Shown: positions 1-64,000, numbered from the stretch's first letter. The stretch is DNA of 64,000 nucleotides from Alphaproteobacteria bacterium (GCA_050175015.1 JBFXJJ010000002.1:96001-160000), one strand, 5' to 3'. Notes: generated by a model not told the origin, from the sequence alone. Translations and numbers: made by a program.

Positions 1-64
1 TGATGTATCTAACTACAAAATATGGTAAAATTAACTATTGTTTTTGACTTATATGGCACGCTTT

Positions 65-1630
65 ATGAAAAGAAAACTAAAAAAATTAGGAACTGTTATT
101 TTTTTAGGCATAGGGATTTGCTTCCTAAGCAAGGCAAGCTGCGCAGAATATAACTTAAATGATATTGCAAACCTTACTTCAGATAGTTCCTCAGAAAGCA
201 CAAAAGAAACGGCAACAAGCACTACATCTCAACCCAAACCTCCTGCCCCCAAAACTAACAGTAAAAGTATAACTTCACTTTTTAAGAATTTGTCAGGCTC
301 ACTTTTTGGAGGCACAAGTACTAGTAATAATTCTACATCTCAAAGCAAAACAAATTCTGAAAAGGCACCTTCTAAAACAATAGAACAAACGGCCAAACCA
401 AAAACAGTCTTAGCTCCGCCTGCTCCTTCTGATGAAAATTTATCTCCAGACGATGAAAGCATTGAATACGTTGAAGACTTAGCCCCAGCTCAAGAAGAAG
501 GAACATTGGCTAGTGGAAACCTTGCAATAAACCCCAACGAATTATCTGCTTCTAATCAAAAAGAAAAAATAAATCCTTATGAACGCCCGAAATCACAAAT
601 TGTAAGCAAAGATTTGTTTAAAAATTTAGAAAAGAAAGATGATGCTGATAACAACCCTTTGCTTGACCAAATTGCAACCGATGAACTTGCTCTTGATGAC
701 AGCGATGCCCCAACCGAAGCTGGAACTTTAGCTGAACCTAAAAACAACAATATGCCGCCTTTACAAGCAAATAATGATGCAAATAAGCAGCAACCTCCGC
801 CTCCTAAAAATATGCCGAGAAAAAGAACATCAACAAACATAAACAATGAATTATCAGCACGAAAAACTCAGCCAGAAGAAATTCCAGATTCCATAAAAAA
901 TCTTCTGGAAAAAGACACAAACATACCAGAAGCTCTAGGCGCAGGAACCCTTACTAACAACGATATGCCTGCTGTTGCTAAAGATGCCGAAATAAAAGAG
1001 GCAAACACTAATGCGCCTCCACCTAGAATATTTGGAACCGACGTGTCTAACTTTAACGTTGCAGGAATCAAACTTGGAATGCCTCTCCGCTCAGTTCTGC
1101 GAATAGCTCAAGATAATAATTATGAGATAGCAAAAGAATTAAATGAAATTCCTAATTTTGCTAAATGGCAGTATGAACTTGCCTGTAAAAATGATGGCAA
1201 TTACCTCTTTGAAGGTATTCAAGAATGTGTAAAACAAGCTGCCAAGCAAAGAAAAACCTACTTTACAGAAAAACTAATATTAACCAAAAAAGCAAGCAAC
1301 GAAAAAATTGAAGTAATGTTTACAAGCAACTTCACAGGCAATCTTGTAAAAAAAATATCTTACTTTGTTCAAGAAGACCCTACTTTGGGGTATGGTCCCA
1401 AAGCAAAATATATAAGAGAACAGTGGGTTAATGATTTTTGGAAAAGAATTGATATGAAATATGGCTCTCCCGATGACAAAGAACGTGTAACTTGGGGACT
1501 TGGAGAGAATGAACCATCTTTAAACGTAAGCACAGGCAAAATTGTTTTATCAGACCCCAAACTGCCTCAAAAAGATTACGCTTTAATGTATAAAGCCGAC
1601 AAAGGAATTAATGTTAGTTTCAGTTTTTAA
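65..1630 (+). CDS. Hypothetical exported protein: signal peptide, long S/T/P/E-rich disordered region, C-terminal globular domain
   Basis: ORF 38..1630; likely start ATG 65 (MKRKLKK + hydrophobic stretch + ASCA). Low-complexity middle, folded-looking C-terminus (FNVAGIKLGM..., two Cys). Stop overlaps the chpT start (TAATG). Confidence 0.75.
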   Translation: MKRKLKKLGTVIFLGIGICFLSKASCAEYNLNDIANLTSDSSSESTKETATSTTSQPKPPAPKTNSKSITSLFKNLSGSLFGGTSTSNNSTSQSKTNSEKAPSKTIEQTAKPKTVLAPPAPSDENLSPDDESIEYVEDLAPAQEEGTLASGNLAINPNELSASNQKEKINPYERPKSQIVSKDLFKNLEKKDDADNNPLLDQIATDELALDDSDAPTEAGTLAEPKNNNMPPLQANNDANKQQPPPPKNMPRKRTSTNINNELSARKTQPEEIPDSIKNLLEKDTNIPEALGAGTLTNNDMPAVAKDAEIKEANTNAPPPRIFGTDVSNFNVAGIKLGMPLRSVLRIAQDNNYEIAKELNEIPNFAKWQYELACKNDGNYLFEGIQECVKQAAKQRKTYFTEKLILTKKASNEKIEVMFTSNFTGNLVKKISYFVQEDPTLGYGPKAKYIREQWVNDFWKRIDMKYGSPDDKERVTWGLGENEPSLNVSTGKIVLSDPKLPQKDYALMYKADKGINVSFSF

Positions 1631-2301
1631 TGGAGTTTTTTTTGGATATTAACTTTGCAACCACACTTTCTGAATATATTACAACCAGAATCTGCCACGA
1701 CTTATCAGGAGCAACCAGTGCCATAACCAATGGTGTTGAATTTCTTTCGGGTGACGATGACTTCGCATCTGAAGCTAAAGGTTTGATTGAAATGAGTGCA
1801 AACACCGTAAGCGCTCGAATCAAATTGTTTAGACTTGCTTTTGGAAAGCTTGATGAAAGATGCCGTGATTTTAATCATATCAAAGAAATTTTAGAAAATT
1901 ATCTTTGCGAGAATCCTAAAATAAATATTTCTTGGATAACAAACAGTGATTTTCAAAAAGATGAAACCGCAATGATAACAGGACGGTTGATTCTTCTCTT
2001 AGGAATAATTGCTCCCGATGTCATTCCAAGAGGAGGAATTTTAAAAATCAATCCTGGATTTTCTGACGCCGAATTTTTAAAAATTTCTATCTCTTCCGAA
2101 AAAATTCTTATAAACAAGGAATTGGAACAAATTTTTATTCTAATGAATAACGAAAAAACTAACATTGATGAGTTTTTAGCGCAAACTACCCCAAAGAATG
2201 TTAACTTAACTTGCTCACAGTTAATGGTTGAAAAAATCGGTGCTGTGATAAAAGTTATTAACAAACCAGAATATTTAGAAATAACGGTAAAACAAAAGTA
2301 G
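1630..2301 (+). CDS. chpT: Histidine phosphotransferase ChpT
   Basis: ITTRICHDLSGATSAITNGVEFL matches the ChpT H-box (xSRxCHDLxxPxxAxxNGxE); RIKLFRLAFG and IPRGG motifs; neighbours cheY and ctrA. Confidence 0.88.
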   Translation: MEFFLDINFATTLSEYITTRICHDLSGATSAITNGVEFLSGDDDFASEAKGLIEMSANTVSARIKLFRLAFGKLDERCRDFNHIKEILENYLCENPKINISWITNSDFQKDETAMITGRLILLLGIIAPDVIPRGGILKINPGFSDAEFLKISISSEKILINKELEQIFILMNNEKTNIDEFLAQTTPKNVNLTCSQLMVEKIGAVIKVINKPEYLEITVKQK

Positions 2302-2443
2302 ACATTTTTTTAAAAATAAATTTATTATATAGAAAAACAAGATTGTTTGCTTTACAATTTATAAATTAAACGTATTAGCTAACAAGCTTTTGATAATATG
2401 ATTTTATAATTTTTAACTTTTATAGGGTGCGAGAGGTATTCTA

Positions 2444-2809
2444 ATGAAAACTTGCCTTATTGTAGATGATTCAAAGGTCATACGTATGGTTGCCCGCAGA
2501 ATTCTCCAAGAGCTAGGCTTCGAAACATCAGAAGCTGAAGATGGAGAAGAAGCAATAAATCTTTGCAAAAAATCTCTGCCTGACGGAGTATTACTTGACT
2601 GGAATATGCCCGTAAAAGATGGTTTGCAATTTTTAAAAGAACTTAGAGCTATGCCTAATGGCGATAAGCCTATTGTTGTTTTCTGCACAACCGAAAACGA
2701 CTTAGACCATATAATTGAAGCGTTAGGATGTGGCGCAAATGAATATATAATGAAACCATTCGACAGCGAAATTTTGCAGGCTAAATTCGCTCAAGTTGGT
2801 CTTCTATAA
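2444..2809 (+). CDS. cheY: Chemotaxis response regulator CheY (single receiver domain)
   Basis: CLIVDDS, LLDWNMP, FCTTEND, YIMKPF; directly upstream of cheB-cheR. Confidence 0.92.
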   Translation: MKTCLIVDDSKVIRMVARRILQELGFETSEAEDGEEAINLCKKSLPDGVLLDWNMPVKDGLQFLKELRAMPNGDKPIVVFCTTENDLDHIIEALGCGANEYIMKPFDSEILQAKFAQVGLL

Positions 2810-2835
2810 AAAAACAATTTTAAGGAGAGTTTAAC

Positions 2836-4011
2836 GTGGAGCTTCCCCAAGTTAACAAGAAAGAAACGACATCAAAAAATGATGCTCCATACAGAGTAAT
2901 GGTGGTTGATGATTCAGCCGTTATTCGAGGCTTGATTACAAAAATGATTGAGTCTGATCCCAATATGAACGTTGTTGTAACGGCACCTAATGGACAAGTT
3001 GCTCTCTCTAATTTAGATCGCTACGATGTTGAAATCGTTATCCTCGACATTGAGATGCCTATAATGGACGGGTTAACGGCTTTACCTCTAATGCTTAAAA
3101 AAGTCCCAGACCTTAAAGTTATAATGGCATCAACCCTAACTTTAAAAAATGCTGAAATAAGTATGCAGGCAATGGAGCTGGGAGCAACGGATTATGTGCC
3201 TAAACCCACATCATCTAGAGAAGTTTCAGGAAGCGATACTTTCAAAGCTGAGCTTTTAGCAAAAGTTAAACATATTGGTGAGGCTAAACGCAAGGCACGC
3301 GGGATATTTCGTCCACAAGCAAAAGAAACTGTAGGTTCTGCCGCACGTCCCGAAATAAAAAGAGCACCAATAACGCCGTTAAAACCTTCTGAGCCTATTA
3401 AAATCAGTTTAAGACAAGCTTCAAACTTCAGACCAGAGGTTATAACTATTGCCAGTTCAACAGGTGGCCCTCAAGCCTTATTTAAGGTTTTTGGAGAACT
3501 AAAAAATGAAGATATAAAACAACCAATATTAATAACACAGCATATGCCCGCAACTTTTACAAAAATTCTTGCGGAACATATATCTTCAGTAAGTGGAAAA
3601 ACTGCTATTGAAGGTGCTAATGATATGATTGTTGAGGGCGGCAAAATATATGTTGCTCCTGGTGGTTTTCATATGACTATTAAACAAAGAGGCGTCAACA
3701 GGGTTATTGAATTAAAAGATACCCCTCCAGAAAATTTCTGCAAACCTTCTGCCGATCCTATGCTTAGAAGTGTTGTTGATATCTTTGGCAACAAAACCTT
3801 TACGGTAGTTCTTACAGGTATGGGAAACGATGGCTCCAAAGGTTCTGAGCATGTTGTAAATGCTGGAGGAACTGTTATTGCTCAAGATGAAGCTTCTAGT
3901 GTTGTTTGGGGAATGCCCGGCGCTGTTGCTAAAGCAGGTTTATGCAGTGCTATTATGCCTCTTACTGAAATACCTAATTATATTATAAAACATGCCATAA
4001 GGCGAGTTTAG
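2836..4011 (+). CDS. cheB: Chemotaxis methylesterase CheB
   Basis: Receiver domain (VVDDS, LDIEMP) plus esterase motifs SSTGGP, QHMP, LTGMGNDG; GTG start with AAGGAG RBS. Confidence 0.96.
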   Translation: MELPQVNKKETTSKNDAPYRVMVVDDSAVIRGLITKMIESDPNMNVVVTAPNGQVALSNLDRYDVEIVILDIEMPIMDGLTALPLMLKKVPDLKVIMASTLTLKNAEISMQAMELGATDYVPKPTSSREVSGSDTFKAELLAKVKHIGEAKRKARGIFRPQAKETVGSAARPEIKRAPITPLKPSEPIKISLRQASNFRPEVITIASSTGGPQALFKVFGELKNEDIKQPILITQHMPATFTKILAEHISSVSGKTAIEGANDMIVEGGKIYVAPGGFHMTIKQRGVNRVIELKDTPPENFCKPSADPMLRSVVDIFGNKTFTVVLTGMGNDGSKGSEHVVNAGGTVIAQDEASSVVWGMPGAVAKAGLCSAIMPLTEIPNYIIKHAIRRV

Positions 4012-4019
4012 GGAGAGTT

Positions 4020-5375
4020 TTGATGAGTCCTGATGACTTCAGTTTTATTGCTAAATTACTAAAAGAACGGTCTGGTCTATCCATTGGGGAAGACAAAGTC
4101 TATCTTTTAGAAAGCAGACTTATGCCTGTGGTGCGCAAAAATGGTTTTGCTTCTATTGACGAACTGATTGCTAGCATTAAAGGCAAAAACATAGCTTTGG
4201 CTGAAGAAGTTACCGAAGCGATGACTACTAATGAATCTTTTTTCTTTAGAGATACCAAGCCTTTTGATCAGTTTAAACAAATTGTTCTTCCTGCAATGCT
4301 AAAAGAGCGCGCAGGAAAAAAGGTTATCCGCATTTGGTGCGCTGCGGCTTCTAGTGGTCAAGAGCCTTATTCTCTGGCAATGATTCTTAATGAAGAAAAA
4401 GCTAAACTTGAAGGTTGGCGCATCGAAATTGTTGGCACCGATATTTCACGAGACATTCTTCAAAAAGCTAAAGAAGGTAAATATTCTCAATTTGAGGTTC
4501 AGCGAGGACTTCCTGTTAATCTTCTAGTTAAATATTTTACGAAACAAGATGAAAACTGGATTATATCTCAAGAAATACGCTCAATGGTCAATTATAAATA
4601 TTGGAACTTACTTGATGATATTTCTCCTTTAGGTGTTTTTGATGTTGTATTTTGCCGTAATGTTTTAATTTACTTTGATCACCCAACAAAATCAAAAGTA
4701 TTAGCAAAAATTGCCAATCAACTTGCAGGAGACGGCTTCCTATACTTAGGCGGAGCTGAAACCGTTCTAGGCATTTCGAATAGATTTAAACCTGTTCCTG
4801 GTCAAAGAGGTGTATATGTTGTAAATGCCGCAGGAAATGATGCTTTGCCTGCAGGCTTTGTTCCAACAAAACAGCCTTTAGCAGCAGGCGCCACAACAGT
4901 TGGTGCGGCAACAGCAGGAGCTGCGGGTGTTGCTGCGGCCAGACCAACGACTTCACCTTTAGGAACAAGACCAACTGTTCCAGCTGGCTCATCTTATTTT
5001 TCTAAAACACCATTAAAATCACCGTTAGTGAAACGTCCTATTTCTCAACCTTTAGGCAGTCGCCCTGCGGGCACTCCGATAAATAGCGGTTCCAATATCA
5101 CTAATAGACCTTTAGGTACAGGAATTGGAAGTGGCGGTACTCCTGTAAATCGTATTGTTTCGCCGACAAGACCGACTAGTCCAACTACACCTACACAACA
5201 ATCACCAACAGCAATAAAAAAACCAATAGGCAGCGCTTCGGCTATAAATCCCGCACCGCGATCAGTTATTATGCCTACAGCCTCGGGACAAAATCATGCT
5301 GGACATACTGTAATTAGGCGTGTTGTTACAAACCGTATTGTTCCCAATACCGTAAAAATTGAAGAAAGCAAATAA
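4020..5375 (+). CDS. cheR: Chemotaxis methyltransferase CheR with long C-terminal low-complexity extension
   Basis: TTNESFFFRD, RIWCAAASSGQEPYS, GTDIS, VFCRNVLIYF, LYLGGAE; about 180 extra P/T/S/G/R-rich residues after the catalytic domain. Confidence 0.95.
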   Translation: MMSPDDFSFIAKLLKERSGLSIGEDKVYLLESRLMPVVRKNGFASIDELIASIKGKNIALAEEVTEAMTTNESFFFRDTKPFDQFKQIVLPAMLKERAGKKVIRIWCAAASSGQEPYSLAMILNEEKAKLEGWRIEIVGTDISRDILQKAKEGKYSQFEVQRGLPVNLLVKYFTKQDENWIISQEIRSMVNYKYWNLLDDISPLGVFDVVFCRNVLIYFDHPTKSKVLAKIANQLAGDGFLYLGGAETVLGISNRFKPVPGQRGVYVVNAAGNDALPAGFVPTKQPLAAGATTVGAATAGAAGVAAARPTTSPLGTRPTVPAGSSYFSKTPLKSPLVKRPISQPLGSRPAGTPINSGSNITNRPLGTGIGSGGTPVNRIVSPTRPTSPTTPTQQSPTAIKKPIGSASAINPAPRSVIMPTASGQNHAGHTVIRRVVTNRIVPNTVKIEESK

Positions 5376-5862
5376 GCATAAATTGCGGTTTTAGATTAAA
5401 ACGTAAGCCTTAACTCAATGGTTAATTAAGGCAAATATATGTTTATATGCTGTTTTAAACCTATTATTACTACAAATTTTATACTTGATCTTTTTTAAGC
5501 CCAAATAGAGGGATGATAGTTTTTTATCGAGCATATTTGAAAAAAGTTTAATCCATTTGATTAAATTTATTCTGACAACTTTAAAAACGCTTAGAAGTTA
5601 TGCTCTTTTATTAAACAATCAATAAAAAAATAGATATATCGTTTTATTATAACCAAGTTAGGCTGCTTTAACTATAACCGCATAATTAAATAAAAAACGG
5701 ACTACATAAACAATATAAATATGCAGCAAACAAGATTTGGTTTTAAATATGCCCTCTTGGATGTTAAACGGCATAAGGAAGAAGGTAAGAACGGCTCTAA
5801 AGTATCGGCAAGAAAATTAATGCTAAATATTAGCTAAGAAAAAATTCATCTAATTTATTAAA

Positions 5863-6120
5863 TTATGCCCTTCTAATATTAGTTTTATTTTCAGCGTCAG
5901 AGTCATCAGAAGCATCTTCATCAACGTATTCTAAAATATCTCCAGGCTGACAATTTAGAACCTTACAAATAGCTTCTAACGTCGAAAATCTAACCGCTTT
6001 AGCCCTGCCAGCATTAAGAACAGAAAGATTTTGGACACTAATTCCAACTTTTTCAGCAAGAGTTATCAGCTTCATTTTTCTTTTCGCTATTACAACATCA
6101 AGATTAATTCTAATACCCAT
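5863..6120 (-). CDS. Cro/C1-type HTH transcriptional regulator (YozG-like)
   Basis: IRINLDVVIAKRKM...LAEKVGISVQNLSVLNAGRAKAVRFSTLEAICKVLNCQPGDILEY is typical of the family; ATG 6120 with AAGGA RBS. Confidence 0.9.
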   Translation of the reverse strand: MGIRINLDVVIAKRKMKLITLAEKVGISVQNLSVLNAGRAKAVRFSTLEAICKVLNCQPGDILEYVDEDASDDSDAENKTNIRRA

Positions 6121-6145
6121 AACCAAATCCTTTTTATTTAGTTAA

Positions 6146-6946
6146 CTATATTGTTAACGATTGTTCTTCAAAAATGCGGCAGCCTTCCCGCATAACGACA
6201 GCCAATACCAAACAATGAAGTCCTGTTACAGCTAAAATACCATAAGGTTTAAACCATAAATCAAGTATCATCATAAAAACCTGCTCAGAAATATCAATAT
6301 TATTAAAATTAAAGGTATTAAACATCAACATTGACTGAGCAAAACTAATCAAAGCTAGAACTATTAGACCCGTACCAATTAAGGCATAGTTTTTAACCAT
6401 TCTAGCAGAAAAGAATTCCCGTCTTTGATAACCACTGGCAAGTTTTTTTAGAACATAAAGCGTCCCCAATCCAACTAGCAAGTGGCAGATTAACAGGGAT
6501 ATTCTAAGCAGCATTGTTTTTTGCATAAAATCACTATTAAAACGGTCAAATTTCTTGTGACGCAAATCCCCACGCCCGAAATCAGGCCTAGGCATACCCA
6601 TTGAGCCATGAAACATCTCATCTGGCGGCGGCATATCATCTGGAAGCATCTCATCTGGCGGTGGCATATCATCAGGAAGCACATCTTCATGAGGCATATT
6701 AGCTGGCGGCATCATATTAGCATCGCCTCGTGGAGGCTCCTTCATAAAACTTGCAATATGAGGAGGTGGGAACGGAATATTAATAATCCTAGCCATACTA
6801 AGATGATGAATAATCGCAAAAGATGTATGAACAATTAAGACTAGAGCCATAATTATAATTAAACAATTAATCACTAGGCTTGTTATTATATTTTTTCTAT
6901 CTTTTTTTTCTTCAGGTGTTCCTGATAAAAAAAACACTTCGCTCAT
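6146..6946 (-). CDS. DUF2975-like membrane protein with a Pro/Met/Asp-rich insert
   Basis: Four hydrophobic segments; C-terminal VMREGCRIFEEQSLTI typical of DUF2975; usual pairing with a downstream YozG-like HTH gene. Confidence 0.8.
   Translation of the reverse strand: MSEVFFLSGTPEEKKDRKNIITSLVINCLIIIMALVLIVHTSFAIIHHLSMARIINIPFPPPHIASFMKEPPRGDANMMPPANMPHEDVLPDDMPPPDEMLPDDMPPPDEMFHGSMGMPRPDFGRGDLRHKKFDRFNSDFMQKTMLLRISLLICHLLVGLGTLYVLKKLASGYQRREFFSARMVKNYALIGTGLIVLALISFAQSMLMFNTFNFNNIDISEQVFMMILDLWFKPYGILAVTGLHCLVLAVVMREGCRIFEEQSLTI
6614..6681 (-). repeat. 33-bp tandem duplication encoding (LPDDMPPPDEM)x2
   Basis: catctcatctggcgg(c/t)ggcatatcatc(t/a)ggaag at 6614 and 6647. Confidence 0.9.
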
Positions 6947-6979
6947 TCAAGGCTCCACTCAAAGGCTTTTAATTAACAA

Positions 6980-7010
6980 TGGCAGTTCAGTTTTCATTTC
7001 TGAACTGCCA
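6980..7010 (-). terminator. Probable intrinsic terminator or stem-loop after the poly-Pro gene
   Basis: TGGCAGTTCAG-9 nt-CTGAACTGCCA perfect 11-bp inverted repeat; only a weak U-tract. Confidence 0.6.
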
Positions 7011-7052
7011 ATTGTAAACTATTTTCCTAGTTAATTACAAACTAATTTTATG

Positions 7053-7814
7053 TTATATTATACTGGATAATAGTTCCGCAGACAATGAGGAAGTACTGTT
7101 TTCTTCATCTTCATTCTGGCTTAGAAGCGATGATATTACAGAACTTTCCTCATCGTCATCATCTGAAGATAAGAGCTCAAGGGCTAAAGATTCCACGCTT
7201 GAAGTAGAAGATGCAGTCGCTGTTGACGCCGTGTCATCTTCGGTTGAACTCATACCTTCAGCAGGAGGTGGTGGAGGCGGTGGCGGTGCGGGCATATCAA
7301 TACCGTTTGCCTCCAACTCTTCTTGAATTTTTGCCATAGTCTCTTCGGATAAAGGTTCATCGGAGCCTTCAGTATATTTGGCAAAAATCTCATCAATAAT
7401 TTCCTGCTCGTCATCAGTTAAACTGCTCACATCTTGTTGAGAACCACCGGCTGGAGGAGGAGGTGGTGGTGGTGGCGCGGGCATATCAATACCATTTGCC
7501 TCCAACTCTTCTTGAATTTTTGCCATAGTCTCTTCGGATAAAGGTTCATCGGAACCTTCAGTATATTTAGCAAAAATTTCATCAACAATTTCTTGTTCAT
7601 CTTCAGTCAAAGAGTTATTAGCTTCACCAGAATTACCCATAGCCGTCACCGCCATTGCATTCTGACTTAAAGAAACCTCGAAAGCAGGGCCGAAGCTGTC
7701 TTTAGTTTCTGATGACTTTTCGCTTTTTTCTTCCTGACTAGCCATTTGCGAATATTTTGCTTGGCTAAGAGCAGTTAAAGATTGCTCGTAGCTAAGCGAG
7801 TTAATAGATGTCAT
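7053..7814 (-). CDS. Hypothetical acidic protein with a duplicated 63-aa unit and two poly-Pro tracts
   Basis: ORF 7053..7880; likely start ATG 7814 (MTSINSLS) with AAGGAG RBS at 7821-7826; unit SLTxDEQEIxDEIFAKYTEGSDEPLSEETMAKIQEELEANGIDMPAPPPPPPPPA occurs twice. Confidence 0.85.
   Translation of the reverse strand: MTSINSLSYEQSLTALSQAKYSQMASQEEKSEKSSETKDSFGPAFEVSLSQNAMAVTAMGNSGEANNSLTEDEQEIVDEIFAKYTEGSDEPLSEETMAKIQEELEANGIDMPAPPPPPPPPAGGSQQDVSSLTDDEQEIIDEIFAKYTEGSDEPLSEETMAKIQEELEANGIDMPAPPPPPPPPAEGMSSTEDDTASTATASSTSSVESLALELLSSDDDDEESSVISSLLSQNEDEENSTSSLSAELLSSII
7261..7612 (-). repeat. Intragenic direct repeat, 189-bp period, two copies
   Basis: gcgggcatatcaatacc...gccatagtctcttcggataaaggttcatcgga...cttcagtatattt at 7288 and 7477. 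Confidence 0.92.
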
Positions 7815-7876
7815 ATCAGTCTCCTTATATTTATAAATATCATCATTCCTTGTTGAAAGATGACGCTGTTTATTTG

Positions 7877-7891
7877 GCAAAAAATATGCCA
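7877..7891 (-). promoter_or_regulatory. Sigma-54 (-24/-12) promoter for the 7053..7814 gene
   Basis: Minus strand TGGCAT-ATTTT-TTGC matches TGGCAC-N5-TTGC with exact spacing, about 60 bp upstream of the start codon. Confidence 0.72.
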
Positions 7892-8040
7892 GAAAATAAC
7901 ATATTGTTTTTCAATATTTTTTATTTTTTCTGGTTTATTTTTTTAATGATAAACGAGAATTTATTGCCTATCAACAATAAAAACACATAATATACAGGAA
8001 TTTTTTTCCGACTAACATTAATTTAACAACTATAAACAAG

Positions 8041-8070
8041 AAAAACCCATTGTTTAACAATGGGTTTTTT
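8041..8070 (-). terminator. Intrinsic terminator of ctrA
   Basis: AAAAACCCATTGTT-T-AACAATGGGTTTTT inverted repeat 30 bp past the ctrA stop. Confidence 0.8.
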
Positions 8071-8099
8071 AAAATCATGGCATAAAAAAATATTTTAAA

Positions 8100-8801
8100 T
8101 TATGAAGCTTTCTTTTTGTTTTCTTTTTGAGGTTCACGCAAAACATATCCCCTGCCCCATACGGTTTCAATATAATTTTCACCGCTGGTTGCTTTTTCTA
8201 ATTTTTTACGTAACTTACAAATAAAAACATCAATAATTTTAAGCTCAGGCTCGTCCATTCCGCCATAAAGATGGTTAAGGAATTGATCTTTGTTAAGAGT
8301 TGTGCCTTTTCTCAAAGATAACAGCTCTAAAATGCTGTATTCCTTGCCTGTTAGGTGCAAAGGCTTGCCTTTTACTGTAACCGTTTGAGTGTTAAGATTA
8401 ACTTCAATTACACCTGTTCTAATAACAGATTCAGCGTGCCCTTTTGATCTTCTCACAATAGCTTGAATACGAGATAACAACTCTTGTTTATCAAAAGGTT
8501 TAGTCAAGTAATCATCGGCACCAAAACCAAAACCTTTAATTTTCTTTTCTGTCTGAGTAAGCCCAGAAAGAATAAGTACTGGGGTTTCAATTTTTGATGC
8601 TCTAAGTTTTTTCAAAACTTCATATCCATCAATATCTGGCAGCATTAAATCTAAAATAATAATATCATACTCATAGAGTTTGCCAATTTCTAAACCGTCT
8701 TCACCCATATCGGTACAATCGACAATCATTCCCTCACTTTTGAGCATCATTTCAATACTTTTGGAGGTGCTTTTATCATCTTCAACTAAAAGAACGCGCA
8801 T
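8100..8801 (-). CDS. ctrA: Cell-cycle/motility response regulator CtrA
   Basis: MRVLLVEDD...[14 protein letters not shown]...[21 protein letters not shown]...[26 protein letters not shown]...IETVWGRGY is the CtrA signature; divergent from fliI. Confidence 0.97.
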
Positions 8802-8861
8802 AAGTTTATTTCCTATTATTAAAGGTATAAAATAATAACCAAAACAGATAATATATCTTTT

Positions 8862-8877
8862 TTAACCATTTGTTAAC
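8862..8877. promoter_or_regulatory. CtrA binding box in the ctrA-fliI divergent region
   Basis: TTAA-CCATTTG-TTAAC, a perfect TTAA-N7-TTAAC. Confidence 0.78.
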
Positions 8878-8973
8878 CTTTTTTACTAGATTTTGTAAAA
8901 AAAATTGTTACTTTTACAACAAATAGCTATTATTATTAAAAACAATCACTTTTTTTAAGGATTTTTTCAACCC

Positions 8974-10389
8974 TTGCAAATTAATGTCGAGAACATCGTA
9001 AACGAAATTTCAAAACTGGAAACAACGGCGGCTTTCGGCAGAGTTTCGGCTGTTAAAGGTTTGTTATTAGAAGCCAGCGGCATCATTACTGGTGCCTCTG
9101 TTGGAGATTTTTGTTTTGTTCATACCAGAGATGGCAGCAAGGTGCCATGCGAAATCATAGGTTTTTCTTCGGATAAACTGCTTTTGATGCCTTTTTCCAG
9201 CCTAGATGGCATAGGTCCTGGCAACAAGTTAGAATTAACTAACACCAAATCTGTTGTTTACCCCCACCCATCTTGGCTGGGTCGAATTATCGATGCGATG
9301 GGAAATCCTGTAGACGGTAAAGGTCCATTAATTAAAGGCGACTTACCCATACCAATCAAAAACCGCCCGCCTCCATCTCATAGAAGGCAGAGAGTAAAAG
9401 GCAAAGTCGATTTGGGCATAAGAGCTATGAACGCTTTTCTTACTATGTGTAAAGGACAGCGTATGGGAATTTTTGCAGGTTCTGGTGTTGGCAAATCATC
9501 AATGATGTCAATGATTGCAAGACATTCTAATATTGATGTTGCTGTAATTGGGCTTATCGGCGAACGTGGCCGTGAAGCCAGAGAATTTATTGAAGACGAT
9601 TTGGGCGAAGAAGGTCTTAAGAAAAGCGTTGTTGTGGTCGCGACATCAGATGAAAGTCCGCTTATGCGCCGTCAAAGTGCTTATATGGCAATGGCTGTTG
9701 CTGAATATTTTAGAGACATTGGACATAACGTGTTATCAATGATGGACTCTATTACTCGTTTTGCTATGGCCCAAAGAGAAATCAGTCTTTCTGCAGGTGA
9801 ACCTCCTGCCAGCAAAGGATATACGCCAACCGTTTTTGCTGAACTCCCCAAGCTCTTAGAACGAGCAGGACCGGGCGAAATCGGCAAAGGTTCTATTACA
9901 GGACTATTTACCGTTCTGGTAGAAGGTGATGATCATAATGAACCTATCGCTGATGCGGTTAGAGGTATTCTTGATGGACACGTTGTTCTTGACAGATCTA
10001 TTGCCGAGCGCGGCCGTTATCCTGCAATTAACATTCTTCGCAGCATTTCAAGAACGATACCAGGCTGCAACAACGACCGAGAAAATACGCTTCTAAGAAA
10101 AGCTAAAAGTTACCTTGCTGTTTATGAAGATATGGCTGAACTAATCAGATTAGGAGCTTACCGCAAAGGGACTAATCCTGAAGTTGACGAAGCTATTTTC
10201 TATTATCCTAAAATTGAAGAATTTGTTTCTCAGTTAAAAACAGAAAAAACCGATTTAAAAACCTGCTATGATCTATTAGAACAAATTTTAGCGTCACAAA
10301 CAGTTGAAATGCCAATAGAGCAGCCTAAAAATGAACCTCAAAAAATTGGCACAGAAACAAAATTAAAACGAAACAAAGTTAAAAGATAA
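8974..10389 (+). CDS. fliI: Flagellar export ATPase FliI
   Basis: Walker A GIFAGSGVGKS, LIGERGRE, MDSITRFAMAQREI, GILDGHVVL; followed by fliJ. Confidence 0.96.
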   Translation: MQINVENIVNEISKLETTAAFGRVSAVKGLLLEASGIITGASVGDFCFVHTRDGSKVPCEIIGFSSDKLLLMPFSSLDGIGPGNKLELTNTKSVVYPHPSWLGRIIDAMGNPVDGKGPLIKGDLPIPIKNRPPPSHRRQRVKGKVDLGIRAMNAFLTMCKGQRMGIFAGSGVGKSSMMSMIARHSNIDVAVIGLIGERGREAREFIEDDLGEEGLKKSVVVVATSDESPLMRRQSAYMAMAVAEYFRDIGHNVLSMMDSITRFAMAQREISLSAGEPPASKGYTPTVFAELPKLLERAGPGEIGKGSITGLFTVLVEGDDHNEPIADAVRGILDGHVVLDRSIAERGRYPAINILRSISRTIPGCNNDRENTLLRKAKSYLAVYEDMAELIRLGAYRKGTNPEVDEAIFYYPKIEEFVSQLKTEKTDLKTCYDLLEQILASQTVEMPIEQPKNEPQKIGTETKLKRNKVKR

Positions 10390-10413
10390 AAAGTTCTAAC
10401 GGTTTGATAAAAA

Positions 10414-10863
10414 ATGTCTGAAGATCTCTATGCATTAATACGATTAAAAAAATGGGAAATCGATGAAAAAAGGCGAGCCCTTGCTGACTTATTTTCTCAA
10501 GAAGAAAAAGTTATTAATAACATAAAAAAACTGCTTGAAGAACTTGAAGAAGAAAAAAGAACGGCAGCCTTGGATATCCAATATCGTATTACTTATGATA
10601 TTTATGTGCAGAAAAACATTAAAATCAGACAAAGCCTAGATGGTATTTTAATAAAGACCAGACAAAGAATACAAGAAGTTCAAGATGAACTTGCCATTCT
10701 TTTCCAAGATTTAAAGACCTATGAGATAAGCCAAGAAAACCGAGAAAAACGCCGAGCCGAAGAATTAAAGATTAAAGAACAGAATAAACTTGATGAAATT
10801 GGGCTTAATCTTCATCGCCGCCGCCATAATGATGAAAACCACGAAAATGATGAAGAAATTTAG
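10414..10863 (+). CDS. fliJ: Flagellar export protein FliJ
   Basis: Coiled coil LIRLKKWEIDEKRRAL...EQNKLDEIGL; directly after fliI. Confidence 0.88.
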   Translation: MSEDLYALIRLKKWEIDEKRRALADLFSQEEKVINNIKKLLEELEEEKRTAALDIQYRITYDIYVQKNIKIRQSLDGILIKTRQRIQEVQDELAILFQDLKTYEISQENREKRRAEELKIKEQNKLDEIGLNLHRRRHNDENHENDEEI

Positions 10864-10872
10864 CACATAACC

Positions 10873-10900
10873 TTGACTATTTTTTTTCAAATTCTATAAT
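10873..10900 (+). promoter_or_regulatory. Sigma-70 promoter for speG
   Basis: TTGACT-16 bp-TATAAT, about 50 bp upstream of the ATG. Confidence 0.65.
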
Positions 10901-10952
10901 TTAGTCATCTATTCAATATAAAAATCAATATTTTTAAAAAATCAGAAAAAAA

Positions 10953-11474
10953 ATGACATTAAATGTAAAATTACGTCCTCTCGAAAGAGAAGACTTGAGG
11001 TTTGTTCACAAATTAGACAACAACCAAACAATTATTCGTTATTGGTTTGAAGAACCCTATGAAGCTTTTGTTGAACTTAGCGATCTTTATGACAAACATA
11101 TTCACGATCAAACCGAGCGCAGGTTTATAATTGAAAATGATGAACAACAAGTGGGATTAGTAGAAATTGTTGAGATAAACTATACTCATAGGCGTGCTGA
11201 ATTCCAGATTATAATTACCCCAGAGTACCAAGGAAAGGGCTTTGCAACCAAAGCTGCCAGACTTGCAATTGACTATGCTTTTAATGTTCTCAATCTTTAC
11301 AAAATATATCTAATTGTTGACTGCGATAACGCTCCAGCTATCAAAATTTATAAAAAACTCGGCTTCAAAGAAGAAGGGACTTTAATAAAGGAATTCTTTG
11401 TTGAGGGACGCTACAAGAACGCCTACAGAATGGCGCTGTTTCAAGAAGAATACCTTGCCGCAATCGGCCTTTAG
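10953..11474 (+). CDS. speG: Spermidine N1-acetyltransferase SpeG (GNAT)
   Basis: [63 protein letters not shown] match SpeG. Confidence 0.93.
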
Positions 11475-11553
11475 AGTGTTTGGCGTTTAGTTGTACGTAA
11501 ATTATAGCGTTTTTAGAGCATATTTTAATCTTAGCTATGCCCCAAAGCGTTCT

Positions 11554-12645
11554 TCAATTAGCAGTATTATCAGTTAGGTTTTTTTCTAAAAATTCAGAAA
11601 TAACAAAACCTTCCGCTTCATCGGTTTTAACTTTTACCCATAGGGTTCCAGGAACAAGCCCGATTATTCTTAATGTCGTGCCTTTAAAGGCGCCAGAGAC
11701 AATTCCAAATTCAAAACCGGGTCCCTGATAAATATTAATATAATCGTATTTAACCTTATAAATAAGATTTTCATCTAAAGGATCATCGGGCAAATTAACA
11801 ACTTTTAAGCTTTCCTGTTCATTTTCATTATATGAATCACTAATTTGTTTATCAATTTTGGGAACATAATAATAGTATCCCATAACTCCTAGAAGAGTAA
11901 TCATCATTACTAAAGGCGCCACCTGAATTGCGAAATAACTAACACCGTTTTTCCATTTATCTTTTCTGGGTTCAACGTCTTTTAAGCTTTTTAACAATTG
12001 ATTTATACTATTTACCTGAGATGGAACCTTTGTAAACTTTAATGCTTCAGTTGCCGCATTTTTAGCTTCTGGATAATTTCCTTTTTCTATTAAATATTTA
12101 GCATAATGGATTAGAAGCCTTGAATTAAGCTTGTTAGGTTTTTTTCCGCCTTTGATGTTATTTAGTAATGCGACAACCGCTTTCATTGTCCCAAAAGGAA
12201 ACAGCCAAATGCCAGAAAGCCACGTTCTCATACTTGCTCTAACTGCGGCAATACCCGCACATTTCAAGCAAAACACGCCCTTGATTACTCTCGGCACCGT
12301 TTTGAATTTATGGTTTGTAACTTCCTTGAATATTACAAAACGCAGGTTGCGCGATTTAGTGTGGCACATAGAACAACAAGGCTCATCTTCTAAATCTAAT
12401 TCAGCATCATCTGCATTATTTGTTATATCATAAGCTAATTTCATTTTAGGGTCTGCCAAAGTTTTGTATGCTTCAAGCAGCTTTGCAAATTCTTCTGCGG
12501 CATTTTCGGCATTGTTTTTATCGGGGTGAACTTTTTTGGCTTTTTGATGATACGCACTTTTAATCGCGTCGGAGTCAGCATCTTTATTGACTCCAATTAT
12601 TGAATAAAAATCTTCTTTTCCTTTTTTGTTATTAGGAAGCATCAT
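11554..12645 (-). CDS. J-domain protein with CxxC pairs, TPR-like helix, TM segment(s) and C-terminal SH3b-like domain
   Basis: DFYSIIGV...AKKVHPDKN (HPD); CSMC/CLKC; hydrophobic YFAIQVAPLVMMITLLGVMGYYYYV; INIYQGPG...WVKVKTDEAEGFV. Confidence 0.85.
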   Translation of the reverse strand: MMLPNNKKGKEDFYSIIGVNKDADSDAIKSAYHQKAKKVHPDKNNAENAAEEFAKLLEAYKTLADPKMKLAYDITNNADDAELDLEDEPCCSMCHTKSRNLRFVIFKEVTNHKFKTVPRVIKGVFCLKCAGIAAVRASMRTWLSGIWLFPFGTMKAVVALLNNIKGGKKPNKLNSRLLIHYAKYLIEKGNYPEAKNAATEALKFTKVPSQVNSINQLLKSLKDVEPRKDKWKNGVSYFAIQVAPLVMMITLLGVMGYYYYVPKIDKQISDSYNENEQESLKVVNLPDDPLDENLIYKVKYDYINIYQGPGFEFGIVSGAFKGTTLRIIGLVPGTLWVKVKTDEAEGFVISEFLEKNLTDNTAN

Positions 12646-13736
12646 TTTCCTTCTGAATTTAGCGGCGTAGTATCAAAGATTATATTATCAAGTGGTAATG
12701 GCTTTTTGCCAAATCCTTTTTTTAAATAATCCCTATCTATAAAACCAACAATCCCATCTGGCATCATTATCCTTGCCCAACTAGAATCAACCGTCATTCC
12801 TGTAAGTCTAACGGTCGTCTCTTTTTCAATAACTCTTAATAAATCATATTCCGTAGAAGGTCCGTGGAAAACTTTGCTTTCTTTCCTTGTATGATAAATC
12901 ATTTTTTCATCTTTAATATCGACAGGAATAGCCAAAACATTCTGCCCTATAACATTATCTTGAACAGCGTTATATTCTGGAACTTTAAGTCGGGAAAAAA
13001 CATCTGCAATATTTTGATATTTAACGATTGCCAATAGTATCAAAAACACCGCCCCTGATACCGAGCTTATTATCAAAGCTTCTTTCTTATATTTTAAAAA
13101 ATTAAACGGCTCTTTCCACTGATTTTTATGAACAACCCTGCCTTCTGCATCAAGCTCGGCAACAATATTGTTCAATGATGTTTTAATACTTTCATCATCA
13201 GTTAAAAGAAGCGCCTGCTTAGCCGTTATAACCGCATTATCATACTGTTCCGCAGTAATAAAACTCAGCATTTGCTCAAGCGTTAATAATAAACTCTTAA
13301 AAACATCAACGTCTTTTTTTCCTACTTTCCTAGCGCACGCATAACACAAAGCTTTATTATAAGCGTCGTTTTTCATAATTCTTAATTGAGGAGAAACACA
13401 GCCGCATTTAGAACAGCGCTTAAAATCAAGGTTAAACTTTCGGCTGTCTGTTGTTACATATTCCGACAAGTATTTAATATCATAAATATTGCGCAAGAGG
13501 TTGTCGCTAAGAATATCACTTGCTGCCTTTAAGAATCTAAACCGAAATTCGGCATCTGGCGTTTTGTTATAATCTGGGTGAAGCTCCTTTGCTTTTTGGC
13601 GGTAGGCCAATTTAATATCATCACCAGAAGCACTAGGCTCTAGCCCCATAATATTATAGTAATTTAAAGCATCTTTATGCCAAACTGTTTCTTTATTATA
13701 AGTTCTTGGTTTAAAATTTTTATTTTTACTATTCAT
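12642..13736 (-). CDS. Paralogous J-domain protein with CxxC pairs, TM segment and C-terminal SH3b-like domain
   Basis: NYYNIMGL...AKELHPDYN; CSKC/CYAC; TM ALIISSVSGAVFLILLAIV; KVFHGPSTEYD...WARIMMPDGIVGFI; ATGA overlap with the next gene. Confidence 0.85.
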   Translation of the reverse strand: MNSKNKNFKPRTYNKETVWHKDALNYYNIMGLEPSASGDDIKLAYRQKAKELHPDYNKTPDAEFRFRFLKAASDILSDNLLRNIYDIKYLSEYVTTDSRKFNLDFKRCSKCGCVSPQLRIMKNDAYNKALCYACARKVGKKDVDVFKSLLLTLEQMLSFITAEQYDNAVITAKQALLLTDDESIKTSLNNIVAELDAEGRVVHKNQWKEPFNFLKYKKEALIISSVSGAVFLILLAIVKYQNIADVFSRLKVPEYNAVQDNVIGQNVLAIPVDIKDEKMIYHTRKESKVFHGPSTEYDLLRVIEKETTVRLTGMTVDSSWARIMMPDGIVGFIDRDYLKKGFGKKPLPLDNIIFDTTPLNSEGK

Positions 13737-13741
13737 AATTA

Positions 13742-15742
13742 CTAGATAATCAAGCCTTCCGTTTTGCCAGAAGCATTTTCTTCATTAGTAATATCATAAA
13801 AATCATTAGTTACCATAAAGGAAAGCGTCCCTGCATAGCCAAAGGCGTCTAAAGTATCTCTAAAAATTCTGCCAACACCAGCGGCAACCCCAGATGGCAA
13901 CTCCTGCTTATTACGCAAAATAATATCAAGCCTTTTTAACGACTTAACAACCAAAGTATCGATCTGCATTTCTCCTAAACGACTAAGACTGAAATTAACT
14001 AAAAACCTTTGCTTATCCGCTTTTATGGCTTTATTCTTATTCCCGCCGCCCTCTCTGCGAATAACCGCTTTGATTGATTTTATCTCATTATTAGGAGTCA
14101 TAAATGGAATATCAAAACTTTTCCAATCTTTAGTTTGTTCACTGCGCCTATGACCTTCTTTGATTTCAGCACTAAGCTTTTCAATTAGTTTTGAGCCTGA
14201 TTTAGTTTTACTAAGCGCATTTATAATATCATTATTTATAAATGCTGAAAGATCATCATTAGAAACAGCATTAATAAAATTAAAAACTGATGCGGTTAAG
14301 CTGCTGTTTGCTTGAGGTATTTTTGCTGCCAGCATATTTGATACTAAAGGGGCTTCCTGTGTCAGTGTTCTAAAATCTGCGGCAATATCTTTAATGTTAG
14401 GATTGTCATCATATTTTAACGAAAAGAGCTGTTCTTTAGCTCCAAACATTTTAATCTTTGAACCGTCGATAGAAATCACCTCGACATCAACTTTGGCATC
14501 AAGAGGAAGCGGCGTTTTAGTATCCAAAAGCATCACCCCCGCATTAGATACAACAATACTCTGACCACCACTAGTTCTTCCCGCAACCTGCCCTGTAAAC
14601 ATTAAAGATTCCTTCAGAGATTCGGTAGTCATAACCTTACTACTCTCTGTCAAAACATTGTTAGCACTCAAATCTTGAGAAATAATTTGCCCCTTATTGC
14701 TTGCTGTATTTAATAAAGCGCTGTTTTTTATGTTTAAATCTGTTTTAAAAACCGAAGTTTTTGATGTTAAGCCAACTTGTGTTTTATCATTGCCCAAATT
14801 GTTTGCATCTTTAGCTATTTTTAAACCTGAGCCAGAATTATCTGAACCCAAACTCACAGCTTTTTCTACCTTTAAATCTAAGCTATTGCCCTTGACTGAT
14901 TTTGCACCCTCGAAATCAGACCTATTTTGCTTAATATCGGGGTTATCCTTAACGATATTACTGGCAGTATTAACTGTTTTTTGCTCTACGCTCGATTGCT
15001 CTGGCTTGATGACGGTCTCTTTCTGATTATCTAAGTTTGTCTGCTCAGAATTTGTATCCTTCAAATTATCAAAACCCGTTATCCGCAAAACAACTTTACT
15101 GCCGCTTGGAATGCTTAAATCTTGCTGTCCTGTTTTGGCTGCAACATCAGATATAATCTTGTCAAGATTACGACTTAAATCCGCATCTTTCATAATTAAA
15201 TCTTTTGTAAAAAGATCGCCTTCTTTAACATTATTATTAAAAATATCTGAATTTAAAACTATTGCTGTTATCGGCTTGCCGTGATCAAAAACAACCCCCG
15301 ATTTATCGGCTCTAGCAAGATTTGTAATATTAGGAAAATCTTTTGGATTATTTTTCTCAAAACCAGAATTTTGCTGTGTCTCTAAAAATGCCTTCAAGTT
15401 ATCAATGCTGGTTTTTTCTAAAATTTTGAACGCTGTATGGCCGTTAACGCTAGTACTGGTTATTTCAAGCTGCATAAAAGTTTTTTCTGGCAAAGTTGCC
15501 GGAATTTTAATTTCAAACTCTAAAAGCTTTTTAGAATTAGCGGCATCTTCTCCGCTTATATTAAGAAAGTATGCTTTTGCTAATTCTGGATTCTTAGCAT
15601 CTTTAACCACAATAAGTTCTACTGCCGTTCCTTGAGGCAGAGAAGTTATTTCCTGCGGAGCTTTATTCGCAATAACCACGTTTGTCCCCGCCAAAGAAAT
15701 ATTAGAAAACATATTTATGGTAGGCGGTGGAACATTAGTCAT
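13742..15742 (-). CDS. Hypothetical protein with a FliK-like C-terminal domain
   Basis: C-terminal WKSFDIPF...RFLVNFSLSRLGEMQIDTLV...LDIILR resembles the FliK/Flg_hook C-terminal fold; 1 bp from flhG. Confidence 0.65.
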   Translation of the reverse strand: MTNVPPPTINMFSNISLAGTNVVIANKAPQEITSLPQGTAVELIVVKDAKNPELAKAYFLNISGEDAANSKKLLEFEIKIPATLPEKTFMQLEITSTSVNGHTAFKILEKTSIDNLKAFLETQQNSGFEKNNPKDFPNITNLARADKSGVVFDHGKPITAIVLNSDIFNNNVKEGDLFTKDLIMKDADLSRNLDKIISDVAAKTGQQDLSIPSGSKVVLRITGFDNLKDTNSEQTNLDNQKETVIKPEQSSVEQKTVNTASNIVKDNPDIKQNRSDFEGAKSVKGNSLDLKVEKAVSLGSDNSGSGLKIAKDANNLGNDKTQVGLTSKTSVFKTDLNIKNSALLNTASNKGQIISQDLSANNVLTESSKVMTTESLKESLMFTGQVAGRTSGGQSIVVSNAGVMLLDTKTPLPLDAKVDVEVISIDGSKIKMFGAKEQLFSLKYDDNPNIKDIAADFRTLTQEAPLVSNMLAAKIPQANSSLTASVFNFINAVSNDDLSAFINNDIINALSKTKSGSKLIEKLSAEIKEGHRRSEQTKDWKSFDIPFMTPNNEIKSIKAVIRREGGGNKNKAIKADKQRFLVNFSLSRLGEMQIDTLVVKSLKRLDIILRNKQELPSGVAAGVGRIFRDTLDAFGYAGTLSFMVTNDFYDITNEENASGKTEGLII

Positions 15743-15743
15743 A

Positions 15744-16490
15744 TCAATTCTCGTCTTGAAGAATTAATTTAGCTATTTTATCAACATCTTCAGCCGCTTC
15801 GGTATTGGGATATCTGGTAATTATAGATTTTTGATTACGGATAGCATCCCTAACCTTGGTATCTCTGCGGATAATACCTAATAATGGCGGCGAAATTTTA
15901 AGAAAACTATTACAAGCTTTTAAAAGCGTTTCATAAGTACGCTGACCTTCACGCACCGAATTAGCGGCATTAATAACAATTTTAATATTGGCTTTAGGAT
16001 TATCCATAACTGAAACTTTAATAAAAGCATACGCATCGGTTAAAGACGTCGGTTCATCAGTACAAATTACAATAATAGAACCAGCGTTTTTGGAAAAAAG
16101 CCTAACATTTTTTTCAACACCAGCTCCTAAATCCAAAATAGTTTTATCATACGATTTAGCAACAATCATCAAATCGTCCCAAAGCATCTGCAGCCTACCT
16201 ATTGGGATATTGGCCAGTCCTCCTGACCCAGAACGCCCAACAAGAACATCGAAATTGCCCGCATCAAAAGTTGCTATTGCCTGATTTAAAGTTATTCTGC
16301 CCGCAACAACTTCCCCCAAATCATGAGGAGCCATAAGCCCTAGTTGAATATCTACATTTGCAAGACCTAAATCGGCATCAAACAGTAAAACTTTTTTGTT
16401 ATTATTAGCAAGAGTATGAGACAGCGTAATAGAAAACCACGTTTTCCCAACTCCTCCTTTACCAGATGCAACTGCAATAACATTCTTCAT
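15744..16490 (-). CDS. flhG: MinD-like flagellar number regulator FlhG/FleN
   Basis: ASGKGGVGKT, FDADLGLANVD, EPTSLTDAYAFIK; downstream of flhF. Confidence 0.92.
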   Translation of the reverse strand: MKNVIAVASGKGGVGKTWFSITLSHTLANNNKKVLLFDADLGLANVDIQLGLMAPHDLGEVVAGRITLNQAIATFDAGNFDVLVGRSGSGGLANIPIGRLQMLWDDLMIVAKSYDKTILDLGAGVEKNVRLFSKNAGSIIVICTDEPTSLTDAYAFIKVSVMDNPKANIKIVINAANSVREGQRTYETLLKACNSFLKISPPLLGIIRRDTKVRDAIRNQKSIITRYPNTEAAEDVDKIAKLILQDEN

Positions 16491-16551
16491 ATCGTTCTTT
16501 CCATATATTCTTAAGGCAAAATACTTCTTTTAAAATTTATGTCCTTTTTAT

Positions 16552-17526
16552 TTAATCAAATAGGTTCTGTCCGCTGCTGGAATTAGTTGTTAAAATTAAG
16601 CGAGCTAAAGACAATGAGTTAATCGCACAAAGTCCGCTAGCAACGTGAGGATTAATACTAACTTCACAAAATGACAAATTAGCCTTATAAGCAGCATTTA
16701 AAAGAGCCCCAAGCCTTCTTGTCATATCAAGCCTTGTCGCAATCATTCTTGCAGTACCTATGCTCGCAAATCTTTCGGCAATATCAGAATTTTCATCAGC
16801 ATCACCTCCAGCTGCTAAAACAAGGACAGGCTCGGCATTGGCGGCTTCAGTCAACATCTGAATTAAATCTAAATCGTGGTCGGAAAAAGGATTAATCCCT
16901 GGACTATCAATATAGATATAATCACAAGTACTCGAAAGCTCTGCTACAGTCCGCCCTAAACTTTCAGGTCCTTTTACTTTTTTAAGATCTATCTGCAAAA
17001 TTTCCGTAAAAGCCGAAAGCTGTCCAACCGCTCCAGCCCTTACGGTATCAGCGGTAATAACACCAACATTATATTTTGCAAGCCGGCTTCTTGCCGCCAG
17101 TTTTGCAACCGTAATTGTTTTTCCGCTTCCTGGCGTTCCGACAATAATAAATGGTCGATAAGACGACCCTTCAGGAAACGGTGCAAAGGAAAATATCTTA
17201 TCTAGACTGCTTGATAAAGCGACAACAATATCATTTTGTTTTTTAGGAAGATATGCCAGTATTTTTTCAGCAATATCATCTGGAACACGATGAAATTCAA
17301 GAGCTTTCTTCACCGTAGAATTGATTGGATTGATAATTTGTTCCAAAGAGAAAGCATTTTCTAAATCATTATCAGCAAAACTTTCTTCCTTTGCGGCGAC
17401 AATACGCATACCTTCACCGTCAGATATCTTCTGCGTTGATATAATTACAGCTTCATCTCCCAGCTCTTCTTTTACAAGAGCCATAGCTTCTGTAATTGTT
17501 GGTGCGGTATAAGTTTTAATACGCAT
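16552..17526 (-). CDS. flhF: SRP-family GTPase FlhF
   Basis: MRIKTYTA...EAMALVKEELGDEAVIIS, GTPGSGKT, DTVRAGA, DSPG, TRLD. Confidence 0.92.
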   Translation of the reverse strand: MRIKTYTAPTITEAMALVKEELGDEAVIISTQKISDGEGMRIVAAKEESFADNDLENAFSLEQIINPINSTVKKALEFHRVPDDIAEKILAYLPKKQNDIVVALSSSLDKIFSFAPFPEGSSYRPFIIVGTPGSGKTITVAKLAARSRLAKYNVGVITADTVRAGAVGQLSAFTEILQIDLKKVKGPESLGRTVAELSSTCDYIYIDSPGINPFSDHDLDLIQMLTEAANAEPVLVLAAGGDADENSDIAERFASIGTARMIATRLDMTRRLGALLNAAYKANLSFCEVSINPHVASGLCAINSLSLARLILTTNSSSGQNLFD

Positions 17527-17538
17527 TTATCAGCCTTT

Positions 17539-19656
17539 TTATACCTGCCCTAAAGTTTTTATCTTTGCTTTAGGGTGAATTTCATTTTGTGACATAACAA
17601 CCGTTATCGGTCTAAATCTCTCAATTATGGAACGAACGAATGGTCGTATTGTAGGACTGGTCAACAATACAGGGGTTTGCCCCTGCATAGCAAACTCTTC
17701 GAAAACTTTTCTTACTCTGGTGATAAACTGCTGCAGTCTTGTTGGCTGCATTGATAACTGACGGTCTTCACCATTTCCAACAATTGATTCTGCAAAAGCC
17801 TGCTCCCATTCTGGAGATAATACCAAAATTGGAATAAAGCCTTCATCATTACTATTGGCGTCAGAAATCTGCCTATTAAGGCGCAGCCTTACGTGTTCGG
17901 TAATCGCCATAATATTGCTAGTAACTCCGCAAGCTTCAGATATACCTTCTAAAATTGTAGGCAAATCTCTTATCGAAACTCTTTCTTGCAAGAGGTTCTG
18001 CAAAATACGCTGCAGTCCACCAATACTTATTTTGTGCGGTATTACTTCTGCCACCAGCTTCTGATGTTCTTTATTCAATTCATCTAAAAGTTTTTGAGTT
18101 TCAGAGTAAGACAGCAGCTCAGACATATTATCACGAACAAGTTCCGTAATGTGAGTTGTTATAACTGTAGCAGGATCAACCACAGTATATCCCCTAAACA
18201 TCGCTTCTTCTCTATTGTCAGGATCAATCCACATTGCAGGCAGACCAAAAGTCGGCTCTCTAGTTTTTTCACCAGGAAGTGTAATTTCTTCTCCCCTAGG
18301 ATCCATTACTAAAAGCAAATTAGGGCGAACATCGCCGCCTCCAACTTTTACTTCCTTAATATAAATGACATAGGCATTAGCTTCGAGCTGCATATTATCT
18401 TGAATTCTAACAGAGGGCATAACAAAGCCAATTTCTACAGCTAATGCTCTGCGCAAAGCTTTAATCTGATCGGTAAGCTTGCGGCTAGCATCTTCATTGA
18501 TAAGAGGCAAAAGCCCATAGCCCAATTCCAATCTCACCAAATCGATACGCAAAGCTGTTGAAATAGGTTCTTCAGATGGCGGCAATTCTTCTTTTGCCTT
18601 TATTTCTTCAGCTTTTTTCTCTTCAACAACTTTATCTTTATGAACCTTATCAAGATAGTAGGCTGTGCTTCCGGTAAGAACGGCCAAAAGAAAGAAAGGC
18701 AGCATAGGAGTTCCTGGCAACATCGCTAAAGAAATAGCCATAAATGAACTCATACCTAAAGCTTTAGGATAATTAGTAAACTGCCCCAAAAGAACTTTAT
18801 CTGTTGATTCAGTAAGACCAGCTTTCGAAACCATAATACCAGCCGCAACCGAAATAATAAGCGCAGGAACTTGAGAAACTAGGCCGTCACCAACTGTTAA
18901 TCTCGTGTAGGTATCAGCAGCCTTAGTAAAGGTTAGATTGTTTTGAACCATACCAATAATTATTCCAGCAATGATATTAATCGCTGTAATAATAAGGCCT
19001 GCAACAGCATCACCTCGAACGAATTTTGATGCACCGTCCATAGCTCCATAGAATGAACTTTCTTGAGATAATTCCTCACGGCGCTTTTTGGCCTCAGGTT
19101 CATCGATTAACCCCGTAGACAAATCAGCATCAATCGCCATTTGTTTACCAGGCATAGCATCTAAAGCAAAACGAGCCGCGACTTCAGCAATACGTCCCGA
19201 ACCTTTGGTAATCACCATAAAATTCACGATAATTAAAATAGCAAAAACGATAACACCAATAACAAAGTTTCCACCCATAATAAAGCCGCCAAAAGCCTGA
19301 ATAACCTTTCCTGCGGCGTCTAATCCTCTATGCCCATTGGATAAAATCAATCTTGTCGAAGCCAAATTCAATGACAGTCGAAACATTGTTGTAATCAACA
19401 AAACCAAAGGAAACGATGTAAATTCAATCGGTTTTTCAATAAAAATAGATGTCATCAAAACCAGAGAAGCTACAGTCAAAGATAAAGCCAAGGAAATATC
19501 AAGCAGCCAAGGCGGCATTGGCATTATCAAAATAACCAACATCAAGACAACGCCTAAAGCAAGCCCTAAATCTCCTCTTAAGGCCGAACGTTTGACAAAC
19601 CCCAAAACATCAAAGGAATTAGAGCCCTTAGCGGTGTTTTTAACTGGTTCAGCCAT
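17539..19656 (-). CDS. flhA: Flagellar export gate FlhA
   Basis: RIAEVAARFALDAMPGKQMAIDADL, FYGAMDGASKFVRGDA, LTVGDGLVSQVP. Confidence 0.98.
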   Translation of the reverse strand: MAEPVKNTAKGSNSFDVLGFVKRSALRGDLGLALGVVLMLVILIMPMPPWLLDISLALSLTVASLVLMTSIFIEKPIEFTSFPLVLLITTMFRLSLNLASTRLILSNGHRGLDAAGKVIQAFGGFIMGGNFVIGVIVFAILIIVNFMVITKGSGRIAEVAARFALDAMPGKQMAIDADLSTGLIDEPEAKKRREELSQESSFYGAMDGASKFVRGDAVAGLIITAINIIAGIIIGMVQNNLTFTKAADTYTRLTVGDGLVSQVPALIISVAAGIMVSKAGLTESTDKVLLGQFTNYPKALGMSSFMAISLAMLPGTPMLPFFLLAVLTGSTAYYLDKVHKDKVVEEKKAEEIKAKEELPPSEEPISTALRIDLVRLELGYGLLPLINEDASRKLTDQIKALRRALAVEIGFVMPSVRIQDNMQLEANAYVIYIKEVKVGGGDVRPNLLLVMDPRGEEITLPGEKTREPTFGLPAMWIDPDNREEAMFRGYTVVDPATVITTHITELVRDNMSELLSYSETQKLLDELNKEHQKLVAEVIPHKISIGGLQRILQNLLQERVSIRDLPTILEGISEACGVTSNIMAITEHVRLRLNRQISDANSNDEGFIPILVLSPEWEQAFAESIVGNGEDRQLSMQPTRLQQFITRVRKVFEEFAMQGQTPVLLTSPTIRPFVRSIIERFRPITVVMSQNEIHPKAKIKTLGQV

Positions 19657-19680
19657 TTAATCTAACTTCCTCGATTTCGT

Positions 19681-21027
19681 TTATTCTGGTTGATTTGGAG
19701 TTGGAACATTATATCCTTCTTCAGAATACTGTTTTAGTTTATTACGCAGTGTCCTAATTGATATGCCTAAAATATTTGCAGCGTGTGTTCTGTTGCCCAA
19801 GGTATGTTTTAAGGTATCAATAATAAGATCTCTTTCTACTGCGGCAACCGTACGTCCCACCATTTGTCCATCATTAGAACCATCCATCATTGACTTCTCT
19901 TCCTCAGAAAAAGTCTTGTGGTTAGAATAATATGAAGTATCCAGCAAAATTGCATCAGCACTAATTTCATTTCCTGTGCTGATTAAGACCGCACGATGAA
20001 TTGTGTTTTCAAGTTCTCTGACATTGCCCTGCCAGAAGTGAAGCATAAGTTTTTTTTCTGCATTGCTTGAAAGAGGTTTTGCTTCTAGGTCGTTATTATC
20101 TGAGTATTTTTTAACAAAAAACTCTGCCAAAGGCTTAATATCAAGAGTACGTTCTCTAAGCGGCGGCAGATTAATATTAACAACGTTAAGCCTAAAATAT
20201 AAATCTTCTCTAAATCTGCCTTTTCTGACCTCATCTGCCATATTGCGATTTGAAGTAGCTATAATTCTAACATTAACTTTTATAGGGCTTTTGCCTCCTA
20301 TACGGTCAACTTCTCGTTCTTGAAGAACACGCAGTAATTTTGCTTGAAGCCTGACATCCATTTCACTGATTTCATCAAGCAGAATAGTTCCGTCATTAGC
20401 CTCTTCAAACTTGCCTATCCTGCGGGCAACAGCTCCTGTAAAAGCGCCTTTTTCATAACCGAAAAGTTCTGATTCTAAAAGCGTTTCTGGAATAGCCGCA
20501 CAGTTAACTGCAATAAACCGATTATTTTTACGTTTGCTATTTTCGTGAATATATCTTGAAAAAACTTCCTTGCCCGTTCCAGATTCTCCTGTAATTAGAA
20601 TGCTAGCATCTGATGGCGCAATTTGATCTGCCATCTGCAATACTTTTAACATCGCAGGATCTTGGCATATAAACGCGTGATTCTCCCTTGTTACTGCGGT
20701 AAGAATAGCACCTATCATTTCCGCATCAGGAGGCAGAGGAACATATTCCTTCGCTCCAGCTTTAATTGCTTTAACTGCTGCCGCCGTATCATTAGCAATG
20801 CCACAACCAACGACAGGAACGATAATTCTCTCTGATGCAAGATTTTCTATAAGCTCGTGAATATTAAGCTTAACATCTGCCATTACTAAATCAGCACCAT
20901 TATTACGCAGAATATCCATAGCGATATTAATATCTTCTGCGTGCAAAACTGTTCCTCCACGTTTCATTGCAATTTTGCTTGCGGCACCGATTTGACCATT
21001 TAGGGTTCCAATAATAAGAAGCCTCAT
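19681..21027 (-). CDS. flbD: Sigma-54-dependent flagellar transcriptional activator FlbD
   Basis: MRLLIIGTLNGQI N-terminus, GESGTGKE, GAFTGA, LLDEISE, C-terminal GNRTHAANILGISIRTLRNKL; between fliN and flhA. Confidence 0.93.
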   Translation of the reverse strand: MRLLIIGTLNGQIGAASKIAMKRGGTVLHAEDINIAMDILRNNGADLVMADVKLNIHELIENLASERIIVPVVGCGIANDTAAAVKAIKAGAKEYVPLPPDAEMIGAILTAVTRENHAFICQDPAMLKVLQMADQIAPSDASILITGESGTGKEVFSRYIHENSKRKNNRFIAVNCAAIPETLLESELFGYEKGAFTGAVARRIGKFEEANDGTILLDEISEMDVRLQAKLLRVLQEREVDRIGGKSPIKVNVRIIATSNRNMADEVRKGRFREDLYFRLNVVNINLPPLRERTLDIKPLAEFFVKKYSDNNDLEAKPLSSNAEKKLMLHFWQGNVRELENTIHRAVLISTGNEISADAILLDTSYYSNHKTFSEEEKSMMDGSNDGQMVGRTVAAVERDLIIDTLKHTLGNRTHAANILGISIRTLRNKLKQYSEEGYNVPTPNQPE

Positions 21028-21071
21028 AACTTTATCCTTAACTTGTTGGTTTTTAAAAACCTTTTGATACG

Positions 21072-21425
21072 CTATTCTGTTTTAATAATTTCTGTCATAG
21101 TTATGCCAAGCTTATCTTCCACAACTACAACCTCACCACGAGCTACTAACCTGTCGTTTACATAAATATCTATAGGTTCGCCAACTCTGCGATCCAACTC
21201 TAAGATAGCCCCTTTTCCTAATTTTAAAAGCTGATTAACCTGCATTGACGATTTACCAAGTACCGCAGAAACCCTGACAGGAATATCATAAACAGCATCT
21301 AACTCCAATGATGATTTAGGCTTGGTATCGACATCTTCAGCGACACTTGTTTCTTCTTCATTATAATCAAAAGAACGGTCTTCATTTTCTAAATCATTTA
21401 GTTCAAAACTGTTATTGTCTGACAT
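21072..21425 (-). CDS. fliN: Flagellar switch protein FliN
   Basis: AVYDIPVRVSAVLG...LELDRRVGEPIDIYVNDRLVARGEVVVVEDKLGITMTEI. Confidence 0.96.
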   Translation of the reverse strand: MSDNNSFELNDLENEDRSFDYNEEETSVAEDVDTKPKSSLELDAVYDIPVRVSAVLGKSSMQVNQLLKLGKGAILELDRRVGEPIDIYVNDRLVARGEVVVVEDKLGITMTEIIKTE

Positions 21426-21452
21426 TTGTCTGCCCTCAACTCTTTAATTTTT

Positions 21453-22220
21453 TTAACTCTGGTTATCTTCAACGGTTGACGTTTCTTTTACCTCAACATC
21501 TTGGCTTGGAACATTTTGTTTCAAGACATCGTCTATCTCTTCCAAAATACGTTTGGTGCTTTTCTCAATTTCGCCATTGTCCCACATAATTCTACAATCA
21601 CCTGACAACACCGCAGTATCATCAACAACATTAATAACCCCATCAAAATTAGCATCTTTAGATAAATCATAAATTTTCATATCGACACTATGCTTCTGCT
21701 CAGGGTTAACCTTTATTGTTATTTTTTCTTTATTAATTTGTGGTAAATATTTTCTTATTAATTCTTCGACTTCTTCTATTCCATGCTTTGAAGCAATAGT
21801 TGGAATAATTTTTTTGGTTATTGCTACAGCCAGCATTAGAGCCTTTTGCAAAACATCTTCATGGTTTCTAGTTTGCGTTTCTACTACTTTTTTTAAACCT
21901 TCCGCAATCTGCTCTCCAACTTTAATCTGTAAAGCTGCAACACTTTGGCTGTTTTTCTTAATCCCAGCTGCCTCACCTAAAGCAAAAGACGTAGCAGTAG
22001 CTTCATCTAATTCTTTTTGCGTAAACGTTGGCTCTGGCGGCTCTTCCACAATCTCAACAGCAGTTTCTTCTTCTACAGGGAACTCATCCTGAACAACTTC
22101 TTCGCTGAATTCATATTCTTCTTCAACGATATTTGCAGTTTTATCAGCCTTTTTTACCTCTGGCTCATCAAAGCTTACATCAAATAAAAATTTTTTTACA
22201 TTAGAAGAGGAAAAAGTCAT
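21453..22220 (-). CDS. fliH: Flagellar assembly protein FliH (FlbE)
   Basis: KFLFDVSFD N-terminus, AxxxG repeats, GDCRIMWDNG; between fliG and fliN. Confidence 0.88.
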   Translation of the reverse strand: MTFSSSNVKKFLFDVSFDEPEVKKADKTANIVEEEYEFSEEVVQDEFPVEEETAVEIVEEPPEPTFTQKELDEATATSFALGEAAGIKKNSQSVAALQIKVGEQIAEGLKKVVETQTRNHEDVLQKALMLAVAITKKIIPTIASKHGIEEVEELIRKYLPQINKEKITIKVNPEQKHSVDMKIYDLSKDANFDGVINVVDDTAVLSGDCRIMWDNGEIEKSTKRILEEIDDVLKQNVPSQDVEVKETSTVEDNQS

Positions 22221-22231
22221 AAATTTTACAC

Positions 22232-23254
22232 CTAATAAACCATTTCATCTTCGCCGCCACTCTCAGAAATGTAAATTTCTCCAGAGTTAGCGAGATCTTT
22301 AGCCAAATTAACCATTGCGACCTGAGCATCTTCAACGTCCTTAATTCTAACTGGACCAAGAGCATCCATATCTTCTTCAAGAATTTTCGCAGCTCTTGCC
22401 GACATATTTTTAAAGAACAAATCTTTAATTGATTCTGATGCACCTTTAAGAGCTTTTGCCAAGATTTCTTTTTCTGCACCTCTAAGAAGAACTTGAATGC
22501 CTTTAGTATCAACACGAACAAGATCTTCGAAGGTAAACATAAGAGATTTGACTTTCTCTGCAGATTCCCGATTTCTTTCTTCCAACGCAACCATAAATCT
22601 TGCTTCAGTATTGCGATCAAAGTTATTAAATATTTCAGCAATAAGTTCGTGAGAATCTCTTCTAGTTGATTTAGAAATGTTGCTCATAAACTCAGTTCTA
22701 AGGGTTTTCTCAATATCTTCAATAATTTCCTTTTTAATCGGCTCCATTCTAAGAAGTCTCATAATAACTTCCATCGAAAACGTTTCAGGTAAAAGGGGAA
22801 GAACTCTTGCTGCGTGTTCTGGTTTAATCTTAGATAAAACAACCGCAACGGTTTGCGGATATTCATTTTTAAGGTAATTTGCCAACACTTGCTCGTTAAC
22901 ATTGCCCAGCTTATCCCACATTGTTTTACCAGCAGGACCGCGCATTTCGTCCATAATAGCGTCGACTCGGTCTTTACTAAGACTTTTGAGCAGAAGTTTT
23001 TCTGTGCTTTCAAAACTTCCTATCAATGAACCTGTGTTAGAAATTTCATCAGCGAACTCAATAAAAAGTTTTTCAACGACGTCAGAATCAACCGTACCCA
23101 AATTGGACATTATCAAGGATATTTCTTTTATTTCTTCATCATCCATAATGGCAAAAAGATTTGCAGACTGCTCTTCACCTAAAGAAAGCATCATAATTGC
23201 AGCTTTTTGAGGACCTGTTAAATCTTTATAGCTTTCAATTTTCGAATTCGCCAA
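22232..23254 (-). CDS. fliG: Flagellar switch protein FliG
   Basis: [36 protein letters not shown]; TTG start with AGGAG RBS. Confidence 0.97.
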
Positions 23255-23309
23255 CGTCGTTACTCCTAAAGACGAAATTTATTATTTATACAATATATCA
23301 TATAAATAT

Positions 23310-24914
23310 CTATTCTTGATACATCCAATTTCTGATAATACCCAAAGCTTGATCTGGGTGTTTCTCAACAATTTCACTAATTTTCTTGATCGAAGAAGCC
23401 TTAACTCTGCCTTCAATTTTAGCAATATCAATAAGCTCATCCATCTGCTCGTCAGCGCCAAGAATAGGAGCTCCAAGTTGAGGGTGCAGCCCTTCAGGAA
23501 GCAGATCGTGTTCATCTTCCTCAATAGAGGTAGGTTCAAAGGCTTTATTAATAAGAGGTCTAATAACAAGGAATATCACCAAAATAGCGACAAGAGCAAC
23601 ACCTAAGCCTTCCGACATTCTCATAACTTCGCTCTTTGTGAAGCCCATAAATACCACAGGTTCTTCTGGGAACATATAGTTAACATCACTAAACTGCATA
23701 TTAGCAATTTCAACCTGATCGCCTCTATTAGCATCATAGCCTATAGTTGAACGAACTAATGCTGCCAAGATTTCCATCTCTTTTTCCGAACGAGGCTGAT
23801 AACTTTTGGTTCCATCTTGAGCAACATCATATGTACCATCGACAATAACTGCTACCGATATTTTTCGAACAACGCCATCGCTTTTTATGGCATTAACAAC
23901 CTTTTTTGAAATCTCATAGTTTACAGTTTCTTCAGTACGGCTTCTTTGGCTTTTCTGTTTAATATTAGAATTTGACAAATCGCTTCCTGGAAGATTTTGC
24001 CCAACCGTTACAACGTCAGGCTCTCCTTCTTCAGATTTTTCAGCATCTTCAACCGTCACCGCCGAACGCAAAACCTGTGTCTCAGGGTCATAGATTTCTT
24101 CGTTGGTAACAATTCGACTGAAATCCATCTCAACATTAACTTCGGCTCTAACCTTACCAACACCAACGGTACGTTCCAGCATATTTTCGATAGAACTTGT
24201 AAGCCTTCTTTGATATTCGAGACGACGTTCTTCATTGGTTGCTACCAGCATATCTTCATCGTTATCAAATTCTCTTGTAAGGAGTTTTCCTGTGTTATCA
24301 ATAACGGAAACATTTTTCATTTCCATCTTAGGAACAGACGCGGCAATCAATTTCTGGATAGCAATAACTTGACTTTGTGATATTTTGCCTTTTTTACTGT
24401 GAATAATAACTGATGCTGAAGGGCTATTTTCTTCTCTAGTAAACATTTCACGTTTAGGAAGAACAAGGTGTACTCTTGCGTTTGCGATATTATCCATAGA
24501 ACGAAGTGTTTTGGAAAGTTCCCCTTCCATCGCCCTGACTAAATTAATATTCTGCACAAAACTTGTTGATCCAAGAGCATCACCATTATCAAAAATCTCA
24601 TATCCGCCGCCAGATCCCAATGCTGGCAGATTATTGCTGGCAGCTTCAATTTTCATACGGGCAACTTGCGTTTCAGGAACAGATATTTCGGTACCATTTT
24701 TCTCTAGAAGATAATTAACATTATTTTCCTCAAGCATTTTAACTATTGACGCAGAATCTGCGGGATCTAAATCGCTATAAAGTATAGCCATTCTTGAATT
24801 TGAAAATCTAGCAGCAAAATAAACTAAAAAACCAAGCAAGAAAAAAGCGATGCCTGCCATAGCAGCCAAACGACCAGGACCCAAACTCTTTAATGTATTA
24901 ACCAAATTATTCAC
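23310..24914 (-). CDS. fliF: Flagellar MS-ring protein FliF
   Basis: GYEIFD, RAMEGEL, ARVHLVLP, ETVNYEISK, two TM segments; GTG start. Confidence 0.97.
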   Translation of the reverse strand: MNNLVNTLKSLGPGRLAAMAGIAFFLLGFLVYFAARFSNSRMAILYSDLDPADSASIVKMLEENNVNYLLEKNGTEISVPETQVARMKIEAASNNLPALGSGGGYEIFDNGDALGSTSFVQNINLVRAMEGELSKTLRSMDNIANARVHLVLPKREMFTREENSPSASVIIHSKKGKISQSQVIAIQKLIAASVPKMEMKNVSVIDNTGKLLTREFDNDEDMLVATNEERRLEYQRRLTSSIENMLERTVGVGKVRAEVNVEMDFSRIVTNEEIYDPETQVLRSAVTVEDAEKSEEGEPDVVTVGQNLPGSDLSNSNIKQKSQRSRTEETVNYEISKKVVNAIKSDGVVRKISVAVIVDGTYDVAQDGTKSYQPRSEKEMEILAALVRSTIGYDANRGDQVEIANMQFSDVNYMFPEEPVVFMGFTKSEVMRMSEGLGVALVAILVIFLVIRPLINKAFEPTSIEEDEHDLLPEGLHPQLGAPILGADEQMDELIDIAKIEGRVKASSIKKISEIVEKHPDQALGIIRNWMYQE

Positions 24915-24987
24915 AGCGACTTGTTCCTATTTGTTGAAATTATTTGCCCTTATTATTTCATTATATTTTAACACTCGTAAAAAAAGA

Positions 24988-25018
24988 GTTAATTGTAGGC
25001 AAAAATTGCCCAATTAAC
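24988..25018. promoter_or_regulatory. Nested palindrome upstream of fliF containing an ftr-like GGCA-N5-TGCC element (possible FlbD site)
   Basis: GTTAATTG-ta-GGCAAAAATTGCC-CAATTAAC; an overlapping one-mismatch CtrA-like TTAA-N7-TTTAC lies on the minus strand at 24977-24992. Confidence 0.45.
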
Positions 25019-25095
25019 GTAAACGAAAAACAATAAAAAGCCAACACAAAATATAGTATATCTCAAAAAAAGTATTGCCACAGATTGTTAATCAG

Positions 25096-25127
25096 AAAAA
25101 AAAGCCCCAACATTCTGCTGGGGCTTT
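25096..25127 (-). terminator. Intrinsic terminator of flgE
   Basis: AAAGCCCCA...TGGGGCTTT hairpin followed by a long T run on the minus strand. Confidence 0.82.
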
Positions 25128-25167
25128 AAAAAAACAGGAAATAAAATTTTAAGTTTAACTAAAAATC

Positions 25168-28062
25168 CTAACGTTTAATGCTGATAAGTTCATCAAGCAT
25201 TTCATCAGCGGTTGTAATAATTTTAGCTGCTGCTGAATATGCACGTTGAGTTGTAATCATCGTTGAGAATTCTTCTCCTAAATCAACCGTTGATGATTCA
25301 AGCGATGCTGAGTTGATGTCACCTGCGCCGCCAGTTGTAGCTGTGCGCAAAGTAGCTGTTCCTGAATAGTCAGTTTCAATCCAAGCATTTCCTGTTAAAG
25401 CTTCCATACCATTAGCATTGGTAAATGTTGCTAAAGGAATCTGGGCTATAGGTCTTGTATCACCATTATCAAACAATGCCGTAACAATACCGTCAGTTCC
25501 AATTGATATACCAGCAAAGTTACCGTATTTAGCACCATCTTGATAAAGGTAGTTAGTTGTAAAATCTCCAGATAAGTGAGTTAAACCATCTGTCGTGTTT
25601 GCGTTACCCATAAACAGTTCAATTTTAGAACCAACGTCAGCGTCACCAGTCATATCTTCAGCGCCATTGGCCCATTCAATAGACATATTATCGACGGTAA
25701 TATATTTAGGTGTACCATCTGAGTTAAAACGAACAGCTGGAGAAATTGCACCATCTTCAGATTCTAATTCGCCATTAAAACTGAAACGATCAGAAATAAC
25801 CAAGGTATTATTAGAAAGACTAGTTACTGTTAAACCATTATTTTTACCACTGCCATAAACAGCATCATCAAGTCCACTGTATGCGGTTGTGGTATAAGTA
25901 TCATTACCAGCAGAAACACTAGCACCGGGCATTGCATTAACACCTGCACCATTAGCAAGAGTTGCGGAAGATGCAATTAATGTTGTACCGTCTACAGCAG
26001 TAAGAGTCGTACCTGTATAAGCATTAACGTGGTTACTGATAGTTGTCAGCAATTCATTAATTGTGGTTTCACCTGAACCCCAAGTAACACCTGAAATATC
26101 AATATCGGTTGCACCACCAGCACCATTGGTAAGAGTATACGTTGTACCATCTATCGTAACTTGAGTATTCGTATAATCTGCTAAAGTATCATTTGCTGAA
26201 GATATTGTTACGGTTGAATATTGGGTTGCGAGTGATGTTGCTGAAATAATGCTGGCATTACCACTAACAAGAGAATTTTCATACGATTGATAAACATCAG
26301 AATTAGAACCTTCAACACGGTTAATCGCAGCTTTTAATCTATTCATAACAGCTTGAGAAGTCTCTGATGTACCCCAAGTAATATCACTAATATCAACATC
26401 GGTGTCAGCAACAGGAGTATCGGTAAAGGTGTATGTTGTGCCATTAATTGTTACCGTCTGATCCTGATAAAGGAATTGATAATTGCCATCTAATGTAGCC
26501 TTGGAATTATCACTAGTACTCAAGAGCATAGGTTCGCCTGTTGTTGACTGATAAAATTCAATAGAAGTTCCGCTAAGTTTCACTCTATCTGGCTCACGAA
26601 TATTCTGAGCAACAGAAGTATAGAGGAGAGTTGCAAGTTCAGCGGTATCAACACTTGTTCCAGATATTACAGAATCAATATTGATTGCGATTGAACCTGG
26701 TGTTGTTGAAGGACTTGCTGTAGTTGTAAATTCGTAAACCTGCTGGTCAATAACTATGGTTTTATTAACATAATCAGCTGCCGTTGTACTGTCAAAATTG
26801 AGAACAGCCACGTTTTTGTAAGCCCAATCAATCTCAGGAAGAGTAAATTGTCCTGAAGGAATACCTGTTGTAGGATCAGGAGCAGCAGAAGCTTGAACAG
26901 TTTCTAAGCAGTTTGAACAATCAAAATCAATACTGCCGCCAGCATAAGATTGCTCAATAGCCAACGTTTCATTATCTGCGGTAAACCTTGAACCTGAAGG
27001 AAATGTATCTTGAATAGCAGAGCAAAGTTTTTCAACTGCATCAGAAGCTACCACAACGCCGCTAGAAATATCAACTCTTACAACCTCTTCACCATTGGTA
27101 GGAACATAGGTTACAGGATCAGAATTGTTAACAAACTCATAAATATATGTTTGCCCAGTTTCATCGGTCAAAGAAATATAACTATGATTCTGAGGAATAT
27201 CCGTAAATTCAATTTGTGCTCTAGCTGCGTAAACATCATCAGACTCGTCGTCGGCTACTTCTCTATTAGAATAAAGGATTTGAGTTGCAGCCCCATCTGG
27301 CATTTTGGCATCTAAGCTCCAAGCATTAGAAGCTGTTTTCGTATACTCGAAGTTAATATTATGAGCGTTACCAAGGGAGTCATAAATTAAAACAGAGAGA
27401 GATTCCAAACCGCCATCATCAGGATTTGAAGGATCATAAACTGAAGCATCTGCAGGAAGATTGGCACCAAGCTGAATTTGTTTAGTAGGATTTGCACTAC
27501 CGCCAATTGTATTTAAGTTAATAGGCTTTAAGTTGTCACTATCAATAATATTATCGTTAATATAAGTGGTTGTACCATCGGTATCTTGATATGCTTTCAT
27601 ATATACCAAGCCATCAATAGTGACAGTGGTTGCCCCTTCTGAACCATCATATGGCATCAGAGTCCAAGCTTGAAGATAATAACCACCAGAATTTGTTAAA
27701 TAGCCAAAAGAATCTGTTTCAAAAGAACCTGCTCTCGTATATGCCCATCTGTTACCTGAAACTGGATTAGCGGCTTCGTTAACAACGAAGAAACCACTTC
27801 CAGAAATACCAAGATCGGTAGCTGAGCTGGTCGAACTTAAAAGACCTTGAACGTCAATTCCTGAACGTGGCTTAGACTGCACGCCACCTGGTGAATATTT
27901 TGTTAAAGAAACCTGTTTGGTTACAAGGGTTTGAAACTGATTATTAGTTCCTTTGTAACCTATTGTATTAACGTTTGCAACGTTATCAGCAATCGCACCC
28001 ATGGCACTTGATTGTGCTGAAAGTCCTGAAACGCCTGAAAAAAGTGCTCCGTAAAGACTCAT
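25168..28062 (-). CDS. flgE: Flagellar hook protein FlgE, very long (964 aa)
   Basis: MSLYGALFSGVSGL...IADNVANVNTIGYK, YTRAGSF, IYDSLGNAH, LESSTVDLGEEFSTMITTQRAYSAAAKIITTADEML; start ATG 28062 with GGGAG RBS; follows flgD. Confidence 0.95.
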   Translation of the reverse strand: MSLYGALFSGVSGLSAQSSAMGAIADNVANVNTIGYKGTNNQFQTLVTKQVSLTKYSPGGVQSKPRSGIDVQGLLSSTSSATDLGISGSGFFVVNEAANPVSGNRWAYTRAGSFETDSFGYLTNSGGYYLQAWTLMPYDGSEGATTVTIDGLVYMKAYQDTDGTTTYINDNIIDSDNLKPINLNTIGGSANPTKQIQLGANLPADASVYDPSNPDDGGLESLSVLIYDSLGNAHNINFEYTKTASNAWSLDAKMPDGAATQILYSNREVADDESDDVYAARAQIEFTDIPQNHSYISLTDETGQTYIYEFVNNSDPVTYVPTNGEEVVRVDISSGVVVASDAVEKLCSAIQDTFPSGSRFTADNETLAIEQSYAGGSIDFDCSNCLETVQASAAPDPTTGIPSGQFTLPEIDWAYKNVAVLNFDSTTAADYVNKTIVIDQQVYEFTTTASPSTTPGSIAINIDSVISGTSVDTAELATLLYTSVAQNIREPDRVKLSGTSIEFYQSTTGEPMLLSTSDNSKATLDGNYQFLYQDQTVTINGTTYTFTDTPVADTDVDISDITWGTSETSQAVMNRLKAAINRVEGSNSDVYQSYENSLVSGNASIISATSLATQYSTVTISSANDTLADYTNTQVTIDGTTYTLTNGAGGATDIDISGVTWGSGETTINELLTTISNHVNAYTGTTLTAVDGTTLIASSATLANGAGVNAMPGASVSAGNDTYTTTAYSGLDDAVYGSGKNNGLTVTSLSNNTLVISDRFSFNGELESEDGAISPAVRFNSDGTPKYITVDNMSIEWANGAEDMTGDADVGSKIELFMGNANTTDGLTHLSGDFTTNYLYQDGAKYGNFAGISIGTDGIVTALFDNGDTRPIAQIPLATFTNANGMEALTGNAWIETDYSGTATLRTATTGGAGDINSASLESSTVDLGEEFSTMITTQRAYSAAAKIITTADEMLDELISIKR

Positions 28063-28194
28063 TATTTTATCTCCCTTTTTTTCTTTCTGCTCGGTTTTCT
28101 TTCTGAACAACCAAACCTTAAAATCCTTTTGCTTTTTTAGCTTCTTGTATCAAAGCCTTATCTAATTTTTGTAATCTTTTATATTTTAATCACA

Positions 28195-29049
28195 TTAAGT
28201 ATCACTAGTAGTTGTACTGTCATCTGTAGTGTCTGTGGTAGTAGTCGTACTATCATCTGTGGTAGTCGTACTATCGTCTGTGGTAGTCGTACTATCATCT
28301 GTGGTAGTAGTTGTACTATCATCTGTTGTGGTGGTAGTCGTACTATCATCTGTTGTCGTGGTATCTTCGGTATCATCGTCAAACACAATCGGCTCATATT
28401 CTCTAACGGCAATAATATTATCCATATGAATAATCACATCACCTAATGCCATATAGACACCGTCATCTTCGTTAGCAACTGCCGTTGCTTTGCCATATAC
28501 TGTGGTGTAAACATCAAGAGTTCCATCTTCACCCATAGCAGTAACAGTTAAAGAATAACCGCCATCATCTAACTTATTGCCATCATCATCGTAGCCGTCC
28601 CATTCAACAGTATGAGTGCCAGCACTTTTTTCGCCTGTAAACGCTTTAATAATGTTGCCGTCGGCATCAGAAAGAGCAACAACACAACTCGTAGCCTCTT
28701 CGTCCAATGTATAGGTAAATTTGGCAGCTCCATCTTGTAATGGAACGTAATTTGATAATGCTTGAATTGTATTACCAATATAATTAACAGCCATCGTACC
28801 AAGACTTGCTTTATCATAACTGAGCATCGATTCTAAATTTTCGTTAATTTGAATACTCTGTTCAACGTTAGCATACTGCACCAACTGGTTAGTAAATTCT
28901 GCGGTATCCATAGGATCAAGAGGATCCTGATTTTGCAACTGCGTAGTTAAAAGATATAAGAAGGTATCCAAATCTTCAGACAAAGCCGCAGAAGATGTTG
29001 CTGATGTTGTCGTACTTGAAGAACTTGTTGTTGAACTAACTGAAGTCAT
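28195..29049 (-). CDS. flgD: Flagellar hook capping protein FlgD with a Thr/Asp repeat tail
   Basis: FLYLLTTQLQNQDPLDPMDTAEFTNQLVQYANVEQ; WDGYDDDG Ig-like motif. Confidence 0.95.
   Translation of the reverse strand: MTSVSSTTSSSSTTTSATSSAALSEDLDTFLYLLTTQLQNQDPLDPMDTAEFTNQLVQYANVEQSIQINENLESMLSYDKASLGTMAVNYIGNTIQALSNYVPLQDGAAKFTYTLDEEATSCVVALSDADGNIIKAFTGEKSAGTHTVEWDGYDDDGNKLDDGGYSLTVTAMGEDGTLDVYTTVYGKATAVANEDDGVYMALGDVIIHMDNIIAVREYEPIVFDDDTEDTTTTDDSTTTTTTDDSTTTTTDDSTTTTDDSTTTTDDSTTTTTDTTDDSTTTSDT
28198..28380 (-). repeat. Variable-length tandem repeat (mostly 21-27-bp units) encoding (T)n-DDS x6
   Basis: Repeated gtagt(c/t)gtact(a/g)tc(a/g)tctgt units at the 3' end of flgD. Confidence 0.9.
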
Positions 29050-29059
29050 AAGCCCTCTC

Positions 29060-30934
29060 CTAAACCTTTATATTAACACCACGACCATTGCCGATTAGCG
29101 AATAGCTGCCGAAATCGGAAGAGTCAAAATTTTGCACAGCATCATCTGCACCTAAATTAGTCATAGAATAACTGCCATTGTTACTGCTTTGATTCTGACC
29201 ACTGGATTGTCCGCCCTTAAAGTTAAAACTTAAACTTCCACTGTCAGTCTTAAAGCCTGCATCATTAAAAGCTTTTTCTAAATTACGAACATCTCTTTGC
29301 AAAATGTCCAAAGTTTCAGGACGACTTGCGGAAATTGTTGCCGACAGTTTGCCATCAGAAGAAATTTCCATTTTAACGTCTATTCGGCCTAATTCTTTTG
29401 GTTTTAACTGAACATTAATATTATCTGCATCTTTTAATGCGGCTTTATTAATGCTTACCTTTATTTGCTCTGTAACTGCACTAGGCATAGACTGTCTAGT
29501 TGTTGCCTGTGTTTTTGATGCTGCGGCGGAACTATTTGCCGAGCTTACCTTTTCACCACGAACAACATCTATACCCTGAATATTGTCATTTGCCTGAGCA
29601 CTCTGCTTGGAAGAATTTCCATCGGTAATATTATTTATATTACTCGATGCGGTTTTCAAAACCTCAGCAAAACTTTCACTTGGAGTTTGAGCAACACCAC
29701 TAGTTGCGCTATTAGCATTTGTCGCTGTCTGATTTTCGGTCATCATATTAGCATTTTCGCTGTTAGAACCAGTTGCTACAGGCTTTACTATTTTGAAGCC
29801 ATCAGAAGAACCAAAGCTTGAAGACTTATCTGTTTCTTGGGTTTTAGTCGTTTCGGCTTTTGCATTTATCTCTTCACCAAAATTAACGACATTTGCCGCT
29901 ACATTTTCTGTTTTAGTGCTACTTTGAGCAGTATAATCTTTGACTTCAACTTTAACCTTAGCTTTAATATCTTCTCCTAAAACTTCAGAAAGAGCCTCTG
30001 CCTGCTTATCTGTAATGGCATCATCTGACATAGAAGCAAGTTCAACCCCAAGATTTTTTCTTTCTGACGTATTTTTATCAGAAACTTCTTTTGTGTTGTT
30101 AGTTGATGCGACATTAGCAACCTGCGAAACGATTGCCGTATCATTTCCAGCTTGACTATTCAATGCTTCAACTTCTTTTGCAAAATCAACAACATTATCA
30201 GCTTTCACAGCTGTTTCTTTGCCTATTTCAGGAGTATCAAAATTTTCAGTTTTGATGCCCTCCATAGAAGAAGCGCTTGCTTCTCCTAAGAGGTCATCAA
30301 AGTTATTTGTTCCATCTTCAAGGTTCTTAAATTGTCCTGATACTTCTTCAGGAGCGGCTAAAGTACTCTGCATCTCAGAAATGAGATTTTCGTCCTCAGC
30401 CATTTGCATAATATTCTCAGCAACATCTTCATTTGAAATGTCTTGAGTTATTACGTCTTTACTGCTTTCTAAGGCGTCATTGTTGTCTGGGGAATCTTTT
30501 CCATCTTCAGTTTTTTTATTTTTGCTTTTTGGTTTAGCTTTGACTTCACAGGTATCAACTTCGTCCTGATCATCATCAACTTTTTTACTTTTTGAGCTAG
30601 TATCTTTTTCTACGGTTTTATTATCTTCTTTTGTAGATTCAGTTTTAACCGTTTCTTTTTCTTTTACTTCAGGCTTTTCCTGATATTTGTCTTTAGTTTT
30701 TGTAACTTCAACCTCAACATCATTACTTCCTGAGAAATCCTGTGCAACAACATTAGAATCTAAAGTCTGAGTTAGAAAATTCATAACAAAAGATCCATTT
30801 GAAGCCTTTGATATTGTGTCTAAAGATGAACTGCTATTCAACAATGTTGAAAAATTGCTGTCTTTATCGTTAGAGACATTGTCAATTTTTTGGGTTTCAA
30901 AGTTACTATTACTTCTAATATCAAATACTTTCAT
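29060..30934 (-). CDS. fliK: Flagellar hook-length control protein FliK
   Basis: Disordered N-terminal region plus INVQLKPKELGRIDVKMEI...RPETLDILQRDVRNLEKAFNDAG; first gene of fliK-flgD-flgE. Confidence 0.92.
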   Translation of the reverse strand: MKVFDIRSNSNFETQKIDNVSNDKDSNFSTLLNSSSSLDTISKASNGSFVMNFLTQTLDSNVVAQDFSGSNDVEVEVTKTKDKYQEKPEVKEKETVKTESTKEDNKTVEKDTSSKSKKVDDDQDEVDTCEVKAKPKSKNKKTEDGKDSPDNNDALESSKDVITQDISNEDVAENIMQMAEDENLISEMQSTLAAPEEVSGQFKNLEDGTNNFDDLLGEASASSMEGIKTENFDTPEIGKETAVKADNVVDFAKEVEALNSQAGNDTAIVSQVANVASTNNTKEVSDKNTSERKNLGVELASMSDDAITDKQAEALSEVLGEDIKAKVKVEVKDYTAQSSTKTENVAANVVNFGEEINAKAETTKTQETDKSSSFGSSDGFKIVKPVATGSNSENANMMTENQTATNANSATSGVAQTPSESFAEVLKTASSNINNITDGNSSKQSAQANDNIQGIDVVRGEKVSSANSSAAASKTQATTRQSMPSAVTEQIKVSINKAALKDADNINVQLKPKELGRIDVKMEISSDGKLSATISASRPETLDILQRDVRNLEKAFNDAGFKTDSGSLSFNFKGGQSSGQNQSSNNGSYSMTNLGADDAVQNFDSSDFGSYSLIGNGRGVNIKV

Positions 30935-30986
30935 AGTTGTTTTGCTCTACTAAATTTTAAGTTTAACCAAAATCAAATTTTATTTA

Positions 30987-31002
30987 TGCAAAACACGTGC
31001 CA
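30987..31002 (-). promoter_or_regulatory. Sigma-54 promoter of the fliK-flgD-flgE operon
   Basis: Minus strand TGGCAC-GTGTT-TTGCA, a perfect consensus about 55 bp upstream of fliK. Confidence 0.85.
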
Positions 31003-31041
31003 ACTTTTTAAAACCCCAGATAACTTCACAAAAAAAACAAA

Positions 31042-31071
31042 ACAGCCAAAAGCAAAAATACTTTTGGCTGT
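31042..31071 (-). terminator. Intrinsic terminator of flaF
   Basis: ACAGCCAAAAG-8 nt-CTTTTGGCTGT followed by T runs on the minus strand. Confidence 0.8.
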
Positions 31072-31106
31072 CTAGATTGTTTAACGTTTAAGGTTTATTT
31101 TTTAAT

Positions 31107-31559
31107 TTAAGCTGTTCCATTAAAAGGCTTACTTGGAGGTGGAGGCGTTTCTTCTCCATCTTCCTGTTTCGGCGCTTCTTCTGTCTCTGCGGACTTGTTT
31201 TCGTAAAGTCCTCTTGCAATATTCATATTGATATTAATAAGAACCTCTAAAGACTGAGGTGTAGGATTAACCATGATATCGACTGTCCGTTTAAAAATAA
31301 AATAGGCAAGATTTGCCACATTTTGCTTAATATTAACGGGCAATGGATTATCTGCATCGTTAATATTACCAGTAAGAATAGCCCACAAACGGCGATTCAT
31401 TGACAGAGCCTCGTCAAGTTCATCTTTTTTCTCTTCCCAATTTTCTTTAATAACATTGAGCAAAGACGCTGTTTTAATAAGAGCTCTGGCCTCAAGCTCG
31501 TTTTGTTTAATTGGAGCTTTTTTTTGAGCTGCGTTATATACGTCGATTGAACTTTTCAT
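31107..31559 (-). CDS. flaF: Flagellar biosynthesis regulator FlaF
   Basis: ELEARALIKTA, EALSMNRRLWAIL, NPLPVNIKQNVANL, LININMNIARGL. Confidence 0.9.
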   Translation of the reverse strand: MKSSIDVYNAAQKKAPIKQNELEARALIKTASLLNVIKENWEEKKDELDEALSMNRRLWAILTGNINDADNPLPVNIKQNVANLAYFIFKRTVDIMVNPTPQSLEVLININMNIARGLYENKSAETEEAPKQEDGEETPPPPSKPFNGTA

Positions 31560-31733
31560 TTTCTTACCATTATTTTTTTACAAGATTGTTTTTCATTTTA
31601 TGCAAGTTTTGATAACATCTCAAGAGTATAGAGATAAAATTATTAAAAAAATAAAAAGGAATTTTATTTTTTTGCCAACTAATGTTATTAAATATAGTAA
31701 TAGTTTTTAAATTTTTATGGAGAAAACAAAAAT

Positions 31734-32174
31734 ATGAACACATCTAAAGATGTTTTGGAATGGAAAGGCGATGTTGTTAAAGACACCATCACCTATAGAT
31801 ATATTGAAACTGCTGCCAATGCCCTAGACCTTGCCATAGCAGAAAACCCTACTCTACTAACAACATACCAAAATTGGCTTACAGAGGTAAAAGATTCCGC
31901 ATCATTGGGATCAATAATCTTTTCTGAATTTTCTCCTGAGAAAGATACTAAAATTACAATATTCTCCTTAACTAAAGCCAATGAATTTCTAACTAAATTT
32001 GAAGCTCCTGAATTTAATTTGCTTTTGTCTTTCTCTTATGATTTTGAAAAAAGAGACATTGTGGCAGCCAGAGTCACCCAATTCAAAGGCAACTATAATA
32101 TGGCTTTAAGCTGGGTAGAAAGTATTCTTGCTCGAATGGAAGAAGCTTTTGAGAAAGTGGAAAACAACTCATAA
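31734..32174 (+). CDS. Hypothetical protein
   Basis: 146-aa ORF with GGAG upstream and normal composition; no motif recognised. Confidence 0.7.
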   Translation: MNTSKDVLEWKGDVVKDTITYRYIETAANALDLAIAENPTLLTTYQNWLTEVKDSASLGSIIFSEFSPEKDTKITIFSLTKANEFLTKFEAPEFNLLLSFSYDFEKRDIVAARVTQFKGNYNMALSWVESILARMEEAFEKVENNS

Positions 32175-32212
32175 TTTAAGCTTTTAAATTAATTAGGCGG
32201 AGATTTTTAATT

Positions 32213-33559
32213 ATGAAAAAATTTTTAACGGTTTTAATATTTTTATCGCTGATACTAATAACTGCGGTTAATGCTGCGGAAAAAAAGAAAAAATATAAAG
32301 ACCTTCCGCCAGGATTTAGAGTAAACGTTGGAGGCTTAACCAGATATGAGCCTTTCGTTTGGATTGAGGAAGAAAAAACTTTTGCTAGTATTAGACTTTT
32401 TGCTGATGGTTTTTTTCCTGAGTTAGTTAGAGAGCTTTTTGATGAAGCCGGCATACATAGTGATATGGTCATATATAAAAGTTTCGGCAGTTTAGAAAAA
32501 CTAGATAAAGCTGCCAAAGATGGACTTTTAGACTTTGTTATGGGTTTATATTTTACTGAAGATTTATATCTCAACTATGAAATCATTTATCCCCCAATAT
32601 ATATCAACCCTATTACGGCCTTTTTTAAATTGGATAAAATAAACACTCTTACTAAATGGTCTGATTTAGACAATTTAAAAGGTGTTGCGAGAAGCGATGA
32701 ATTTTTCAGTTCTACCTATAATGATAAAATCAGGAATGATTCCAACATCACTATGGTAAAAAATTCCTTCGATGCTTTTAATGAAATTCTAACAGGAAAA
32801 GCCGACTACTTTATAACCAGCGCTTATGCTGGACAGGCAGAAGCTTTTAGAATGGGGATTATCGATCTTGTTTCTTTTGTTAGACGGCCTAAATGGAAAG
32901 ATAATATTTTCATTGGCACCGTAAACAATTCTAAAACAGCAAGACGTTTCAAAAAAGACGTTATTGCCGCCCTTGAAAAATTCCGCAAAAAGAATACTGG
33001 CGACAAAATAATGATTAACGCCGTAGCTAAATGGCAAAGAAAATATCCCGATGCTAAATTCACAAAGTTTGTCGATTATAATCCAGAAATTATCGATGGC
33101 CCTTCTGATGAAGAACTGCTTGATAAATATATTCAAGAAAAATACCTAAGCAAAGACGGCTCTTATAATATTCTTACAGAAGAAGGAGCCAAACAAATAA
33201 AACAAGGCAAAACTATTGATGAAATCAATCGTAGTGCCGCCGAAAGATCTAGCAAAGCATCATCAACAGCAGAAGACGACGGTAATGCCGACAACTCATC
33301 TTTAGAAGATGATACGATTAAAAATGACAATAATGAAGACACTAATGAGGAGCAGGCTGGTTCAAAAAACACTGTCCGCTCTGGAGGCCTTAGTGGTCGC
33401 AGCACCAAAACTTCAACAAGCGGCGGTCTTAGCGGTCATAAAAAACAAACAACAGAGCCTTCAAATGACGAACAGAACACCGATGATGCAGAGGAAGAAG
33501 AAACCCCAGCAGAAACAGATGGGGCTGCCGAACCTGTCGCAAGTTATCCTTACAAATAA
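32213..33559 (+). CDS. Periplasmic substrate-binding protein (family 3-like) with an acidic disordered tail
   Basis: Signal peptide; YEPFVW, DGFFPELVRELF, KDGLLDFVMG, EILTGKADYFI pattern; no permease or ATPase genes adjacent. Confidence 0.75.
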   Translation: MKKFLTVLIFLSLILITAVNAAEKKKKYKDLPPGFRVNVGGLTRYEPFVWIEEEKTFASIRLFADGFFPELVRELFDEAGIHSDMVIYKSFGSLEKLDKAAKDGLLDFVMGLYFTEDLYLNYEIIYPPIYINPITAFFKLDKINTLTKWSDLDNLKGVARSDEFFSSTYNDKIRNDSNITMVKNSFDAFNEILTGKADYFITSAYAGQAEAFRMGIIDLVSFVRRPKWKDNIFIGTVNNSKTARRFKKDVIAALEKFRKKNTGDKIMINAVAKWQRKYPDAKFTKFVDYNPEIIDGPSDEELLDKYIQEKYLSKDGSYNILTEEGAKQIKQGKTIDEINRSAAERSSKASSTAEDDGNADNSSLEDDTIKNDNNEDTNEEQAGSKNTVRSGGLSGRSTKTSTSGGLSGHKKQTTEPSNDEQNTDDAEEEETPAETDGAAEPVASYPYK

Positions 33560-33584
33560 TTATTAAACATTCGAAATTTTATCA

Positions 33585-33621
33585 AAAAGCACCTTATATC
33601 CACTTAATATAAGGTGCTTTT
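33585..33621. terminator. Bidirectional intrinsic terminator
   Basis: AAAAGCACCTTATAT-7 nt-ATATAAGGTGCTTTT between convergent genes. Confidence 0.85.
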
Positions 33622-33692
33622 GTTTTTTGCTTCAAAGCAATGTATTATAAATTAAGCAACAAAAAAACAGACTGTCTCAAAAGGTCAAAGAG

Positions 33693-34532
33693 TTACTTAT
33701 ATGCCATTGAGATTACTTCTGAAGCAGAGTATCCTTGGCTTCTAAGTTCTCTTATCGGAAGACTGTGTTTGCTCTTTGATAACTTGGAACCATCTTGATT
33801 CACAATTAATTTATGATGCCAATAATTAGGTGTTGGAAGTTCCAAAACAGCTTGGAGTAACCGATGAATATGAGTTGCCTGAAATAAATCATCACCCCTA
33901 ATTACTAAATTAACACCTTGAAGATAATCATCTATTGTAACCGCAAGGTGATAACTTGCCGCAATATCTTTGCGAACCAAAACAACATCGCCTAAATTTT
34001 CAGGTTTGGCGGCAATTTTGCCTTTTTCTAAATCAAACCAATAGAGTTCTTTTGACTGTTTTGAAATCATATCTAAGGCACGATCCGTATCAAATCTTAA
34101 ACAGTAAGGAATATTGCGCCTTTTTTTATCTTCAATTTCGTCAAGGCTAAGATTTTTGCAAATTTGAGGATAAACAGCATCGTCATTATTACCGATACCA
34201 CTGTCCCATAAAGCTATATCCTTACGAGTGCAAAAACACGGATAAAGCAATTTTTTTGCTTCTAAAACATCAATCGCTTTTTGATAATCATCTAAATGCT
34301 CTGACTGTATTCTAACAGGTTCTTCCCAAGAAATTCCCAGCCACGCTAAGTCTTCGTAAATAGCTTCAACAAATTCCTTACGGCATCTTGTAGAATCAAT
34401 ATCTTCAATTCTAAGGATAAAACGTCCACCCTCTTCTTTAGCTTTACTAAAAGCCGTTAAAGCCGAATAGATATGTCCTAAATGGAGATAACCCGTCGGG
34501 CTTGGTGCAAACCTAGTTACAATATTAGGCAA
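33693..34532 (-). CDS. gluQ: Glutamyl-Q tRNA(Asp) synthetase
   Basis: TRFAPSPTGYLHLGH, LRIEDID, YPCFCTR, KLSKS; short, with no anticodon-binding domain. Confidence 0.9.
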   Translation of the reverse strand: MPNIVTRFAPSPTGYLHLGHIYSALTAFSKAKEEGGRFILRIEDIDSTRCRKEFVEAIYEDLAWLGISWEEPVRIQSEHLDDYQKAIDVLEAKKLLYPCFCTRKDIALWDSGIGNNDDAVYPQICKNLSLDEIEDKKRRNIPYCLRFDTDRALDMISKQSKELYWFDLEKGKIAAKPENLGDVVLVRKDIAASYHLAVTIDDYLQGVNLVIRGDDLFQATHIHRLLQAVLELPTPNYWHHKLIVNQDGSKLSKSKHSLPIRELRSQGYSASEVISMAYK

Positions 34533-34551
34533 AAAAACCTCGTTTAAAGTT

Positions 34552-35172
34552 TTATAAAAGCCCGATTAAAGCAAAGCCACCGATTAAGAGTACTAGAAAA
34601 GCGGTTGCAACTAACCCCATATTCTTCTCGATAACACTTTTAATTGGGCTGCCAAACTTCCATAACAAACCAGCAACTGTAAAGAACCTAATTCCTCGAG
34701 AGACGACCGAAGCCATTAGGAAAACTCCTATATCAAGATTGACAACGCCGCTTGTTATTGTAACGACTTTATATGGAAACGGCGTAATGCCTGACGCCAT
34801 AACAATTAAAGCTCCCCATTCGTGATAAAGAGCTTTAAACCCTTCAAATTTATCCATATAGCCATAAAAATTAAGAAGTTTTATGCCTATTGAATCATAG
34901 AAAAACAATCCGATGCCATAACCGCATAATCCGCCAAGTACGCTGGCTAAGGTACACAAGCCTGCAAGACGCCAAGCTTTCTTTGGCTCGGCTAAAACCA
35001 TTGGCATAAGAAAAGGATCCGCAGGTATTGGAAAGACAAAACTACCAAAGAAAGCAACGCCCATCATAACAAAGACAGCCTTGCTTTTAGCGGATAATTC
35101 CATAGCTGTATGATAAAAGAAACTACTAATTCTTTTCCAAAACAAAAATGGTTTTAACAAAAAATTTTTCAT
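34552..35172 (-). CDS. YqaA/DedA-family membrane protein
   Basis: SFVFPIPAD, TLASVLGG, TPFPYKVVTI, SRGIRF motifs. Confidence 0.88.
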   Translation of the reverse strand: MKNFLLKPFLFWKRISSFFYHTAMELSAKSKAVFVMMGVAFFGSFVFPIPADPFLMPMVLAEPKKAWRLAGLCTLASVLGGLCGYGIGLFFYDSIGIKLLNFYGYMDKFEGFKALYHEWGALIVMASGITPFPYKVVTITSGVVNLDIGVFLMASVVSRGIRFFTVAGLLWKFGSPIKSVIEKNMGLVATAFLVLLIGGFALIGLL

Positions 35173-35305
35173 TACGATTCCAATCAGGAAAAAACTTAAC
35201 TTTTTAGCGTTATTAACTCAATTCGACAAGATGCACCTTGTCGATAATAACTTTTTAAGCTCTAGGTATCATATTTTATTCAAAGCGTCAAAAATATTTA
35301 TGCAA

Positions 35306-36661
35306 TTAAATATCCCGCATTAGGTTAAGCACCATTTCCACACCTAAAGCAACAGCAAAAAGCTTTCTGTCTCCCATAGTCTCACCAACTAGCATTAATC
35401 CCACAGGAACCTCTCCTTGATTATGGCAAGGAAGCGAGATAGCACAGCGGTCTAGCGCATTCCAAACACAAGTATTTCTGAGCAGCAAACGGTTAATCCT
35501 GCGATACTCTACACTGTCAACAACGTCATCTACCCGAGGAGCCGCAATCGGAACCGTCGGCATAATCAAAGCATCAAATTCGAAGGTGTTTTTGTTAGCT
35601 TTTTTAATCAGATTATCTCTTTCTTCTAAAAGATCGATATAATCGTGAGCCGAAAAATGAACTCCTTGCTCAATTCTGACTAAAACTTTAGGATCGTAAC
35701 CTGCCGAATGTTTTGCCATCATATTACGATGAACGGCAAAAGCTTCTGCCGATACTATTCCGCCGCTTTTGTTAAACTCTGTAATTCTTGACAATTCTTC
35801 CATAGGAATTTCTGTAATCACAGCCCCGTTTTTGGACAGATAAGAGATGGTCTTTTCAAAAACAGCGGCAACTTCATCACTTAAATCATCAAGCATTATA
35901 TTCTGTGGTATTGCCAGCCTTAAACCTGCAATCGGAAAAGGCTTAATCGGCTCTTGTTTTTCAGGGCAAAGAATGCTGTCCATAATCATACAACAGCTTG
36001 TACTCGCAGCTATTACCCCAACAGAGTCTAACGTTTTTGAAAGGGGAAACATACCATCGCACGGAATTCTTTTTTTAGTTGGCTTAAAGCCCGTTAAGCC
36101 GCATAAAGCCGCTGGGATTCTTGCCGAACCTCCCGTATCCGAACAGATTGATGCAAAACACATTTGATCAGCTACTGCGACCGCAGCTCCTGATGAAGAA
36201 CCTCCTGGGATTCGACCTGATTTTCTATCATAAGGATTAAGCGGCGTCCCGTAATGGGGGTTAGTGCCAACGCCAGAGAAAGCAAACTCGCTCATATTAG
36301 TACGTCCAACAATAACGGCTCCAGCCTCTCTTAACCTGTTAACAACATAAGAGTTATCATCTGCTGGATTGCAGCCTGTTCTAACCATAGAACCAGCTAA
36401 TGTGTCTTCATCTTTAACATCGAACAAATCTTTGATTGATACAGGAATGCCATCAATCGGCGATAACGTCCTGCCGTGAGCTCTCATCCTGTCACTAACT
36501 TCCGCCGCCGCATTTGCCTGTCTGGAATAATCCCTTAAAAAAACTCTTGAGCCTTCACTAGAAATGTCCATAATTTTATCAAGACATTCCTTGGTTAAAT
36601 CAACGCTCTTAACTTCCTGATTTTTAAGTTTGGCAGATAGTTCAACAAGTGTTTTCATCAT
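35306..36661 (-). CDS. Amidase-signature family protein
   Basis: SIKDLFD, PGGSSSGAAVAV, SDTGGSARIPA (Ser-cisSer-Lys triad); no gatC/gatB neighbours. Confidence 0.9.
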   Translation of the reverse strand: MMKTLVELSAKLKNQEVKSVDLTKECLDKIMDISSEGSRVFLRDYSRQANAAAEVSDRMRAHGRTLSPIDGIPVSIKDLFDVKDEDTLAGSMVRTGCNPADDNSYVVNRLREAGAVIVGRTNMSEFAFSGVGTNPHYGTPLNPYDRKSGRIPGGSSSGAAVAVADQMCFASICSDTGGSARIPAALCGLTGFKPTKKRIPCDGMFPLSKTLDSVGVIAASTSCCMIMDSILCPEKQEPIKPFPIAGLRLAIPQNIMLDDLSDEVAAVFEKTISYLSKNGAVITEIPMEELSRITEFNKSGGIVSAEAFAVHRNMMAKHSAGYDPKVLVRIEQGVHFSAHDYIDLLEERDNLIKKANKNTFEFDALIMPTVPIAAPRVDDVVDSVEYRRINRLLLRNTCVWNALDRCAISLPCHNQGEVPVGLMLVGETMGDRKLFAVALGVEMVLNLMRDI

Positions 36662-37551
36662 TAAATGCCCCTTATATCTAATTTCTGAATTTTAAACGCC
36701 GTTAGTGTATTTTGTAATAACATCGCTATCGTCATTGGGCCAACGCCTCCCGGCACAGGTGTTATCGCAGAAGCCCTAGTTGCGGCTTCATCAAAATCAA
36801 CATCACCGCAAAGACGGTATCCTGAAGGCTTGGAACTGTCTTCTATGCGATTGATTCCAACATCAATCACAACGGCACCAACCTTTATCCAATCCCCCTT
36901 AACAAAAGCGGGCTTTCCTATTGCCGCCACAACGATATCAGCTTCTAAACATTCTTCTTTTAAATTAGCAGTTTTAGAGTGAGCCATTGTAACCGTTGCA
37001 TCAGCATCAAGTAAAAGCTTGGCAACCGGCTTGCCAACGATATTAGACCGACCAATAACTAGAGCCTTTTTTCCTTTTAAATCAGGCATAACGGTTTTTA
37101 TGAGATGCAAACAGCCGTTAGGCGTGCACGGCGGCATTAAACATTTTCCCGTAAATAATTTGCCAACATTATAGGGGTGAAAACAATCAACATCTTTTTC
37201 TGGAGAAACGTTATTTATGACGTTTTCTTCATCGATATGCTTAGGCAGCGGAAGCTGCACTAAAATGCCGTTAACATTATCATCTTGATTTAACTTGGCT
37301 ATCAAAGTCAGCAACTCTTTTTCTGATACTTGCTCTTCAAGATTATAAATCAAAGAATCGAAGCCAACTTCTTTCGCAAATTTCTTTTTATTAGCAACAT
37401 AAACCGAGCTAGCCGCGTCAAGTCCCACTTGAATTACAGCAAGTGATGGTGCTTTTTGATTTTGTTGTTTGATATTTTTTGTTTGTTCTGCGATATCTTG
37501 GCGGATAGTTTCGGCTATTTTTTTGCCATCAATTTTTACTGCCAAACTCAT
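36661..37551 (-). CDS. folD: Methylenetetrahydrofolate dehydrogenase/cyclohydrolase FolD
   Basis: GILVQLPLP, KDVDCFHP, PCTPNG, GRSNIVGKP, TPVPGGVGPMT. Confidence 0.97.
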   Translation of the reverse strand: MSLAVKIDGKKIAETIRQDIAEQTKNIKQQNQKAPSLAVIQVGLDAASSVYVANKKKFAKEVGFDSLIYNLEEQVSEKELLTLIAKLNQDDNVNGILVQLPLPKHIDEENVINNVSPEKDVDCFHPYNVGKLFTGKCLMPPCTPNGCLHLIKTVMPDLKGKKALVIGRSNIVGKPVAKLLLDADATVTMAHSKTANLKEECLEADIVVAAIGKPAFVKGDWIKVGAVVIDVGINRIEDSSKPSGYRLCGDVDFDEAATRASAITPVPGGVGPMTIAMLLQNTLTAFKIQKLDIRGI

Positions 37552-37858
37552 TAAATAAAACCTCTAATTTCTTTTCTAAAAAATCTAAATTTCCTAATAT
37601 TAATATTTTCTTATTTTTAGAAGTTTTGCCAGTAATTATTTCAAAATTTGACTTTGCAAGCCCTATTTTTGAGGATAACAATTCAATTAAAGCTTTGTTA
37701 GCTTTATTATCCTCAGGTGCTTGGGTTACACTTACCTTAAGACAGGTTTCGTTTTCAGGTGTTACAAAGACTCCGTTAAAGCTATTCTGTTTAGCCTTGG
37801 GCGCAAGCTTTATCCTTATTATTAAACCATTTTTAGCTTTTTCATAAAAGCTGTTCAT
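37529..37858 (-). CDS. DUF167 (YggU) family protein
   Basis: KLAPKAKQN, LKVSVTQAPEDNKANKALIELL, GKTSKNK; yggT-DUF167-folD synteny. Confidence 0.88.
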   Translation of the reverse strand: MNSFYEKAKNGLIIRIKLAPKAKQNSFNGVFVTPENETCLKVSVTQAPEDNKANKALIELLSSKIGLAKSNFEIITGKTSKNKKILILGNLDFLEKKLEVLFNEFGSKN

Positions 37859-38151
37859 AACAACGATACCGCTTGAGCAATCACATTTTGCAGAAAATAA
37901 ATTATGAGAATCAAAAACAGCGGGGACAAATCAATCCCGCTTATTGGCGGAACGATTCTTCGTATCTGGCGAAAGGCAGGCTCGGTTATACGGTATAGAA
38001 AATCTCTGATTAAATAAACGAAGCGCTGGTGAACATTTATAATATTAAATGCCACCAGCCAGCTTATAATAACTGAAAGAAAAATTGCCTTTAAATATAA
38101 GTCCAAAAGAATGAACAACACATTTACGAGCGGAATTATTATAACATTCAT
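37855..38151 (-). CDS. yggT: YggT family membrane protein
   Basis: IISWLVAFNIIN...RITEP..RQIRRIVPPISGIDLSP. Confidence 0.92.
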   Translation of the reverse strand: MNVIIIPLVNVLFILLDLYLKAIFLSVIISWLVAFNIINVHQRFVYLIRDFLYRITEPAFRQIRRIVPPISGIDLSPLFLILIIYFLQNVIAQAVSLL

Positions 38152-38969
38152 TAACAGCGTGATCCATGTTGAGCCTGAAGCAATTTATCCCTAAGCAATA
38201 AATCTTTTGCCCTATCTGCCGTAAATGTTTTATGACGGTCAGGGTTTCTTGTCTGCTTCATTAGTTGTTTCAATCTTTCCTTAGCATTATCCTTAGCATT
38301 ATTCGAAAGCTTCATATTATCTAAAGACTGTCCAGCAACGGACGGCATAGTATAAAAACCTCTCGTCCTGCTCTTGCATGTTAAATAATCCTTAGCCAGC
38401 CTGTCGAGCATTGTCATCGGATTTTGCTCTTCCATATCCTTATCTGTACTCTGAGGCTTAGCAACAACTGTAGGCTGCATATTTTTAGCTTGAATTTCTT
38501 CTGCTTTGTCATTGCTAATATATTGTTTACCTTGAGTTACAACAATATTGCGGATATTTCTTAAATATTGTCTTTTAAGCATTAAATCAGCAAGCATCGC
38601 TTGGGATTTTTTGCTGTTTAATTTTTTCAAAACTGATATTTTGCCGTCAAGTTCAGATGAACGGCGGGACAAATTACCCACAAAATTATTGAAACCTAAA
38701 ACGTCAGTCGGGGTAACATCACCATCGCTTAATGTTGCCATAACAGACTTACTTTGCCTAACAACATTAGGTATTTCGGCACTGCCGCCACACATAGCGT
38801 CTCTTTTAACAATGCCCTCAAAGTAAAAGTCGCCCTTATCAGCTTGTAATTCGTCTGACTGGCTTTTAGCCTCAGCCTCATTTCCACTTTTTGCCAGGTC
38901 TTCTATTTTTTGTTTTCTAAGCTCAAAAGCTTCTCTTCTTTTTCTTGCAAGATCTTCATCAGCAGACAT
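38151..38969 (-). CDS. Hypothetical protein
   Basis: 272-aa ORF with AAGGAG RBS; stop overlaps the yggT start; no motif recognised. Confidence 0.75.
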   Translation of the reverse strand: MSADEDLARKRREAFELRKQKIEDLAKSGNEAEAKSQSDELQADKGDFYFEGIVKRDAMCGGSAEIPNVVRQSKSVMATLSDGDVTPTDVLGFNNFVGNLSRRSSELDGKISVLKKLNSKKSQAMLADLMLKRQYLRNIRNIVVTQGKQYISNDKAEEIQAKNMQPTVVAKPQSTDKDMEEQNPMTMLDRLAKDYLTCKSRTRGFYTMPSVAGQSLDNMKLSNNAKDNAKERLKQLMKQTRNPDRHKTFTADRAKDLLLRDKLLQAQHGSRC

Positions 38970-39050
38970 TTTAAACTCTCCTTCGATAACTGTTTTATCA
39001 AAACATAGATATTATAACATAATATGTTATGCTGAATTATGAAAAGTTTG

Positions 39051-39479
39051 TTAAAAAAAATCGCCAAAAATTTCTTGTCCTCTTAGACGCCAATCAATAC
39101 CATCAGCGACCCACTCACTAATTTCTTCAAGCTTCTCGAGAGGTATTTCAAGCGCTTCGCCAACATTGGCAATAGACAGAACCTCATTATCCGTCAAATC
39201 GCCATCAGCATTAGCAAGAGTAAACATATCTCTAACCAAAGCCAGTTTTAAGCCCTCAGAAAAATTTGCTTCCGTAACTAAAAACGCAATATCATCATCA
39301 GAACGTTTTTTTATGATTTCATCAAAATATTTTTCATCAATATCATTAATTGAACAAAGTGACTTAACGAATTCTTTTTCATCATCATCAAAATTGCCAT
39401 CAGCTCTTGCAATATGAGCAAGAACCTTCATAAATATTTTTTTGCCGTCGAGACTTAGTTCTTCAAGATAATTTTCCAT
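39051..39479 (-). CDS. TerB-like protein
   Basis: Duplicated motif IARADGNFDDDEK / LANADGDLTDNEV. Confidence 0.82.
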   Translation of the reverse strand: MENYLEELSLDGKKIFMKVLAHIARADGNFDDDEKEFVKSLCSINDIDEKYFDEIIKKRSDDDIAFLVTEANFSEGLKLALVRDMFTLANADGDLTDNEVLSIANVGEALEIPLEKLEEISEWVADGIDWRLRGQEIFGDFF

Positions 39480-39629
39480 TACGGTTACGTCCTTAAAAAT
39501 CTATAAATATCAATTATAAAAAAAACATTTTGCATTACACCTGTTGCAAGTGCAATAAATATGTTCCTATATTATGTTTTTTTATATATAAGTTCTAATG
39601 TTAATAAAATAAATACCTTAAGCGATAAA

Positions 39630-40961
39630 ATGCAAAATAAATTTTATATAAAAACCTATGGCTGCCAGATGAATGTCTATGATTCATCTCGAATTGCAGA
39701 TATTCTCATAAAAGAAGGCTATGAGCATACTGACGACATTAATAACGCCGATTTAGTCCTGCTCAACACCTGCCACATAAGAGAGAAAGCTGCAGAAAAA
39801 GTTTTTTCTGATTTAGGACGGATAAAGTTAATTAAAGATGCCAAAAAAGAAGAAGGCAAAGACTTGAGTATAGCTGTATGCGGCTGTGTCGCTCAAGCAG
39901 TTGGCGATTATATAATAGAAAGAGCTCCATATGTTGATTTAACAGTTGGACCGCAAGCTTATCATAAAATTCCTGAAATGCTGGCTCAACACAACAAACA
40001 AAAGAAACATAAAAGCTTAATCAATATTGATTTTCCTGAAGAATCAAAATTTGATTTTCTACCTGAAATAAAAACCTCAAACTACAGTTCTTTTTTAGCC
40101 ATTCAAGAAGGATGCGACCGTTTTTGCTCTTATTGCGTCGTTCCTTACACTAGAGGGATTGAATATTCCAGACCAGTGCAAGAGGTTTTAAAAGAAGCAA
40201 AGAAATTAATCGACCTTGGCGCACTAGAGTTGAATTTATTAGGTCAGAATGTTAATGCTTGGCACGGTCTTAATGATGACGGCAAAGAATGGGATTTAGC
40301 CCGCCTGCTCTATGAACTGGCAGAAATCAATGGACTTGAGCGCATTAGATATACCACATCTTATCCCGCAGATATGACACCTAGCCTCATCAAAGCACAT
40401 GGAGATATAGCAAAACTAATGCCTTATCTTCATCTACCTGTACAATCTGGGTCTGATACTATTCTAAAGAAAATGAACCGCCGCCATAATTCTTCAGATT
40501 ATTTAAAAATAATTGATGCTTTAAAAGAAACTAATCCTAATATGGCTTTTTCTTCTGACTTTATTGTTGGTTTCCCTGGTGAAACTGATGATGATTTTCA
40601 AAAGACTTTAGATATTGTCGATAGAGTTGGTTTTGCTCAGGCTTTTTCTTTTAAATACAGCAAAAGACCTGGAACCCCTGCCGCCGAAATGCCTAATCAA
40701 GTTGAGGAAAAAGTTAAAGAAGAACGTTTAGCCGCTTTACAGGAAGTTATAAACAAAAATCAGTTATCATTTAATAAAAGTTTTATTAACCAAAAAATTG
40801 ATATATTAATTGATGGTGTCGGAAACAAAGAAGGACAGAAAACAGGAAAGAGCCCTTTTATGCAAACCGTTTGTGTCGATGCTGAAGAAGAATTTATCGG
40901 TAAAATTACTACCGTTACCGTAGTAAAAGCCGGAGCTAACAGTTTAACCGCAAAATTGTAA
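39630..40961 (+). CDS. miaB: tRNA-2-methylthio-N6-dimethylallyladenosine synthase MiaB
   Basis: KTYGCQMNVYDS, NTCHIREKA, radical SAM CDRFCSYC; start likely ATG 39630. Confidence 0.96.
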   Translation: MQNKFYIKTYGCQMNVYDSSRIADILIKEGYEHTDDINNADLVLLNTCHIREKAAEKVFSDLGRIKLIKDAKKEEGKDLSIAVCGCVAQAVGDYIIERAPYVDLTVGPQAYHKIPEMLAQHNKQKKHKSLINIDFPEESKFDFLPEIKTSNYSSFLAIQEGCDRFCSYCVVPYTRGIEYSRPVQEVLKEAKKLIDLGALELNLLGQNVNAWHGLNDDGKEWDLARLLYELAEINGLERIRYTTSYPADMTPSLIKAHGDIAKLMPYLHLPVQSGSDTILKKMNRRHNSSDYLKIIDALKETNPNMAFSSDFIVGFPGETDDDFQKTLDIVDRVGFAQAFSFKYSKRPGTPAAEMPNQVEEKVKEERLAALQEVINKNQLSFNKSFINQKIDILIDGVGNKEGQKTGKSPFMQTVCVDAEEEFIGKITTVTVVKAGANSLTAKL

Positions 40962-40978
40962 TTTTATGAGGAATACCC

Positions 40979-41974
40979 GTGAACACTGAAAAAAATAACG
41001 ACGAAAAAATTGTTAAAGAATATAGTGAAAACATTGTTTTTCTACAACTTGTTGGACCTCAAAATTGTAACATCGATAAAATCGAGAGAGAACTAAATGT
41101 TACAATCCAAACGATTGGCAATAAAGTTGTTGTCATTGGTAAATCCGATGCTACTAAAGCGGTTGTTTCTATTTTAGACAGTCTATACGATAGAGCTAAA
41201 AAAGGTCTCCATATTGAAAATGCTGACATTGATGCTGCTATTAGAATGAACTTCGGCGGTAAAGTTGTTGCTTCCGCAACCGAACGCAAAACAGATGACT
41301 TAACCATTAAAACCCGCAAACGCCACATTTCTCCAAGAACTGCAACTCAAGCAGAATATATCAAAGCTATGCTTGATAACGAACTTGTTTTTGGTTTAGG
41401 TCCAGCAGGAACGGGCAAAACGTATCTTGCTGTTGCCCTTGCTGTATCTATGATGATTGAGGGCAAAGTTGACCGCATAATTTTATCCCGTCCAGCTGTT
41501 GAGGCTGGAGAGCATTTGGGCTTCCTGCCAGGCGATTTAAAAGAAAAAGTCGATCCTTATTTAAGACCTCTTTATGATGCTTTATATGATATGATGCCTT
41601 CTGACCAAGTTGATAAAAAACTAGAGTCAGGAGAAATAGAAATTGCACCTCTTGCTTTTATGCGCGGCAGAACCCTTGCAAACTCTGTAGTTATTCTTGA
41701 TGAAGCTCAAAACACTACTCCGATGCAAATGAAGATGTTTTTAACAAGACTCGGCGAAAACTCCAGAATGGTTATCAATGGCGACTTAAGCCAAACAGAC
41801 TTACCAGGAGGAACAATCTCTGGTATGTCTGACAGCCTTGAAATTTTAGAGAAAATTTCAGGAATAGCCGTTGTCAACTTTACGGAAAAAGATGTTGTCC
41901 GCCATGGTTTGGTTGCCAAAATTGTAAAAGCTTACGATGATAGGTTCAAAGCCAAGCAGAAAGCTAAATCTTAG
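40979..41974 (+). CDS. phoH: PhoH-like ATPase (YbeZ)
   Basis: GPAGTGKT, RPAVEAGEHLGFLPGDL, AFMRGRT, LDEAQN. Confidence 0.95.
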   Translation: MNTEKNNDEKIVKEYSENIVFLQLVGPQNCNIDKIERELNVTIQTIGNKVVVIGKSDATKAVVSILDSLYDRAKKGLHIENADIDAAIRMNFGGKVVASATERKTDDLTIKTRKRHISPRTATQAEYIKAMLDNELVFGLGPAGTGKTYLAVALAVSMMIEGKVDRIILSRPAVEAGEHLGFLPGDLKEKVDPYLRPLYDALYDMMPSDQVDKKLESGEIEIAPLAFMRGRTLANSVVILDEAQNTTPMQMKMFLTRLGENSRMVINGDLSQTDLPGGTISGMSDSLEILEKISGIAVVNFTEKDVVRHGLVAKIVKAYDDRFKAKQKAKS

Positions 41975-41999
41975 CCGAAAGAACAAAGATTAAAATATA

Positions 42000-42524
42000 A
42001 TGTCTGATACTCATCATTTTTTTGAAATCGTAATTAATCACAATACTTACAGTGATAATCGTGACTTAAAAAACTTGTGTTCAAAAGTAGCTGAAAAGGC
42101 TTTAGTAATAGGTCTTAGTAAAAACAATGACTTATCTGGAATACCATATCCTGCTGAAGCTAATATTCTTTTAACTGATGATGAGTTTATTAAAGCCTTA
42201 AATTTTAAATATCGGGGAATGAACTCGGCAACAAACGTGCTTTCTTTTGCCGCAATCGATGGAAAAGATTCTAAAAGTATCTCAGAAGAAGCAGAAATCT
42301 TTTCAACTTTGATTTTAGGTGATATCATAATATCTCTTGATACCATTGAAAAAGAAGCTCAAGAATTTTTAATAACATTTGAGGATCGATTGGCTCACAT
42401 TATTATCCATGGCGTTTTACACTTAGTCGGCTTTGATCATCAAAATGATGATGAAGCTAACGTTATGGAAAAATTAGAAGCCAGTATTTTAGCCGAGATG
42501 GGCTTTGCGAATCCTTACAACTAA
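42000..42524 (+). CDS. ybeY: rRNA maturation endoribonuclease YbeY
   Basis: LNFKYRG...TNVLSF, LGDIIIS, HIIIHGVLHLVGFDH. Confidence 0.95.
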   Translation: MSDTHHFFEIVINHNTYSDNRDLKNLCSKVAEKALVIGLSKNNDLSGIPYPAEANILLTDDEFIKALNFKYRGMNSATNVLSFAAIDGKDSKSISEEAEIFSTLILGDIIISLDTIEKEAQEFLITFEDRLAHIIIHGVLHLVGFDHQNDDEANVMEKLEASILAEMGFANPYN

Positions 42525-42542
42525 TTTTGATTATTTAACAAT

Positions 42543-43580
42543 ATGAATGACGACCACCCTAATACATTAGAAAAACAAACTATACAAAATCTTAAATCTT
42601 CAACTTCATTAAGTTCTGGTGAATTTAATGAATTAGATAAGATTGCGAGTATCGAGAAAAATCATCACAACAGGCAAAAAAACTCCGGACTTATCGGACG
42701 CATTTTAGGCAAAAAAACCTCTGAGGATTCTCTACGTGATGCAATCGAAGATTTAATTGAAGAAAACATTGAAGAAACCGGCTATGAAAACTTTTCTCAT
42801 CAAGAGCAAAAACTTATAGTAAATATCTTAGGACTTCATGATCTCAGAGCAATTGATGTTATGATGCCGAGAGCAGACATAATTGCCTTTCCTATTGAAA
42901 AACCATTGAAAGATTTAGTTAAATTAATGGTCGACAATGGTTTGTCCCGTGTTCCTATTTATAAAAAGACGCTTGATGACATTGTTGGGATTGTTCACGT
43001 CAAAGATATTTTAGGAAAATTGATTTCTAACAAAAAAACACCTATTGCTGAAATTTTAAACCCTAAAATAACTTTTATTTCACCAGCAATGCGCGTTTTA
43101 GATCTCCTGCGTGAAATGCAGATTAAAAGAGTTCATATGGCTATGGTTGTTGATGAATACGGCGGTATTGACGGCTTAATCACTATCGAAGATCTTGTTG
43201 AACAAATTGTCGGTGAAATTGAAGACGAACACGATGCCATAGATAAACCCAAAATTATAAAGAAAAGTGACGGCTCGATTGAAGCTGACGCTAGATCTGA
43301 GCTGGAAGATTTTGAAGAAATCGCAGGAAAAATCTTAACCGAAGAAGAACGCGAAGATGAAGATATTGACACCATCGGCGGTCTCATCACTCAAATCGCA
43401 GGACGAATTCCTGCTAGAGGTGAAGTTATAACGCACAGTTCTGGAACTCAATTCCGCATTATAGATGTTGACCCTAGAACAATTAAACGGCTTGCCGTTT
43501 TCAATCTGCCTAATAACGAACAATCTCTAAGTGATATTAGCAATAATGCTTTAAATGAAATCATAGATATAAAAAAATAA
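42543..43580 (+). CDS. corC: CBS-domain CorC/HlyC family protein
   Basis: VMMPRADI, SRVPIY, VVDEYGGIDGLITIEDLVEQIVGEIEDEHD, DTIGGL. Confidence 0.88.
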   Translation: MNDDHPNTLEKQTIQNLKSSTSLSSGEFNELDKIASIEKNHHNRQKNSGLIGRILGKKTSEDSLRDAIEDLIEENIEETGYENFSHQEQKLIVNILGLHDLRAIDVMMPRADIIAFPIEKPLKDLVKLMVDNGLSRVPIYKKTLDDIVGIVHVKDILGKLISNKKTPIAEILNPKITFISPAMRVLDLLREMQIKRVHMAMVVDEYGGIDGLITIEDLVEQIVGEIEDEHDAIDKPKIIKKSDGSIEADARSELEDFEEIAGKILTEEEREDEDIDTIGGLITQIAGRIPARGEVITHSSGTQFRIIDVDPRTIKRLAVFNLPNNEQSLSDISNNALNEIIDIKK

Positions 43581-43589
43581 TTATAAAGA

Positions 43590-45167
43590 ATGATACCTAA
43601 TTATTGCAATCTTATGCTGCGTTATTTGACTAGACATAGCACCTGCTTTAGCTATTGCTTAGCTGGCTTTCTTGGTGCCGCTAGCAACTTAAGCTTCGCT
43701 CCTTACAATCATACCGCTGTAATTTTTATTGCCTTAAGCGTTATGTTTTTTATTTTAAAAAATAAAAACATAAAACAGCGCTTCCTTTTAAGTTGGACTT
43801 TTGGCTTTTTTCATTTTGCATTTGGCACTTATTGGATAATTAATGCCTTAATGAAAGATGATACCATTCCTTTATTGGTTATGCCTTTAGCTTTAGGCGG
43901 GCTTAGCTTGTTGCTCGGGCTTTACCCAGCGCTTGCTTTTTTAGGCAGCAGTTTTTTTAAAAACAACGCAGCTAAAGCTTTTGCTTTTTCTGGATTATGG
44001 ACTTTGCTTGAATGGGTTAGGAGCTGGCTTTTCACAGGCTTTCCATGGAATCCTTTAGGCAGTATTTTTGCCGCTAAAGATGAGACCATACAAGCGGCAT
44101 CTATCTTTGGTGTTTATGGCTTAAGCTTAATTACAGCCTTTACTGCGGCTATCAGTGTTTATCTTTACGACCTTGATATAAAAAGCAAAATAGAAAAATC
44201 TATGCGCTATCCATTGATTAAATATCTCGCCGCTGTTTTTACTCCCTTCTGCCTGCTTTTTTTCATCTTATATGGATATGGATATGTCCGTTTGAAATGC
44301 AACCCGACAACCTACTTCGAAAATACAAACATCAGGATCATTCAGCCTAGCATTGATCAAAAACTAAAATGGGATAGAGCTTCAATCGAAAACAATTTTC
44401 TTTCCCATTTAGAGCTAAACCTTGAAAGCGGTGCCGAAAAAAACAACGCCTTTATCTGGGGAGAAACAGCCTCACCTTATGACTTAAACCAAGACGAATA
44501 TAACCGCTACCGAGCAATCCAAACCCTTCCTATAAACTCGTTATTAATAACGGGGATTATCCGTGATGACGGTTCTAATTATTACAACTCAATGACAGTC
44601 ATTTCGAAAGAAGGCAAAGTTATTGATTACTATGATAAAACCCACCGTGTCCCTTTCGGAGAATATGTCCCATTCCGAAGCTTTAGACCTATAGGAAAAA
44701 TAACTGAAGGGTATGTTGATTTAGGCAAAGGGGCTGGTGCCAAAATTATTACGACAGATATTCTGCCACCATTTACTCCTATTATATGCTATGAAGTCAT
44801 CTTTTCTGGCGAAATAAAACCTAAAGGCCTCCAACCAAGTTGGTTTTTAAATATTACTAATGATGGTTGGTATGGTCAAAGTTCGGGACCTTATCAACAT
44901 TTAGCTGCCGCTAAAATGAGAGCTGTTGAAGAGGGGATTCCTCTTGTCAGGGTTGCCAATACTGGAATTAGCTGTATCATTGATGCCCTAGGCCGAGTCT
45001 TAAAACAAATACCTCTTAATACAAAAGATTTTGCAGATTCATCTTTGCCTCAACCAGTAAAACAAACAGCTTTTAATTTATTTGGAAATAAAATTCCACT
45101 ATTTATGGCATTTTTTATGCTTGTAATTGCAACAGTATTTTTAATAAAACCAAAAGTTAAAAAATAA
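43590..45167 (+). CDS. lnt: Apolipoprotein N-acyltransferase Lnt
   Basis: EWVRSWLFTGFPWN, WGETA, YDKTHRVPFGEY, ICYEVIF, TNDGWYG, RVANTGIS. Confidence 0.96.
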   Translation: MIPNYCNLMLRYLTRHSTCFSYCLAGFLGAASNLSFAPYNHTAVIFIALSVMFFILKNKNIKQRFLLSWTFGFFHFAFGTYWIINALMKDDTIPLLVMPLALGGLSLLLGLYPALAFLGSSFFKNNAAKAFAFSGLWTLLEWVRSWLFTGFPWNPLGSIFAAKDETIQAASIFGVYGLSLITAFTAAISVYLYDLDIKSKIEKSMRYPLIKYLAAVFTPFCLLFFILYGYGYVRLKCNPTTYFENTNIRIIQPSIDQKLKWDRASIENNFLSHLELNLESGAEKNNAFIWGETASPYDLNQDEYNRYRAIQTLPINSLLITGIIRDDGSNYYNSMTVISKEGKVIDYYDKTHRVPFGEYVPFRSFRPIGKITEGYVDLGKGAGAKIITTDILPPFTPIICYEVIFSGEIKPKGLQPSWFLNITNDGWYGQSSGPYQHLAAAKMRAVEEGIPLVRVANTGISCIIDALGRVLKQIPLNTKDFADSSLPQPVKQTAFNLFGNKIPLFMAFFMLVIATVFLIKPKVKK

Positions 45168-45352
45168 ATCAAATTTTAATTTATTTTTACGTTTTTAGAA
45201 CGGTTTTAATTTATTGCTATCCATTAATTTTTACTATATACTGTTTTAGTAACTTTTTGGGGGGAGGAGGAGTTAAATCAAGCAAATGCTTTTTTACAAG
45301 CATCTGCTCGTCTGTCTTAACTCTGACTAACCGACATCAGGGTGTAAAAAAA

Positions 45353-45838
45353 ATGACGAAAGAAAAACAAAAACATAGAGCCTTTTCAAGGGGCCGCACG
45401 GCTAAGGGAGAACCTAATCCCATTGACGTTCATGTCGGTGGAAGGGTAAGACTTAGAAGAACTTTGCTTGGTATGAGCCAAGAAAAACTAGCTTCTATTT
45501 TGGGGCTTACATTTCAACAAGTACAAAAATACGAACGGGGAATGAACCGCATCGGAGCGAGTCGCCTCTGGGACTTAAGTAATGTTTTAAGAGTTCCTGT
45601 ATCTTTCTTTTTCGAAGAGATAAATCAGGAAACGGCTAACCAAAGTCCTCGTATGATTATCACAGAAAATGCCGAAGTATTCGAATTACAAGAAGAGCCA
45701 TCGCCATACGAAACTGATCCTATGAGCAAAAAAGAAACTCTGGAATTAGTGAAAGCTTATTACAAAATAAGTAATCAAAAAATAGCTAAGAATTTATACG
45801 AACTTATTATGGCTCTTAGCAAAAACTCAGAAGAATAA
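45353..45838 (+). CDS. XRE-family HTH regulator of the PhrR/PraR type
   Basis: PNPIDVHVGGRVRLRRTLLGMSQEKLA..LGLTFQQVQKYERGMNRIGASRL; conserved lnt-HTH-metK position; start likely ATG 45353. Confidence 0.9.
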   Translation: MTKEKQKHRAFSRGRTAKGEPNPIDVHVGGRVRLRRTLLGMSQEKLASILGLTFQQVQKYERGMNRIGASRLWDLSNVLRVPVSFFFEEINQETANQSPRMIITENAEVFELQEEPSPYETDPMSKKETLELVKAYYKISNQKIAKNLYELIMALSKNSEE

Positions 45839-45858
45839 TTTAAGAAGAATCAATAATT

Positions 45859-45900
45859 AAATAATGCCTTTCTTAAGTAGATAAGAAAGGCATTATTTTT
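45859..45900 (+). terminator. Intrinsic terminator
   Basis: AAATAATGCCTTTCTTA-6 nt-TAAGAAAGGCATTATTT followed by T runs. Confidence 0.85.
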
Positions 45901-45986
45901 GTTTTTTTAAACTGGATACTTGATTTTTATTTTCTATGTGCTTAAAAGAAATATCTTTTTAATTTAAAAAATAGGTGGTCTTTTTA

Positions 45987-47162
45987 ATGATAATGAATAA
46001 AAAAGAATTCTTGTTTACTAGTGAATCTGTTTCAGAAGGACACCCAGATAAGGTTTGCGATAGAATTTCAGATTCAATAGTTGACCTTTTCCTTGGTAAA
46101 GATCCTAATGCAAGAGTTGCTGTTGAAACATTAGCGACAACTAACCGTGTTGTTCTTGCTGGTGAAGTTAGAGCTAATTTTGAAATTAATCCTAAACAGC
46201 TTGAAGACGCTGCTAGGAATGCGGTTAAAGAAATCGGATATGAACAAGACGGCTTCCATTGGAAAAATATGGTTGTTGAAAATCATATTCACAGTCAATC
46301 TGCAGATATCGCCCTTGGGGTTGATACTGATGGCGCAGGAGACCAAGGAATTATGTTTGGTTTTGCTGTTAAAGAGGACTTGGGAGATGACTACAAAGGT
46401 GATTATATGCCTGCTCCTATCCATTTTTCACATCATATTTTAAGATCTATGGCTGAAGCTCGTCACTCTGGTGAAACTCCTGAATTTTTACCTGATGCTA
46501 AAAGCCAAGTTACATTAAAATATGTTGATGGCAAACCTGTTGGTACAACTTCTATTGTTGTTTCAACTCAACACACCGCAGATGTTGACCAGAAAAAGAT
46601 TAGAGAGCTTGTTCGCCCTCATGTTCTAAAAGTCCTTCCAGAAGGCTGGATGTGTGATGAAGATCAGTTCTACGTTAATCCAACTGGACGCTTTGTAATC
46701 GGCGGCCCTGATGGCGACTGCGGTCTCACAGGACGCAAAATTATTGTTGATACTTACGGCGGTATGGCTCCTCACGGCGGCGGCGCTTTTTCAGGTAAAG
46801 ATCCAACCAAAGTTGACCGTTCAGCAGCTTATGTTTCCCGTTATTTAGCTAAAAACGTTGTGGCTTCTGGTTTAGCAAAAAGCTGTCTGATTCAGCTTTC
46901 TTATGCTATCGGTGTTGCCAAGCCTTTGTCTTTATACTTAGACTGCAACGGAACAGCTAAAGTTGATGAAGCAAAAATTGCAGATGTTTTAACTGAATTA
47001 GTTGATTTAACTCCAAAGGGAATTATCAAACATCTCAATCTTAGAAACCCAATTTACAAAATCACCTCTTCTTATGGCCACTTTGGCCGCAAACCTAGAG
47101 AAGACGGCAGTTTTTCTTGGGAAAAAACTGACTTAGTCGACGATCTTAAGAATGCTTTCTAA
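45987..47162 (+). CDS. metK: S-adenosylmethionine synthetase
   Basis: [28 protein letters not shown]; start ATG 45987 or 45993. Confidence 0.98.
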
Positions 47163-47898
47163 AGATACTAAAACTAAGTTTTATGGTCGAAGGCAAGGTA
47201 AGAAAATACGCCAGCCTAGAGTTAATCTTTTAAAGAATCTCTTACCGCAAATTGCGATTAATAAGAATTCTTTAAAAGATACCATAGATATAAATAATCT
47301 TTTTTCTTTTAAACCAGAACAATTATGGCTTGAAGTAGGCTTTGGCGGTGGAGAACATACCTCAGAGCAAGCTTTAAATAATCCTAAAACAGCTATTATT
47401 GCCTCTGAAGTATTTGTAAACGGCATCGCCAGCCTACTGGCTCACTTAGCAGGAACCCATAGTGATGGGACTATTCTTGATGATGAGAGCTGTTCCTTAG
47501 AAACGCGCCGTTCAGACAATGTCCGCATATTTCCAGATGATGTAAGACTTCTTTTTCCCTTTTTACCTGATGCTTGTTTTGACCGTATCTTTGTCTTATT
47601 CCCAGATCCTTGGCCTAAAAAGAGACACGCCTTAAGAAGATTTATTGGCCCTGACAATCTTCCTGAATTGAGACGTCTATTAAAAGTTGGCGGAGAACTA
47701 AGGGTTGCCAGTGATGATATGAATTATATCAGATGGAGCCTAGAGCATCTTAACAAAAATCCTTATTTTGAATGGCTTGCAACCAACCATTTAGACTGGA
47801 AAACCCCTCCTAAAGACTGGGTTCAAACAAGATACGAGCAAAAAGCTCTAAGCAAAGGTGATAAACCTGTTTATTTGCGCTTTCAAAAAAAATCTTAG
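47152..47898 (+). CDS. trmB: tRNA (guanine-N7) methyltransferase TrmB
   Basis: [34 protein letters not shown]. Confidence 0.95.
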
Positions 47899-47986
47899 GA
47901 TAATTTTATAAAAAACTTTATTTTTCGTTATTTTATGCTATATGTATAAATGCTTTCAGAAAATATTTTCCCAATCGGGACTTTGG

Positions 47987-48021
47987 AAGTGGGCTTTTCG
48001 TTTGTTTAGCCCGCTTTTTTT
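47987..48021 (+). promoter_or_regulatory. Terminator-like leader hairpin upstream of the rimP-nusA operon
   Basis: AAGTGGGCT...AGCCCGCTT followed by a T run; resembles the widespread GTGGGC/GCCCAC rimP-leader hairpin. Confidence 0.65.
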
Positions 48022-48068
48022 ATTATCTGAAAATCAGGTTAGAAACTATTAGTTTTTAAGGACAAAAA

Positions 48069-48554
48069 ATGGAACTTAACCACAAAATTGAGGAGATTAT
48101 ATCTCCTGTTTTAGAAAATTTAGGATACGAGCTGGTCAGAGTTCAGCTTTTAGGTACCGTGCGCCAAACCCTTCAGATTATGGCAGAACGCAAAGACGAA
48201 CAAGCTATGGCTATTGAAGATTGTACCGCTATAAGCCGAGCAATATCTCCTATTCTTGATGTTGAAGATCCTATAAGCAGCAGCTATTCTCTTGAAGTAA
48301 GCTCTCCTGGCGTCAACCGTCCTTTAACTAAACCTGTGGACTTTGTCCGTTTTAAAGGACTTAATGTCAAAGTTGAAACTAAGAGCTTTATCGAAAAGCG
48401 CAAAAAATTTAATGGAATTTTAAAAGATTTTACTGAAGACAATACCGTCGTTATCGCTATTGAAGAGGAAATTTTTAACATTCCTTATGAAGATATCCGC
48501 AGTGCTAAATTAGCTATCGCTGACAATCTTCTAAAAAAACAACCCAAAAAATAA
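48069..48554 (+). CDS. rimP: Ribosome maturation factor RimP
   Basis: LGYELVRV, TLQIMAER, DCTAISRAIS..LDVEDPI, YSLEVSSPGVNRPL. Confidence 0.96.
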   Translation: MELNHKIEEIISPVLENLGYELVRVQLLGTVRQTLQIMAERKDEQAMAIEDCTAISRAISPILDVEDPISSSYSLEVSSPGVNRPLTKPVDFVRFKGLNVKVETKSFIEKRKKFNGILKDFTEDNTVVIAIEEEIFNIPYEDIRSAKLAIADNLLKKQPKK

Positions 48555-48604
48555 TTGTTTATTAATCAAATTTTTTAAGGAGCGTCCTAAAGGTCGAAAA
48601 TACA

Positions 48605-50116
48605 ATGGAAAATACAGCATCTTTGCCACGTCTTGAACTTTTACAAGTAGCAGATACCGTCGCCCGAGACAAAGGAATTGACCGTAATGAAGTTTTGGAA
48701 GCAATGGAACAAGCCATACAAAAAGCTGGCAGATCTCGTTACGGATTAGAACATGATATTAGAGCAACTATAAATCGCAAAACCGGCGAAATTAAGTTGA
48801 TGAGATACCTTGAAGTTGTTGAAGTTATTGAAAACGAGATGACACAAATTACTTTAGATAAAGCTCTAAAAAAAGATGCCAACATTAAAATTGGTGAATT
48901 TTTAATTGATATTCTGCCTCCTATTGACTTTGGTCGAATTGCAGCTCAAACCGCTAAGCAAGTTATTGTACAAAGAGTTAGAGATGCCGAACGCAAACGC
49001 CAATTCCTCGAATATCAAAATAAAGTTGGCGAACTTATTAACGGTGTTGTTAAAAGAGTTGAATTTGGTAATATTGTTGTTGATTTAGGTAAAGCTGAAG
49101 CTGTTTTACAAAGAGATGAAATGATTCCTCGTGAAACATTCCGCAACGGCGACCGCATAAGAGCATATATTCTTGATGTTAGAGAAGAGCCAAGAGGCCC
49201 TCAAATCTTTTTATCAAGAACCTGCCCTCAATTTATGTCAAAGCTTTTCACTCAAGAAGTTCCTGAAATTTATGACAACATTATTGAAATCAAATCAGTT
49301 GCCAGAGATCCTGGATCTAGGGCTAAAATTGCCGTTTATTCCAAAGACAGCTCTATTGATCCTGTTGGTGCTTGTGTTGGTATGAGAGGAACACGTGTTC
49401 AAGCTGTAATCAGCGAACTCCAAGGTGAAAAAATTGATATCGTGTCTTGGTCTCCAGATCAGGCAAGTTTTATTGTTAACGCTTTAGCCCCTGCTGAAGT
49501 TGCTAAAGTTGTTATTGATGAAGACAACACCAAAATTGAAGTTGTTGTTCCTGATGATCAGTTGTCTCTTGCTATCGGTCGTAGAGGTCAAAACGTAAGG
49601 CTTGCTTCACAGCTTACCGCCTGCAACATTGATATTTTGACTGAAAAAGAAGAGTCCGAAAGACGCCAAAATGAAGTTAAAGTATTGTCCAACCGCTTTA
49701 TTGAAGCCTTAGATGTTGACGATGTTATTGCTCATTTATTGGTTGCTGAAGGTTTTGCTTCGGTTGAAGAAGTTGCTTTCGTTCCTTTGGAAGAAATCAC
49801 TGAAATTGAAGGCTTTGATGAAGATGTTGCTGCAGAACTTCAAAATCGTGCCAAAGTCTTTATTGAAAACGAAAATGCTGAACTTGAAAAGAGAAGAAAA
49901 GAGCTTGATATCAGTGCCGATTTATTAAAAATTTCTGAACTCAAGCTTCCTATGATGATTGCTCTTGGAGAAAACGGCATAAAAACTCTTGATGACTTGG
50001 GCGACTTAGCTAGTGATGAGCTTATTGAAATTCTTGGTGATGATAAAGTTACAGTTGAAGAAGCAAACAATATCATTATGCAAGCTCGTGAACACTGGTT
50101 TGAAGAAGAAAAATAG
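48605..50116 (+). CDS. nusA: Transcription factor NusA
   Basis: FGRIAAQTAKQVI, ARDPGSRAKIAV, DPVGACVGMRG, SLAIGRRGQNVRLA. Confidence 0.98.
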   Translation: MENTASLPRLELLQVADTVARDKGIDRNEVLEAMEQAIQKAGRSRYGLEHDIRATINRKTGEIKLMRYLEVVEVIENEMTQITLDKALKKDANIKIGEFLIDILPPIDFGRIAAQTAKQVIVQRVRDAERKRQFLEYQNKVGELINGVVKRVEFGNIVVDLGKAEAVLQRDEMIPRETFRNGDRIRAYILDVREEPRGPQIFLSRTCPQFMSKLFTQEVPEIYDNIIEIKSVARDPGSRAKIAVYSKDSSIDPVGACVGMRGTRVQAVISELQGEKIDIVSWSPDQASFIVNALAPAEVAKVVIDEDNTKIEVVVPDDQLSLAIGRRGQNVRLASQLTACNIDILTEKEESERRQNEVKVLSNRFIEALDVDDVIAHLLVAEGFASVEEVAFVPLEEITEIEGFDEDVAAELQNRAKVFIENENAELEKRRKELDISADLLKISELKLPMMIALGENGIKTLDDLGDLASDELIEILGDDKVTVEEANNIIMQAREHWFEEEK

Positions 50117-50152
50117 AATTAGATTTATTTTAACAAAGCGAAACATTATTTA

Positions 50153-50758
50153 ATGGTAGAAACAGATTTCAAAAAAGAAAAATTGTGCGAAAGGAAATGC
50201 ATTGTAACAGGTGCATCTCTTACCAAAGAAGAAATGATTCGCTTTGTTATCGATCCTAAAGGAGAAATCATTCCTGACATTTATGAAAAAATTGACGGGC
50301 GAGGTTTTTGGGTTTCAGCGTCAAAAACTAAAATTGAAACGGCAATTAACAAAAAACTTTTTGCGAAAGCAAGCCATAAAAAAGTAAATGCCAGCATAGA
50401 TATAATTCCATTAATCGAAAAGCTGTTAAAACAGAAATGCTTAAATCTTATAGGCTTTTCAAAAAAAGCTTCTTCTTTAATTGCTGGATTTGAAAAAGTA
50501 AAAGTTGCTTTAAAAAAAAGAGAAGTTTATTTATTAATAATAGCAAGTAATGGGAAAGAAAACGGCATAAAAAAGATATCGCCTTTTATTGAACCTGATG
50601 TTCCTGTTATCAATGTCTTTGACTCTGAAGAACTTGGACATATAATCGGCAAAGACGATACCGTTTTTATTGCGATTAAAAAGTCGACAATTGCAGAAAA
50701 ACTTTTTGCCGAAATAAAACGTTTCTATAACTTTATAGAAAAAGAACTTAACAATTAA
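50153..50758 (+). CDS. YlxR (DUF448) / L7Ae-like RNA-binding fusion protein
   Basis: ERKCIVTG...MIRFVIDP...GRGFWV followed by LIGFSKKA...GFEKV; between nusA and infB. Confidence 0.85.
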   Translation: MVETDFKKEKLCERKCIVTGASLTKEEMIRFVIDPKGEIIPDIYEKIDGRGFWVSASKTKIETAINKKLFAKASHKKVNASIDIIPLIEKLLKQKCLNLIGFSKKASSLIAGFEKVKVALKKREVYLLIIASNGKENGIKKISPFIEPDVPVINVFDSEELGHIIGKDDTVFIAIKKSTIAEKLFAEIKRFYNFIEKELNN

Positions 50759-50804
50759 AACAATCTCTAAAAAGATCTAGAGAAATGGAGCAAAACTTAA
50801 AAAT

Positions 50805-53327
50805 ATGACTGATTCGAATAACAAAACTGGCAAAAAACCTCTTACCCTTTCAAGCAAAGGTACTTTGGAGTTGAAGAAATCCGTTGATGGTCAAGATAAG
50901 ATACGTCAAAATTTTACGCATGGACGCTCCAAATCTGTAACGGTTGAGGTTAGAAAAAAACGCAATATTATTGCAGGCGAAAATTCTAAAGACGATGCTT
51001 TAGTTATTGATGATGAAAAAGCTCATAAAATTAAGCTCGTTCAAGATGCACAGCGCCTAAGAGAAGAAGAAGATGCTAAACGTCTCAAAGAAGAACAAGA
51101 ACAAAAAGAACGTGAAGAAAAACGTCTTCAAGCTGAAGAAGAAGCTCGCAAGCTTCAAGCTGAAATAGAGCTTTCGTCTCAAAAAGAAGCCGCTAAAGTA
51201 GCAGAAACTACAGCTGGAGCTGAAGAGAAAAAAGAAGACAAAGCACCTGTTGTTGAAGTTCCTACTGTAGAAAACATAGATGATGCAGACAAGGCTGAAA
51301 AAGAAAAATTCAAAGCCAAAGAAATCGGCAAAAAACGTCCTTTCGACGAAAGCGATGATGCTGATGACGATAGCAACAAAGACAAAGCTTCTAAAATGAA
51401 AATCACCAAAAAAGTTGTTGGTGAAAAAAGACGCTCCGGAAAAATTACAATATCTTCTGTTATCAATGATGATTTTCAAGATGAAAGAGAGCGCTCACTT
51501 GCTTCATTGAAACGTGCTAGACGTAAAGAAAAAATGAAGCAGGAGAAAAAGCCTTTAGAGAAGGTTATTCGTGAAGTTGTTATTCCTGAAACAATGACGG
51601 TACAAGAACTTGCCAACCGTATGTCTGAAAGAGGAGCTGTTGTTATAAAATCTCTTATGGGAATGGGCGTAATGGCAACAATTAATCAAGTGATTGATGC
51701 CGATACCGCACAATTGGTTGTTGAGGAACTAGGTCATAAATTTAAACGTGTTTCAGATGCTGACGTTGAAGATTCATTAATCCAAATGGAAGATACTGAA
51801 GAAAACACTGAATCACGTTCTCCTGTTGTTACGGTTATGGGACACGTTGACCACGGTAAAACTAAATTGTTAGATGCTTTCCGTTCAACAAATGTTGCCG
51901 AAGGCGAAGCTGGCGGCATTACCCAACATATTGGTGCATATCAGGTAAAAATCCCAACTGGTGAAAAAATTACCTTCATCGATACTCCGGGACACGCAGC
52001 ATTTACAGCAATGCGTGCTCGTGGTGCTAAAGTTACGGATATTGTTGTCCTTGTCGTTGCTGCTAATGACGGTATTATGCCTCAGACAATTGAAGCTATT
52101 AGGCACGCAAAAGCGGCTGAAGTTCCTATTGTTGTTGCGATAAATAAAATTGACTTGCCAGCAGCTAATCCTGCTAAGGTTAAAAATGACTTATTACAAG
52201 AAGGTCTTGTTGTCGAAGAAATGGGCGGTGATGTTTTGTGCGTTGAAATTTCAGCAAAACAAAAAATCAATTTAGATAAACTTTTAGAAGCTATTGTTCT
52301 GCAATCTGAAATTCTTGCTTTAAAAGCTAATTACAAACGTCCAGCCAATGGCGTTGTTATTGAAGCAAAAATGGATAAAGGCAGAGGTTCAGTTGCTACT
52401 ATTTTGGTACAAGGCGGTACGTTAAGAGTTGGCGACATCTTTGTAACAGGTAAAGAATGGGGCAAAGTTAGAGCTTTGGTTAATGAAACAGGACAATCAA
52501 TCAAACAAGTTATCCCTTCACAGCCTGTTGAAGTTGTTGGACTTCAAGGAACCCCACAAGCTGGTGATGACTTTATTGTTGTAACCGAGGGTGAAGCTAA
52601 AGCCAGAGAAATATCGTTGTATCGTCAACGCAAAGAACGTGAAGCATCTATGGTCAAATCTGCCCGTAGTACAATGGATCAAATGCTGGCAAGAATTAAA
52701 GCTGGTGAAACTAAAGAAGTTGCCGTTCTTATTAAAGGTGATGTTCAAGGTTCGATTGAAGCTTTAACTGGCGTTCTTAATGATTTGTCAAATGATGAAG
52801 TTAAAATAAATATCCTCCATTCTGCGGTTGGCGGTATTAATGAATCTGACGTAACCCTTGCTAGAGCATCTAATGCTATTATCATCGGATTTAATGTCAG
52901 AGCGAACCCACAAGCAAGATCGCTTGCACGCAGAGATGCTGTTGATATTCGTTATTATTCAATCATTTATGATGTTGTTGATGATATTAAACGTGCTCTT
53001 GAAAGCAAACTTACACCTGAACTCAAAGAAAACATCATTGGCTATGCTGAAATTCGTGAAGTCTTCAACATTACCAAAACAGGCAAAGTTGCAGGCTGTA
53101 TGATTTCTGAAGGCACTGTAAAACGTGGTGCCAAAGTCCGCTTATTGCGTAACGATGTTGTTATTCACGATGGCGTTCTATCTCAATTAAAACGCTTCAA
53201 AGATGACGTTCGTGAAGTTCGTGAAGGTTATGAATGCGGTATGTCTTTTGAAAATTACAATGACATTCAAAAAGGTGACTTTATTGAATGTTATGAAATT
53301 GAAGAAATTGCCGCTAAATTATCATAA
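50805..53327 (+). CDS. infB: Translation initiation factor IF-2
   Basis: [31 protein letters not shown]. Confidence 0.98.
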
Positions 53328-53350
53328 AATGATTGCTTGATGAGAAAAAA

Positions 53351-53758
53351 ATGAGAACTAAACAACCAAGCCAACGTCAACTTAGAGTTGGAGAAGAGAT
53401 TCGACATATTTTATCTGATGTTCTAGCCAGACAAAATATCCATCATCCTTTGATCTATGGAAAATTGATAACAATTACTGAAGTTAAAGTTTCTCCAGAT
53501 TTAAAAAATGCCATCGCTTTCGTTATGTCTTCTAGCAATAATGATATCGATTCGATTTTAGAAGGTCTTGAAACCAGTAAAAAATATTTTAAACAAGAAT
53601 TAGCAAAAACCTTGCGCTTAAGGTTTATGCCTGAATTAAAATTTGTTTATGATAATAGACTCGAAGAAGCACTGCGGATAGAAAATCTTTTAAATCTGCC
53701 CGATGTTGTACGTGACTTGAAAAAAGATGCAGATGCAAACGGGGACAGTATCCTTTAA
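53351..53758 (+). CDS. rbfA: Ribosome-binding factor A
   Basis: SQRQLRVGEEIRH, TEVKVSPDLK, LRFMPELKF; start likely ATG 53351. Confidence 0.95.
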   Translation: MRTKQPSQRQLRVGEEIRHILSDVLARQNIHHPLIYGKLITITEVKVSPDLKNAIAFVMSSSNNDIDSILEGLETSKKYFKQELAKTLRLRFMPELKFVYDNRLEEALRIENLLNLPDVVRDLKKDADANGDSIL

Positions 53759-54676
53759 ATGGCAAAGAAAAAAGGGATTCCACTCAATGGTTGGCTTTGT
53801 TTAGATAAGCCTTACGGCATTAGTTCTAACAATGCTCTTCAGATTGTTAAAAGGATTTTAAATCCTCAAAAAATAGGACATAGCGGTACGCTTGATCCTC
53901 TAGCTTCTGGTATCCTGCCCATAGCTTTGGGCGAAGCTACCAAAACGGTTGCTTATGCTATGGATAATGAGAAAACCTATGTTTTTACCATAACCTTTGG
54001 TGAGGAACGTTCAACAGGAGATGCTGAAGGCGAAGTTATTGCCACTTCAAAAGTCATACCCAACAAAGATGATGTTGCTTCTGTTTTAGCTGGTTTTACT
54101 GGCAAAATAACCCAAACACCGCCAAAGTTTTCAGCTTTAAAAATAAATGGTAAACGAGCCTATGATTTAGCGCGGAACAATGAAGATTTCGAACTGCCTC
54201 AAAGAGAAGTTCTTATAAAGAGTTTAGAAATTATTGCTTCTACAGAAGAAAATTCTAATCAAATAACTTTAAAAACCACCTGTGGAAAGGGAACCTATGT
54301 CAGGTCTCTGGCTATGGATATTGCAGAAAAACTTGGTTCAAAGGGCTATGTTTCCTACTTAAGACGAACCAAAGTTGGATTTTTTTGCGAAAAAAATGCA
54401 ATTTTGCTGGATAAAATTGAAACATTAGGGCATATTGCAAGTGTGGAGGAGTTTCTATTGCCTGTTGAGACAGCGCTGACCGACATCTCGGCCCTCGCCT
54501 TATCAGACGAAGAAGCTCTTGACCTGAAGAAAGGCAAAGCTGTTGTCTGCAAAGCTGCAAACTTTGAAAACCTTACTCAAAATGAGATAGCCTATGCTCT
54601 TAATCAAGATAAGCTTGTCGCTATTGTAAGGAAAAACGATAACTTTGTTGTCCCTATTCGGGTTATGAATTATTAA
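53759..54676 (+). CDS. truB: tRNA pseudouridine(55) synthase TruB
   Basis: LDKPYG, GHSGTLDPLASG, CGKGTYVRSLA. Confidence 0.97.
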   Translation: MAKKKGIPLNGWLCLDKPYGISSNNALQIVKRILNPQKIGHSGTLDPLASGILPIALGEATKTVAYAMDNEKTYVFTITFGEERSTGDAEGEVIATSKVIPNKDDVASVLAGFTGKITQTPPKFSALKINGKRAYDLARNNEDFELPQREVLIKSLEIIASTEENSNQITLKTTCGKGTYVRSLAMDIAEKLGSKGYVSYLRRTKVGFFCEKNAILLDKIETLGHIASVEEFLLPVETALTDISALALSDEEALDLKKGKAVVCKAANFENLTQNEIAYALNQDKLVAIVRKNDNFVVPIRVMNY

Positions 54677-54700
54677 ACAATATATTTTAAGGAGAAATCG

Positions 54701-54970
54701 ATGTCGATTACACCAGAACGCAAACAAGAATTAATTAAAGAATTTGCAATCAAAGAAGGCGATACAGGTTCACCAGAAGTTCAAGTAGCTATTCTTTCTG
54801 AAAGAATTAAAAATTTAACTGAACACCTCAAAGAACACCAAAAAGATTTTCACTCTCGTCGTGGTCTTTTAGTTATGGTTGGACAACGCCGCCGTCTTCT
54901 CGACTACACCAAGAAAAGTTCACAAAAACGTTATGAAAGCTTAATTGCTAGACTTGGTTTACGTCACTAA
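54701..54970 (+). CDS. rpsO: 30S ribosomal protein S15
   Basis: [12 protein letters not shown]...[19 protein letters not shown]. Confidence 0.98.
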
Positions 54971-54984
54971 TAAAAACTTATTAA

Positions 54985-55036
54985 TATCTCTAATAGCAAG
55001 CTTGTTTTTAATAAACAAAGCTTGCTATAAGGGATA
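54985..55036 (+). other. Long imperfect hairpin between rpsO and pnp (processing or terminator structure)
   Basis: TATCTCTAATAGCAAGCTTGTTT-ttaat-AAACAAAGCTTGCTATAAGGGATA. Confidence 0.55.
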
Positions 55037-55131
55037 AGATTCGTCTAATCTCTGTGAGACGTAAAATATACAGAAAAATTTTAATGTAGGCTTTGTTAAA
55101 ATAACAAAGAAATTAGGAAGGGAAAAGGATT

Positions 55132-57285
55132 ATGACTATGTTTAATGTGTTCCGCGAAGAGATGGAATGGGGCGGACGCAAACTCTCAATTGAAACAGGT
55201 AAAATTTCACGCCAAGCTCTCGGCTCTGTTATTGTTACCTATGGTGAAACAATCGTACATTGCGCTGTGGTTGCTGCCACCGAAGCAGGAGAGGCTCAGG
55301 ATTTTTTCCCCTTAACTGTTAACTACCAAGAAAAAACTTATGCCGCAGGAAAAATTCCCGGCGGCTTTTTCAAACGTGAAGGTAAAGCTTCAGAAAAAGA
55401 AACTTTGACATCTCGTCTTATCGATCGTCCAATCAGACCATTATTTGCTAAAAATTTTAAAAATGAAACACAAGTAATTTGTACTACAATCAGCCATGAT
55501 ATGGTCAACGATCCAGATATTATATCAATTATCGCAACATCAGCTGCTCTCACAATTTCTGGTCTGCCTTTCTTAGGCCCAATCGGTGCTGTTCGTGTTG
55601 GTTATCAAAATGGTGAATTCAAAATCAATCCTCTCGTAACAGAACAAAAAGAAAGTGACTTAAACCTTGTTGTTGCTGGAACTAGAGAAGGCGTTTTAAT
55701 GGTTGAATCTGAAGCTCAGGAACTTTCAGAAGAAACTATGCTTGAAGCTGTTATGTTTGGTCACGAAGCTTATCAAAGCGTTATTAATATGATTATTAAG
55801 CTTGCTGAAAAATGTGCCAAAGATCCGTGGGTTGTTTTAGAAGATGCCCCAGAAAAAGCTATTGTTACAGAAAAACTTAGAACAACCTTTGGCGAAGATT
55901 TAAAAGAAGCTTTCAAGCTTACCGTAAAACAAGAACGCGTAAGCAAAATTGAAGAAGTAAAAAGCAAAGCATTAGAATCTCTTGGCGAAAATGACGCTGA
56001 AAAAGCTGTTTTCTTAGATGTATTCAAAGCTTTAGAAAGCGAAATCGTAAGAGGACAAGTTATCAAAACAGGAATTCGTATCGACGGAAGAGATACTAAA
56101 ACCGTACGTCCGATTGAATGCGAAGTTGGAATTCTTCCAAGAGCTCACGGCACAGCGCTTTTCACCAGAGGTGAAACTCAGGCATTGGTTGTTGCAACGC
56201 TCGGCACGGGTCAAGATGAACAAATCATTGACTCTTTAGACGGCGAATCTCGCCAGCATTTTATGCTTCATTACAACTTCCCTCCGTATGCTACAGGAGA
56301 AGCTAAACGTATGGGGCCTCCAGGACGTCGTGAAATTGGACACGGAAAACTTGCTTGGCGTGCTCTAAACCCATTACTTCCAAGCAAAGAAGATTTTCCT
56401 TATACTATCAGATCAGTTTCTGAGATTATGGAATCAAACGGTTCTTCATCTATGGCAACAGTATGCGGTACCTCACTTGCTCTTATGGACGCAGGTGTTC
56501 CTTTAAAACGTCCAGCAGCAGGCATTGCTATGGGCTTAATTAAAGAACCAGATGGCAGCTTTGCTGTATTAACCGATATCTTAGGCGATGAAGATCATTT
56601 AGGCGATATGGATTTTAAAGTAGCAGGAACCGAAAAAGGTATTACTGCTCTTCAAATGGATATTAAAATAACTTCTATTACCAAAGAAATTATGAAAACC
56701 GCTTTACAGCAGGCACACGAAGGCAGAATGCATATTTTAGGAAAAATGCTAGCAGCATTACCTGCACCTCGTACTGAAGTAAACAAAAATGCTCCAAGAA
56801 TTACATCTTTCCAAATAGCTAAAGATAAAATTCGTGAAGTTATTGGAACAGGCGGAAAAGTTATTCGTGAAATCACAGAAAAAACGGGCTGCAAAATTGA
56901 TATTAACGATGATGGCATTATTAAAATTGCATCAACTTCTCAAGAAGAAGGCGATAAAGCAATCAAATGGATTAAAGATATCGTGTCAGAACCAGAAGTT
57001 GGTGAAATTTATGATGGAAAGGTTGTAAAAATTCTTGAATTTGGAGCTTTTGTAAACTTCCTTGGCAGCAGAGATGGACTTGTTCACATTTCAGAATTAA
57101 GACCTCAACGTGTAGAGAATGTTACAGACGTTTTAAAAGAAGGCGATGAAGTAAAAGTTAAATGTATCGGAATTGACAACAAGGGAAAAGTTAAACTTTC
57201 AATCAAACGTGTCAATCAAGAAACAGGTGAAGACATCGAACATCTTTTAGAAAACAACAAAAGTTCTTCTAAAGATGATGAGTAG
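55132..57285 (+). CDS. pnp: Polyribonucleotide nucleotidyltransferase
   Basis: [42 protein letters not shown] and S1 domains. Confidence 0.98.
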
Positions 57286-57329
57286 CTTTTAGTATAATTT
57301 TTTAGTTTTTTCAAAGGAGAAAAAGCCCA

Positions 57330-58724
57330 ATGAAGGCTTTAAACCCAGTTCTTATATCAGGTAAAGAAATTTTGCCTCTTATTGAAGGCGGCAAAGGCAT
57401 TAATGTTTCCGACGGCGTCAGCACAGGCGCTTGGGCAAATGCAGGAGGCGCAGGAACATTTTCTGCAGTAACTTGTGATTGTTATGATGAAAATGGGGAA
57501 TGGCTCCCAGAAAAATACTATAAAAAGACAAGAAAAGAACGCCAAGATGAGCTTGTTGAATACTCAATAAAAGGCGGTATAACGCAAGCTCATATTGCCC
57601 ACGAAATGTCAAACGGCAACGGTCGTGTCCATATGAACATTTTGTGGGAAATTGGCGGCTGCGATGCCACACTTAAAGGAATCTTAGAAGGAACCAAAGG
57701 CATTCTTCACGGAATAACCTGCGGTGCAGGAATGCCCTATAAGCTTGCCGAGATTACTTCAAGTTATGGTGTTTACTATTATCCTATTGTTTCTTCAGCT
57801 AGAGCATTTAATGCCTTGTGGAAAAGGGCCTATCACAAATTTCCTGAGTTTCTAGGCGGAGTAGTTTATGAAGATCCTTGGTGTGCTGGCGGTCATAATG
57901 GACTGTCCAACAGTGAGAATCCAAGAGAACCACAACCTCCATACAGCCGTGTTGTTGCTTTACGTAAAGCTATGATAGATGTGGGATTAAAAGACACTCC
58001 AATTATTGTGGCAGGCGGGGTATGGTGGCTTGAAGAATGGGAAGACTGGCTAGACAATCCTGAAATAGGTAAGGTTGTTTTCCAATTTGGAACCCGCCCT
58101 CTCCTAACACAAGAAAGCCCTATTACTGATAATTGGAAACAAAAACTTCTAGACCTTAAGAAAGGCGATGTTTTGTTACAAAAATTCAGCCCTACCGGTT
58201 TCTATTCTTCCGCTGTCAAAACTAGATTTTTAAACAATTTAGAACGAAGAAAACAAGCAGAAATAGAATATTCTCTAGAAGCATCTGATACCAAGAACAC
58301 CTCCGTTACAACCAGAAGCAATAACACTGTTTATGTTTCTGAAGCCGAGGCTGCCCAAATTAAATCTTATGAAACCGATGGTTTAACCGTTGTTAGAAGA
58401 ACTCCAGACAACACCTTGGTATTCTTAACTAAAGATGAAGACGATCGTTTTAAAAAAGAAATATCGGAATGTATCGGTTGTTTGTCGGCTTGTAATTATT
58501 CTGCTTGGTCAGAAAGAGACAATGGTTCTACTGGGAAAATCCCAGATCCTCGTTCTTTCTGTATTCATAAAACACTCATTGACATTTCTCACGGTGGAGA
58601 TGTTGAGGATAATATTATGTTTGCAGGTCATAATGCTTACCGCTTCGGGTTGGATCCTTTCTACAATGATGGATTTATACCAACGGTTGCCGAACTTATT
58701 GAGCGCATAAAAACTGGAAAATAA
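57330..58724 (+). CDS. Nitronate monooxygenase-family flavin oxidoreductase
   Basis: PLIEGGKG, TCGAGMP, YEDPWCAGGHNG, VAGGVW, FQFGTRP, CIGCLSAC; commonly follows pnp in alphaproteobacteria. Confidence 0.85.
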   Translation: MKALNPVLISGKEILPLIEGGKGINVSDGVSTGAWANAGGAGTFSAVTCDCYDENGEWLPEKYYKKTRKERQDELVEYSIKGGITQAHIAHEMSNGNGRVHMNILWEIGGCDATLKGILEGTKGILHGITCGAGMPYKLAEITSSYGVYYYPIVSSARAFNALWKRAYHKFPEFLGGVVYEDPWCAGGHNGLSNSENPREPQPPYSRVVALRKAMIDVGLKDTPIIVAGGVWWLEEWEDWLDNPEIGKVVFQFGTRPLLTQESPITDNWKQKLLDLKKGDVLLQKFSPTGFYSSAVKTRFLNNLERRKQAEIEYSLEASDTKNTSVTTRSNNTVYVSEAEAAQIKSYETDGLTVVRRTPDNTLVFLTKDEDDRFKKEISECIGCLSACNYSAWSERDNGSTGKIPDPRSFCIHKTLIDISHGGDVEDNIMFAGHNAYRFGLDPFYNDGFIPTVAELIERIKTGK

Positions 58725-58848
58725 AAAATCTTTCTATTTGCAGTATTGCCTTTTTTGGGATAAAATTAAGCTGTTTTTGTCTAAATGATTTTTATCATTA
58801 ACCAAAAGCAGAGCTTATAGTTTTACCCTCTAAAGGCGATTTAATAAT

Positions 58849-59874
58849 ATGAAAAAAGAAGTATTTGCTCCATCATTAAAAACCAGCCTTAACCGCCCTT
58901 CTGTTCAACAGGAAGAGCACAATCTTATAAGCGGTGCTGCTAAAAATTATCCAAGACTACGGCTAAAAAAAGACAGCCTTGATTCTTTGGTAAAACTTAT
59001 TGGCGAATTAGAAAAATCGGAAAGAGGGCGGAATTTGTTAACCGCCGCTGAAAAAAGTGATGCTTGGATTGGCTTCAGCCATAATATGGCAGCTCAGGGA
59101 AGCTATTGTGAAAAACAAAACAGGATTATGCTTAATTCTTCAATTAATAGCGATAAAATGGTTGTTACTTTAGCTCACGAGCTCCGTCATGCCGAACAGT
59201 TTAACACAACGGTCGATATAAGCCCGTCTACAGATACCTCAAAAACCTATTTAATGGGACAGTTTGCAATTGAAGCTGACGCTAATGCCCATTCAACATT
59301 AGTTGCGTGGGAATTAAAACAGCTTGGTAACGAAAAACCTTTTGAGGAATTTAAAAAAGAATCTCCTCATATTGTTAATCCTTTTGAAGAGAAGATAAAC
59401 GCCGGCGATACTTTAGGAGCTTTAGATGCCGCCTTTAACGGCTGGTACACTAATATGAATATTAGAAGAGCTTACGAAAAGAATTATACTGGTATGCTTG
59501 ATCAAGAAGGAGTTCGTTTTTCTAAAAGTCCTGATGCTATGGCTAGGGAAATATCTCCCGCCGATACTATAAATCGAACCTGTGTTTATAATAACAGTAA
59601 TTATTTTAAGAGTAATCCTGATATTTTAGAGGATAAAGAACACTTAAGTTTAGGGCACGAAACTTGGTGGTCATGCTGGCGGACATATCGTGATCTTGCT
59701 AATCGCAAAGATTACACCTCCTCTTCAGAAGTAGCTAATCAGAAAATGACAGACATTCCCCGCCGTGAAAACAGTGATTATTATTATGAAATTTCTCCTG
59801 AGCAGGCGAAAAATGCAGCCAAGCCGTCATTCAGCCTTTTGATAAATAAGCTTATGAGACAAAAAGGCAAATAA
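58849..59874 (+). CDS. Putative zinc metallopeptidase (HExxH; DUF6782-like)
   Basis: VVTLAHELRHAEQ and downstream AIEADANA third-ligand motif; no signal peptide; basic C-terminus. Confidence 0.75.
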   Translation: MKKEVFAPSLKTSLNRPSVQQEEHNLISGAAKNYPRLRLKKDSLDSLVKLIGELEKSERGRNLLTAAEKSDAWIGFSHNMAAQGSYCEKQNRIMLNSSINSDKMVVTLAHELRHAEQFNTTVDISPSTDTSKTYLMGQFAIEADANAHSTLVAWELKQLGNEKPFEEFKKESPHIVNPFEEKINAGDTLGALDAAFNGWYTNMNIRRAYEKNYTGMLDQEGVRFSKSPDAMAREISPADTINRTCVYNNSNYFKSNPDILEDKEHLSLGHETWWSCWRTYRDLANRKDYTSSSEVANQKMTDIPRRENSDYYYEISPEQAKNAAKPSFSLLINKLMRQKGK

Positions 59875-60104
59875 GACCGTTAGAAAAAACATTTTTTTAA
59901 ACTTCTGGCATTTTGGTTTAACTAGGCTTTTTTATTTTTTCCTCTTTACCAATCTTAAAACTATGCTCTAAAGTGTCGTTATTAATTTTGCCTAATTGCA
60001 GCTCTTAATAAACATTTTTTACTTTTATCAAAAGTAAAATCAATTTTTTTAAAAATACAAAAGTTTCTATATGAACGAACATTGTCCTAGAAATACCCTC
60101 CTAT

Positions 60105-60119
60105 GTTCTTTTTTTGTTC
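60105..60119. promoter_or_regulatory. Alphaproteobacterial LexA (SOS) box
   Basis: GTTC-TTTTTTT-GTTC, an exact GTTC-N7-GTTC, immediately adjacent to a -35 element. Confidence 0.72.
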
Positions 60120-60149
60120 TTGACAACTGAACTTTTTATGTGATATAAA
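60120..60149 (+). promoter_or_regulatory. Sigma-70 promoter for the paralogue array
   Basis: TTGACA (60120-60125), 18 bp, then TATAAA (60144-60149) with an extended TG. Confidence 0.7.
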
Positions 60150-60248
60150 ATCTGTCAGGTTCAGTAACTCTTAGTGTGCCTTTTTTATATGACGTATTAG
60201 AAATAGACAGTTATAGTTTGAAGAAAGGTGTTTTTAAGGATTTTAGTT

Positions 60249-60767
60249 ATGAAAAGATTCGTTTTTTTTATTATGTTTGTTTTTTGCTTGTTTACGGGTT
60301 CGAGTGTCAGGGCAGAATATTGCTGGATGATTGGCTGTGAAGGTGCTGTCGGCTATGTTTTTTTAACGGAACCTCAGCAGTGGAGTGAGCCTAAGACCAG
60401 CATCGTTTTTAATGGCAAAGAATATAAAATATTTAATCCAGAACACACTTTTTTATTTACTAAATCAGGACTGCCTAAAATTGGTGAAGAAGTAGAACTT
60501 AACATTGGCACCCCTATCTATGAAGAAGATGAAATTATCGAACGAAGCGATATGTTCAAAAAGTTCAAGTCGGGCTTAAACGAAAATCCAGAAGAATATG
60601 GACCTAGTGATGACATATGTCTTACTTGGCCGAGTGGTTATGATGGAGAGTATCCTATGGCAGGCGGAACTATTTTAAAAATCTTAGGATATAAGACGTT
60701 TAGCTTTGATAATGAAGATTTTCTTTTTGCAAAAGTAAAAATTCTAAAAGATGGCGGAACAGATTAA
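60249..60767 (+). CDS. Secreted/periplasmic protein, paralogue 1 (candidate immunity protein)
   Basis: ATG 60249 with AAGGA RBS; Sec signal peptide ending SVRA; mature EYCWMIGCEG... Confidence 0.85.
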   Translation: MKRFVFFIMFVFCLFTGSSVRAEYCWMIGCEGAVGYVFLTEPQQWSEPKTSIVFNGKEYKIFNPEHTFLFTKSGLPKIGEEVELNIGTPIYEEDEIIERSDMFKKFKSGLNENPEEYGPSDDICLTWPSGYDGEYPMAGGTILKILGYKTFSFDNEDFLFAKVKILKDGGTD

Positions 60768-60848
60768 TTTTTTTAACCTTTATCTTTTTTATAAAGGTTT
60801 TTAGCTGTTAGGTTAACTTAAAAAGAATAGATTTTAAGGATTTTAGTT

Positions 60849-61364
60849 ATGAAGAGATTGTTTTTTTTAATTGTTTTGAGTTTTTGCTTGTTTACGGGTT
60901 CGATTGCCAGAGCAGAATATTGCTGGATGATTGGTTGTGAAGGTGCTGTCGGCTATGTTTTTTTAACGGAACCTCAGCAGTGGAGTGAGCCTAAGACCAG
61001 CGTCGTTTTTAATGGCAAAGAATATAAAATATTTAATCCAGAAGACACTTTTTTATTCACTAAACCAGGACTGCCTAAAATTGGTGAAGAAGTAGAACTT
61101 AATGTTGGCACCCCTATCTATGAAGAAGATGAGATTATCGAACGAAGCGATATGTTCAAAAAGTTTAAATCGGGCTTAAACGAAAATCCAGAAGAATATG
61201 GACCTAGTGATGATATTTGTTTTGACTGGCCGAGTGATTACGATGGAGAGTATCCTATGGCAGGCGGAACTATTTTAAAAATCTTAGGATATAAGACGTT
61301 TAGCTTTGATAATGAAGACTTTCTTTTTGCAAAAGTAAAAATTATTAAAGATGGAATAAGATAA
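60849..61364 (+). CDS. Secreted/periplasmic protein, paralogue 2 (candidate immunity protein)
   Basis: Near-identical to paralogues 1 and 3; signal peptide ending IARA. Confidence 0.85.
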   Translation: MKRLFFLIVLSFCLFTGSIARAEYCWMIGCEGAVGYVFLTEPQQWSEPKTSVVFNGKEYKIFNPEDTFLFTKPGLPKIGEEVELNVGTPIYEEDEIIERSDMFKKFKSGLNENPEEYGPSDDICFDWPSDYDGEYPMAGGTILKILGYKTFSFDNEDFLFAKVKIIKDGIR

Positions 61365-61445
61365 ATTTTTTAACCTTTATTTTTTTTATAAAGGTTTTTA
61401 GCTGTTAGGTTAACTTAAAAAGAATAGGTTTTAAGGATTTTAGTT

Positions 61446-61961
61446 ATGAAAAGATTGTTTTTTTTAATTGTTTTGAGTTTTTGCTTGTTTACGGGTTCGA
61501 GTGTCAGGGCAGAATATTGCTGGATGATTGGCTGTGAAGGTGCTGTCGGCTATGTTTTTTTAACGGAACCTCAGCAGTGGAGTGAGCCTAAGACCAGCGT
61601 CGTTTTTAATGGCAAAGAATATAAAATATCAAGTCCTGATGATGTATTTTTATTTACTAAACCAGGATTGCCTAAAATTGACGAAGAAGTAGAACTTAAC
61701 ATTGGCACCCCTATCTATGAAGAAGATGAGATTATCGAACGAAGCGATATGTTCAAAAAGTTCAAATCAGGTCTAAAAGAGCCATATATTGGGGTAGAAG
61801 ATGTCTGGAAAATTAGTCTTACTTGGCCGAGTGATTATGATGGAGATTATCCTATGGCAGGCGGAACTATTTTAAAAATCTTAGGATATAAGACGTTTAG
61901 CTTTGATAATGAAGACTTTCTTTTTGCAAAAGTAAAAATTATTAAAGATGGAATAAGATAA
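61446..61961 (+). CDS. Secreted/periplasmic protein, paralogue 3 (candidate immunity protein)
   Basis: Near-identical to paralogues 1 and 2 except two divergent blocks (SSPDDV; KEPYIGVEDVWKIS). Confidence 0.85.
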   Translation: MKRLFFLIVLSFCLFTGSSVRAEYCWMIGCEGAVGYVFLTEPQQWSEPKTSVVFNGKEYKISSPDDVFLFTKPGLPKIDEEVELNIGTPIYEEDEIIERSDMFKKFKSGLKEPYIGVEDVWKISLTWPSDYDGDYPMAGGTILKILGYKTFSFDNEDFLFAKVKIIKDGIR

Positions 61962-62001
61962 ATTTTTTAACCTTTATTTTTTTTATAAAGGTTTTTAGCT
62001 G

Positions 62002-62036
62002 GCGGCAAAGATTTTTTAGTCTTTGCCGCTTTTTTT
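62002..62036 (+). terminator. 28-bp palindrome, copy 1; intrinsic terminator-like, between the array and the 564-aa gene
   Basis: GCGGCAAAGA-TTTTTTAG-TCTTTGCCGC followed by T7. Confidence 0.8.
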
Positions 62037-62065
62037 ATTTATTAAATTTTAAGGAGAATATAATT

Positions 62066-63760
62066 ATGAATAATTTGCGAACTAACGATGTTCTTTCAAA
62101 AAGACTTAAAAAAACAACCGATAAAATAGAACAAGATAAAGACTTGATTATCAAAGCCGTCGGAAAGAATGAAGATGAAAGCGGGAAAAAAACCTACCAA
62201 ATATCACACGCAGGAACTTCAAAAAGCAGTTTTTCCGTCGGTCGTCTGCAAACAGATTTTGCTGGAGACGATAAAGAAATAACCAGAGATGATTTTATAA
62301 AAAACATAAATAATATAAATAGAAATCTTTTTAATGATGGAAAAATAACCAACGATGGGCTTTTAACCTCAGACGATATTAACCAAATAAAAGAAGGGCT
62401 AGTAATCAAAGGCAACGTAAATGCTATTTCAAAGTCCGTAAAAAACAAAATTAATACGGCTTTGCAGTCAAAAGAAGGTCAAGAGATTGTTAACAAGTTA
62501 GACAAGCAGCAAGTTAACAATCTTTTAGTCGGTGTCAAAAAAACTCGTGATGCAGCATTGTCCAACCCCGATATTGCTAATAATCCAGCCTCTGCAGCTT
62601 ATGTTAATTCTGATGCTTTTATGCTTCGAATTGCTGATAATATTAACCAATATGGCTCAAATGGTCGCATGTGTGATTGGCTTAAAGGTGATAAAACTTA
62701 CATTGATAAGAAAACTAACAAGGAAAAACCTTTTGGAAACCCAATTTCAAAAGATGTTACTATTTCAGGAGATGTTCTTAAAAAATATACCGATAATTAT
62801 AAATATGCAAAGGAGCATACAAAAAACTATAATAAGCGAATTGATAATCTTGATACGGTATTAAAAGAACAAAAAGATAATCCTGCAAAAAAACAAAACA
62901 ATGAAGCTGATTTTAAACAACCAAGCGTTTTTTCAGGTTCTAAAGATATTGCAAAAAACATCGATAGCAATCTTTCTAATCCAATTGATTTTGATAAGAT
63001 TAAAACAAAACAAGATGCTATTGCTGAAACCCTTGGAACTGATGCCGCAAACGCAGGTCAGAATAACAATACAGATAACACCAGACAAGGCGATGAGACC
63101 GTTGCTTCAAACAGTTTTCTGTCTAAAGATACCGCAGCAGGTAATTTTAAAAACGGCAAAAACAATGCCAATGATATTCTTGAGAAGTTAAGCAAAAATG
63201 TCGATATTTCCTCTATAATATTAGCAAAAAGACCAGAAGAGATGACTAAAGAAGAAATGAGAGAAGCGCAAAATTTTGTTTTTGATAAAGTTTTTCACCC
63301 CAAAAGATTAGAGGTTGATGATCATATTAAAAAATATTTTGGCGTCCGCTATCCAGGAAAAACCGAATATGATGATACGGGAAGAATGATTGACACACCG
63401 TCTGTTATTAATGAACCTTTAGAACCAAGCCAGATTAAGGATAAACAAGGAAAGCCTGTAGAGCATGGACTTAAAGGCATTGCGGGATTAATCGATAATG
63501 CTGATGGAATAACGGGAGGAAAAGGCGTTGAGGTATTGCAAAAAGCCTTAAATTATCTAGGTCGTTCTTTTGGTGTTAACGATTATGATGTTCCAGATAA
63601 AATCTATCTAAGAGAACCCGTTAAAACGCTAAAAGAAGATAATATCTTGGGACCTAAAACGGCAACCGCAACTTTTGACAATCTTGTTAAAAACGGTGCT
63701 AATAATTTAACAAATGCCTTTAACAGCATTTTAAAAAAACAAAAAGACGACCTTTATTAA
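62066..63760 (+). CDS. Putative peptidoglycan-targeting toxin/hydrolase: lysozyme-like N-terminal domain and C-terminal peptidoglycan-binding domain
   Basis: AAGGAG RBS; no signal peptide. N-terminal AVGKNE...YQISHAG...SSFSVGRLQTD...ADNINQYG. C-terminal GVEVLQKALNYLG...LKEDNILGPKTATA fits the PG_binding_1 pattern. Confidence 0.65.
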   Translation: MNNLRTNDVLSKRLKKTTDKIEQDKDLIIKAVGKNEDESGKKTYQISHAGTSKSSFSVGRLQTDFAGDDKEITRDDFIKNINNINRNLFNDGKITNDGLLTSDDINQIKEGLVIKGNVNAISKSVKNKINTALQSKEGQEIVNKLDKQQVNNLLVGVKKTRDAALSNPDIANNPASAAYVNSDAFMLRIADNINQYGSNGRMCDWLKGDKTYIDKKTNKEKPFGNPISKDVTISGDVLKKYTDNYKYAKEHTKNYNKRIDNLDTVLKEQKDNPAKKQNNEADFKQPSVFSGSKDIAKNIDSNLSNPIDFDKIKTKQDAIAETLGTDAANAGQNNNTDNTRQGDETVASNSFLSKDTAAGNFKNGKNNANDILEKLSKNVDISSIILAKRPEEMTKEEMREAQNFVFDKVFHPKRLEVDDHIKKYFGVRYPGKTEYDDTGRMIDTPSVINEPLEPSQIKDKQGKPVEHGLKGIAGLIDNADGITGGKGVEVLQKALNYLGRSFGVNDYDVPDKIYLREPVKTLKEDNILGPKTATATFDNLVKNGANNLTNAFNSILKKQKDDLY

Positions 63761-63798
63761 TTTATAGTATTTTGCTTATGTTCAAATTTTAAACAATA

Positions 63799-63826
63799 GC
63801 GGCAAAGATTTTTTAGTCTTTGCCGC
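63799..63826 (+). repeat. 28-bp palindrome, copy 2, identical to 62002-62029
   Basis: GCGGCAAAGATTTTTTAGTCTTTGCCGC, 38 bp after the stop codon; lacks the long T tail. Confidence 0.92.
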
Positions 63827-64000
63827 TTCCCTGTTTATTTAACTTTATGGCGGGCAACACTTAAAACAAGGTTTACTTTAAAATGTTGTCTCTTATTTTG
63901 CCTTACGGCAAATGTCTGCCGATGCGCTTTGCTTTTAGCAAAAGCAAAAGTAAAACTTTTTTAAAAAAATAGCTAAATATCAATCAATTTAACCAACGGC

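Follow-up and report, generated by a model that had tools for sequence, protein, structure and literature searches.

Close to the end of a 64,000-nt window of an alphaproteobacterial genome (G000), positions 60,105–63,826 hold a compact locus that we interpret, with a probability of roughly 55%, as a LexA-repressed operon encoding a putative periplasm-acting peptidoglycan-hydrolase toxin (B) together with three exported protectors (S1, S2, and S3). Read along the plus strand, it comprises a LexA box, a promoter, the genes S1, S2, and S3, a hairpin, the gene for B, and the identical hairpin again; all of these elements, listed in a first-pass annotation, were recovered in their places. The operon sits among core genes, i.e., infB, rbfA, truB, and pnp upstream and membrane-protein and metabolic genes downstream. 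A minus-strand gene converges with the B gene at the second hairpin copy, and no ORF lies between the two, leaving the operon with neither a lysis (release) gene nor a holin gene. S1–S3 and B have no sequence matches in Pfam, NCBIfam, or PDB.

S1 (60,249–60,767), S2 (60,849–61,364), and S3 (61,446–61,961) encode proteins of 172, 171, and 171 aa, the S1 length being counted from the ATG at 60,249 (the listed ORF starts at the GTG at 60,228). Across these genes the DNA shows a 597–600-nt repeat period, and identity to S2 (model pLDDT 80.1) is 91% for S1 and 87% for S3. Each protein begins with an MKR/hydrophobic/A-x-A Sec signal with predicted cleavage after (V/A)RA; here and below, all signal-peptide assignments were made by eye. 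A disulfide probably links the conserved residues Cys25 and Cys30. Alignment of the paralogues revealed a replaced patch in S3 at aa 111–126 and a smaller one at aa 62–67, and the dN of S3 is 0.54–0.60 in codons 111–136 vs. 0.04–0.05 in codons 23–110. We consider S1–S3 to be candidate periplasmic immunity proteins that are predicted to bind B; they represent an unnamed family of small exported partners without a known fold. Counting against our main reading, another genome, G328, has an S homologue (hhalign probability 98.9%) next to ispG that is unaccompanied by any B-like gene; G328 yielded no match to the N-terminal domain of B.

The B gene (62,066–63,760; 564 aa; model pLDDT 83.9) encodes a two-domain protein without a signal peptide. 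Its N-domain (aa 20–275; 62,123–62,890), modelled with pLDDT above 90, resembles GH46 chitosanases, pesticin, VgrG3, and T4 lysozyme, and displays the N-terminal helix, the small beta-hairpin lobe, and the helical lobe forming a cleft that define the lysozyme-superfamily fold. It carries the motif NE(36)...Y-x-I-S-H-A-G-T-x-x-S-x-F-S-x-G-x-x-Q-x-D(64), in which A49, S54, G59, Q62, and D64 are invariant among 31 aligned sequences and E36 reaches at least 90% conservation. In the model, E36 closes the first helix (H6-36) and D64 comes after the beta-hairpin (strands 56–64), an arrangement typical of the superfamily. An hhalign comparison with a G684 protein containing PG_binding_1 and XVIPCD (probability 96.3%, E 1.9e-9) aligned the N-domain only and paired E38 rather than E36. 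The candidate catalytic residues are Glu36, possibly Glu38, and Asp64. Both the fold matches and the conserved Glu/Asp residues agree with the lysozyme-like character proposed for B in the first-pass annotation, and the domain is predicted to hydrolyse peptidoglycan.

No assignment of B to a curated lysozyme family (Phage_lysozyme, Glyco_hydro_46, T6SS_VgrG3-like_C, pesticin) was obtained, with no Pfam match at E ≤ 1, no NCBIfam match, and no PDB match by family profile. Its structural neighbours in the ESM Atlas (TM 0.70–0.72) include proteins with XVIPCD/PG_binding_1 and clusters with partial VgrG3-like_C annotation. Among 1.84 billion library representatives only 34 match the N-domain. The toxin family lacks Sec signals, with the match beginning within the first 30 residues in 30 of these 34. 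LysM is carried by four N-domain homologues. We regard the N-domain as a rare, unnamed lysozyme-fold toxin domain of a previously undescribed family.

A disordered low-complexity linker (aa 276–365; 62,891–63,160; pLDDT below 50 over aa 279–307 and 323–363) connects the N-domain to the C-domain (aa 366–564; 63,161–63,757), which consists of a conserved region without a named function (approximately aa 366–460) followed by a PG_binding_3-like end. PG_binding_3 or PG_binding_1 is matched by 27 of the 37 scanned C-domain homologues, in keeping with the peptidoglycan-binding role earlier suggested for this end, and binding is predicted. The proposed search for proteins sharing the toxin C-terminus but having different N-termini found four other ORFs in the same genome, and we view the C-module as an unnamed family reused on other toxin-like proteins.

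The LexA box (GTTC-N7-GTTC, here GTTC-T7-GTTC; GTTCTTTTTTTGTTC) at 60,105–60,119 abuts the -35 hexamer of a putative sigma-70 promoter, TTGACA-N15-TG-N-TATAAA, at 60,120–60,149, with TTGACA at 60,120–60,125, an extended -10 element TG-a-TATAAA at 60,141–60,149, and an 18-nt spacer. The GTTC-N7-GTTC motif is quoted as the LexA box for Alphaproteobacteria in the accessible part of PMC8565304. The consensus promoter scan, yielding 17 promoter-like sites vs. 16.6 in shuffles, did not list this site, because the scan rule requires T at the last -10 position; the promoter is therefore assigned solely from reading by eye. The LexA motif also precedes both lexA (by 49 nt) and recA (by 94 nt) of this genome. 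Its 36 genome-wide matches are below the approximately 56 expected from base composition; nine are fully intergenic vs. 3.65 ± 2.0 in shuffles, with at least nine in 4 of 200 shuffles. Since the genome-wide count is not above chance, the box carries weight by its position and conservation. Specifically, in a distant genome of the same class and another family (G055), GTTCCTTTTATGTTC is situated between TTGACT and the start codon at all three S genes. That genome contains 25 box matches in 2.3 Mb, three of them at S genes, and its lexA and recA are boxed too. The suggestion of a LexA box has thus held up as a perfect alphaproteobacterial box at the promoter, kept at all three S genes of the second genome, and LexA is predicted to bind it. 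The placement of the box differs, being upstream of the -35 hexamer here and inside the spacer in G055, which counts against the main reading. Moreover, the loci in the two genomes may descend from a common ancestor or reflect transfer, and hence the conservation amounts to two observations, not four. The toxin-family loci of G017 and G123 have no LexA box, so SOS control does not extend across the whole toxin family.

A GC-rich hairpin of 13 pairs followed by TTTTTTTATTT separates S3 from B (62,001–62,030; folding z = -4.8), and the Shine-Dalgarno sequence and ATG of B are within 35 nt after it. The same 28-nt hairpin recurs after B (63,798–63,827, no strand assigned; z = -4.6), where the terminator scan likewise detected it, and the 2.53-Mb genome contains the exact 28-mer nowhere else. 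In G055, C142 and C122 each have a hairpin and U-run at the equivalent position with a different sequence; the terminator-like hairpin is kept in position, not in sequence. The hairpin at 62,001–62,030 is likely an attenuating terminator that would allow some read-through into B.

In all seven assessable loci from six genomes (G000, G055 C142, G055 C122, G017, G123, G642, and G684), the toxin-domain gene is immediately preceded on the same strand by a gene for a signal-peptide protein. These upstream partners span four unrelated families, one of which, upstream of the XVIPCD protein in G684, is the LprI "lysozyme inhibitor" (E 1.9e-12). G055, whose S proteins are 44–46% identical to those described here, retains the order of small gene and toxin gene, the terminator between them, and the LexA box, and its two B types pair with two S types. 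As expected from the claim that exported proteins are encoded upstream, the small-protein and toxin genes co-occur and are syntenic in this second genome.

Taken as a mechanism, our main reading would run as follows. In an undamaged cell, LexA bound at GTTC-N7-GTTC beside the -35 hexamer would keep transcription low, and DNA damage would derepress the operon. The S genes would be transcribed first, their products passing via Sec to the periplasm, where the Cys25/Cys30 disulfide would probably form. With the strong terminator between S3 and B, only some transcripts would extend into B, and S would be in excess over B. B, having no signal peptide, with its N-domain acting as a lysozyme-superfamily glycosidase and its C-domain binding peptidoglycan, would meet its substrate only once outside the producer cytoplasm, and the S proteins would inhibit it in kin and producer. 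The divergent loop of S3 may cover a non-self toxin variant. The least certain part is the export route. By analogy with pesticin and colicin M, we slightly favour escape from SOS-damaged or lysing cells over a secretion system; the absence of a recognisable receptor-binding or translocation domain in B, and of a lysis gene in the operon, counts against the main reading.

Several known systems come close. Pesticin of Yersinia pestis, as presented in the available portion of PMC3390615, is a signal-less toxin with a T4-lysozyme-like domain, with a small periplasmic immunity protein, Pim, encoded alongside; the present locus likewise has a signal-less T4-lysozyme-like toxin with adjoining small genes for candidate periplasmic immunity proteins. 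The two toxins also have a Glu/Asp active-site logic in common (Glu-178 and Thr-201 as well as Asp-207 in pesticin), but B has no sequence similarity to pesticin, and no recognisable TonB box or receptor domain. Pesticin is under SOS control and is not known to have a lysis gene. Its domain order is the reverse of that of B, with the translocation and receptor domains N-terminal and the enzyme C-terminal. Furthermore, the immunity candidates here are upstream, triplicated, and separated from the toxin by a terminator, and the locus is chromosomal, whereas pesticin is plasmid-borne. In colicin operons, e.g., that of colicin M and Cmi, a LexA-boxed promoter drives the toxin and immunity genes, and an internal terminator between the immunity and lysis genes tunes downstream expression. 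The LexA-boxed promoter and internal terminator are common to both, but here the terminator lies between S and B, the order is immunity-first, and there is no lysis gene. The colicin box is the E. coli palindrome, whereas the box found here is the alphaproteobacterial direct repeat, and colicin M is a lipid-II phosphatase, while B is a glycosidase-fold protein. Unlike the general colicin/pesticin plan, in which translocation and receptor regions are N-terminal and the toxin C-terminal, the catalytic-type domain of B starts at about residue 20 and its C-terminus is a peptidoglycan-binding module.

Another parallel is the Xanthomonas pair X-Tfe(XAC2609)/X-Tfi(XAC2610), which the part of PMC10933484 available to us describes as a signal-less lysozyme-like effector and a periplasmic immunity protein. 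B follows the same order of toxin, peptidoglycan-binding, and conserved C-terminal module, and three signal-peptide genes with a predicted protective role lie directly upstream. The analogy, drawn already in the first-pass annotation, gains from the profile relationship between the N-domain and the G684 XVIPCD protein encoded next to LprI. B differs in lacking XVIPCD (PF20410; no Pfam match), its C-module being another unnamed region with the PG_binding_3-like end. To our knowledge, X-Tfe proteins have not been described as LexA-controlled.

The leading alternative is that the toxin/immunity pair is the same and B is secreted through C-terminal features by a T4SS, as X-Tfe, or by a T1SS, with contact or active secretion delivering it and SOS only modulating its level. 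An N-terminal toxin followed by a conserved C-terminal module fits substrates with C-terminal signals, as does the sharing of the C-domain by the four other ORFs; N-domain relatives have XVIPCD (G684) or RTX repeats (G123, P0066, P0070), and G000 encodes one VirB4-family ATPase and three T4 coupling-protein-like ORFs, VirB4 being present in G055 too. However, B itself has neither XVIPCD nor RTX repeats, and the hhalign similarity to X-Tfe covers the N-domain only. A search of G000 for XVIPCD found no match, though the controls of that search matched nowhere either. The single VirB4 gene adjoins TcpQ and secretin genes rather than lying within a VirB operon, and G017 contains the C-domain form of the toxin and no VirB4 match (assembly 93% complete). 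We therefore hold secretion of this kind to be possible but on the unlikely side. A T6SS route is unlikely, as TssC/VipB (PF05943) has no match in G000 (99.4% complete), while the E. coli control matched; in contrast to VgrG3/TsiV3 of Vibrio cholerae, no T6SS sheath gene was found in the genome, and B has no PF21277 match and is not fused to VgrG. Of the interbacterial-weapon reading with which the locus was first annotated, the lysozyme-like B, its peptidoglycan-binding end, the upstream exported proteins, the LexA box, and the X-Tfe kinship find computational support, while neutralisation of B by the small proteins and action between bacteria are predictions.

B could instead be a self-directed, SOS-induced autolysin or wall remodeller, e.g., for altruistic lysis freeing phage, DNA, or other toxins, with the S proteins as threshold-setting periplasmic regulators or inhibitors in place of immunity to rival cells. 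LexA control of the operon would suit this role, as would a signal-less B resembling endolysins that await membrane damage. About 3.7 kb downstream, beyond three non-phage ORFs, lies a prophage-like cluster that includes holin-like and GH24 lysozyme genes, and another LexA box of G055 precedes a signal-less protein with a PG-binding-like N-terminus and a GH24-type lysozyme motif (by eye). Yet the operon has no holin, the toxin domain is elsewhere fused to modules typical of exported polymorphic toxins, and the upstream exported partner switches family between loci and is duplicated and diversified, a pattern of immunity genes and not of housekeeping regulators, all of which makes this explanation improbable. 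Derivation from a remnant phage lysis or superinfection module, with the LexA box left over from phage regulation and the S proteins unrelated to B activity, is very improbable: mostly viral clusters (Uroviricota making up 74% and 100% of the members with taxa) are among the feature neighbours of the N-domain in the ESM Atlas, Phage_Mu_F occurs on one N-domain homologue and Phage_lysozyme on one C-domain homologue, and the prophage-like cluster is near, but the operon lies between core genes with the three non-phage ORFs intervening, no PHROGs match was stronger than E 0.0018, a single-protein scan of viral contigs found no relative, and G055 carries the same S-to-B unit on short contigs that show no phage genes.

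Peptidoglycan-hydrolase toxins with periplasmic immunity proteins and LexA-controlled colicins are both well known; in the partially available literature that we searched, no description was found of the two combined in an SOS regulon of the alphaproteobacterial type. Returning to the LexA-repressed toxin/immunity operon, a more far-reaching and distinctly doubtful version is that it represents an undescribed class of alphaproteobacterial bacteriocins without a secretion system. In such a class, an SOS-derepressed lysozyme-fold toxin would be released from damaged cells, the aa 366–564 module, present on at least five polymorphic G000 proteins, would serve as a new cell-entry and wall-targeting device, the S proteins, triplicated and diversified in a loop, would constitute a new immunity fold cross-protecting against non-self variants, and the immunity-terminator-toxin attenuator would fix the stoichiometry. 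The conserved immunity-terminator-toxin layout itself suggests, in testable form, how an excess of immunity over toxin could be maintained. Finally, the N-domain is fused elsewhere to XVIPCD, to PT-HINT and RTX, and to a 2514-aa repeat protein, and its swapping among XVIPCD, RTX/PT-HINT, and the C-module recommends it as a marker in the search for delivery modules.

The locus lies downstream of a block of core genes (infB-, rbfA-, truB- and pnp-like, judged from the N-terminal sequences of the ORFs), with an NMO-family gene and a gene for a DUF6782 putative metallopeptidase in between (both by Pfam). It opens with a LexA box, GTTCTTTTTTTGTTC (60105–60119), abutted by the −35 hexamer TTGACA (60120–60125), 15 nt after which stands an extended −10 element, TG-a-TATAAA (60141–60149); all three were read from the sequence. 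Three paralogous genes for small proteins follow, S1 (60249–60767), S2 (60849–61364), and S3 (61446–61961), forming a DNA repeat with a period of 597–600 nt; identity to S2 is 91% for S1 and 87% for S3. After S3 there is a GC-rich hairpin of 13 pairs followed by a T-run (62001–62030), and within 35 nt of it the AAGGAG and ATG of gene B (62066–63760; all these features are on the plus strand), encoding a protein of 564 aa whose N-terminus is not hydrophobic. A second, identical 28-nt hairpin is located 3′ of B (63798–63827), and the 2.53-Mb genome has no further copy of this sequence. The first-pass annotation had described these elements and their positions accurately. Its interpretation, an SOS-regulated interbacterial toxin that degrades peptidoglycan and is preceded by immunity genes, was largely borne out computationally with regard to the effector/immunity layout and the LexA box. 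By its layout, the locus is predicted to encode a peptidoglycan-hydrolase effector and its immunity system under an alphaproteobacterial LexA box; the toxin, immunity, and C-terminal families are all unnamed.

The DUF6782 gene directly upstream (58849–59874, plus strand; 341 aa, E 1.9e-56) encodes an HExxH motif and no obvious signal peptide, and is followed by an AT-only palindrome at 60016–60038.

The assignment of the S proteins to immunity is based on genomic context. Among 60 relatives, homologues of both S and B are present in G055 alone, a genome from the same class and another family, where B homologues are immediately preceded by S genes; a lack of such co-occurrence had been among the refuting conditions of the first-pass annotation. 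One S copy precedes B on contig C142 and two on C122, the latter separated by a truncated B fragment, and the two B types of this genome pair with two S types. A third B gene of G055 (on C172) starts 161 nt from the contig end and was left out of the count of upstream genes. In genomes G017 and G123, the gene for a protein with the N-terminal domain of B overlaps the gene before it at the stop codon; the products of these preceding genes are signal-peptide proteins of approximately 300 aa, homologous to each other (E 4e-9), and the one from G123 shows no relation to S (hhalign probability 0.2%). The corresponding upstream genes encode a 201-aa signal-peptide protein in G642 and, in G684, a member of the LprI "lysozyme inhibitor" family with a signal peptide (E 1.9e-12). 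Thus, an exported protein (signal peptides judged by eye) is encoded immediately upstream in all seven assessable loci from six genomes, and these partners belong to four unrelated families. Such recurrence typifies cognate immunity to a toxin acting in the periplasm, and the S proteins are candidates for this role. An S homologue in genome G328 (158 aa, with a signal peptide, hhalign probability 98.9%; L053 1492–1968, minus strand, contig C57) counts against a strict coupling of S and B: it stands alone between ispG-like and CoA-transferase-like genes, with neither a B-like or other toxin gene as a neighbor nor a LexA box, and the genome yields no match to the N-domain. This homologue could be an orphan immunity gene, or it could hint at a more general inhibitor role.

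On G055 contig C122, the fragment between the S copies comprises 51 codons (L013 1260–1412, minus strand), has a start identical to that of the B homologue, and is followed by the promoter and LexA box once more; the promoter–S–B unit has evidently been duplicated there with truncation.

At the N-terminus of each S protein, MKR leads into a hydrophobic segment followed by (V/A)RA and EYCW; read by eye, this looks like a Sec signal with a cleavage site for signal peptidase I. The possibility that the S proteins are lipoproteins was considered and rejected, as phenylalanine stands directly before the signal-peptide cysteine and the G055 homologues have no cysteine there. The core of the three paralogues is under purifying selection (codons 23–110, dN 0.02–0.05 vs. 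dS 0.13–0.29). Codons 111–126 of S3 have been replaced (dN 0.54–0.60), and they encode a loop of lower model confidence. Foldseek found no match for S2 in the PDB at E ≤ 1e-3, and prediction of a complex between residues 18–278 of B and mature S2 gave a score of 0.00, which, the fold of S2 itself being uncertain, weighs neither for nor against binding.

Pfam and NCBIfam contain no match to B, the PHROGs matches are weak (the best, at E 0.0018, is to a family of unknown function), and a word-indexed protein search returned only B itself and one paralogue. Viral contigs, scanned with a single protein, yielded no relative. An exhaustive HMMER search among 1.84 billion representatives yielded 73 proteins at E ≤ 1e-3. 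Since these matches fall into two groups, 34 on residues 25–275 and 38 on residues 340–560, B consists of two separable modules. In the AlphaFold model, for which 72 sequences were aligned, pLDDT exceeds 90 at residues 20–275 (the N-domain) and 366–564 (the C-domain), the two being joined by a linker modelled as disordered.

Foldseek found no match for B in the PDB at E ≤ 1e-3. Exhaustive structural alignment of the N-domain consistently pointed to the lysozyme superfamily, with many lysozymes of T4, P22, and other phages among the matches, as well as MltE and MltC. Its neighbors in the ESM Atlas include clusters with 12–25% of members annotated as T6SS_VgrG3-like_C and, at TM 0.70–0.72, the N-terminal parts of XVIPCD/PG_binding_1 proteins. 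When 401 genomes of the phylum were searched with a profile, a 513-aa protein with PG_binding_1 and XVIPCD (E 4.5e-28) emerged from G684; it aligns with the N-domain of B at an hhalign probability of 96.3% (E 1.9e-9). The acid/base pair of the lysozyme superfamily is usually situated at the end of the first helix and after the β-hairpin. In the B model, the first long helix ends at E36, and D64 follows a small β-hairpin. In an alignment of 31 N-domain sequences, A49, S54, G59, Q62, and D64 are invariant, and E36, G55, S57, G138, N194, and Q195 nearly so; the alignment with the G684 protein pairs E38, not E36. E36 and E38 are therefore both candidates for the catalytic glutamate.

A strong hairpin with a U-run separates B from the S gene preceding it in G000 (the genome studied here) and, in the same position, on both G055 contigs, with different stem sequences (z = −4.8 in G000, −5.6 on C142, −2.9 on C122); the putative immunity–terminator–toxin design is conserved. 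Since the gap between the hairpin and the ribosome-binding site of B is too short for a promoter, B would be made by read-through alone. With expression limited in this way, S would be produced in greater amounts than B.

By motif count alone, the LexA box is not above chance: GTTC-N7-GTTC, the motif quoted for Alphaproteobacteria in PMC8565304, occurs 36 times in G000, vs. approximately 56 expected from base composition. Three observations nevertheless add weight to it. Firstly, the motif is present 49 and 94 nt upstream of lexA and recA of this genome, respectively. Secondly, nine matches lie wholly outside crudely called ORFs, vs. 3.65 ± 2.0 in composition-preserving shuffles, and at least nine were reached in 4 of 200 shuffles. 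Thirdly, in G055, which has 25 such motifs in 2.3 Mb, including one each at lexA and recA, the box GTTCCTTTTATGTTC lies between TTGACT and the start codon at all three S genes. In G000 the box precedes the −35 hexamer, in G055 it falls within the spacer, and the flanking promoter sequence has diverged; as the three G055 copies are recent duplicates, the conservation amounts to two independent observations. Taken together, the sequence evidence makes it quite likely that LexA control of the operon is functional. The N-domain loci of G017 and G123 lack the box, so SOS control is not general to the toxin family.

Other boxed genes were also seen. In G055, a signal-less protein is encoded downstream of a LexA box, GTTCTTTTTATGTTC, on C7 (L017 1–1399) and C235 (L039 1–269). 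By eye, the N-terminus is peptidoglycan-binding-like, and the C7 protein, whose gene is seemingly split by a frame change, has a C-terminal GH24-type lysozyme motif; these would represent another type of cell-wall hydrolase with an SOS box in this genome. Two overlapping boxes on contig C1 of G000 (299190–299215) are flanked by a divergent rRNA-methyltransferase-like gene and a gene for a 176-aa protein resembling exported thermonucleases, possibly another SOS-controlled secreted enzyme.

The search for the toxin C-terminus on other N-termini, suggested in the first-pass annotation, retrieved four further ORFs in G000 with unrelated N-termini, one of them interrupted by a stop codon. No perfect LexA box precedes these paralogues; a site with one mismatch is found 20 nt before the one on contig C8. 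Two short paralogues, one on C8 (281 aa) and one on C1 (249 aa), have next to them, 33 and 17 nt or less downstream, a gene for a protein of 314 or 326 aa with transmembrane segments and ankyrin-like repeats (by eye). The resulting gene pairs (L003 1285–3108 and L004 1315–3062) look like more toxin/immunity-like pairs sharing the C-module. The B homologue on G055 C142 (L011 326–2280, minus strand) consists of two ORFs of 396 and 255 aa overlapping by 4 nt, the second with LysM and the C-domain, which may reflect either a frameshift or a genuine split.

The N-domain family has no Sec signals, the match beginning within the first 30 residues in 30 of 34 cases. Its members are fused to XVIPCD, PT-HINT with RTX repeats, LysM, a Mu-F domain, or a 2514-aa repeat protein, and this variety suggests a cargo of several delivery systems. 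TssC was not found in G000, which has one VirB4-family ORF, beside TcpQ and secretin genes, and three coupling-protein-like ORFs; an XVIPCD search of this genome gave no match, and neither did its controls. G017, which has the C-domain form of the toxin, gave no VirB4 match in an assembly that is 93% complete. We lean slightly toward release of B from SOS-damaged cells, as for pesticin, because LexA is the only shared regulatory feature and because 3.7 kb downstream there is a prophage-like cluster that has holin-like and GH24 genes of its own. The immunity protein of pesticin, Pim, is described as periplasmic in PMC3390615. An equally good role for the S proteins would be cis-protection of the producer, as reported for X-Tfi(XAC2610) in PMC10933484.

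The prophage-like cluster (163471–176189, minus strand) is on contig C2 of G000, of which the window covers 96001–160000, and begins approximately 3.5 kb past the end of the window. By their N-terminal sequences, its ORFs look like terminase, portal, capsid, and tail proteins, and others resemble a holin, a T4-type lysozyme (136 aa), and a SleB-like hydrolase; it might be a source of the lysis releasing B.
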